Source: a virus (lineage: Duplodnaviria > Caudoviricetes). Taken from it: a DNA stretch of 28,928 nucleotides. Each line of letters opens with the position of its first letter. Position 1 is the first letter of the stretch. Shown here piece by piece: positions 1 through 28,928 of the stretch. Position numbers and translations under genes: made by a program. The notes below the pieces were generated by a model. That model was not told the DNA's origin. It did no database searches and saw nothing but the letters and a program-made list of their open reading frames with translations. Where the stretch lies: positions 1 through 28,928 of IMG/VR virus record IMGVR_UViG_3300033067_000919. One strand, 5' to 3'.

Positions 1-1152
1 AATATCGGCAATGCGATCGGTGAGGGCGGTCTGGCGGGCCTGAATGCGTATAGCTCGGCGCAGGCGGCGGCGCGGAAGGCGGCAGAGGATGCCCGGAAGG
101 CGGCTATTGAGGAACGGCGTCTTGGGTTTGAGGAACGGCGTCTCGGAAATGAGGATAAGCGGCTGGCCCGTGATCTTCGCAACGACGACCTCACCCACAA
201 AAAACTTGCCTATGAGCTTGGAACCACGAAGTTCATTGCCAATCCTGACGGTAGCGTGACGCTGCGACCGGGTATGGCTGAGGCTGAAAAGGCGCTCGCA
301 GAAGCCAAAGCCCGCGAATCCGGCATCAAGATCGTCCCGGCCGGTGGTGTAGCTATTGGCGGCGATGGCAAGGTTGTGCATGACAATCGTGCCAGCGCGA
401 ACAGCACAATGGATGAAGAGACTGTGAACATGCTGGCGGATCGTATCAGAGCCGGCGACACCACTGCGCTTGTGGGACTTGGGCGCGGTGCGCAGGGAGC
501 GGAGAACATCGCCAAAATCCAAGGCGCTGTCGCACGGCGTACCCGTGAGGGCACTCCGATCAACGAAGAAGCCCGCGCGATGCTGGCAAACCGCGTCAAT
601 CATGAAGGGTTCAAGGCTGCGGAACGGCGTCAGGCAACCATCATGGCTAACCTGTCGGTCTATGGCCGCACGGCATTCGCTGCCACGCAGTTGGCGATCG
701 ATGCATCGGATGCAGTGCCGCGCACTGAGTTCATGCCAGTCAACAAGGTGTTCAATGCCGCCCGAACCAATACGGGCGATCCGAAAATTGTCGCCCTTGG
801 GCAGGCCCTTACCACTCTCACGAACGAGTATGCACGGGCCATCGGGGGCGGTCACGGGACGGTTCATGACAAGCAGATGGCTGAGGAACGGCTGAACGCT
901 GCTCAGTCGCCAGAACAACTCCGCGCGGTCATCAACATGATGCGTGCTGAAATCCTTGCTGAGGAAAAGGCCCTCCCTGAGGCCCGGAAACACATCAAGG
1001 AGATGTACAATCCTGGTTCGAAGAAAGAGGAAATGTCGGTTGGCGATAGGTTTGCTCCCAAGCCTTCTGTGGCAGCCCCGAAAAAAGGCGACCGCAAGCA
1101 GTTCAAGCAGGGTTGGGGCGTTTGGGACGGCAGCAAGTGGGTGCCTGAATAA
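1..1152 (+). CDS. Probable internal virion / DNA-ejection protein, 5'-truncated
   Basis: Frame 1 is open from base 1 (NIGNAIGEGGLAGLNAY...) to TAA at 1150-1152. It is Ala/Gly-rich and helical, ends in GWGVWDGSKW, and is coupled to the next gene by TAATG. Function is inferred from position and composition. Confidence 0.65.
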   Translation, partial: NIGNAIGEGGLAGLNAYSSAQAAARKAAEDARKAAIEERRLGFEERRLGNEDKRLARDLRNDDLTHKKLAYELGTTKFIANPDGSVTLRPGMAEAEKALAEAKARESGIKIVPAGGVAIGGDGKVVHDNRASANSTMDEETVNMLADRIRAGDTTALVGLGRGAQGAENIAKIQGAVARRTREGTPINEEARAMLANRVNHEGFKAAERRQATIMANLSVYGRTAFAATQLAIDASDAVPRTEFMPVNKVFNAARTNTGDPKIVALGQALTTLTNEYARAIGGGHGTVHDKQMAEERLNAAQSPEQLRAVINMMRAEILAEEKALPEARKHIKEMYNPGSKKEEMSVGDRFAPKPSVAAPKKGDRKQFKQGWGVWDGSKWVPE

Positions 1153-4100
1153 TGGCCGAAGAACTTCCAGACGCGCCGTGGGCGACGAATAACGCTGGCA
1201 ACGACGATCTGCCCGACGCTCCGTGGGTGACTGCGCAGAAACCGTCTGCTGGTGGCCTTTCCAATTCGTCGGACGACGGGTTTCTATCGTCTGCGGCCAA
1301 GGGCGCGGCGACGGCTGGCATTAAGGGCATAGCCAATTCGATCGGAACGGTCGGCAATCTAGGGAATTTTGCCGATTATCTGATTGGCCGCGCGCATAGC
1401 GCCATCACGGGCCGTCCGTTTGAGGAAGTCGCAGCCGATCTGGCTGCGCGCAAGGCCGCGTCTGCGCGTGTGACGGACCCGTCTCGTGTCCTGCCGACGG
1501 GTGAGGAAGTAGCCAAGCCAATCCTTGAACGCACTGGCGAATACAAGCCGGAATCGTTGGCTGGGCGTCTTGGAATGGCTGGCGTCGAAGCCGCTGCGGG
1601 AATGATTGGCCCCGGCGGCGGTGCTGTCACCAAGGGAACGTCTGCCGGGCAGGCGCTTATCTCCACACCGACGAAACTTGCTCCGGTCAATGCGTTGGCT
1701 GGTGCTACCGGGCAGGGCGTTACGGAAGCGACTGGGGACCCGCTAATCGGCATGGCAGCCGGCATTGGTGCTCCTGCGGCGGCTAGCGCCGCGCGCCGCG
1801 CCGTGCAGCCCACGGTGGATAAGATGATCGCACCGTTCGCTGAGGATTTGCCGATCGTCGGCAACCGATACGCAGGCACGCGAGAAAATCTCGTGCGGCA
1901 GCAAATCGAGCAATCGGCGAACGATCTCGGCGAATTGCAGCGGCAGTTGATGGTGGATGAGCCCGGCCCACTTAATCAGGAACTTGTGCCGGGGTCGCAG
2001 CCGACAACGGGGCAACTGACGGGTGACAAGGGTGTTCTGTCAGCCGAGCGCGAAAAACTGTTCGACGCAAAAGACCAGCGGTTCCTTGATCGCATGGAAG
2101 CGCAGGAAGGCGCGCGGCGTGCGGCGCTGGAAGGTCAAGGGCCGGGTGGAGACGTGGATCGTCCGTCGGCGTTTTTCCAAAACCAGTTGGAAACCATCCA
2201 GCGGGGAGCCGATGAGGCGGTGGCGCGGATTACGGCTGGTGCCGAACAACTGGCGCAGCGGATCGGGCATGGCGAAAGCCCGGAGAATTTGGGGGCGACG
2301 CTGCGGGCCAGCCTTGAACGGGTGAAGCGTTCCGAAAACGAGGCGCGGCGCAAGCTGTATGACGCGGTGGACCCTGATGGGTCACTGAATCTTGTCTCCG
2401 TGCCAGTGCGGGACGCCGCGGCCAAGATTAAGGGCGGTGTTGATCCGTACGGAACGCCGCTGTCTCAGGTGGAGAATGACATTCTGGCGCGTATGGCGTC
2501 GCTTCCCGATGTCGCGCCGTACAAGTCATTGCAAGCCCTTGATACGTACATCACGGGCGAAATGAAGCGCGAGCGGATGTCGGCGGGTGAATCCATCGCG
2601 TGGGGCCGTCTGAAATTGATGAAGGACGCCACCATGTCGGCCATCAACGACGCGGTGGACAACCAGATTGCATATGAGCGGGCGGCGGTGTCGGCGGGGA
2701 AACTCGCGCCGGAAAACACCACGTCGGCGCGGTTGGAGGCGTTGCATGACGAATACCTCGGAACACTTGGACGGCCGCGAGAAGCTGGCGACGCTGCTGG
2801 AGAAAATGCAGCCGCATCTGCGTCCGGGGTTCCTGACGTTCGCGGAGAAGCGGGCGCGAGAGCAGGCCGATCTGGGCGTCCTGCGGGTGCTGCGGCAGTA
2901 CCGGGACGAGTCACGGCAGATACGCTCCCACTGAACGCACGGCGGGACATTGCGGACGTTCGCAAGCAGTATGGCGATGCGGCGGCAACCCGCCTTGAGG
3001 CTCAACTGGTCGAGCAGGCGCGGAATGCGCCGCAATCGGTCTATTATCCAGGCGGGGAATTGAAGGTCCGTTATGAGGTCGTGGACCTTCCTTCGCTGAA
3101 AACGTCGCACGATACGCAATTCAATCTGCGGAAGGACTATCCGCAGGAATTGCAGCCGCGGGCACGGGAGAGTGCACCTGCGCGTGACCAAGTGAACAAT
3201 ATGGCTGCCCGGTTGCAGCCTGAGCGGCTTGGGCCGTCGCCGGAAGCCAATTCGGGGGCGCCGATCGTCGGCCCGGACGGCATTGTGGAGAGCGGCAACG
3301 GCCGCACGCTGGCAATCGCCAAGGCATACCAGAAGGGCAACACCGCCTATCGCGACTGGCTGGAACGCCAAGGCTATGACACGGCTGGCATGTCGCAGCC
3401 GGTTCTGATCGCGCGGCGCGTGTCCGACATGACGCCGGCACAGCGGGAGTTCTTCACCAATTCGGCAAATGCGTCGTCCACCCTGCGAATGTCGGCGGCG
3501 GAGCAAGCGGCCGGCGACGCCAAGGTGCTGCGTCCCGATATGCTGGCCCAGATTGTTGAGGGGCCAATCCGATCGGTGGAAAATCGTCCGTTCGTTCGTT
3601 CGTTCGTGGAAAAGCTGCCGGCGGCGGAACGCGGTGGCATTCTCGATAAGGACGGCAACCTGTCTCAGGCGGGTGTGAAACGGGTTGAGGCAGCACTTGC
3701 TGCGCGGGCATTCGACGACGCGGCGTTCGTGGCTCGCGCGTTCGATAGTGCGGATTCGAATATCCGGGGTTTGGCCGGTGCCCTGACCGATGCTGCTGGC
3801 CCGTGGGCGCGGATGCGTGAGGCGGCGCGGGACGGGACGATTGATGCATCCCATGACATCACGTCGGAATTGATGAACGTCGTCCACAAGGTCATGAGGG
3901 CGCGCGATGAGGGGCGTCCGGTTGGCGAGGTTCTGCGCCAGAACGATATGTTCGGCTCTGATGTTGCTCCTCTTGTTGAGAGTCTGCTTTTCCGTGATCC
4001 GGAAAAGGGACTATTGGCGGGACGCCAGAAGATCGCGCAGGCGTTGAAGCTGTATGCCGGAGAGGCGGAAAAGAACCTGGCGGGGCCGCGCCTGTTTGAT

Positions 4101-6257
4101 GACGGGGTGCGGCCGCGGGATGTTCTCAAGGCTGCACTGGAAAAGGCCCAGCGGGAAATTGTTGAGGACGCGACGTTTGAGACTGGTGCCGGTGAGCGGG
4201 TCATGTCTGGCCGTCAGCCGAATTTCACGGATGCGGCGCGTGATCGGCTGCGGGCGGCGAAGGATAGCCATATCCGATACACAGAGACGTTCAAAAACAG
4301 GCCGGTTGGACCAGTTCTGAAAGGTCCGTTCAAGGGGCGGTATGACCTGCCGGATAGCGCGGTTCCATCCAAGGCGGTGGTCGCTGGTCCGAAGGGTTAC
4401 GAGACGGCGCGGGCGTTCATCAAGGCCGCAGGCAATGACCCGGTGGCAATCGGCACGATGCTGGATCAGGCATTGGCGCCACTGCGCAAGCCGGGCGCGT
4501 TGCTGCCGAGCGGGGCATTGAAGCCGGCCGCACTGGAAAAATGGAAATCGGATTTTGCGCCCGCGCTGCGGGCATTGGATGAGGTCAATCCGGGGTTCTC
4601 CCGGCAATTCGACAATGCCGCGCGGGCGACTGAGTTGATGGTGGAAGCCGGGGCGATGGCTTTGGCCCAGCGGAAGGCTTTACAACAGAGTGAGGCGGCT
4701 AAGTTCCTGAAATCGGACAAGCCGCAAGATGCTCTGTGGAGTATCTTTACGGCCAAGGATGGCCCGCGTCGGATGCGCGAATTGCTCCGTGGTGCTGATC
4801 CGGACGTGGTGGATGGTCTGCGGCAGATTGGCGTCGATGCCATGTTGCGGAAACTGTCGGCCACGGCTGAATCCGGCACGTCTCAGCAGAAGAAACTGGC
4901 ATCGGCCACGTTCCAGAAATTCATCCGCGACAACGGGCAGACGCTATCAGCCATGTATGAGCCGCGGACGATGAACATGCTGCGGTCAATCGCGACTGAT
5001 TTGGAGCGGACGTCGCGGACCATGGGCGCGACCAGCATTCCGGGGCAGTCGAATACGGCGCGGGACCTTCCAGCCAAGCTGCAAAAACTGGTGGATGCGT
5101 CGAAAGACAAGACGTTGCTTGGCGCGATGGCTGCCGGTGCTGCGGCGGGCTATCTGCACACGGGCAGCGGTCTGGTTGCTGCATTATCCGGAGTGTTTGG
5201 CGGCGCTGCAAAGCATGTGTTTGCTGCATTGCGCGCTCGCGGCATGGACAAGGTTGACGAGATGTTCAAAGACGCCCTGCTTAATCCTGAGCGGGCGCGA
5301 TACTACCTGCAAAAGGCTCCGTTGAAATCCGGCGGTCCCGGTCCATTGGACGCCATCGCGCGGTCGGTGCGCCGTGAATTGATGGTTATGCCTGCGATTG
5401 ATGATCGCGAGGGGCGGCCGGTTATGGCAAAGCGGCGGGCGTCTGGGGGCGCGGTCGTTTCCGATGACCCTTTTGAACGTGCGGCGGCGCGTACTCGGCG
5501 GGCTGTGGTGAATGAAACCCGCGCCGATGAGGCCATGGGCCATAAGATTGTGGGGCATCTGGCGCAGTCATTACTGGATGCCGTTATGGCCCCCGGCGAC
5601 GCGATGAAAGGAAAGTTCAGCACTACCCCAGCCGTGCCGGGCCAATGGTCGGATGAGGACGAGGCGCGTGCGCTGATAAACCAGCGCAACATGGACAATC
5701 GCGCATTTGATTTGGCCGGACTGGTCATGTCTGGCGGTGTCGGGGGCACGGGCGGGGGTGCTGGTGCGGTGGTCGGTTCGGGCCCGGTGCGGCATGGCGC
5801 GATGCCGATTGACGATCTTCCTCGCGTGGCGAGACTACCAAAACAACGCTATGGATCAATCGCACCGGTCAAGTCGGTTGATGAGATTTATAATGCTATA
5901 CGGGACGGGCTAAATTCACACGAAGTCGTTGGGTTGAGGTCTACGGGTGTCCCGCTTGTACCTGGAAAAATAAGAAATTCACGAGAATGGTATGATGGGA
6001 AGCCCACTCGCAATTGGTTAGATGCGGTTTCAACGACTGGTATAAAATCCGAACGTGATATTGAGCGCGCCCTGCGAGCGCATCAGATATTGCCCCAGGA
6101 TTGGTCTTTCAGTTCTCCCGGGACATATCCCGGGAAACATATCAGTGTGTTGGGCAGCAACACGGCGCGGCCTGGCACTGATATGTATGAAATGCTATTG
6201 ACCGATCCGACATTAATAGGCCGATGGTTAAAGCCAACGACTGTTTTCAATCCTTAG
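1152..6257 (+). CDS. Large polyvalent virion-ejected protein (1701 aa) with ddrB-like ParB domain and variable C-terminal domain
   Basis: Long ORF. The segment VRYEVVDLPSLKTSH...YPQELQPRAR...LQPERLG.SPEANSGAPIVGPDGIVESGNGRTLAI (about 3050-3420) matches the ddrB-like ParB family pattern. It lies just before the lysis genes. Confidence 0.8.
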   Translation: MAEELPDAPWATNNAGNDDLPDAPWVTAQKPSAGGLSNSSDDGFLSSAAKGAATAGIKGIANSIGTVGNLGNFADYLIGRAHSAITGRPFEEVAADLAARKAASARVTDPSRVLPTGEEVAKPILERTGEYKPESLAGRLGMAGVEAAAGMIGPGGGAVTKGTSAGQALISTPTKLAPVNALAGATGQGVTEATGDPLIGMAAGIGAPAAASAARRAVQPTVDKMIAPFAEDLPIVGNRYAGTRENLVRQQIEQSANDLGELQRQLMVDEPGPLNQELVPGSQPTTGQLTGDKGVLSAEREKLFDAKDQRFLDRMEAQEGARRAALEGQGPGGDVDRPSAFFQNQLETIQRGADEAVARITAGAEQLAQRIGHGESPENLGATLRASLERVKRSENEARRKLYDAVDPDGSLNLVSVPVRDAAAKIKGGVDPYGTPLSQVENDILARMASLPDVAPYKSLQALDTYITGEMKRERMSAGESIAWGRLKLMKDATMSAINDAVDNQIAYERAAVSAGKLAPENTTSARLEALHDEYLGTLGRPREAGDAAGENAAASASGVPDVRGEAGARAGRSGRPAGAAAVPGRVTADTLPLNARRDIADVRKQYGDAAATRLEAQLVEQARNAPQSVYYPGGELKVRYEVVDLPSLKTSHDTQFNLRKDYPQELQPRARESAPARDQVNNMAARLQPERLGPSPEANSGAPIVGPDGIVESGNGRTLAIAKAYQKGNTAYRDWLERQGYDTAGMSQPVLIARRVSDMTPAQREFFTNSANASSTLRMSAAEQAAGDAKVLRPDMLAQIVEGPIRSVENRPFVRSFVEKLPAAERGGILDKDGNLSQAGVKRVEAALAARAFDDAAFVARAFDSADSNIRGLAGALTDAAGPWARMREAARDGTIDASHDITSELMNVVHKVMRARDEGRPVGEVLRQNDMFGSDVAPLVESLLFRDPEKGLLAGRQKIAQALKLYAGEAEKNLAGPRLFDDGVRPRDVLKAALEKAQREIVEDATFETGAGERVMSGRQPNFTDAARDRLRAAKDSHIRYTETFKNRPVGPVLKGPFKGRYDLPDSAVPSKAVVAGPKGYETARAFIKAAGNDPVAIGTMLDQALAPLRKPGALLPSGALKPAALEKWKSDFAPALRALDEVNPGFSRQFDNAARATELMVEAGAMALAQRKALQQSEAAKFLKSDKPQDALWSIFTAKDGPRRMRELLRGADPDVVDGLRQIGVDAMLRKLSATAESGTSQQKKLASATFQKFIRDNGQTLSAMYEPRTMNMLRSIATDLERTSRTMGATSIPGQSNTARDLPAKLQKLVDASKDKTLLGAMAAGAAAGYLHTGSGLVAALSGVFGGAAKHVFAALRARGMDKVDEMFKDALLNPERARYYLQKAPLKSGGPGPLDAIARSVRRELMVMPAIDDREGRPVMAKRRASGGAVVSDDPFERAAARTRRAVVNETRADEAMGHKIVGHLAQSLLDAVMAPGDAMKGKFSTTPAVPGQWSDEDEARALINQRNMDNRAFDLAGLVMSGGVGGTGGGAGAVVGSGPVRHGAMPIDDLPRVARLPKQRYGSIAPVKSVDEIYNAIRDGLNSHEVVGLRSTGVPLVPGKIRNSREWYDGKPTRNWLDAVSTTGIKSERDIERALRAHQILPQDWSFSSPGTYPGKHISVLGSNTARPGTDMYEMLLTDPTLIGRWLKPTTVFNP

Positions 6258-6428
6258 AAAATCAGCAGGCCACTGGCTGCTTTTGATCCTGCAAATAAGC
6301 AAAAGGGCATGTTGCTGGGGTCGGGTTCTACGGACGCCAGAACTGCGGGCATAGTGCAGGGAATGGTTAACGACAATGAAGATGAAAATGCGCCATTGCG
6401 ACGCATTCTTCAGCGGTATGGATTGGCG

Positions 6429-6635
6429 TCATCTCCATGGGAGATTTGGTGCGCCCGGTATCAGCGGCAACAGCGTGAAAATGACGATCAATGCGAGGAT
6501 GAGGATCAGGATCACATGGGCGATCTGGCCGATCGGGGCGGGTAGAGGAATAAGCCCGATGATGGCGGTGACGGCCCAATAGATGACGCCGACGATGAGC
6601 AACGTAATCAACACAGTGATGAGTGCGCTAATCAT
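6429..6635 (-). CDS. Small two-TM membrane protein (Thivi_2564-like)
   Basis: 68 aa with two hydrophobic helices separated by IPLPAP; GGAGG lies 8 nt upstream of the ATG. Confidence 0.75.
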   Translation of the reverse strand: MISALITVLITLLIVGVIYWAVTAIIGLIPLPAPIGQIAHVILILILALIVIFTLLPLIPGAPNLPWR

Positions 6636-6694
6636 GGTATCGTCCTCCGGCTAGGGGACATAATTCGGGGGCGGAACCAAAGTTCCGATGGGGC

Positions 6695-7624
6695 ATGAGA
6701 GAGAACTTCGCGAGGGCCATGGCGATTGAGCTTCGCTATGAGGGCGGGAAAGTCGATGATCCTCGGGACCCAGGGGGCCGTACCAATCAGGGCGTTATTC
6801 AGCGGGTCTACTCGGCATGGCGTGCCCAGAAGGGACTGCCAATCCGCGACGTTTACCTGATGGAGCCTGCCGAGCGGGACGAAATTTACCGGCGCAATTA
6901 TGCCGACAAAATCCGGTTTTCTGATCTACCTACGGGGATTGATCTTGTTGTCCTAGATGGAGCCATCAATTCCGGTCCTGCTCAGTCTGTGAAATGGGTG
7001 CAGCGCGCCCTTGGTCTGACGGCAGATGGCATCATGGGGGACGTGACGGTCAATGCGATCGTCAATCAGCCGGATCAGCACAAGCTGATCGACGATATCT
7101 GTGACCGTCGGATGCTTTTCCTGCGCAATCTCAAGCCTTGGCCGATATATAAGAATGGATGGACGAACCGCGTTAATGGCATCCGGGCGACTGCTAAGGC
7201 ATGGGTAAGCCATCAGGAAAGCCCGCTCATTTCGGGCGCACATGGTGCAGAGAAAAAAGCCAATCTTTCTAGTGCTGTCGCGGCTCCGACGCGCGCTGTG
7301 GGTGACGCGACGGGCGGCAGCGGTGGCACGTTGACGGTGGTGAGCCAAGGCATCGATCAGGCCAAGGATGCTTTGTTGCCGGCGTCCGATCTCAGCTTTG
7401 TTAGCAAAATTCTGGTCGGATTGACGATCGCAGGTATTCTGCTTGCGGTCCTGGGCTTCGGCTATTCGTGGTGGGCGCGGCGCCGTAAGGCGGAACTGGA
7501 AGACGCTCTTGATCTCACGCCGCAGGATGCGCCGTACAACAACGCCAATACGCCAGATGAGATTTTGGACATGTCGATGGCTCCGAGTGGATACCGCGGC
7601 GTGTCCGCCATTAAATCGATCTGA
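6695..7624 (+). CDS. Endolysin, glycoside hydrolase family 108 with peptidoglycan-binding region and C-terminal TM extension
   Basis: EGGKVDDPRDPGGRTNQGV, D.AINSGP, VQRALG..ADGIMG..T and GWTNRV motifs; hydrophobic helix ILVGLTIAGILLAVLGFGYSWW near the C-terminus. Confidence 0.9.
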   Translation: MRENFARAMAIELRYEGGKVDDPRDPGGRTNQGVIQRVYSAWRAQKGLPIRDVYLMEPAERDEIYRRNYADKIRFSDLPTGIDLVVLDGAINSGPAQSVKWVQRALGLTADGIMGDVTVNAIVNQPDQHKLIDDICDRRMLFLRNLKPWPIYKNGWTNRVNGIRATAKAWVSHQESPLISGAHGAEKKANLSSAVAAPTRAVGDATGGSGGTLTVVSQGIDQAKDALLPASDLSFVSKILVGLTIAGILLAVLGFGYSWWARRRKAELEDALDLTPQDAPYNNANTPDEILDMSMAPSGYRGVSAIKSI

Positions 7625-7635
7625 GGGGCGCGATA

Positions 7636-7887
7636 ATGTGGGCAGCTATTAAACTTCTGCCGATTGGGGCGCAGGTGGCGATTGGTATCGCAGCATTGGC
7701 CGCCATCGGCACGATTTACGGAACCTGGCACTACAAGGTTTATTCGTCTGGTTGGAATAACGCGGTGGCGGCCATCGCCAAGCGCGACGCTGCGGCGACG
7801 GCCGCAGTCAAGGCGCAGGTTTCTCGGGTAGGCGATTGTTTCGCCAACGGCGGGACATGGAATACAGTGGAGGGGCGCTGTGATTAA
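7636..7887 (+). CDS. Probable i-spanin (Rz-like)
   Basis: N-terminal TM segment, Ala-rich helix and two C-terminal Cys; follows the endolysin and overlaps a lipoprotein gene. Confidence 0.6.
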   Translation: MWAAIKLLPIGAQVAIGIAALAAIGTIYGTWHYKVYSSGWNNAVAAIAKRDAAATAAVKAQVSRVGDCFANGGTWNTVEGRCD

Positions 7888-8188
7888 ATCGGTTCTGGCG
7901 GTCGCTGGTGCGTTATTTCTGGCCGGGTGCGCCAGTGGCGAGCGTTTCGCCACGATCACGGACGGGGCTTGCAAGGCGTTTGAAGCGCCAGAGCATGAAA
8001 TCCGGGGACGGACGCGCCACGATGATGCTTGGATCGCCAAGCAGACAGAGGCGGGGGTAACAGGGTGCGGGTGGGAACGGCCTAAGCCGCGCCCTCTCGA
8101 ATGGGACCGGGCGGCCGTCGCGGCTAAGCCCGTCGAGCCTCCAAAGAAAAAGCCATCGATCTGGAGCAGATTACGTCAAAAGTCGTGA
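7880..8188 (+). CDS. Probable o-spanin lipoprotein (Rz1-like)
   Basis: GTG start, signal peptide with lipobox LAGC, additional Cys and a Pro-rich tail; overlaps the preceding gene. Confidence 0.65.
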   Translation: MIKSVLAVAGALFLAGCASGERFATITDGACKAFEAPEHEIRGRTRHDDAWIAKQTEAGVTGCGWERPKPRPLEWDRAAVAAKPVEPPKKKPSIWSRLRQKS

Positions 8189-8284
8189 TGGAAAAGTCAT
8201 GGCGCGCATATGTGGATTTATGAGCATGAAATTCCAGTGTGCTATCCTAGACTTGCTGCGGGGATTGTCTGGGGGAACTTGCTC

Positions 8285-8701
8285 ATGCTGGATGACGTTG
8301 ACCGGCAACTTGTCGGATGGAGCAAGAGGTCTAAAATGCTCTTAACAATCGCAGGTGGAATTACGGCGGCTATGACTTTCGTTGCCGCCTACGCGGATCT
8401 AGCACCAGCTACGCGCGGTTGGACAAAGCAACTCGTGGCAGAGACGGTTTCCGAGAAAATCCGGGCGGTTGAGGCTCGGCTGGAACGTTCGGAGACACGC
8501 GGAACGGCGACGCAATTTCAGGTCAACTCGATCCGGCGAGATTCTTTGGAGCGAGAAAGGTTCGATCTGACGCTAAAATTGAAGACTGAAAAAGAGCCGT
8601 CAACCCAGCAACTAATCGAACAACGTCTCCGCCAGATTAATGATGATCTGGCGGACGTTGTGAATGAGAGAAACCGGATACGGTTCCCGGTCGCCAATTA
8701 A
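8285..8701 (+). CDS. Membrane-anchored coiled-coil protein of the lysis cassette (holin-like candidate)
   Basis: One hydrophobic segment (LLTIAGGITAAMTFVAAY) followed by a coiled coil. ATG 8285 with a G-rich RBS is preferred over 8210. Confidence 0.5.
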   Translation: MLDDVDRQLVGWSKRSKMLLTIAGGITAAMTFVAAYADLAPATRGWTKQLVAETVSEKIRAVEARLERSETRGTATQFQVNSIRRDSLERERFDLTLKLKTEKEPSTQQLIEQRLRQINDDLADVVNERNRIRFPVAN

Positions 8702-9084
8702 CTCAATTCATTCCGCGGTGGCGTGGTGCCGATGAACCGTTGCAGGGATGCGCGCTCGTCCTCAGTTGATCCATCGCTGCCGGATTGCGCCTGAGCCTCG
8801 CGGGTGACTTCAAGCGCCTTCGCCAAGGCGCGATCCACAGTCCCGGTGATGCTGGTCTTGATGGCCTGAATCTGTTCATTCATGGCGATGGAATGCGCCA
8901 ACCACAGGTTCGCCCGCGATTTCCAGTAATCGTGCTCCTTGGCGAGAACCGAATTCATGTTGCTGAGCTGATTGACCTGATCGCGGAGGGATTTGTTTTC
9001 ATCCTGACACAGCATCAGGTCCCGTTGTAGCTGGTCATGGTCCTCAAGGAATTTCTGTGCGGACGACATCTCGTTCCGGTTCAT
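8698..9084 (-). CDS. Hypothetical coiled-coil protein
   Basis: 128-aa ORF, ATGA-coupled to the upstream gene; last gene of the leftward operon. Confidence 0.7.
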   Translation of the reverse strand: MNRNEMSSAQKFLEDHDQLQRDLMLCQDENKSLRDQVNQLSNMNSVLAKEHDYWKSRANLWLAHSIAMNEQIQAIKTSITGTVDRALAKALEVTREAQAQSGSDGSTEDERASLQRFIGTTPPRNELS

Positions 9085-9314
9085 GGTCGCTCTCCTCTCA
9101 TGATTTTACGTTGTCGGATTTTCTTCGCATCGGCCATGCTCGCGCGGAGCAGTGACAATTCGATTTGAGCCGCGCGCGGGGTGTAGCCGTAATGACTTAG
9201 GCTGACGAGGTAGACGGTTTCGCTGATCTTCCCAGCGGCGAATTCTTCGTCTCTGCGTAATTTTCGGTCGGCAAGATCGCGCCAGAAATCCGGATCGCGG
9301 CGGTCATAGGTCAT
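9081..9314 (-). CDS. Hypothetical protein (paralog of 9311-9517)
   Basis: 77 aa with ATGA overlaps at both ends. Confidence 0.7.
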   Translation of the reverse strand: MTYDRRDPDFWRDLADRKLRRDEEFAAGKISETVYLVSLSHYGYTPRAAQIELSLLRASMADAKKIRQRKIMRGERP

Positions 9315-9517
9315 TTGTCGTTCCCTTTTTTTAGCTGCTTGTCGATCTCGGACATTTCGATTTCTAGCGCCTCTCCACGAAATCCAATTAGCTCAAGGGC
9401 ACATCTCATGCTGATGTCGCTGATGGTGCCATGCTTTCGTGAACGAATTATTGACGCATATGCCTTGCGCCATTTGGCGATCCGCTCAGGTGGAATGTTG
9501 CCGGTTTTAGTTGTCAC
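9311..9517 (-). CDS. Hypothetical protein (paralog of 9081-9314)
   Basis: GTG start at 9517 preceded by GGAG; shares a G.IS.......L...G[YF]...A..IE.S pattern with its neighbour. Confidence 0.6.
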   Translation of the reverse strand: MTTKTGNIPPERIAKWRKAYASIIRSRKHGTISDISMRCALELIGFRGEALEIEMSEIDKQLKKGNDK

Positions 9518-9543
9518 GCGCCGCTCCTGCTCAATGAGCGCTG

Positions 9544-9906
9544 TCAGCCGTTCGACACAGTGAATTCGCAGTCGCCGGCTGGCGGTTGCGTGATGTGCTC
9601 TTTGTGATCGCCCTGTTCCATGCCGCATTTTGCGCACTTCCACTTGTAGTCGGCGCGCTCGTAGCACTCGATCGACAGGACGCTCTCGTCAAACTCCATG
9701 CCGCGAGTTTTCTCTTCCTCAGCGGTCATCGGAATGTAGGTCGGCTTGCAGCCTATGCCGAAGGGCCACATCACCCGACCGGGATGCGTCGCCTCATAGG
9801 CTTTGCAGATGTCGCTCACGATGGAAACCAGCTGCTGGAACTGAGCGTCTGGGACCTCGACGGCCTCGGGAAACGTCACTTCGATTGATGTGATTTTATG
9901 CGCCAT
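9544..9906 (-). CDS. Hypothetical protein with C-terminal CxxC...H...C motif
   Basis: 120 aa, RBS GAGGG, CAKCG....H motif. Confidence 0.7.
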   Translation of the reverse strand: MAHKITSIEVTFPEAVEVPDAQFQQLVSIVSDICKAYEATHPGRVMWPFGIGCKPTYIPMTAEEEKTRGMEFDESVLSIECYERADYKWKCAKCGMEQGDHKEHITQPPAGDCEFTVSNG

Positions 9907-9918
9907 CGTTGGTCCCTC

Positions 9919-10182
9919 TTAATGACCAGTGAGCTCGCGGTCTAACTCCCCGCTGCGTACTTTTCGCGCTCGCTGATTCGCATGGCGCAACAACGCGCCC
10001 TCGGTTGCGGCTATCAATTCTTCGCGCGCTTTCGGCGGCAGCACAGATGCGCAGGTCGCCGCTGCATCGATGCACGCGGCGAAAGAAGTGACGATGCTAG
10101 TCAAACTGAAGCCCTTGGTCATCTTCTCAAGGCAGAGCGCGAGTATCGCATCGCGCAATTCGGTATCTTCGTTTCTCGTCAT
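9919..10182 (-). CDS. Hypothetical protein
   Basis: 87 aa with GAGG upstream; fits the operon tiling. Confidence 0.65.
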   Translation of the reverse strand: MTRNEDTELRDAILALCLEKMTKGFSLTSIVTSFAACIDAAATCASVLPPKAREELIAATEGALLRHANQRARKVRSGELDRELTGH

Positions 10183-10200
10183 TTCCTCGGTCCTCGTTAA

Positions 10201-10443
10201 TCAGCGACGACGACGGATCGTTGCCGCCTCTGGATGGTCAAAAGCACTTTCTACGATGCTTCTGATTTCTCGTTGCATATCGAGAGCCAAAGCAACCTTA
10301 TCGTCATACGTCAGGTCGTCGCGCAGATAGCCGCCCAATGCCAGCGCGCCGATGATGTGGTCGTCTGCCCATACCCGTAACTGCTCATCATGGCAGACAA
10401 GCTCGGCGGCCGACGCAGGGTTCAAGATTATTGTTGCGCTCAT
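10201..10443 (-). CDS. Hypothetical protein
   Basis: 80 aa; fits the operon tiling. Confidence 0.6.
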   Translation of the reverse strand: MSATIILNPASAAELVCHDEQLRVWADDHIIGALALGGYLRDDLTYDDKVALALDMQREIRSIVESAFDHPEAATIRRRR

Positions 10444-10458
10444 ATCCGTTGGTCCCGT

Positions 10459-11034
10459 CTAAGGTGCGTTGCGCGCTTCAGCGGTCACGGGCTGCGCAAG
10501 CAGGTTGCCGCGCCATGAAAGAGGATTTCGCACCGTTGGAAATTCATCAGGCCACGCGATCCGCGACCAACTGCACCCGCCGTTGTCATCGACCATCGGC
10601 CACCTGGCCACGCTACGGTCAGAGCATTCCTCGCATTTGCAATCTCTCATTCGCTCCTTGCGTGGCCAGAACAGGCTGAATCCAGAGTATCCGCAGCGAC
10701 CACGTCCGAATGCATCTTCAAGGTCCGCCATTATGACGTCGGTCATTTCGGCGAAGTCTGGGCCCGGAGCATCATCAGCATCGAGACCGCTGCCCCACGA
10801 ACTACATGCTCGGATGACCCAGTACGCCGGCCTTTGATTTATTGTAGCAATCGAGAACAATGCTCGTCCGTCTCCGTAGAAAGCAGGTAAGAGATATGGG
10901 ATGAAGGTGATCGTATCGGCGGGCGTCCAAAGATACGATCGCTGTGGTTTCTCAATAGCTTTTCGCAAGCGCTGATGAATGACGTCATGTGATCCGTCAC
11001 ACTTCGCTGCCGCCGCAACATCGATTATTGCCAC
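10459..11034 (-). CDS. Hypothetical Trp/Cys-rich protein
   Basis: 191 aa, GTG start with AGGAGG RBS, CKCEEC motif. Confidence 0.65.
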   Translation of the reverse strand: MAIIDVAAAAKCDGSHDVIHQRLRKAIEKPQRSYLWTPADTITFIPYLLPAFYGDGRALFSIATINQRPAYWVIRACSSWGSGLDADDAPGPDFAEMTDVIMADLEDAFGRGRCGYSGFSLFWPRKERMRDCKCEECSDRSVARWPMVDDNGGCSWSRIAWPDEFPTVRNPLSWRGNLLAQPVTAEARNAP

Positions 11035-11046
11035 GTCAATTTCCTC

Positions 11047-11718
11047 CTATGACCGTTGAATGCTCATGATCGCGCGCCCGATCGCTTCCGGGATTTGCGG
11101 GAAGACTGCGTTTCCGATGGCTCCAATTCGGTCCATCCGATCGGCAGGCCCATCAAGAATTCGAACTGCTCGGGCGTAATTTCCCGGCCCCCAAAGGCTG
11201 CGACGAAGCGTCGGCAGCTTGGCCACTTCATCATCGATGGCGCGACGAAGTTCGCTTTGCGCGTCGGGGTATGCAACAGCCCACCAACGATCTCTTTGAT
11301 GGTCTGCCCCGATGTCAGCCCCTGAAATACGACGGTAGTACGTTGCAAAGCCAAGTCTAGCGAGGTCTCCAGCCGCGTTGGCGATCGCCGCTTCCTGGAC
11401 GTTTTCGGCAATGACGTATCGTGGTGCGGTTGCTTGCACGATGCGAAGCATTTCGGGCCATAGGTCGATTGCAACCCGTCTTCCGCGAGACGCTGTACTG
11501 AATGGCTGACAGGGGAATCCGCCGCAAACGATATCGATCGATCCGCGTCCGATGCGGAGCGATCGGACGTCCTGGTGGCAGGCAATATCAGGCCAGTGTT
11601 TTGCGAGGACGCGACGACAGAAATCGTTGATCTCGCAGAATGCGGCCGTTCGCATCCCGGCTCGTTCGAGGCCAAGGCTGAAGCATCCAATGCCGCTGAA
11701 GAGGTCGAGGACATTCAA
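11047..11718 (-). CDS. DNA (cytosine-5) methyltransferase, large (alpha) chain lacking motif IX
   Basis: TTG start after AGGAG. Motifs I (DLFSGIG), IV (GGFPCQPFS), VI (ENV), VIII (HQRDRWW) and X (RIGAIGNAVFPQI) are present; only 223 aa. Confidence 0.9.
   Translation of the reverse strand: MNVLDLFSGIGCFSLGLERAGMRTAAFCEINDFCRRVLAKHWPDIACHQDVRSLRIGRGSIDIVCGGFPCQPFSTASRGRRVAIDLWPEMLRIVQATAPRYVIAENVQEAAIANAAGDLARLGFATYYRRISGADIGADHQRDRWWAVAYPDAQSELRRAIDDEVAKLPTLRRSLWGPGNYARAVRILDGPADRMDRIGAIGNAVFPQIPEAIGRAIMSIQRS
11064..11714 (-). CDS. Overlapping-frame small (beta) chain of the C5 methyltransferase carrying motif IX; true start uncertain
   Basis: The alternate frame is open for 216 codons and ends LLHTPT...GGREITPEQFEFLMGLPIGWTEL, which resembles C5-MTase motif IX (R.LTP.E..RL.GFP..W/F). 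Confidence 0.7.
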   Translation of the reverse strand: MSSTSSAALDASALASNEPGCERPHSARSTISVVASSQNTGLILPATRTSDRSASDADRSISFAADSPVSHSVQRLAEDGLQSTYGPKCFASCKQPHHDTSLPKTSRKRRSPTRLETSLDLALQRTTVVFQGLTSGQTIKEIVGGLLHTPTRKANFVAPSMMKWPSCRRFVAAFGGREITPEQFEFLMGLPIGWTELEPSETQSSRKSRKRSGARS

Positions 11719-11728
11719 CGCTCTCTCC

Positions 11729-12175
11729 TTACGACTGCGGATTCTGAGGCGCGACGGGCACTTCAATAACCTTTATTCCCGCGTTTCGCGCTCGTCGCTT
11801 CATATCTTCGGTCCCTTTTCCGCCGGGGAAGGCGACAACCAAATCTGGCTTGCCTTCATCAATCATACGCTGGTTGCGCTTTGGACCAGCCGAGCGGTCC
11901 ATGCCGGCGGAGCGCCCATTCGGATACCAATCGGCTGGGAAAGACATAACCTTTTGACGGCGCTTGCGGGCCCACATATCGACCTGACGGTCAGCGCCAC
12001 GGGCCGCGCCGTGAATGATGATCTCATGCCCGGTCGGGCATTGCTCCGACAGTACGCGGTCGAGCAATTCGCGCTGGGCAACTATCCTCCGGCTATCTTC
12101 AATAAACTGGAATGAGCCGAGCGGGGCTTTAGAACGCTCCCCGAAATCCCGCCCGCCGCAGACCAAGACCCTCAT
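11729..12175 (-). CDS. DUF2493 / YspA-like SLOG family protein
   Basis: MRVLVCGGRDF, IIHGAARGAD, FPADW, AGPKRNQRM, VVAFPGGKGT motifs. Confidence 0.9.
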   Translation of the reverse strand: MRVLVCGGRDFGERSKAPLGSFQFIEDSRRIVAQRELLDRVLSEQCPTGHEIIIHGAARGADRQVDMWARKRRQKVMSFPADWYPNGRSAGMDRSAGPKRNQRMIDEGKPDLVVAFPGGKGTEDMKRRARNAGIKVIEVPVAPQNPQS

Positions 12176-12402
12176 AGCTTGGCTCCCTTGCCATATGCCT
12201 CGTCGTCGCCGTTGAACGTCACGAAAGGCTGGTCAGCTTCGCCCTTGGCAAAAACGATCACGTCGCCGGCTGCGATCTCCCGGAGGGCTCTCCGGTCCCA
12301 ATAGCGGTGTAGGTAGTCGGGCGGACCGAACACCAGAACCGCGTTCTGGAACCGCTGATCGTGCGGGCTCTCGAAGCGGACGAAGTGGGTTAGAATGCTC
12401 AC
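12172..12402 (-). CDS. Conserved phage hypothetical protein
   Basis: GTG start at 12402 after AGGA; HFVRF...VFGPPDYLHRYWDRRA..EI..GDVIVFA; ATGA-coupled to the SLOG gene. Confidence 0.65.
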   Translation of the reverse strand: MSILTHFVRFESPHDQRFQNAVLVFGPPDYLHRYWDRRALREIAAGDVIVFAKGEADQPFVTFNGDDEAYGKGAKL

Positions 12403-12406
12403 TGCA

Positions 12407-12718
12407 TCAATTCCTGAATTGCGGGGGCACCATATCATGGAAATCCATCGCGTCGGTTTCGCGCACTCGATCCCGGTATCCTTCCAGATTGATGCGGGCG
12501 TCACGTTCGGATTGGACCGCGGCTGTTAGAGCCCTATTATCCTCTCTGAGCCGCTCGATCTCGGTCGCATATTCCTGCGCCAATTTCACGGCCAAGTCTC
12601 GCCCCCCGATAAGGTCCGCACATCTTTGCGTCAGCATCTCAATCTGGCGGTTCTGGAACATGATGGTGTCGATTGGACGCTCGCCCTTCGGCGGCCGACG
12701 GTGTGTCATGCGGGTCAT
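12407..12718 (-). CDS. Hypothetical coiled-coil protein
   Basis: 103 aa, ATGA-coupled to the upstream gene. Confidence 0.65.
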   Translation of the reverse strand: MTRMTHRRPPKGERPIDTIMFQNRQIEMLTQRCADLIGGRDLAVKLAQEYATEIERLREDNRALTAAVQSERDARINLEGYRDRVRETDAMDFHDMVPPQFRN

Positions 12719-13515
12719 TTCTTTGCCTCGAAATGTTCGGCCAGTTTCCGGAGCAACATCTTGCGCTGGCCGACAGACACGCGCAATTCCGCGCGCTTCT
12801 GGATCTGTGTATCGCTCTCAAAATAAGACATGGCGGCGCGCTGGTCGGTCTGGCGGCCTATCCACGCCTCGCATGCAATAACATATTCGTCTGCGTTCTT
12901 CGGGCCTAATGGTGCCGTTGCCGCCGACTGATCGAGGGCTGGGGGCTGAGGGTCAGTCGGCGGCTGGGCTATATCGTGCCCGGCGGTATCGCTGTTCCGT
13001 TCTGTGGGATCGGGCATCACCTCCTTTTGCTTGCGAGCGCGCGGCTTTCTATCTTCCGGAGGCGGCTCAATATCCGGTCCCACCATGGACTCGATCTCAG
13101 AACGCAGCGCCGTGTCGTCCAAACCTGGGACGATCACAGTCGTTGCGACGTGTACGAGGCGTTTCAGCAGGCGGGTGTATTCGGTGCCGTCCATGGCGCC
13201 GAAATTCGTTGGTTTGGGTCGCAGCACGGCGACGTTGCGGAGCGGATCGAAAATGCGACGATAGTGCCGGGCTTCAATGAGCATGAAGTCCATCGCATCC
13301 TCCTTCGTCTCCAGCCAGTCGCAGGCTTCTGCGATCTTCGTCGCCAATGCCCATGCGAATTTGATTTGGCGAAGGGACCGCGGCGTCGTCGCCTTCACGT
13401 TCACCTCGGCATCCATCTTGATGTGGCCAAAGTCGTCCTCAAATACGGGGCTATCCACGAATAGCCCGATTTCACCAGCGCGGCCGGCGCGCTTGCGCAT
13501 TACAAGTTCGGTCAT
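12715..13515 (-). CDS. DUF1367/NinB-like recombination-associated protein
   Basis: PRSLRQIKFAWAL and PKPTNFGAMDGTEY resemble DUF1367 motifs; directly follows bet; start placed at MTELVMR. Confidence 0.6.
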   Translation of the reverse strand: MTELVMRKRAGRAGEIGLFVDSPVFEDDFGHIKMDAEVNVKATTPRSLRQIKFAWALATKIAEACDWLETKEDAMDFMLIEARHYRRIFDPLRNVAVLRPKPTNFGAMDGTEYTRLLKRLVHVATTVIVPGLDDTALRSEIESMVGPDIEPPPEDRKPRARKQKEVMPDPTERNSDTAGHDIAQPPTDPQPPALDQSAATAPLGPKNADEYVIACEAWIGRQTDQRAAMSYFESDTQIQKRAELRVSVGQRKMLLRKLAEHFEAKK

Positions 13516-13516
13516 G

Positions 13517-14419
13517 TCATGCCTCGAACTTGCGTTCGTTGCTCTGGTAGATTTCGAGTAGATCGTCATAGTCGCCGGGGAATAACTGGGCGCGGACAGT
13601 TTCAATGTTGTCGTTAAAGAACGCCTCCAGTTCTTCGCCGGACTGTGCGCTGCCCAGCTTGTCGATGCAGTAGGCCATGTAACTGTCCAGATCGGTCATG
13701 TGGTCCGGGGTGTTGGATGATTTTGCCTTGGCCGGCGCAGGCGGCGGGACGGTCGATTGATGGCCTGACGTGATTGGATCGTCGGCGCGGACTTCCTGCG
13801 CCTCAGATTCATCCACGATGATCTCGGGCGGCGCAGATGGGCTAGGTACGCGCCGTGGTTCTTGCGTAGAGGCCGTGCCGGCGTCCGCAATGACGCGCCC
13901 CTCGTCCTCGTCGTAGATGCCAGAAAACCCGAAAGCATACCGCGCCGCCTGTATCATCGCCTTGTGGCGCAACATGCGGTGGGGCATTTTCCACGGGTCT
14001 GTCGGGCGCTTGCACTCGCTCAGATATTCCGTGACGGTGACGGGGTATTTCCGATCCTTGCGGTAGATTTTGCATGTGATGGAAATCAGGGCGTTGTCCT
14101 CGCCGTGTTCCACATCGAACTCAAACCCGTCGCATGCCTTGTGCGAGTTAACGAGGCTCACCCACCCGTCAATCGATACGATCGGCACAATCCCGCCGCC
14201 CCGCGCAGGGAATGCGTAAATCTCGCGCGTGATAGGGTTGAGGCCGTATTCATTCGCAACCAGCAGGAACGCGGCGAATTGCTCCCGAGAGCAATCACGA
14301 GGGACGACGGTCGCGCGCAGGGTCTGCTCAAATGCGGCCGGTTCCATGCCGTAGCGGTCGGACATGGAAATTAGGACGGACTTTGGCTTGTCGGAAACCA
14401 CCAATTGATTTGCGGGCAT
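13517..14419 (-). CDS. bet: Phage single-strand annealing protein Bet (RecT/Red-beta family)
   Basis: FAAFLLVANEYGLNPITREIYAFP..GGIVPIVSIDGW and PWKMPHRMLRHKAMIQAARYAFGFSGIYDEDE. Confidence 0.92.
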   Translation of the reverse strand: MPANQLVVSDKPKSVLISMSDRYGMEPAAFEQTLRATVVPRDCSREQFAAFLLVANEYGLNPITREIYAFPARGGGIVPIVSIDGWVSLVNSHKACDGFEFDVEHGEDNALISITCKIYRKDRKYPVTVTEYLSECKRPTDPWKMPHRMLRHKAMIQAARYAFGFSGIYDEDEGRVIADAGTASTQEPRRVPSPSAPPEIIVDESEAQEVRADDPITSGHQSTVPPPAPAKAKSSNTPDHMTDLDSYMAYCIDKLGSAQSGEELEAFFNDNIETVRAQLFPGDYDDLLEIYQSNERKFEA

Positions 14420-14449
14420 TGTTTCTCTCGTTATGTCGGCGTTGAAAAC

Positions 14450-14489
14450 ACAGTACAGACAAGCGCGGCTGTGTCAAAAGAAATTTGAC
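14450..14489 (-). promoter_or_regulatory. Putative sigma70 promoter for bet with overlapping 17-bp palindrome
   Basis: Minus strand TTGACA-N16-TACTGT; palindrome GTCAA-aagaaat-TTGAC at 14473-14489. Confidence 0.6.
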
Positions 14490-14494
14490 GGTTT

Positions 14495-15574
14495 TCACCG
14501 CACCCTCGTCCGTTCTTCGGTGTGTGTCCCGGCCACGGTCATGCCAGCGTCGGTTTTCTTTTGCGCCAGTTTCTTGATGAGTGCAGACAATTCCGCATCG
14601 CCTTTCAGGGCGGCATATGCTGCGGCCTCGTCGTCAACGATGACCTCGTGCCAGACAGACACGGCGGCGGCACGGCCAACGGCTCCGCGGATTTGCTCAG
14701 ACGGCGGCGGGGTGTTCGGCGGGGGCGGCGCGACCGGCGGCGGTGGTGGCGGCGCATTCCGCGCCTCGGCCTCGCGCCTCTGCCGCTCAAATTCCATGCG
14801 CTCGCGTTCGGCCTTTTCAGCGGCGAGCCGCGCGATCCGGCGCTTTTCGTTCTCCCATGCCTCCATGGCGCTGCGGATCGTGGCCGCCGTATCCTTTGCC
14901 AGCTTCACGATCGGCATCCACTGGGCGTCAACCTTGCGCCCGGCTTCAAGGTGCGGTTCCTTTTCAGCGGCCCGCGCCTTGTCGGCCTTCCCGGCCAATT
15001 CCGTCAGACTGGCCCGGAGCGACTGCGCCCGCTTGGCGGTGCCGTCGTCCTCGATCTTGGCATATTGCACGGCATCGCTAACCAATCCATCAATCTCGGC
15101 AGCAATCTTGGCTGCCGGGGTGGATTCTTTTTTTGCATCAATCATCGCGAATGTACGCTCCAAATCCCGGTCAAAATTCGGGTTTTCTTCGCGCATGTCG
15201 GCCACGGTTTTCCCGCCCTGCATTGCGATGCGATCAGCCTTCTGCTTTGCAGTCTCTGGCTTGGTTCTCTCGCTCGTGTGACTGTCAGACCACGGCAATC
15301 CCTGCTCGGCCACGCGGCGATATTCTTCCTCAGTGATCGGATAGGCCACAACCCACGTCCACAGGGCGACGCACTGGTCTGCGGTAAGGTCCCGGTTCCC
15401 GATCCGCCCAGCCAATTCCTCGCCGTCCATCCAGAACGCGACCGGCTCCCATGTGACGGCCTTGGTTTCCTTGTCCTTGTTCCGCTTGCGGTAGAAACCC
15501 ACGTCCACGTCGGATTCGTAGGTGGGGATTTTCTCGCCGGCCAGTCGCTTCTGCCAGTTGGTGTAGTCGCTCAT
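14495..15574 (-). CDS. Coiled-coil recombination-region protein (Gp157/Gam-like candidate)
   Basis: ATG 15574 overlaps the upstream stop. Long Ala/Lys/Glu helices with EKEPHLEAGRKVDAQW, a poly-Pro linker and a C-terminal VAG...EE; directly upstream of bet. Confidence 0.6.
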   Translation of the reverse strand: MSDYTNWQKRLAGEKIPTYESDVDVGFYRKRNKDKETKAVTWEPVAFWMDGEELAGRIGNRDLTADQCVALWTWVVAYPITEEEYRRVAEQGLPWSDSHTSERTKPETAKQKADRIAMQGGKTVADMREENPNFDRDLERTFAMIDAKKESTPAAKIAAEIDGLVSDAVQYAKIEDDGTAKRAQSLRASLTELAGKADKARAAEKEPHLEAGRKVDAQWMPIVKLAKDTAATIRSAMEAWENEKRRIARLAAEKAERERMEFERQRREAEARNAPPPPPPVAPPPPNTPPPSEQIRGAVGRAAAVSVWHEVIVDDEAAAYAALKGDAELSALIKKLAQKKTDAGMTVAGTHTEERTRVR

Positions 15575-15828
15575 AATTTCCATCCCATGATGTTTGCGAT
15601 CTCGTGCCCGTACAGGTCGCGAGGGTCCCTCAACGTGGCAACGCGCCACAAATGCAGATCGAATGACACGCGGTCGAAATCCTCCCATGCCTCATTCGCG
15701 TAAGGTCGCATGCGGAGAGATTCGTAAATCCTCTCCCTTTCCTCTCGGGTGGTTTCGGAGCATGTCGCCAAGTAGTAGAGCGTCATCCCAAAAAACACGA
15801 CGCACAGGATCGCCGCCATCCAATTCAT
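15571..15828 (-). CDS. Hypothetical membrane-anchored protein
   Basis: N-terminal TM (WMAAILCVVFFGMTLYYL); ATGA overlaps at both ends. Confidence 0.65.
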   Translation of the reverse strand: MNWMAAILCVVFFGMTLYYLATCSETTREERERIYESLRMRPYANEAWEDFDRVSFDLHLWRVATLRDPRDLYGHEIANIMGWKL

Positions 15829-16226
15829 TGTCCGAATCTCCTTTTGGGCCATGCCGTCTTGCGGCTGGCGATCTTCGTTCGTTTGTCGCGCGGCTTGCGC
15901 GGGTTGATCTTGCGCGGGCCTTTCGGCTTGCCGCCCGTCCCGCCAAACTCGGCATACAGCCGAAGGGCGGCAATGAACGGATTAATCCCGTATTTCTTCC
16001 AGAACGCTTCCTCGTTCATGGAGTGCTGTTCGCGGTGCAGGTCCGGATGCAACGGGACGCACCAGAAATCGGATGGTTTTTCCTGCATGCCAGCGGCAAC
16101 CTTGCCTAGCGTCGGATTGCCCATGCGGATATGGCACGCCTCTACGGGGGTTCGGCCGCTGATGATGCACGGCCGCTTTCGTAGCCACGCCAGAAATGCC
16201 GAATCGTAGAGGCGTGGATTTTTCAC
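15825..16226 (-). CDS. DUF968-like HNH-related nuclease
   Basis: FLAWLRKRPC..SG...EACHIR...KPSDFWCVPLH...HREQH...EEAFW. Confidence 0.75.
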   Translation of the reverse strand: MKNPRLYDSAFLAWLRKRPCIISGRTPVEACHIRMGNPTLGKVAAGMQEKPSDFWCVPLHPDLHREQHSMNEEAFWKKYGINPFIAALRLYAEFGGTGGKPKGPRKINPRKPRDKRTKIASRKTAWPKRRFGQ

Positions 16227-16227
16227 G

Positions 16228-16386
16228 TCAGTTTCCGGTGCGGTGTCTGATCTCGCGATCGATCATGTCCTTGATCGCGGATTCGATGGCGTCGGCATGC
16301 TCTTTCCATGCTGGAACACCAGCATTTCCCGTCACTGCCCAGATCATTTTGAGGATGGCTTGTCCAAGCGGGGTTAACTCGTTCAC
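16228..16386 (-). CDS. Hypothetical protein (52 aa)
   Basis: GTG start overlapping the upstream stop (GTGA). Confidence 0.5.
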   Translation of the reverse strand: MNELTPLGQAILKMIWAVTGNAGVPAWKEHADAIESAIKDMIDREIRHRTGN

Positions 16387-16490
16387 GGCGTCCCCACCCA
16401 CAACAGGAGGCAAACGGCGAAAAAACCGCAGGCGCAGGCGGCTTCAATCGCCGCGACAATACGATAGCGGAGCATGTCGGGGTCCATCAT
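16383..16490 (-). CDS. Small membrane peptide (35 aa), not in the ORF track
   Basis: MMDPDMLRYRIVAAIEAACACGFFAVCLLLWVGTP; GAGG upstream; ATGA and GTGA overlaps fill the operon gap exactly. Confidence 0.55.
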   Translation of the reverse strand: MMDPDMLRYRIVAAIEAACACGFFAVCLLLWVGTP

Positions 16491-16807
16491 TTATCCTCGT
16501 GATTGATTACGCGCGTCTTGGCGTCGTGGTCGTGGACGGCCTTGGTGAGCATTTTGATCCCGTGGCGGATGTAGGCCGGGACGCGCTGGATGCGCTCAAC
16601 CTGATCGTCCAGCACAGCCTGCGCGCGTTCGACCGACGCTCCGGCCTCGACGGCCATGTGCAGGCCGGTCATCATGCCGCGCTGGCCTTCCTCAGAAAGG
16701 TTATATTCCAGCCGCATCCACGCCAGCATGCGTCGAAGATGATTGACCTCGGCGTCGGTCATCGGCATGGCGGCGTTGTTCTCGTCGCCGGTCAGGATGA
16801 GTTTCAT
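16487..16807 (-). CDS. Hypothetical protein
   Basis: Start MKLILTGDE overlaps the upstream stop (ATGA), with GGGAG upstream. Confidence 0.65.
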   Translation of the reverse strand: MKLILTGDENNAAMPMTDAEVNHLRRMLAWMRLEYNLSEEGQRGMMTGLHMAVEAGASVERAQAVLDDQVERIQRVPAYIRHGIKMLTKAVHDHDAKTRVINHEDK

Positions 16808-17013
16808 GCCCGCGCTCCCTCGTACAGTGACCGCCAGTAGCCATCGCCTTCCGACGTATTGGCCCAAAAGAATGCCTGCCGGAGCAACGTGGCAGGGTCG
16901 ATGTGTTCGGGCACCGGCGCGGATGCCGCAAACCACGGGGTCCAGACTGCCAACTCGAAAATCCGCTGCGCATGGAGCGGGAAGGCGGCGAATATCATCT
17001 CGCGGCGGGTCAT
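16804..17013 (-). CDS. Hypothetical protein
   Basis: ATG 17013 after AGGAG; C-terminal AFFWANTSEGDGYW motif. Confidence 0.6.
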   Translation of the reverse strand: MTRREMIFAAFPLHAQRIFELAVWTPWFAASAPVPEHIDPATLLRQAFFWANTSEGDGYWRSLYEGARA

Positions 17014-17024
17014 GTGCTTGGCTC

Positions 17025-17435
17025 CTAGTTGTCGAACCAAAAGACAAGGCGATACGCCGACAGATCGCCTTCGGCGCCAAAGAAATGTAACGCCGGATAT
17101 TCCTTGGCATATTTGTCGGTCAGTTCCCTTTCGGTTTTGGCAAATATTGCCGCAGCCTCGTCCAGGGGGAGCCACGAGTGAGAGTGACCGTCGCCGCCCC
17201 ATTCATCGGAAAGGGCTCGCGTCGTATCACTGGCATCAGATGGGATACCCTTCGGCTCCAATCCACCTTCGCCCCGAACATTGGCGAGCGCCGTAAACCG
17301 AGTGTAATTTCGGCTACGCGCCTTCGGGGAAGCCCATCCCTTGCCATAGGCGGTTTCATGTCCATTGAACGTATCAACGCCGACCCACTTCCCGCCGAAT
17401 TTCTTTTCCAGAACCAGATGAATGTCGCAGCCCAT
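17025..17435 (-). CDS. Conserved phage protein (MGCDIH...FWFDN family)
   Basis: GGAGG RBS; MGCDIH, RNY..F..LANVRG, GIPSDAS, HSHSWL, RLVFWFDN. Confidence 0.8.
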   Translation of the reverse strand: MGCDIHLVLEKKFGGKWVGVDTFNGHETAYGKGWASPKARSRNYTRFTALANVRGEGGLEPKGIPSDASDTTRALSDEWGGDGHSHSWLPLDEAAAIFAKTERELTDKYAKEYPALHFFGAEGDLSAYRLVFWFDN

Positions 17436-17452
17436 AGTCGCCTCCATTGTTC

Positions 17453-17526
17453 GTAAAATCATATTTGACCTATCGGCGCGATTAGGTCAAGTACATTTTG
17501 ACAAATCGTGCGCGGTGTGAGATATG
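17453..17526. promoter_or_regulatory. Divergent promoter/operator region
   Basis: Two tandem palindromes (GTAAA-N7-TTGAC at 17453-17469, GTCAA-N7-TTGAC at 17486-17502); rightward TTGACA-N17-GATATG; leftward CTTGAC at 17491-17486. Confidence 0.7.
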
Positions 17527-17532
17527 GGCAAC

Positions 17533-17799
17533 ATGGGAAATAAGACAGCCAGCACCCCGCAAGATGGGTTTACTCTTGCATTTCAGGAGTTTGTCCGCCG
17601 AACCGAGCCCTCGCGGGCACGCAAGAACGGTCAACTGGTGGACTTTGCCCGTGAAATATCCCGAGTGACAAAACTGGAAATATCCAAACAGCGCGTGTCT
17701 CATTGGCGCAAGTCTGGAATTCCATTGGAGTTCTGCAAGGCCGTGGCCCAACTGACGGGCGTTCCTCGTGAGAAGCTGCGGCCTGACGTTTTCGATTAA
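17533..17799 (+). CDS. Cro/CI-type (YdaS-like) HTH regulator
   Basis: ISKQRVSHWRKSGIP...C..VAQLTGVPREKLRPDVF is typical of Cro/YdaS-like proteins; start at 17533 or 17524. Confidence 0.8.
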   Translation: MGNKTASTPQDGFTLAFQEFVRRTEPSRARKNGQLVDFAREISRVTKLEISKQRVSHWRKSGIPLEFCKAVAQLTGVPREKLRPDVFD

Positions 17800-17816
17800 A
17801 CACAACAGGAGGCCAC

Positions 17817-18578
17817 ATGGCCAAAAAGGCAGTGAAGACGGCGGCTAAAAAAGCCGCCAAAGGCGCGAAGAAATCCACGGCGAAGGCTGTGGCCGAAATC
17901 ATCATGGACCCCGATAAGCGGGCGTTGTTCCTCTCTGACAAAGAGAAATACAAAAAACTGGCGGATGCCGTTGCTTCTGCGTCCGGGAAGCTCCGCGCCC
18001 ATGTCAAGACGATCAAGGCCGACGGGTTCACGATCGATCAAATCAAGGTCGGCATTCAGGTGGAAACGCCGGAAGGCGAGGCCGAGTTGCGTGCTGAGTT
18101 CGAGGCGCTGTTACTGGCCGCTCGATATTCCGGATCGGCTCTTGGGCAGCAGCTTGAATTGTTCTCGACGCCTGACCGGACGCCGGCCGTGGACATCGCC
18201 AAGGACGAAGGCCAGCGGGATTCGATGGAGGGCAAAACAGCCTCCCCGAAATACGATCCGTCCACGCCGCAGCATGCTGCGTATATGCAGGCGTACCATG
18301 ACGAAACGGAACGCCGGGTGAAGGCTGGGTTTTCCAAACTGCCGGAGGACGCCGCCGACAATCCTGTGACGAGGCTGATCCCCAAAGCTGCGAAGGATGC
18401 AGTCAAGGCCAAGGCGGATGCGGCCGAAGCGCGTGCGAAAGCTAGCGTGCCGGCCGCGGTGCCGTCGAGCGTCGGTATGACGCGGACTGAATACATGGCG
18501 GCCGAGCGCGCCAAAAAGGCGCAGGCAAAGGCCGAAGCTGATGCGCTATTCGCGTCAGATGCAAAGGGTTCTGCGTAA
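17817..18578 (+). CDS. GapR/DUF2312-like DNA-binding protein with histone-like N-terminus and RMF-like motif
   Basis: AGGAGG RBS; AKK-rich N-terminus; KLRAHVKTIKADGF.I..IK segment; A.DEG.RDSMEGK...PKY....Q..AYMQAY segment. Confidence 0.55.
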   Translation: MAKKAVKTAAKKAAKGAKKSTAKAVAEIIMDPDKRALFLSDKEKYKKLADAVASASGKLRAHVKTIKADGFTIDQIKVGIQVETPEGEAELRAEFEALLLAARYSGSALGQQLELFSTPDRTPAVDIAKDEGQRDSMEGKTASPKYDPSTPQHAAYMQAYHDETERRVKAGFSKLPEDAADNPVTRLIPKAAKDAVKAKADAAEARAKASVPAAVPSSVGMTRTEYMAAERAKKAQAKAEADALFASDAKGSA

Positions 18579-18602
18579 CCTGTAACCGTGATTGAGACTG
18601 AG

Positions 18603-18629
18603 ATGGCCGGGGAAGTCCCGGCCATTTTC
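18603..18629 (+). terminator. Intrinsic terminator
   Basis: ATGGCCGGG-gaagt-CCCGGCCAT followed by TTTC. Confidence 0.6.
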
Positions 18630-18641
18630 ATGTGAGGGGCC

Positions 18642-19151
18642 ATGAGACTGTTGTGCATTGATCCGGGGTTGTCTGGCGGCATTGCCGTGCTGCTAATCGA
18701 AGGCGGCTACCGCGAAGTACTCCATGCCTGTGACATTCCCACTCGGCCCGACGGGTCAAATCGACAAGTTGATGTGGCTGCCGTCTGCGGTCTGATCGAA
18801 AAATTCAATCCCGACGGGGCTGTGATCGAAAATGTGGGGGCGATGCCGTCCATTCCTGGACCAGACGGCGAGCGCCGGTCGATGGGGGCTGCGTCGTCGT
18901 TCCGGTTCGGGTTTGCCGTGGGCCAGATTCGCGCCGTCTGCGAGTGCTACGGCCTAGATCCGAAACTGATCGTTCCTCGGGTGTGGAAAAATCACTTCGG
19001 CCTCAAGGGCTCTCAGAAAGGCCAATCGCGCGATACGGCGCGCCGATTGTGCCCCAGCGCATTGCCCTTCCTGACGCTGAAAATGCATCACGGGCGCGCT
19101 GAGGCAATCCTGATGGGGTTGTACGTGGCGGATAAGCGGGGAATGCTTTAG
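18642..19151 (+). CDS. ruvC: Phage RuvC-like Holliday junction resolvase
   Basis: CIDPGLSGGIA, VIENV, SSFRFG...G, P.VWK.HFGL, HGRAEAIL. Confidence 0.85.
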   Translation: MRLLCIDPGLSGGIAVLLIEGGYREVLHACDIPTRPDGSNRQVDVAAVCGLIEKFNPDGAVIENVGAMPSIPGPDGERRSMGAASSFRFGFAVGQIRAVCECYGLDPKLIVPRVWKNHFGLKGSQKGQSRDTARRLCPSALPFLTLKMHHGRAEAILMGLYVADKRGML

Positions 19152-19155
19152 CGGC

Positions 19156-20061
19156 CTATTCGGCCGCCACCATCATCTCGCGTCGGAACATATCGTCCTG
19201 CCGCTCGGCGGCTTCCAGATAACGGCATGCGTGTTTGAAGTAGGATTCCTTCAATTCGATGCCCATGAATTTCCGATGAAGCTTCAGGCTGGTGACGCCT
19301 TCCGACCCGATGCCCATGAACGGCGACAGAACGACGTCGCCGGGATTGCTCCACATGGTCACAGCGCGCTCGATCAAGTCGAGTTGCAGCGGACAGAGAT
19401 GCTTCTCGTCCGAACCATCCTTCGCCATTCTCACATTGAGAGTATTGGTCTGGTTGATGTCCATCCAAACAGGAGAAGCCCATTGCTGCCATTGGGATAC
19501 GGGGAAGTTCTCAGGGCGTTGCTCAACTGGTTCGGCATTGTCGCCGGGTTTGCGGAATACCAGAACATAGTCTGCCAGTCCCATGCGGGAGCGGGTGCTG
19601 TCCTTCTTGAGTTGCTTGTAGAGCAATCCTAGGGCCTTGGTGCGCGTCATTTCCACAACCGGATCGCGCCAGACACAAATCCGCGAATGGAAAATCCATC
19701 CTTCGGCCTGATGCAGCCGCACGATGTCGCCGGGGAAGTCCTTGAGGCCGATAACGCCATCCTTCCATTTCGATGACGGCAGGTCCGAACAGTGCACCGC
19801 CGTCAGTCGGCCGGGCTTGGTCAGGCGGTACATCTGGCGAATGAGGAATTGATAGTGGTTGTTGAACTCCTCGTCGGTGGCGCAGTTTCCCATGTCCGCT
19901 TCCGAGTCGGAATAAACGAAGATGTTCTGAAAGGGCGGGCTGTAGATCGAAAATCCGATCGTCTCGTCTTTCATCTGCTTGGTGACTGAAACGCAGTCAC
20001 CATTGTATGCAGCGAAATTGTCGCCAAACGCGGAATCCATGCAGTTAATCAGCTTGCCCAT
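19156..20061 (-). CDS. DNA methyltransferase, N4-C/N6-A beta class
   Basis: SPPF (motif IV) precedes HLCPLQLDLIER and VVLSPFMGIGSEG...GIELK (motif I); start MGKLIN at 20061. Confidence 0.9.
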   Translation of the reverse strand: MGKLINCMDSAFGDNFAAYNGDCVSVTKQMKDETIGFSIYSPPFQNIFVYSDSEADMGNCATDEEFNNHYQFLIRQMYRLTKPGRLTAVHCSDLPSSKWKDGVIGLKDFPGDIVRLHQAEGWIFHSRICVWRDPVVEMTRTKALGLLYKQLKKDSTRSRMGLADYVLVFRKPGDNAEPVEQRPENFPVSQWQQWASPVWMDINQTNTLNVRMAKDGSDEKHLCPLQLDLIERAVTMWSNPGDVVLSPFMGIGSEGVTSLKLHRKFMGIELKESYFKHACRYLEAAERQDDMFRREMMVAAE

Positions 20062-21422
20062 GTCGGAACCTTTGCTTTGTGTTTTTCCAGATACGCCGTG
20101 CGGCGTGAGACTTCCTTGCCGTTCGATCGCATCATAGCCGATCGCATGGCCGCTTTCATCGCGATGTGATCCTTCGATTTCCGGTCGATCACGCGCGCTA
20201 TTGCGTCTTCGCCTTCGGCCACGATCAAATGCACTTCCACCTGACGCCGCTGCCCGAAGCGCCAAAAACGACGAACGGCTTGATACCACGCCTCGTATGA
20301 GAATGATCGGCCGACGAAAGCGGTCCTGGCGCAATGTTGCCAGTTGAGGCCATAACCTGTCAGAGATGGCTTGGTCAGAAGCACCCGCACTGTGCCGTCG
20401 GCGAAAGCTCGCAGCGTTTCCTCTTTCTGGTCTGGCGTGTGGCTCCCGCGGATTTCCCTGATGTCGGGCATGAAATCACGGATCGCGTCGGCCTCGTAAT
20501 CCGTATCAACCCAGATAACCCACGGCTCATTTGGGGACGATGAAACAACGTCAGCAACAGCCTTCGCGCGGCTGGTCGCCGTCTTGCGTTTTACATCATG
20601 GATGCCGGTTGCGGACATGTCCACCATACCGAATAAATCAGCCCCCTTTATCGGGGTGGCCTCGGCATGATGCCGAATGATTTTGAGGGGCGGGAGAATA
20701 AACCCCGTATCGTCTCCACCAAGATCGGACGGCATTTCCGCCATGCGCGACCATGACGCGCACCAATCCCAGAAATCCGTGACGGCATGGCGCTTCAATC
20801 GCCACTCCTGCGATGCGGTCGATGTGTCGTTGATAAACCATCGCATCAGCATTTCCGACGATGGCATAATGCCCAGAAAGTCAGATTGCTGGCCTAGCTC
20901 CATGTGATCGTTCGGGGCCGGCGTCGCTGTCGCCGATAGCCGGAAACGGTGATTTGAAAACGCATCGATGAGTGACTGAGAAACCTTGCCATTAAAGGCT
21001 TTTAGGATGCTCGCCTCGTCCAATGCCACCGATCCAAACGCCGCCGGGTCCAGCTTGTCGAGCCGGTCATAATTGCAGATGTTGATTCCTTCTCTGGCCT
21101 CGGATTTGTCGCGAATGACATGGGCCGGATAGCCCCAGCGTTCGCCCTCCTTGGCGATCTGCCAGCCAACGGACAACGGCGCCAGAATGAGGGCCTTCCC
21201 GTTGGTCGCCTGAGCGGCATGGATGGACCATTCCAGTTCGCACGCTGTCTTGCCTAACCCAGTGGAAAGGAAGTTTCCCGCGTTCCCAACGCGCAATGCA
21301 AATTCAACGCAATGACGCTGGAACGGGAACAAATGAGATGCGAGTTGCGGTATGTTCTGGAGGCCGCATTCTTGAGCGCGGAGGGCCTTGCCAGCGAGAA
21401 AGTCGGCGTATTGCTTGTCCAT
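20049..21422 (-). CDS. SNF2-like superfamily 2 helicase/ATPase
   Basis: TGLGKT, LDEASILK, SATATPAPND, GLNWQH, QAVRRFWRFGQ; GAGGGG RBS before MDKQY. Confidence 0.88.
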   Translation of the reverse strand: MDKQYADFLAGKALRAQECGLQNIPQLASHLFPFQRHCVEFALRVGNAGNFLSTGLGKTACELEWSIHAAQATNGKALILAPLSVGWQIAKEGERWGYPAHVIRDKSEAREGINICNYDRLDKLDPAAFGSVALDEASILKAFNGKVSQSLIDAFSNHRFRLSATATPAPNDHMELGQQSDFLGIMPSSEMLMRWFINDTSTASQEWRLKRHAVTDFWDWCASWSRMAEMPSDLGGDDTGFILPPLKIIRHHAEATPIKGADLFGMVDMSATGIHDVKRKTATSRAKAVADVVSSSPNEPWVIWVDTDYEADAIRDFMPDIREIRGSHTPDQKEETLRAFADGTVRVLLTKPSLTGYGLNWQHCARTAFVGRSFSYEAWYQAVRRFWRFGQRRQVEVHLIVAEGEDAIARVIDRKSKDHIAMKAAMRSAMMRSNGKEVSRRTAYLEKHKAKVPTWAS

Positions 21423-21510
21423 TGATCCCCTCAATTAAACAGGCCCGACGGTTCGCGACGCCGGGCCTGCGATGATTCCCTGTGTTGCTCTCCTGAAGCA
21501 CCCAAGGAAG

Positions 21511-21525
21511 TCAGATACGGATCAT
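21511..21525 (-). other. Four-codon minigene (MIRI*) with strong SD in the helicase leader
   Basis: Minus strand AAAGGAGGT-CCTC-ATG ATC CGT ATC TGA. Confidence 0.5.
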
Positions 21526-21589
21526 GAGGACCTCCTTTGGTTGCGCGTTGAAGCCTGTTCAATACAAGCTCGCGTTGGCGAGTGATTGC

Positions 21590-21629
21590 ATCTTGAACGG
21601 CCACGCGGATAAGTCAAGAGAGATTTTAC
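21590..21629 (-). promoter_or_regulatory. Putative promoter of the helicase-MTase module with overlapping palindrome
   Basis: Minus strand CTTGAC-N17-CAAGAT; GTCAA-gagagat-TTTAC at 21613-21629. Confidence 0.55.
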
Positions 21630-21642
21630 GAATATGGAAATG

Positions 21643-21674
21643 AAAAGCCGCCCGCAGGGTTAGGTGCGGGCGGC
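21643..21674 (-). terminator. Intrinsic terminator on the minus strand
   Basis: 10-bp stem GCCGCCCGCA/TGCGGGCGGC followed by TTTT on the minus strand only. Confidence 0.7.
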
Positions 21675-21945
21675 GGTTAGATCGCAGGCCAGATTGGTTA
21701 CTGGTGCTCTTTCGCCCCGAGGATGCTTTCGCATCCGATGCTCATGCTGGCGTGCTACGTCCTGACGAGGGTTGACCTCGCTCCTGCGAAACTCTTGCTT
21801 GCTGATCGGGCGCTACTCCGGCCCCTATAGGAACGCGCCTGTTAGCCGGCGACGCGCTTTCTATACTTCCTTACGGTTCTCTTGAACAAACGATCAACGC
21901 CGAAGCCTCATCGCCGTCCGCTTCCACCGTCGCAGCAAGCCCCTT
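21643..21945 (-). ncRNA. Candidate structured ncRNA (about 300 nt), family not recognised
   Basis: No credible ORF; two multibranch domains; GAAA and UUCG tetraloops and G-U pairs on the minus strand; ends in a terminator. Confidence 0.55.
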
Positions 21946-22022
21946 CTCAATAGCACGAACGGGCGCGCACGGAATACACAACGGGTTGTGTGTCTCGGAT
22001 CGCGCCGTCTATCCCTAGTGCG

Positions 22023-22052
22023 TTGACGGAAAACATTTTATGGGAGTACAAA
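22023..22052 (+). promoter_or_regulatory. Putative sigma70 promoter for the dnaB transcript
   Basis: TTGACG-N18-TACAAA within an AT-rich patch. Confidence 0.45.
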
Positions 22053-22057
22053 CGCAA

Positions 22058-22467
22058 ACCGCCCCGGCGATGCCGAGGCGGGCGTGATCCGATGATGCTT
22101 GGCGGCCTTCGGAGCAAAAACGTGAACGGCCTTTGATATACGGCCACTCACATTTCGGGTCAAGTTTTGATGCCCGATTTTGTTTCCAAAGCCGCCGAAA
22201 TTCATATGATCCCGATGCCTGCAGGCTGTTGGGTAACGCTCGGTGGTCCCGTCCCATAGAAGCTGCCAGTCATCGAACTGCCCTGAGCCGTGGGGAACGC
22301 AGGTTATTGGACTTGCCCGTTGTCGCTTTCGGACGGCTTTTTCCAGAGAAGATGCCGCGTGGGAGTAATCATCCATGCGGTCCCTAGCGGGGGCCCGGTT
22401 AGTATTCGGCGGTCTTTTGGCCGTTCCTCCTGATAGGGGGCAGAGGTGGTTATCTCTGGAAGAAAGC
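22058..22467 (+). ncRNA. Candidate structured RNA or long 5' leader upstream of dnaB
   Basis: Nested long-range stems with G-U pairs mostly favouring the plus strand; no credible ORF. Confidence 0.5.
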
Positions 22468-22496
22468 GGCTACGCGTGTCTGCATTAAGGTCGAAA

Positions 22497-22586
22497 ATGA
22501 AACAAAATAGCCTGTCTGTGTGCGAGTTTGGTCTGATTGCGGTGCTGGTGATCGTGGTGGTTTTCGCGGCGGGGATTTATGTCTGA
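22497..22586 (+). CDS. 29-aa hydrophobic peptide overlapping the dnaB start
   Basis: TAAGG upstream; MKQNSLSVCEFGLIAVLVIVVVFAAGIYV; its stop overlaps the first dnaB codons. Confidence 0.5.
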   Translation: MKQNSLSVCEFGLIAVLVIVVVFAAGIYV

Positions 22587-23997
22587 CAATCATTCCATCG
22601 AGGCCGAACAGGCTCTTCTCGGCGCGGTGCTGATGAGCAACGCGGCATGGTCGGTGGTTGAAAACCTCGTGTCCGCGCGAGATTTTTTCGAGCCGATGCA
22701 CCGGGATTTGTGGGATGTCGTCGGCAAGCTGATCGGGGCTGGGAAGGTCGCCAATCCGGTTACGGTGCAGCCGTTCATCCCAGCCGATGCCATGGTGGGC
22801 TCGATGACGGTGCGGCAGTACGTCGCCCGGCTGGCGGCGGAAGCCACAACCATTGTGAACGCCCCCGATTATGCGCGGGTTGTCCGGGATTTTTCGCACT
22901 TGCGGGACGTGGCCGGGGTCGGAATGGCCCTGTGCGCGCCAGAGGCGGGCGCTGATGCGTCAGAACTGGCCGGGGAGGCGATTGAGCGGCTGGACGAAAT
23001 AGCGTCCCAGCGGGCCTCTAAAACGTCTCGGGCGGTTTACATGGATGAGGCGGTAACGCGGGCTATTGACGCCGCCGCTAACGCATATGCGCGCGACGGG
23101 GCTATGACGGGCATTCCGTTCGGTCTGCGGGACCTGGATGCGAAGACTTCGGGGGCGCAAGCAGGGGACCTGATAATTTTGGCGGCGCGGCCGTCCATGG
23201 GCAAGTCCGCATTGGCGCTGGGCATTGCGCGGAACATGGCGAAGGCCGGATATGCGGGGGATTTTTACAGCCTCGAAATGGGCGACGTGTCTCTGACGCA
23301 TCGGATGATTTCCGACGAGATGTTTGATTCGGTCCCATTGTCTTATTCGAAAATTCGAAGCGGCCGGTTCAATGAAAGAAATTTCACGTCCATCCGTGAT
23401 GCTGGAAAGGTTGTCGCGGGGTATCCGATCCGAGTGGATCAGGAGCCGGGGCTGATGGTGTCCCAGCTTGGAGCTAGGCTCAGGCAATCGAAGCGGCGGC
23501 GGAATATTCAGTTTGCGATTGTTGATTATCTTGGCCTGATGCGCGCGTCGCAGAGATACGCTGGGAGCAAGGTGAACGAGATCGGCGAAATCACTGCCGG
23601 TTTGAAGGGGCTCGCCAAGGATTTGGAAATCCCGCTGATTGTGCTTGCCCAGCTCTCACGTCAGGTTGAAACTCGGGAGGATAAACGCCCGATCATGAGT
23701 GATTTGCGCGACGCTGGTAGCATTGAGCAAGACGCGGACGTGGTGATGTTCGTCTATCGGGAGGCATACTACCTGCAAGGCCGTGAACCGAAGATTGGCA
23801 CGCCAGAGCATGAAAAATGGAGCGACCAGATGCTTCGCGCGGTGAACGAGATGGATCTTATCATCGCGAAGCAGAGGAACGGCCCTACGGGGTATGTGAA
23901 GCTGTACGCTGACATGGCGTGCAATGCCATCCGGGACGAGGGATGGCGGCGTGGGCAGAACCGTGACGCGCAGTATTTGCCAGAATTGGCGTTCTAA
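22579..23997 (+). CDS. dnaB: Replicative DNA helicase DnaB
   Basis: EAEQALLGA, LIILAARPSMGKS, YSLEM, IVDYLGLM, LAQLSRQVETREDKRP.MSDLRDAGSIEQDAD, AKQRNGPTG. Confidence 0.96.
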   Translation: MSDNHSIEAEQALLGAVLMSNAAWSVVENLVSARDFFEPMHRDLWDVVGKLIGAGKVANPVTVQPFIPADAMVGSMTVRQYVARLAAEATTIVNAPDYARVVRDFSHLRDVAGVGMALCAPEAGADASELAGEAIERLDEIASQRASKTSRAVYMDEAVTRAIDAAANAYARDGAMTGIPFGLRDLDAKTSGAQAGDLIILAARPSMGKSALALGIARNMAKAGYAGDFYSLEMGDVSLTHRMISDEMFDSVPLSYSKIRSGRFNERNFTSIRDAGKVVAGYPIRVDQEPGLMVSQLGARLRQSKRRRNIQFAIVDYLGLMRASQRYAGSKVNEIGEITAGLKGLAKDLEIPLIVLAQLSRQVETREDKRPIMSDLRDAGSIEQDADVVMFVYREAYYLQGREPKIGTPEHEKWSDQMLRAVNEMDLIIAKQRNGPTGYVKLYADMACNAIRDEGWRRGQNRDAQYLPELAF

Positions 23998-24014
23998 TCA
24001 GGGGAGAAAGCGGC

Positions 24015-24605
24015 ATGAAGTGGATCGTCGAGCGCGAGGTGACGGTGATTCGGGCTTACGAGGTGGAGGCGTCTTCCATGGAGGAGGCGCTATGCGCCGA
24101 TCTTCATGCGGAAGTGGTTGACGAGATTGAAATGAAATCGTCGGCAGTTGGCGCGGTGCAGAAATCGAAGTGGAAGCCGCGGGAGCGCAAAAAACGCGCC
24201 TCGCGCGCCGCGGTCCGCGGGACGAGGCTGCCGGCGGATTTTGTGTGCGATATTGATTATGCGGTGCAGCTCGGGATTGCGCGGCGACGGGCTGAAAACG
24301 AGGCGGCCAGATTCCGGGATTATTGGGCTGCCCAGCCGGGCCAGAAGGGCGTCAAGATGGATTGGCCGGCGACATGGCGTAACTGGTGCCGGTCAACAGC
24401 GGAACGTATGGGCGCCGTCCCTGTGCCGTCTGTAGGGCATTCGACAGGTGCCATCGCCATGTCTGTTGACCAATGGCGGCGTGTCATCGATCTATCCCGC
24501 AAAACCGGAAACTGGAATCCGGAATACGGGCCTCCGGTCGGTTCGCCGGGATGCCGGGTGCCGGTTGAGGCTTTGCAATCATCCATGTTTGAGGGGAGGC
24601 CGTAA
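24015..24605 (+). CDS. Protein carrying the C-terminal domain typical of phage replication initiators
   Basis: RGTRLPADF...FRDYWAAQPGQKGVKMDWPATWRNW, then WNPEYGPPVGSPGCRVP; adjacent to dnaB. Confidence 0.65.
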   Translation: MKWIVEREVTVIRAYEVEASSMEEALCADLHAEVVDEIEMKSSAVGAVQKSKWKPRERKKRASRAAVRGTRLPADFVCDIDYAVQLGIARRRAENEAARFRDYWAAQPGQKGVKMDWPATWRNWCRSTAERMGAVPVPSVGHSTGAIAMSVDQWRRVIDLSRKTGNWNPEYGPPVGSPGCRVPVEALQSSMFEGRP

Positions 24606-24817
24606 TGTTGATTGATCGAAAAACTCTAGGTCAGCATGATATTTCCGTGCGCGCGGTTGGCGGGCGCAAATATCTGGCGATCGGTGACGGCGGTAACGTT
24701 GTCGGGGTTTGCCGGTTGGCGGATGACGAGGGCCAAGCGGCTCGGCAAATCGAGAGGGCAATTTGCCGGCTTCAAGATGAAACAATAACGGTTTCTGTCG
24801 GGATGGAGGGGGTATGA
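24605..24817 (+). CDS. Hypothetical protein
   Basis: 70 aa, TAATG-coupled, GGAGG RBS. Confidence 0.6.
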   Translation: MLIDRKTLGQHDISVRAVGGRKYLAIGDGGNVVGVCRLADDEGQAARQIERAICRLQDETITVSVGMEGV

Positions 24818-25044
24818 TGATGGACCAGCCTCGCTCGGATTTGTATGGCGCTGTGCAGCATGAGCGTTCACTGCCATGGCCCCAGGATATGAGGATCGTC
24901 GCCACATGGCCGGATGGTTCTACGACGGAATTCGCGGTTTCTGCGGCGCAGTTCTATGGACATGAAACGGGTGCCCCGCTTGGCGCGGCTGCGCTGCTCG
25001 GAGCCATGGAAAGGCTTGCCCGGTCTGGCCCTTCCAGAAAATAA
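24814..25044 (+). CDS. Hypothetical protein
   Basis: 76 aa, ATGA-coupled, GGAGG RBS. Confidence 0.6.
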   Translation: MMMDQPRSDLYGAVQHERSLPWPQDMRIVATWPDGSTTEFAVSAAQFYGHETGAPLGAAALLGAMERLARSGPSRK

Positions 25045-25056
25045 AACGGCGAGATT

Positions 25057-25097
25057 GTAAAATATCGTTTGACACAAAGTGGGGCGTATGGGAGGGT
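25057..25097 (+). promoter_or_regulatory. Putative promoter of the accessory operon with overlapping palindrome
   Basis: GTAAA-atatcgt-TTGAC at 25057-25073 containing TTGACA; the -10 element is weak. Confidence 0.5.
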
Positions 25098-25125
25098 ATC
25101 TCCAACAACAACGGAGATGACCGAC

Positions 25126-25395
25126 ATGTCCCGCCAATTTGTTTATCGCGATCTGGTCGATGAAGCCACAGGCCGCGTCAATCTCGTGGCCTATCGGGCC
25201 ATGTGTCGGGCTCGGTCTATCCGAGAATATGGCAGTGTGTGCGCCGCTGGGCTTAAATCTGCGGGGCGATGGTATCGCCAGCACATCGCGGACATCCAGT
25301 CCGACTGGAAATCACGTCATGGCATTCCGCAGGTGATGCATGAAATTTTTCCGTTCGGGGAAGTTCAAGACGGCGTTCGCCGCAGCGTGTTTTGA
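25126..25395 (+). CDS. Hypothetical protein
   Basis: ATG 25126 with GGAG upstream; the TTG start in the ORF track is the -35 box. Confidence 0.6.
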   Translation: MSRQFVYRDLVDEATGRVNLVAYRAMCRARSIREYGSVCAAGLKSAGRWYRQHIADIQSDWKSRHGIPQVMHEIFPFGEVQDGVRRSVF

Positions 25396-25407
25396 GGGAG
25401 GCACGAA

Positions 25408-25590
25408 ATGAATGCAGCAGAGATGCGCGAAATGTGTGCGGTTTGGCATGATGAACAGGCTGATCTTGCCAAATCCAAATACGAAGACGTTTCCAAGCTC
25501 GCTCAGTATGCGACTTGGTGCACTTGGAAGGATCAGGAAGATTTCCACCGTGAGTCAGCGGAAGCCATTCGTCAACTTTCCATTTTTTGA
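25408..25590 (+). CDS. Hypothetical protein
   Basis: 60 aa, GGAGG RBS. Confidence 0.6.
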   Translation: MNAAEMREMCAVWHDEQADLAKSKYEDVSKLAQYATWCTWKDQEDFHRESAEAIRQLSIF

Positions 25591-25613
25591 TCTAGAGAAA
25601 ACTGAGGGCATCA

Positions 25614-26723
25614 ATGTCAACCAGAATTGACTGGCTTACGCCAGAGCAAGCGGCGCGCTTCGAGGAATGGTCAAAGCAGTGGATTGAGATCGGACTATCG
25701 ACGGCCCCCGCCGACTTCGACACGGCTACGGACGCCGCGCTGCGCGCGTACAAGCTCGCGAACCTTGATCGGCCAATGGTCATCCTTCGCATGTCGTCGC
25801 CGTATGGTGCGACGCTGGGTGGCGCATTGGCTTGGCAGTTGCTGCGCAGCATGGGCGACAAGGCGGTCAAGGATCAGGTCTGGGATCAGGTCGGGGCTCA
25901 GGTCAGGGCTCAGGTCTGGGATCAGGTCGGGGATCAGGTCGGGGCTCAGGTCAGGGCTCAGGTCTGGGATCAGGTCTGGGATCAGGTCGGGGATCAGGTC
26001 GGGGCTCAGGTCTGGGATCAGGTCGGGGATCAGGTCGGGGCTCAGGTCAGGGATCAGCTTCGCAACGCGCCCTATAACTCCATCCAAACACAATTTGACG
26101 CCGGCTTCGCCGCATGGGTCACCTTCTTTCGTGATGTCTGCGCCTGGGCGAATCCGGCGCTCGAAAAATTCTCCGTCTTTGAGGATTTGGTCAAGAATTG
26201 CGGATGGACTTGGTGGCATGAAAACGTGCTGGCGATCTCTGATCGCCCGGCGGTTATCAACCGCGACACCGAAGGCCGACTGCACTGTGAGAATGGACCA
26301 TCGATTTCGTATCGAGATGGCTGGCGATTGCATCATTGGCATGGGACGGCGGTGCCGGCAGAGTGGATTGAGAACCGCGCAAATCTAGACCCAGCAGTGG
26401 TTCTGAAATCGAAGAACGTCGAACAGCGTGCGGCTGGCGCTGCAATCGTCGGCTGGCCGAAGATGGTAACAAAACTCAAACGCAAAGTTATCGACGGTGA
26501 TCCGGATACCGATATGGGCGCGCTGATCGAATTGACATTGCCGGGATTGCGCGAGCCGGGCCGCTTTCTGCAAGCACAATGCCCACGCAATGGAATAATC
26601 GTCGAGGGCGTTCCACGCATCAGTGACATCGACAATCTGCCCATCAACACGGTTATCGCTGCGCAGGCATGGCGCGTTGGCGATCCGCAATCCGAATACG
26701 AGCATCCTCCGGTGAGGACGTGA
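25614..26723 (+). CDS. DUF6745-like protein with internal tetrapeptide repeat
   Basis: LSTAPAD, MSSP, xQVx repeats, [17 protein letters not shown]...[29 protein letters not shown]. Confidence 0.8.
25872..26057 (+). repeat. Coding tandem repeat, 15.5 x 12 bp G(A/C)TCAGGTC(T/G/A)GG
   Basis: Read directly from the sequence; encodes (D/A)QV(W/G/R). Confidence 0.95.
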
Positions 26724-26728
26724 GGCAG

Positions 26729-26797
26729 ATGTTACTACAGGCGGCGGCTGGATTGTTTGCCGTCGCTATCTACTTCCTGATTTTTCAACCCAATTGA
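26729..26797 (+). CDS. Possible 22-aa hydrophobic peptide
   Basis: MLLQAAAGLFAVAIYFLIFQPN after GAGG; fills the gap between two genes. Confidence 0.35.
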   Translation: MLLQAAAGLFAVAIYFLIFQPN

Positions 26798-26808
26798 GGA
26801 GAGCAACA

Positions 26809-27156
26809 ATGAAGCAAGTCATCGGGCAGCAGGGCGAGTGCCGGATCGTTAAAATCGACAAACTTCCAGACGGAATGCAGACGAAGAAAGCTGAGCGTGT
26901 CGCGAAAGGCTACGTCATCAGCCACAGCGAGAGCGGTCATCATCATTTATTGACCGGCGGCGACGTGATGGAACGCACCGACAAGGTGCCGGCCGGCATG
27001 CAGCAATTTTACGCGATCCTTGATGCGCCGCAGAAGTTCATCCAAGACGCAGCCAATCCGCATGGTGGATACGACCTCGATGCCGGCATCTATCGGTTCG
27101 ATGTGTCACGCGAGTTCGATCCTTTCGCCGAACAAGCGCGACGTGTTGCCGACTGA
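26809..27156 (+). CDS. His-motif protein commonly neighbouring DUF6745 genes
   Basis: GAGGAG RBS; QQGE....., HSESGHHH, ...H....L..GIY....REF......R.VAD. Confidence 0.7.
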   Translation: MKQVIGQQGECRIVKIDKLPDGMQTKKAERVAKGYVISHSESGHHHLLTGGDVMERTDKVPAGMQQFYAILDAPQKFIQDAANPHGGYDLDAGIYRFDVSREFDPFAEQARRVAD

Positions 27157-27173
27157 GCAACGACGCGGCGCAA

Positions 27174-27692
27174 ATGCCGCGTCTCCCGCACGGGGATTAT
27201 CTCATGACCGACCATAACGACACAGGCGCGACGGCGAGGCCGTGGCGAGAGGCGTTGCGGCGTGAGCCCGAACGCTATGCAGCCTGTTCGCCAGAAGCAA
27301 TCAGCCATGGCTCTCAAGCGCAGATGAAATATTTCGTGGCGGATGCGCAACACGACATTGCTATCCTTGCCACCCGCTTGGCAGAGGTTGAGAGGGAGCG
27401 GGACGACTTCAAAGAACGTTTGGCGGTTGCGGACGCTAGTCTTGTTTTGGAAACAGGCGCGGGTATCGACACTCACGAGACAATGCTTCGCGTCAGCAAG
27501 CAATGGTGCGCCCGTGCCCACGCCGCAGAAGCCCGTGTCGCGGTGTTGGAGAAGGCATTGTCTGCCACTTTAGACCAATACGTTTCGATGGCTTTGAGCG
27601 GTGATTGTGGTTTCTGGGACCCTGAGGAAGAACATCACGTCATCGCTGCTCGCGGTGCCCTCGCTGCCGAGCAGAAGGAGGCGGGGAAGTGA
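27174..27692 (+). CDS. Hypothetical coiled-coil protein (start may be 27204)
   Basis: Open 172 codons; SGDCGFWDPE motif; GTGA-coupled to the next gene. Confidence 0.65.
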   Translation: MPRLPHGDYLMTDHNDTGATARPWREALRREPERYAACSPEAISHGSQAQMKYFVADAQHDIAILATRLAEVERERDDFKERLAVADASLVLETGAGIDTHETMLRVSKQWCARAHAAEARVAVLEKALSATLDQYVSMALSGDCGFWDPEEEHHVIAARGALAAEQKEAGK

Positions 27693-28213
27693 GCAATGAG
27701 CTGACTCCACTTGTCACGACGTGGAAATCTGACAAGCAGTATTTCAAGTACGTCTGCTCCAAATGCGGCTGTGAAGCGCAGAACACATATTCCGAACCAT
27801 CGTACACACAGATGATGGAGCGTCGTCTTTGCTTCACCTGCAATTATTGGGTCGAAGCTGAAAAGAAGTACGAAAAGGAACACCGCTCGATGACAATCAT
27901 CGACGGTCACGTCTACAGTCCCGGTAATCGTACTTCAGGTTCAATGCGAGGAATGGCAGGACGACGCTTTGATATCGAATACATCGAACCGTCAGTATAC
28001 GCAGGTCAGCGCACTACTACGTTTGACCTTTGGTCAGGATCGACGCTGCCGGATCATTTGCGGGCGCGATTTTCCGATACCGCACGTTTCCTCGGTGGCG
28101 CGGAGCGTGCCCAAGTTGGCGAGACCACTTACTGGAACCCGTCTGACCGAAAGTCCGATCCATATCCGCTTCCCCAATCGCTGAAGCCGACGAAGCAGGA
28201 CACCCCACAATGA
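27689..28213 (+). CDS. Hypothetical Zn-binding protein
   Basis: CSKCG...LCFTCNYW, GMAGRRF.I, TT.DLW.. Confidence 0.7.
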   Translation: MSNELTPLVTTWKSDKQYFKYVCSKCGCEAQNTYSEPSYTQMMERRLCFTCNYWVEAEKKYEKEHRSMTIIDGHVYSPGNRTSGSMRGMAGRRFDIEYIEPSVYAGQRTTTFDLWSGSTLPDHLRARFSDTARFLGGAERAQVGETTYWNPSDRKSDPYPLPQSLKPTKQDTPQ

Positions 28214-28431
28214 CAAACCCGCGCGATGATCTGATGGCGTTTCCTCAATCAGTATCCGCTGGCGGCCCTTACGGCGGCATGACGCTACGAGATTATTTCG
28301 CCGCTCATGTCGCCGCTGGGATGGCTGCATTTTCAGGAACAGCGGGAATTAGCTATGGGCCGCACGACATTGCGGGACGCGCCTATCAGGTCGCTGACGC
28401 GATGTTGCTCCATCGGGATGGGGGAGAATGA
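28210..28431 (+). CDS. Conserved small phage protein (GMTLRDYFAA family)
   Basis: AFP...GMTLRDYFAA...AYQVADAML. Confidence 0.8.
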   Translation: MTNPRDDLMAFPQSVSAGGPYGGMTLRDYFAAHVAAGMAAFSGTAGISYGPHDIAGRAYQVADAMLLHRDGGE

Positions 28432-28432
28432 A

Positions 28433-28606
28433 ATGGACGTTGAGGAATGCCCGAAATGCAAAGGTAGCGGGGAGATAGCGATCGACGCTCGCACCTGTCG
28501 ATACGTCGCCCCTGGCCCAGTACCGGATGATGCGAAGGGTGTGGTTTCGAGCACATGTTTCACTTGCGTCGGCATGGGGTACATCGAATGTCAGGAGGGA
28601 GAATGA
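28433..28606 (+). CDS. Small DnaJ-type zinc-finger protein
   Basis: CPKCKGSG...CFTCVGMG; GGAG RBS before ATG 28433. Confidence 0.65.
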   Translation: MDVEECPKCKGSGEIAIDARTCRYVAPGPVPDDAKGVVSSTCFTCVGMGYIECQEGE

Positions 28607-28928
28607 CAAACCCGCGCGATGATATGCTGGCGTTGGCTGGCCCAATCTTTCCGGCGAAAAGCGCGAGGCTTGAGCTAATCGACCTGCTGAAAGAGCAGAT
28701 GTTTGCTGACTATCAAAAGCCAGACCGCCCTTCGATTACCAAATCCATTTTGGATAGAGTTGTTGCAGATTTAGAGCATGCCGTCTTGCTTCTAGACGAA
28801 TTGCAGAAGGTTCAAGATAAATTGTTCAGCAAAGAGCAGCAAGAACGCCTTGCCGCCTCTCGCCCCGCGCCGGTCGATAGAGAGGCGGTGGAACGCGCAT
28901 TGATTGAAACGTTGCCCGGTGTTGGCAA
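28603..28928 (+). CDS. Hypothetical protein, 3'-truncated
   Basis: ATGA-coupled, AGGAGG RBS, frame open to the window end (MTNPRDDMLALAGPIF...). Confidence 0.6.
   Translation, partial: MTNPRDDMLALAGPIFPAKSARLELIDLLKEQMFADYQKPDRPSITKSILDRVVADLEHAVLLLDELQKVQDKLFSKEQQERLAASRPAPVDREAVERALIETLPGVG

Follow-up and report, generated by a model that had tools for sequence, protein, structure and literature searches.

A compact phage cytosine-C5 methyltransferase gene with a nested second reading frame: two probable chains behind one Shine-Dalgarno sequence

The nested layout, in which a methylase is encoded in two reading frames of the same DNA, was reportedly published in 1995 for one enzyme, and the beta chain of M.EcoHK31I is initiated internally, a good distance into alpha. 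As described in the available text on this Escherichia coli enzyme (specificity YGGCCR), beta lies wholly inside alpha, both chains are required and later beta starts are tolerated (PMC2836561), while alpha is said to carry the predicted recognition domain (PMC3404938). M.AquI, also a natural two-chain C5 methyltransferase, is split differently according to the accessible parts of PMC3404938 and PMC5944983, its small chain carrying motif IX and a portion of the variable region (PMC3404938). On the side of translation, the available portion of a study of E. coli reporters and native sites describes one Shine-Dalgarno serving starts in two frames at AUGUG or GUGUG, with spacing and codon strength deciding between them (PMC9841429); the starts are 2 nt apart there, and the range of Shine-Dalgarno spacing tested is 10-16.

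Here we analyse a phage locus that may combine these features in a compact form. The window is a linear virus record of 28.9 kb (28,928 nucleotides), estimated to be 34% complete, in which the methylase gene is present in single copy. On the minus strand, open-reading-frame translation yields alpha, read from a TTG at 11718 over 223 codons to 11047, and a +1 frame, beta, read from an ATG at 11714 over 216 codons to 11064 and contained entirely within alpha (Table 1). As in the published account of M.EcoHK31I, in the parts available, alpha carries motifs I-VIII and X, motif IX falls on a beta chain inside alpha in another frame, and the N-terminal part of beta is dispensable or variable. Compared by published description only, the locus differs from M.EcoHK31I in that alpha has about 223 residues and 46 codons separate motif VIII from the IX-like segment; it also differs in that beta likely starts 4 nt after alpha and in being an orphan phage gene, with no restriction enzyme match among 13 neighbours. 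A TL-like loop and selection lie on beta here, whereas the accessible text of those papers puts the predicted recognition domain on alpha. By analogy, the locus is likely a variant of the M.EcoHK31I type that works in the same way and has its recognition domain placed otherwise. Motif X is on the small chain of M.AquI, as far as its description is available, whereas in this locus alpha carries it, in the frame of motifs I-VIII, and beta is nested. Unlike in the monomeric M.HhaI type, not all of motifs I-X share one frame, and frame 0 holds neither an IX-like nor a TL-like segment. The start region would resemble the ambiguous initiation of PMC9841429 (available part) in pairing two start codons in different frames with one Shine-Dalgarno; it differs in that the starts are 4 nt apart (NTGAATG), that dual use is deduced from conservation and that the two products would belong to a single enzyme as its subunits, and the ATG of the window, at 17 nt, falls outside the 10-16 range.

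Table 1. Features of the methylase locus (window coordinates).
Feature	Coordinates	Strand	Basis and remarks
Alpha chain, 223 aa, TTG start	11047..11718	-	Catalytic domain of a C5 methyltransferase (motifs I-VIII), with motif X; PF00145, phrog_363, structure model
Beta, in the +1 frame inside alpha; 216 codons from ATG	11064..11714	-	First ~145 residues open, sequence not conserved
Shine-Dalgarno TAAGGAG	11725..11731	-	Shares TAA stop of upstream gene; aligned distances 13 nt (TTG) and 17 nt (ATG)
Twin start TTGAATG	11712..11718	-	Alpha TTG 11718 and candidate beta ATG 11714; sequence and comparative tests
Dual-constrained core, ~50 beta residues (alpha codons 148-197)	11128..11277	-	Four-fold third-position identity; beta identity exceeds alpha identity
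Beta LHTPT, TL-like loop, likely part of target-recognition region	11262..11276	-	TL consensus of PMC2413257 (available part)
Beta motif IX-like helix and turn (ITPEQFEFLMGLPIGW)	11133..11180	-	Trained matrix; helix 54-61 of beta model; weak profile alignment, E 0.11
Alpha motif X (GNAV)	11104..11115	-	Residues 202-205
Alpha catalytic Pro-Cys (motif IV), P69-C70	11509..11514	-	Unchanged in 60/60 aligned homologs
Beta-frame TTG directly ahead of conserved core; rival internal start giving 70 aa	11274..11276	-	TTG or GTG in 33/43 compact relatives; lacks a 4-nt Shine-Dalgarno match
Upstream SLOG-family gene	11729..12175	-	PF10686, E 8e-14; stop overlaps Shine-Dalgarno

Both frames are open, and the motifs are split between them. 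Translation and a scan of frame 0 bore out the initial annotation in its account of a 223-aa main frame with motifs I, IV, VI, VIII and X and no motif IX, and the ATG that it placed only 4 nt from the TTG, behind one AGGAG, was found together with the full TAAGGAG at 11731-11725. The nested segment that it had located at about 11124-11190 and quoted as beginning with LLHTPT is present, but the quoted segment spans 11192-11124 and LLHTPT itself begins at 11279. An assembly error as the origin of the two frames was rejected: a contig from another run, which may itself be the source, is identical over 1101/1101 bases, and at least 99% of sampled words are present in 14 runs. RNA runs over the stretch gave short contigs only, at low depth and with no raw reads, which is uninformative as to expression.

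The motifs of alpha, named by established usage, are I (F7-G11), IV (P69-C70), VI (ENV, 105-107), VIII (R142-W146) and X (GNAV, 202-205). Profile searches of both frames, proposed in the initial annotation, identified alpha as a member of PF00145, which covers residues 1-154 only (E 6e-29; profile positions 1-165 of 324), but returned no Pfam match for beta; phrog_363 matches alpha over residues 1-222 (E 3e-57). An AlphaFold model of alpha built from a 60-row alignment has a mean pLDDT of 82.7 and superimposes on M.HhaI (2i9k) with Z 20.7 and rmsd 3.3 over 210 aligned residues. It places helices at 157-184, and its confidence drops to pLDDT 44-54 at residues 171-200, the region where motif IX should be.

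To characterize the second frame across the family, we fetched 280 loci by alpha-frame patterns, dropped 18 that were open-ended, 14 that had no motif X towards the end and 4 that lacked motif I, and reduced the remaining 244 to 215 at <90% identity and to a non-redundant set of 214 with motif X. A matrix for the IX-like segment, trained on half of the loci and tested on the other half with a cut-off of 15, detects the segment in the +1 frame of 207/214 homologs and in frame 0 or +2 of 0/214 (best scores -8.6 and -13.7); its position in the +1 frame is not due to chance. Six of the seven misses show a weaker similar segment, and the seventh (L196) had it under a simpler pattern. The offset between the IX-like segment and motif X is 14 codons in 145 homologs. 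Most of the 14 loci dropped for motif X are frameshifted copies, several of which keep IX one frame ahead of X.

Stop codons in the +1 frame are depleted over the same region. With expectations obtained by synonymous resampling of 195 loci, stops seen and expected were 10/454 between motifs IV and VI, 3/415 between VI and VIII and 0/548 between VIII and IX, summing to 13 seen against ~1,420 expected from IV to IX; outside this span, the N-terminal part gave 418/513 and the part beyond IX 454/506. The last +1 stop lies at least 12 codons ahead of motif IV in 201/206 loci, and over the same span the +2 frame is free of stops in 0/206; the beta stop precedes the alpha stop in 191/206 homologs. 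Of the 258 loci that have a closed end and motif I, 244 keep frame 0 open as far as motif X. Four close relatives carry +1 stops at alpha codons 91-120, past motif IV, so the beta start would be mobile within the clade. The two-chain, M.EcoHK31I-like reading had been put forward with dual-frame conservation as its check, and the homologs indeed keep the +1 frame open across the IX-like segment.

Although in register with the canonical motif IX, the beta segment resembles it weakly. The best alignment of the beta profile is with motif IX of a monomeric plasmid enzyme (E 0.11), and among monomeric enzymes the matrix ranked motif IX first in 3/7. The ten plasmid methylases compared comprise seven monomeric enzymes and three two-frame ones with divergent ends. 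In three cyanobacterial plasmid methylases (L337, 1198-2010; L342, 995-1753; L345, 983-1795) the +1 frame is likewise open and carries a TP unit and an IX-like segment, and motif X is divergent; one is the pAQ5 methylase of Picosynechococcus PCC 7002, and the +1 frame of L337 and L345 extends into the next annotated gene. Other arrangements occur among the homologs. The beta frame continues past the IX-like segment by 535 (L170), 418 (L182) and 132 codons (L160), which suggests that beta is fused to another domain in these loci. In L194 and L225 the IX-like segment shares the frame of motifs I-VIII and motif X lies in another, owing to an indel or a natural rearrangement. Mycobacterium phage Llama (L335, 1201-1960) has two annotated methylase genes due to a frameshift near motif VI that is common to several related phages; its IX-like segment is still one frame ahead of motif X.

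We assessed how selection acts on beta in 43 non-redundant compact relatives, some of them fetched with a beta pattern (72 loci kept; 21 without the motif I pattern and 3 open-ended ones dropped). Identity at four-fold third positions of alpha is 0.32, 0.32 and 0.36 along codons 3-147, rises to 0.66 (codons 148-158), 0.90 (159-166), 0.68 (167-181) and 0.80 (182-197), and is 0.38 after codon 197; codons 159-166 are the selection motif, which makes the 0.90 figure circular and leaves the flanking figures unaffected. Seventeen compact loci fetched by alpha patterns show the same course, with identities of 0.79-0.88. Over codons 148-197, identity is 0.37-0.91 for beta versus 0.26-0.53 for alpha. 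Since the silent positions of alpha are frozen and the flanking identities are high, about 50 beta residues (11277-11128) are under purifying selection.

This core opens with LHTPT, a candidate recognition element. The recognition-region consensus in the available part of PMC2413257 includes P-T-(I/L/V)-(T/A/S/V), 10-50 residues ahead of motif IX. A TL-like pattern of this type, widened here to admit Pro and scored between motifs VIII and IX in 195 loci, occurs in the +1 frame of 127/195, in the alpha frame of 1/195 and in the +2 frame of 6/195; the window fits only a looser form, for which the counts are 182, 29 and 49 of 195, respectively. There is one TL-like unit in the window and up to five in others. 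Because the selected part of the second frame includes the TL-like loop, DNA recognition likely sits on beta, which would be the recognition chain. The description of alpha as having almost no target-recognition region thus holds insofar as the region is absent from alpha, but it is not merely missing, the loop being likely on beta. The enzyme had also been called very compact, and its span from motif VIII to IX, at 46 codons, is indeed close to the shortest in the family (39 codons, against a lower quartile of 56 and a median of 96).

Beta itself is poorly represented in reference collections. Its model alone reaches pLDDT 81 and pTM 0.58, with a helix at 54-61. Comparison of the model with solved structures and searches with the beta sequence gave no match, which is uninformative at this size, and no beta family was found in Pfam, NCBIfam or PADLOC. 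Residues 175-212 match PHROGs 31772, 26627, 1008 and 35493 at E 1e-4 to 0.08; in that resource these families of the beta C-terminal part and PHROG 363 for alpha are separate, and the two frames are unlinked. The 216-aa beta sequence is present in the ESM Atlas, and gene callers have called beta alone as a hypothetical protein in 7 proteins. The expectation that standard annotation would miss beta fits the GenBank record of phage PS-1, where only alpha is annotated, but it is too broad, given the seven proteins and the PHROGs in which beta has been called by itself.

Where beta starts is a separate question. An ATG (122) or GTG/TTG (63) lies 3-16 codons ahead of motif IV in 185/206 loci, and most relatives likely start beta internally, to judge from these codons. 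The window is among the 21/206 that have no ATG, GTG or TTG in this zone, and ATG 11714 is the sole ATG or GTG ahead of its conserved core. A start of beta 4 nt after alpha's was examined in 201 of 230 non-redundant loci, 29 being dropped for want of a start, motif or flank. The N-terminal +1 frame is open in 25/32 loci with a +4 ATG (3.8 expected) and in 34/169 without one (9.7 expected), and because these 34 open loci exceed the 9.7 expected, the null underestimates openness. Among loci with GC3 of at least 0.5 the contrast is 24/24 with the ATG versus 29/94 without (p 1e-10); below 0.5 the ATG has no predictive value for openness (1/8 vs 5/75). Merging GC-rich loci linked at third positions into groups leaves 11/11 open, with 2.4 expected. 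Alpha starts with GTG or TTG in 12/23 co-start loci versus 22/95 others (p 0.01), and loss of internal ATGs in co-start loci is not clear (14/23 vs 50/65, p 0.17). A tree-based test of independent pairs, with 7 pairs only, had little power (median p 0.5), and the co-start state could have had one single origin. For the window alone, the chance openness of the N-terminal +1 frame is 0.11.

The position of the Shine-Dalgarno adds to this pattern. Spacing was measured in the aligned form of PMC9841429, in which the optimum is 13-14 according to its available text, and a match of at least 4 nt was required. The distance to the alpha start has a median of 12 and never exceeds 14 in the 17 of 24 fully open co-start loci with a match, versus a median of 14 in 89/135 closed loci (p 5e-6), so that the Shine-Dalgarno lies about 2 nt closer to the alpha start in co-start loci than in closed ones. 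The shift persists under same-register or single-candidate-start controls (p 3e-4 to 0.012) and for group medians (p 3e-4), and the distances are 13, 14, 14, 18 and 21 in five loci where this ATG is accompanied by a closed frame. A register that sets the +4 site at 12-15 is available in 11/24 co-start versus 14/135 closed loci. The twin start is correlated both with openness of the +1 frame and with displacement of the Shine-Dalgarno. Distances to the alpha and beta starts are 12 and 16 in co-start loci (medians) and 13 and 17 in the window, which also has weak 3-nt GAG second registers 13 and 15 nt from the ATG. A near-identical contig (L001) is at 13 and 13: its position 88 has G for A at window 11724, which extends the Shine-Dalgarno to 8 nt and adds, 4 nt downstream, a GGAG at a distance of exactly 13 nt to the ATG. 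A hairpin that would cover the Shine-Dalgarno and the TTG and leave the ATG in the loop was rejected (z -1.38; 18/200 shuffles as good), and a scan of 9000-17600 for promoters and terminators found no excess over shuffles. At 11717-11724, two contigs from runs X15 and X16 part from the window: one matches the upstream gene until 11724 and the other the methylase start until 11717. These are single low-depth contigs; the methylase gene may have been exchanged as a module, the junction lying at its ribosome site. The claim of a shared ribosome-binding site gains comparative support for a subset of the family, marked by an open N-terminal frame, a shifted Shine-Dalgarno and weaker alpha starts, but not for all of it, and is least secure at the window. 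That beta may start internally, as was also suggested, fits most of the family (185/206), but the window better fits a start 4 nt after alpha's.

The strongest competing account, possible though on the whole unlikely, retains two chains and lets beta start at an internal TTG (e.g. 11354 or 11276), ATG 11714 being a by-product of Asn-Val codons. Internal starts are what the 185/206 loci with a start codon ahead of motif IV would use, and the accessible text of PMC2836561 reports that M.EcoHK31I beta also works from internal methionines; a TTG or GTG stands ahead of the conserved core in 33/43 compact relatives, the four close relatives with late stops must initiate beta past alpha codon 91-120, and the Shine-Dalgarno of the window is optimal for the TTG and long for the ATG. 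Against this, the usual zone in the window lacks a start codon, and its internal beta-frame TTGs have weak or badly spaced Shine-Dalgarno matches. TTG 11276 is not favoured as the sole beta start either, as it equally fits a conserved leucine and leaves the open upstream frame unexplained, and the family-level co-start signals are not predicted by internal initiation.

Two further accounts dispense with a second chain. A single chain made by +1 ribosomal frameshifting after motif VIII and a shift back before motif X is very improbable. The constraint does move from frame 0 to +1 at codon 148 and back at 197, as a double shift needs, but the +1 frame is stop-poor for at least 75 codons upstream of the putative shift (13 seen vs ~870 expected), and an open frame ahead of motif VIII points to a chain with its own start rather than to frameshifting. 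Neither this openness nor that of frame 0 to motif X, seen in 244/258 loci, would be required by frameshifting, and M.EcoHK31I functions from two separated genes, according to the available part of PMC2836561. It is just as hard to credit that alpha alone is a compact methylase and the +1 frame a shadow of its codons or an unrelated product. Most of the alpha model is predicted with confidence, with helices at 157-184, and the beta model matches no solved fold; yet over codons 148-197 it is beta that is better conserved (0.37-0.91 vs 0.26-0.53), with the silent positions of alpha frozen, confidence in the alpha model falls at 171-200, the expected place of motif IX, and the IX-like segment keeps a fixed offset ahead of motif X.

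We therefore favour a two-chain cytosine-C5 methyltransferase in which beta carries the recognition loop and motif IX and both chains are started from one Shine-Dalgarno, at the TTG or at the ATG 4 nt on, and put the probability of this whole reading at roughly 0.6. On the comparative sequence evidence, the existence of two chains is very probable and, given two chains, co-start is rather probable. Both chains would be translated, and by analogy with M.EcoHK31I they would assemble. Ribosomes finishing the SLOG gene at its TAA, or newly binding TAAGGAG, would choose between a weak, well-placed TTG and a strong, more distant ATG; translational coupling of the SLOG-family gene to the methylase is possible. 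Alpha would fold into a SAM-binding catalytic domain closed by motif X. Beta would consist of a long unstructured leader, its first ~145 residues being presumably dispensable and open only to let the ribosome reach the core, and of the last conserved 50 residues, docking as a small domain. By a slight preference, we regard NTGAATG behind a Shine-Dalgarno about 2 nt closer as a selected dual-start device that doses both subunits, the weak alpha TTG or GTG balancing the more distant ATG, combined with a swappable recognition module of ~50 residues (TL-like loop and motif IX) overprinted on an alpha spacer, which, for enzymes of the M.EcoHK31I type, would put the recognition domain on beta instead of alpha.

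The general view of orphan phage methylases is that they guard phage DNA from host restriction, and this orphan enzyme would likewise methylate phage DNA against host restriction. The methylase gene lies among accessory and recombination genes (SLOG, RecT), and restriction-enzyme models gave no match in 13 neighbouring genes. AGCT, TATA, TGCA, GGCC, CCGG and GAAT/ATTC are under-represented in the whole window (z -2.3 to -3.5), a depletion that does not identify the methylase target. Elsewhere the window encodes a second methylase of N6/N4 type (PF01555; 19156-21434, minus strand), directly after an SNF2-like helicase gene; a DUF6745 protein (25614-26723, plus strand) with about ten internal Val-Asp-Gln repeats of 4-8 residues, across which several frames are open; and a 1701-aa protein with a ddrB-like ParB domain (PF18763; 1152-6257, plus strand), probably a large injected virion protein.

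Our literature search, to which subscription papers, REBASE and supplements were outside the scope, found no account of a phage-wide two-frame family or a 4-nt twin start, and, with most subscription papers likewise outside it, no conserved ambiguous initiation in which both frames are parts of one enzyme; the available portions of PMC3711429 and PMC5009743 do not mention the layout under the terms searched. Two candidate relatives were set aside: a prophage enzyme with YGGCCR specificity (PMC6536676) is an m4C enzyme according to the accessible text of PMC3925955, and the tested phage m5C enzymes of PMC5537653, at ~700 aa, are not of the same family. The comparison supports as new a near-minimal version and the comparative evidence for a 4-nt co-start, the layout itself being already known and common in phages.

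Phage methylase candidates at E 1e-20 or better number 7,745 of the 8,000 scored, with the layout checked in part of them, and for thousands of phage methylases the annotation probably shows a single chain. Work that clones alpha only, or predicts specificity from it, would overlook the part that reads DNA. The cyanobacterial plasmid methylases L337, L342 and L345 offer a culturable test case. Split methylases serve targeted methylation (PMC2836561, available part), and a 223-aa catalytic chain with a recognition peptide of ~50 residues would be a compact natural split methylase, while the twin-start methylase genes would form a natural series of ambiguous start sites with built-in controls.

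Follow-up and report, generated by a model that had tools for sequence, protein, structure and literature searches.

A Predicted Minus-Strand RNA Cassette with a Constant Frame and Interchangeable Domains Beside the Replication Genes of a Tailed Phage

Introduction

Structured RNAs are normally discovered through covariation among alignable homologs. Wholesale domain exchange between near-identical phages hides an RNA from covariation methods, and hence more such RNAs may exist. The locus described here raises this question in a concrete form. It lies at positions 21643–21945, on the minus strand, of a 28,928-nucleotide stretch of phage DNA that was analyzed as a whole and is called the window below. 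A first-pass annotation, made from the letters of the window, had proposed at this place an independent RNA of about 300 nt, folded in two domains, ended by a terminator and belonging to no recognized family. Does the window encode such an RNA, which of its parts are kept and which exchanged, and what could it do for the phage?

The Locus and Its Gene Neighborhood

The window is a linear virus record with an estimated completeness of 34%, and it carries tailed-phage genes including those for an endolysin, an ssDNA-annealing protein, a RuvC-like resolvase, methyltransferases, an SNF2-type helicase and DnaB. The element sits in a 1.15-kb gap between a leftward SNF2-methyltransferase gene pair, starting at 21422, and a rightward DnaB operon, starting at 22579; a replication-initiation gene and DnaB adjoin it, and the GC skew goes positive to its right. 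Among annotated phages the closest match of DnaB is in a Caulobacter phage (40%), and for this reason the host is likely an alphaproteobacterium. In more distant phages (L008, L024, L026, L029, L054, L311, L337, L344) the SNF2-methyltransferase, RuvC and DnaB genes all point in the same direction; hence the SNF2-methyltransferase pair (19156–21422), which is inverted relative to RuvC and DnaB in the window, was turned around in the window lineage, an inversion common to both close relatives.

Predicted Structure and Ends of the Element

All helices listed in the first-pass annotation were found where it had placed them, with pair probabilities between 0.72 and 1.00 except for a single UUCG-capped stem. 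Domain 1 is closed by the helix P1, whose strands at 21933–21940 (5′) and 21797–21804 (3′) pair with a probability of 0.90. Inside P1, the TATAG/CTATA stem (21865–21826) reaches 0.72, its 8-bp extension 0.75 and the GGGC/GCCC hairpin (21824–21808) 0.79; the G-U-rich stem capped by UUCG is present and weak (0.34–0.44), with an alternative fold competing for it, and the 128-nt interior (21805–21932) is poorly defined in the predicted fold. P1 is joined to domain 2 by a 16-base island (21789–21804) that consists of the P1 3′ strand and the linker AAGAGUUU. Domain 2 (21682–21789) is a multi-hairpin junction with a 7-bp closing helix (21789–21783/21688–21682; 0.98), and its hairpins CGAGG, GGATGC-GAAA and CCAG/CTGG have pair probabilities of 0.97, 1.00 and 0.73, respectively. 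At the 3′ end, both the fold and a terminator scan place an intrinsic-terminator-like 10-bp hairpin with a U run (21643–21674, minus strand; stem 21674–21647, pair probability 0.98). No ORF of at least 40 aa lies in 21643–21945.

At the 5′ end, an extended −10-like element was recognized by eye on the minus strand at 21946–21954. It is kept in the close relatives L002 and L004, was missed by the sigma-70 scan and has no recognizable −35 element; from its position, the RNA would start near 21944–21940, within a few bases of P1. Some 42 bases upstream of this putative start lies a perfect 7+2+7 palindrome (21976–21991), situated between two divergent promoter-like sites, identical in L002 and L004 and found only once in the window when up to 3 mismatches are allowed; it is a candidate operator, or a candidate site for an activator. 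Beyond the terminator, a further sigma-70-like promoter was seen by eye on the minus strand at 21590–21617 (−35 at 21612–21617, 16-nt spacer, −10-like at 21590–21595); it is identical in L004, falls below the threshold of the sigma-70 scan and would serve the SNF2-methyltransferase operon. With a promoter-like site at one end, a terminator-like hairpin at the other and no conserved ORF between them, the element has the layout of a stand-alone ncRNA gene. The L004 terminator retains only 6 bp, and 4 nt separate it from the U run, which suggests read-through there.

Exchange of Domains Between Two Alleles

Two full alleles of the element are known, from three contigs. In L002, which is the same as L003, the element is identical to that of the window and a different cassette stands at window positions 22033–22504. 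L004 matches the window at 96.1% over 4.2 kb on one side of the element and at 97.0% over 3.7 kb on the other, with zero differences between 22000 and 23500, and in this background 260 nt of the window (21671–21930) are swapped for 249 unrelated bases. One 16-base word survives inside the swapped stretch, namely the P1 3′ strand with the adjoining linker; it is the longest word shared by the two bodies, and none of 2000 shuffles reaches even 14. As a control, the swapped neighboring cassette of L002 shares only a 9-base word with the window, which is the chance level.

Three of the four joints of the swap lie no more than 2 bases from predicted helix ends. At the first, the identity of L004 stops at 21931, 2 nt inside the P1 5′ strand, which is itself identical in L004; at the second and third, the surviving island runs from the first base of the P1 3′ strand to the first base of the domain-2 helix; and the fourth falls within the 5′ arm of the terminator-like hairpin. 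P1 is complete and invariant in both alleles and offers no covariation, the 128-nt interior of domain 1 is replaced by 98 unrelated nt, and in place of domain 2 L004 carries an unrelated three-hairpin junction and an added third domain. The ORFs that run over the L004 body (31–79 aa) have no counterpart in the window. An 11-base word common to both alleles is marginal (37 of 2000 shuffles) and is situated in different domains of each. Since covariance models built from the 3′ halves and bodies of the two alleles do not recognize each other beyond the 16-mer, the interiors are either unrelated or beyond alignment. The island itself may be a conserved motif, or ancestral sequence retained between two crossovers; whichever its origin, the exchange left P1 intact.

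Fold Strength and Strand

The proposal of a folded RNA implies a structure more stable than those of shuffled sequences, and on this point the window allele is barely above chance: its whole element has a z of −1.52, with 6 of 100 shuffles as stable, and its plus strand a z of −1.36 (7 of 100). Domain 2 of the window gives −2.54, compared with −1.74 on the plus strand (60 shuffles each), and domain 1 gives −0.52 (60 shuffles). The minimum free energy fold of the window holds one GNRA/UNCG loop, as do 21 of 150 shuffles. The body of L004 behaves differently, with a z of −3.32 on the minus-equivalent strand versus −0.42 on the opposite strand; its second domain reaches −4.38 and its added third domain −5.63, while its domain 1 (−0.6) is, like that of the window, not above chance. 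Moreover, the L004 fold contains three GNRA/UNCG loops, all of them GNRA, a number that none of 150 shuffles attains (shuffle mean 0.13); a cruder, energy-free count of tetraloop hairpins is weaker, being matched by 101 of 2000 shuffles. GNRA loops and G-U pairs are suited to the minus-strand RNA only. The first-pass argument that tetraloops and wobble pairs agree on the strand, and the two-domain model, are backed by the relative L004 and not by the window.

Because the joints match helix ends and the L004 replacement is strand-specifically folded, the element is, as far as sequence comparison can tell, a real structured-RNA cassette of the minus strand with a fixed frame and exchangeable domains. 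The coincidence of the L004 joints with predicted helices also supports the idea of a protein-free, structured minus-strand unit with the domain borders that had been drawn beforehand.

Searches for Homologs and Known Families

That the family could not be recognized by eye is borne out by covariance models: Rfam 15 gave no match in the window at E 1 and, at E 10, only five chance matches per allele, none on the RNA body and none at or near a gathering score. ARAGORN found neither tRNA nor tmRNA in the 28.9-kb window, which is a fragmentary record, nor was there an Rfam tRNA or tmRNA match, and no reverse transcriptase occurs among the 47 window proteins scanned from this record of 34% estimated completeness. 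Within the element there is no tandem repeat array of the sort that marks type III antitoxins or CRISPR-like RNAs, and no iterons, only short two- or three-copy repeats, and antisense matches elsewhere do not exceed 12 nt in the window or 11 nt in locus L004. No catalytic-type or ligand-binding core, as expected of a self-cleaving ribozyme or a riboswitch, is common to the alleles, whose bodies share only the 16-mer and the marginal 11-mer. Likenesses noted by eye and from recall to the T-loops of T-box and RNase P, to twister and hammerhead ribozymes, to the c-di-GMP riboswitch, to the 16S 5′ end and to the loop-E motif all failed to hold in both alleles. A literature search found no description of the element.

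BLAST of the window allele against phages and plasmids returned no match, and that of the L004 allele returned four chance pieces in phages and five terminator-only pieces in plasmids. Pattern scans of viral contigs gave one match for a 22-mer, the L002 contig itself, and few real ones otherwise: 1 of 34 for the GAAA hairpin, 2 of 31 for the 16-mer, 2 of 22 for the hairpin loop, none at all for a 20-mer from the flank of a metatranscriptome contig (X19), and 0 of 120 for a relaxed P1 pattern, in which 15 of the 64 parts of the collection were covered. Neither of the two matches in a metagenome scan was real, nor was any of the 85 in a genome scan; the best-looking of these, L382, proved to be a long palindrome between convergent genes (551–803, in a Marmoricola MAG, z −8.1, with five flanking 22-bp repeats) that is unrelated to the element. 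Among loci collected through the neighboring genes, SNF2 (80 of 181 kept) and DnaB (80 of 598), only L003, L004 and L270 matched, and two matches in L017 were rejected for lying within coding sequence. In 401 genomes from the order of G003 all matches were at most 52 nt long, and the 19 best loci, which were inspected, held no homologs. Single-allele covariance models, run against 72 sources and a selection of 50 out of 102 whole virus records, yielded no further homolog; an extra match of 14.4 bits was discarded since it lies inside a 389-aa ORF. No donor of the L004 replacement turned up in any collection searched. The searches relied mostly on exact patterns, with BLAST and models built from a single allele besides, and covered samples of the collections; they do not establish an absence of homologs, and the family may be wider than found.

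Traces in Public Sequencing Runs

Twenty public runs contain all or part of the region, and in 16 public runs at least half of its words are present. In four metatranscriptomes, compared at the level of contigs only, domain 1 was present in none and domain 2 in one, at depth 5. That one is a 449-nt contig of X19 (record 9), which carries domain 2 together with the terminator-like hairpin and matches 21648–21817 with two changes and one insertion in the loop of that hairpin, and whose letters outside the matched part differ from the window on both sides. In the 30 letters visible per side, no U run follows the hairpin, and the GGGC/GCCC stem has lost one of its four pairs. The contig looks like a third combination of modules, a weak hint given that DNA may be present in such libraries and that chimeric contigs occur. 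The RNA runs X17 and X18 cover only pieces within 22200–23063, at depth 2–4, and X20 covers flanks; non-coverage of the element is uninformative.

What the Cassette Might Do

The reading toward which we lean, with less than even confidence, is that of a stand-alone RNA of about 300 nt with a fixed frame, whose exchangeable domains are likely binding modules and which would act as a decoy or scaffold for a protein of the host or of a rival phage. The fixed frame would comprise the end helix, the 16-base linker and the terminator-like hairpin; leftward transcription would yield a discrete RNA that accumulates; recombination at the short shared joints would swap domains, each folded domain serving as an interchangeable module that decoys or scaffolds a protein; and diversifying selection from the protein partner would leave the interiors unrelated. 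With no long antisense target, no reverse transcriptase among the scanned proteins, no repeat array and no shared catalytic-type core, the simple explanation left would be binding to a protein partner that varies. From the classes that had been guessed at the outset (decoy, antitoxin, scaffold, ribozyme), a ribozyme and a repeat-type antitoxin are unlikely, because the allele interiors have neither a common core nor a repeat array. An unrelated and yet folded cargo of similar length and on the same strand, set in a single genetic background, suggests that selection favors variety. A bolder formulation, which we hold to be doubtful, sees a polymorphic effector cassette in which recombination-swapped domains on a short, unchanging scaffold made of the closing helix, the AAGAGUUU linker and the 3′ hairpin are specificity modules against different host-defense or competitor proteins, or else different switches on the phage helicase-methyltransferase operon. 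That domains are exchanged at fixed joints points to an RNA selected for variety, similar to what is seen in protein-based phage-host conflict, and since nature provides two alleles in the same genetic background, the function can be tested directly.

The main competing explanation makes the element a regulator of the adjacent SNF2-helicase/DNA-methyltransferase operon, in the form either of a long leader or of an antisense RNA that works in trans; the strands of the domain-2 closing helix would then have the SNF2 start region as an alternative partner. The 3′ strand of window domain 2 (21681–21690) is perfectly complementary over 10 nt to the 5′ arm (21464–21473) of a hairpin on the minus strand (21440–21473) just before the SNF2 ribosome-binding site, and the corresponding L004 strand repeats that binding site over 10 nt, which makes its helix partner an anti-Shine-Dalgarno sequence; however, 10-nt matches of this kind arise in 249 and 282 of 3000 shuffles, a chance background of 8–12%, and among 161 control pieces of the window 20 and 15 show them as well. 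When a read-through transcript of L004, whose terminator is weak, is folded, the two pairings are balanced (0.49 versus 0.50) and the body-leader duplex is matched by only 7 of 200 shuffles, whereas in the window the alternative pairing has a probability of 0.01 and the corresponding duplex does not stand out (65 of 200). If the window transcript is cut before the 3′ arm of the terminator, 21912–21921 captures the 5′ arm (P 0.85), but such an antiterminator duplex does not exceed what chance gives (391 of 1000). Moreover, the predicted effects in the two alleles are of opposite sign, the operon has a promoter-like site and a leader of its own, and the observation was made post hoc, so that we regard this regulator as possible and rather doubtful. 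It is unlikely, in our estimate, that the locus is merely a recombination-prone intergenic slot collecting structured-RNA and terminator fragments from other genomes, the whole being without selected function. The region is a mosaic, since the neighboring 472-bp cassette is likewise swapped in L002; the fold of the window allele is marginal, and the terminal hairpin resembles generic terminators elsewhere. Against this stand the joints at helix ends, the preservation of P1 as a whole in both alleles, and a replacement of similar length (249 versus 260 nt) and the same orientation, for which the collections searched contain no donor.

Two further explanations seem highly improbable to us. The element could be a distant, short member of a known large-RNA or ribozyme class that the Rfam models miss, since such RNAs typically have multi-way junctions and GNRA loops; yet no Rfam match falls on the body, no catalytic-type core is common to the alleles, there are no tRNAs nearby, and the length is about one third that of GOLLD. 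Alternatively, the segment could act at the DNA level, through origin-associated single-strand hairpins, or on the plus strand as an antiterminator-loading site. DnaB and the replication-initiation gene adjoin it, the GC skew is positive to the right, and the 11-base word of both alleles, read on the plus strand, may resemble a boxA site. This is hard to reconcile with GNRA loops and G-U pairs that function on the minus-strand RNA only and with the lack of an iteron array; the 11-mer, besides being marginal, is sited in different domains per allele, and the change of skew tracks gene orientation.

Comparison with Known Phage Systems

A decoy or scaffold RNA with exchangeable domains would have several partial parallels. 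Phage morons carry protein genes, have a promoter and a terminator of their own and undergo allele exchange between close relatives; the element resembles them in its promoter-like and terminator-like ends and in that exchange, and differs in having no shared ORF and in that the exchange follows RNA domain borders. The c4/CI-type antisense RNAs of phages P1, P7 and P4 are about 80 nt long, with a conserved cloverleaf and antisense words borne in loops. A regulator of the SNF2 operon would be like them, a structured RNA in an operon leader with short complementarity to downstream sites; in contrast, the candidate words of the element are helix strands, allele-specific and each expected by chance in 8–12% of cases, and there is no Rfam match.

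GOLLD and ROOL are large phage-encoded RNAs whose function is unknown and which contain variable regions; GOLLD often exceeds 800 nt, and both are often found near tRNA islands and have alignable conserved cores (PMC12286853). RNA-only multimers (nanocages) are a further trait of this group. The element is like them a phage-encoded, protein-free, multi-hairpin RNA with conserved and variable regions, but it is only about 300 nt long, has no tRNA in the window and no Rfam match, and conserves only a 24-nt frame and the terminal hairpin. The ncRNA arrays of prophage UG27 reverse transcriptases are structurally conserved units beside the reverse transcriptase, diverse in sequence and described as modular (bioRxiv 10.64898/2026.09.22.753630). 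This modularity is the likeness; the element is a single unit whose domain structure differs between alleles, with no reverse transcriptase among the 47 proteins of the 34%-complete record. Its neighbors are the SNF2 helicase and DnaB rather than the reverse transcriptase expected of a retron, DRT or UG27-type system. Fremin et al. (2023; PMC10690425) mined IMG/VR for intergenic structured RNAs of 29–151 nt, requiring at least three matching regions and covariation, and in source and intergenic setting the element resembles theirs. Its motifs are absent from the supplements of that paper that were searched; files 1, 2 and 4, outside this search, could list a piece of it.

Possible Control Units Nearby

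Several further units that look regulatory surround the cassette. To its left, the SNF2 leader (21425–21585, minus strand) contains a strong ribosome-binding site and a 4-codon upstream ORF (21525–21511). A leader hairpin with a CAGGA loop differs between the window and L004 and folds in both, and a terminator-like hairpin stands immediately before the SNF2 start, an attenuator-like arrangement. To its right, the gene-poor 472-bp cassette at 22033–22504 is replaced in L002 by 512 unrelated bases (2261–2772); pieces of it occur in two metatranscriptomes at depth 2, and it is likely the leader of the DnaB operon.

In the same region, a face-to-face pair of promoter-like sites encloses two hairpins, with −35 boxes at both ends 120–140 bp apart. 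The arrangement was seen in four phage records, in or before replication-gene regions (window 22023–22163; L002 2663–2781; L008 3411–3551; L017 8465–8605). Transcription from the two sites would yield a sense leader on one side and, on the other, an antisense RNA of about 80 nt ended by a terminator of its own (22081–22059); the arrangement looks like a counter-transcript control unit. This unit is swapped in L002 and has no Rfam match, and its automatic alignment was too poor for covariation.

Farther away, a cro-like HTH gene (17524–17799) and the left operon point away from each other, and the interval that separates them (17462–17524) contains no CI-like repressor gene. A DUF6745 protein (25614–26723) has an internal tandem peptide repeat of QVWDQVG-like units, and a 1701-aa protein with a ddrB-like ParB domain (1152–6257) is encoded just upstream of the endolysin region.
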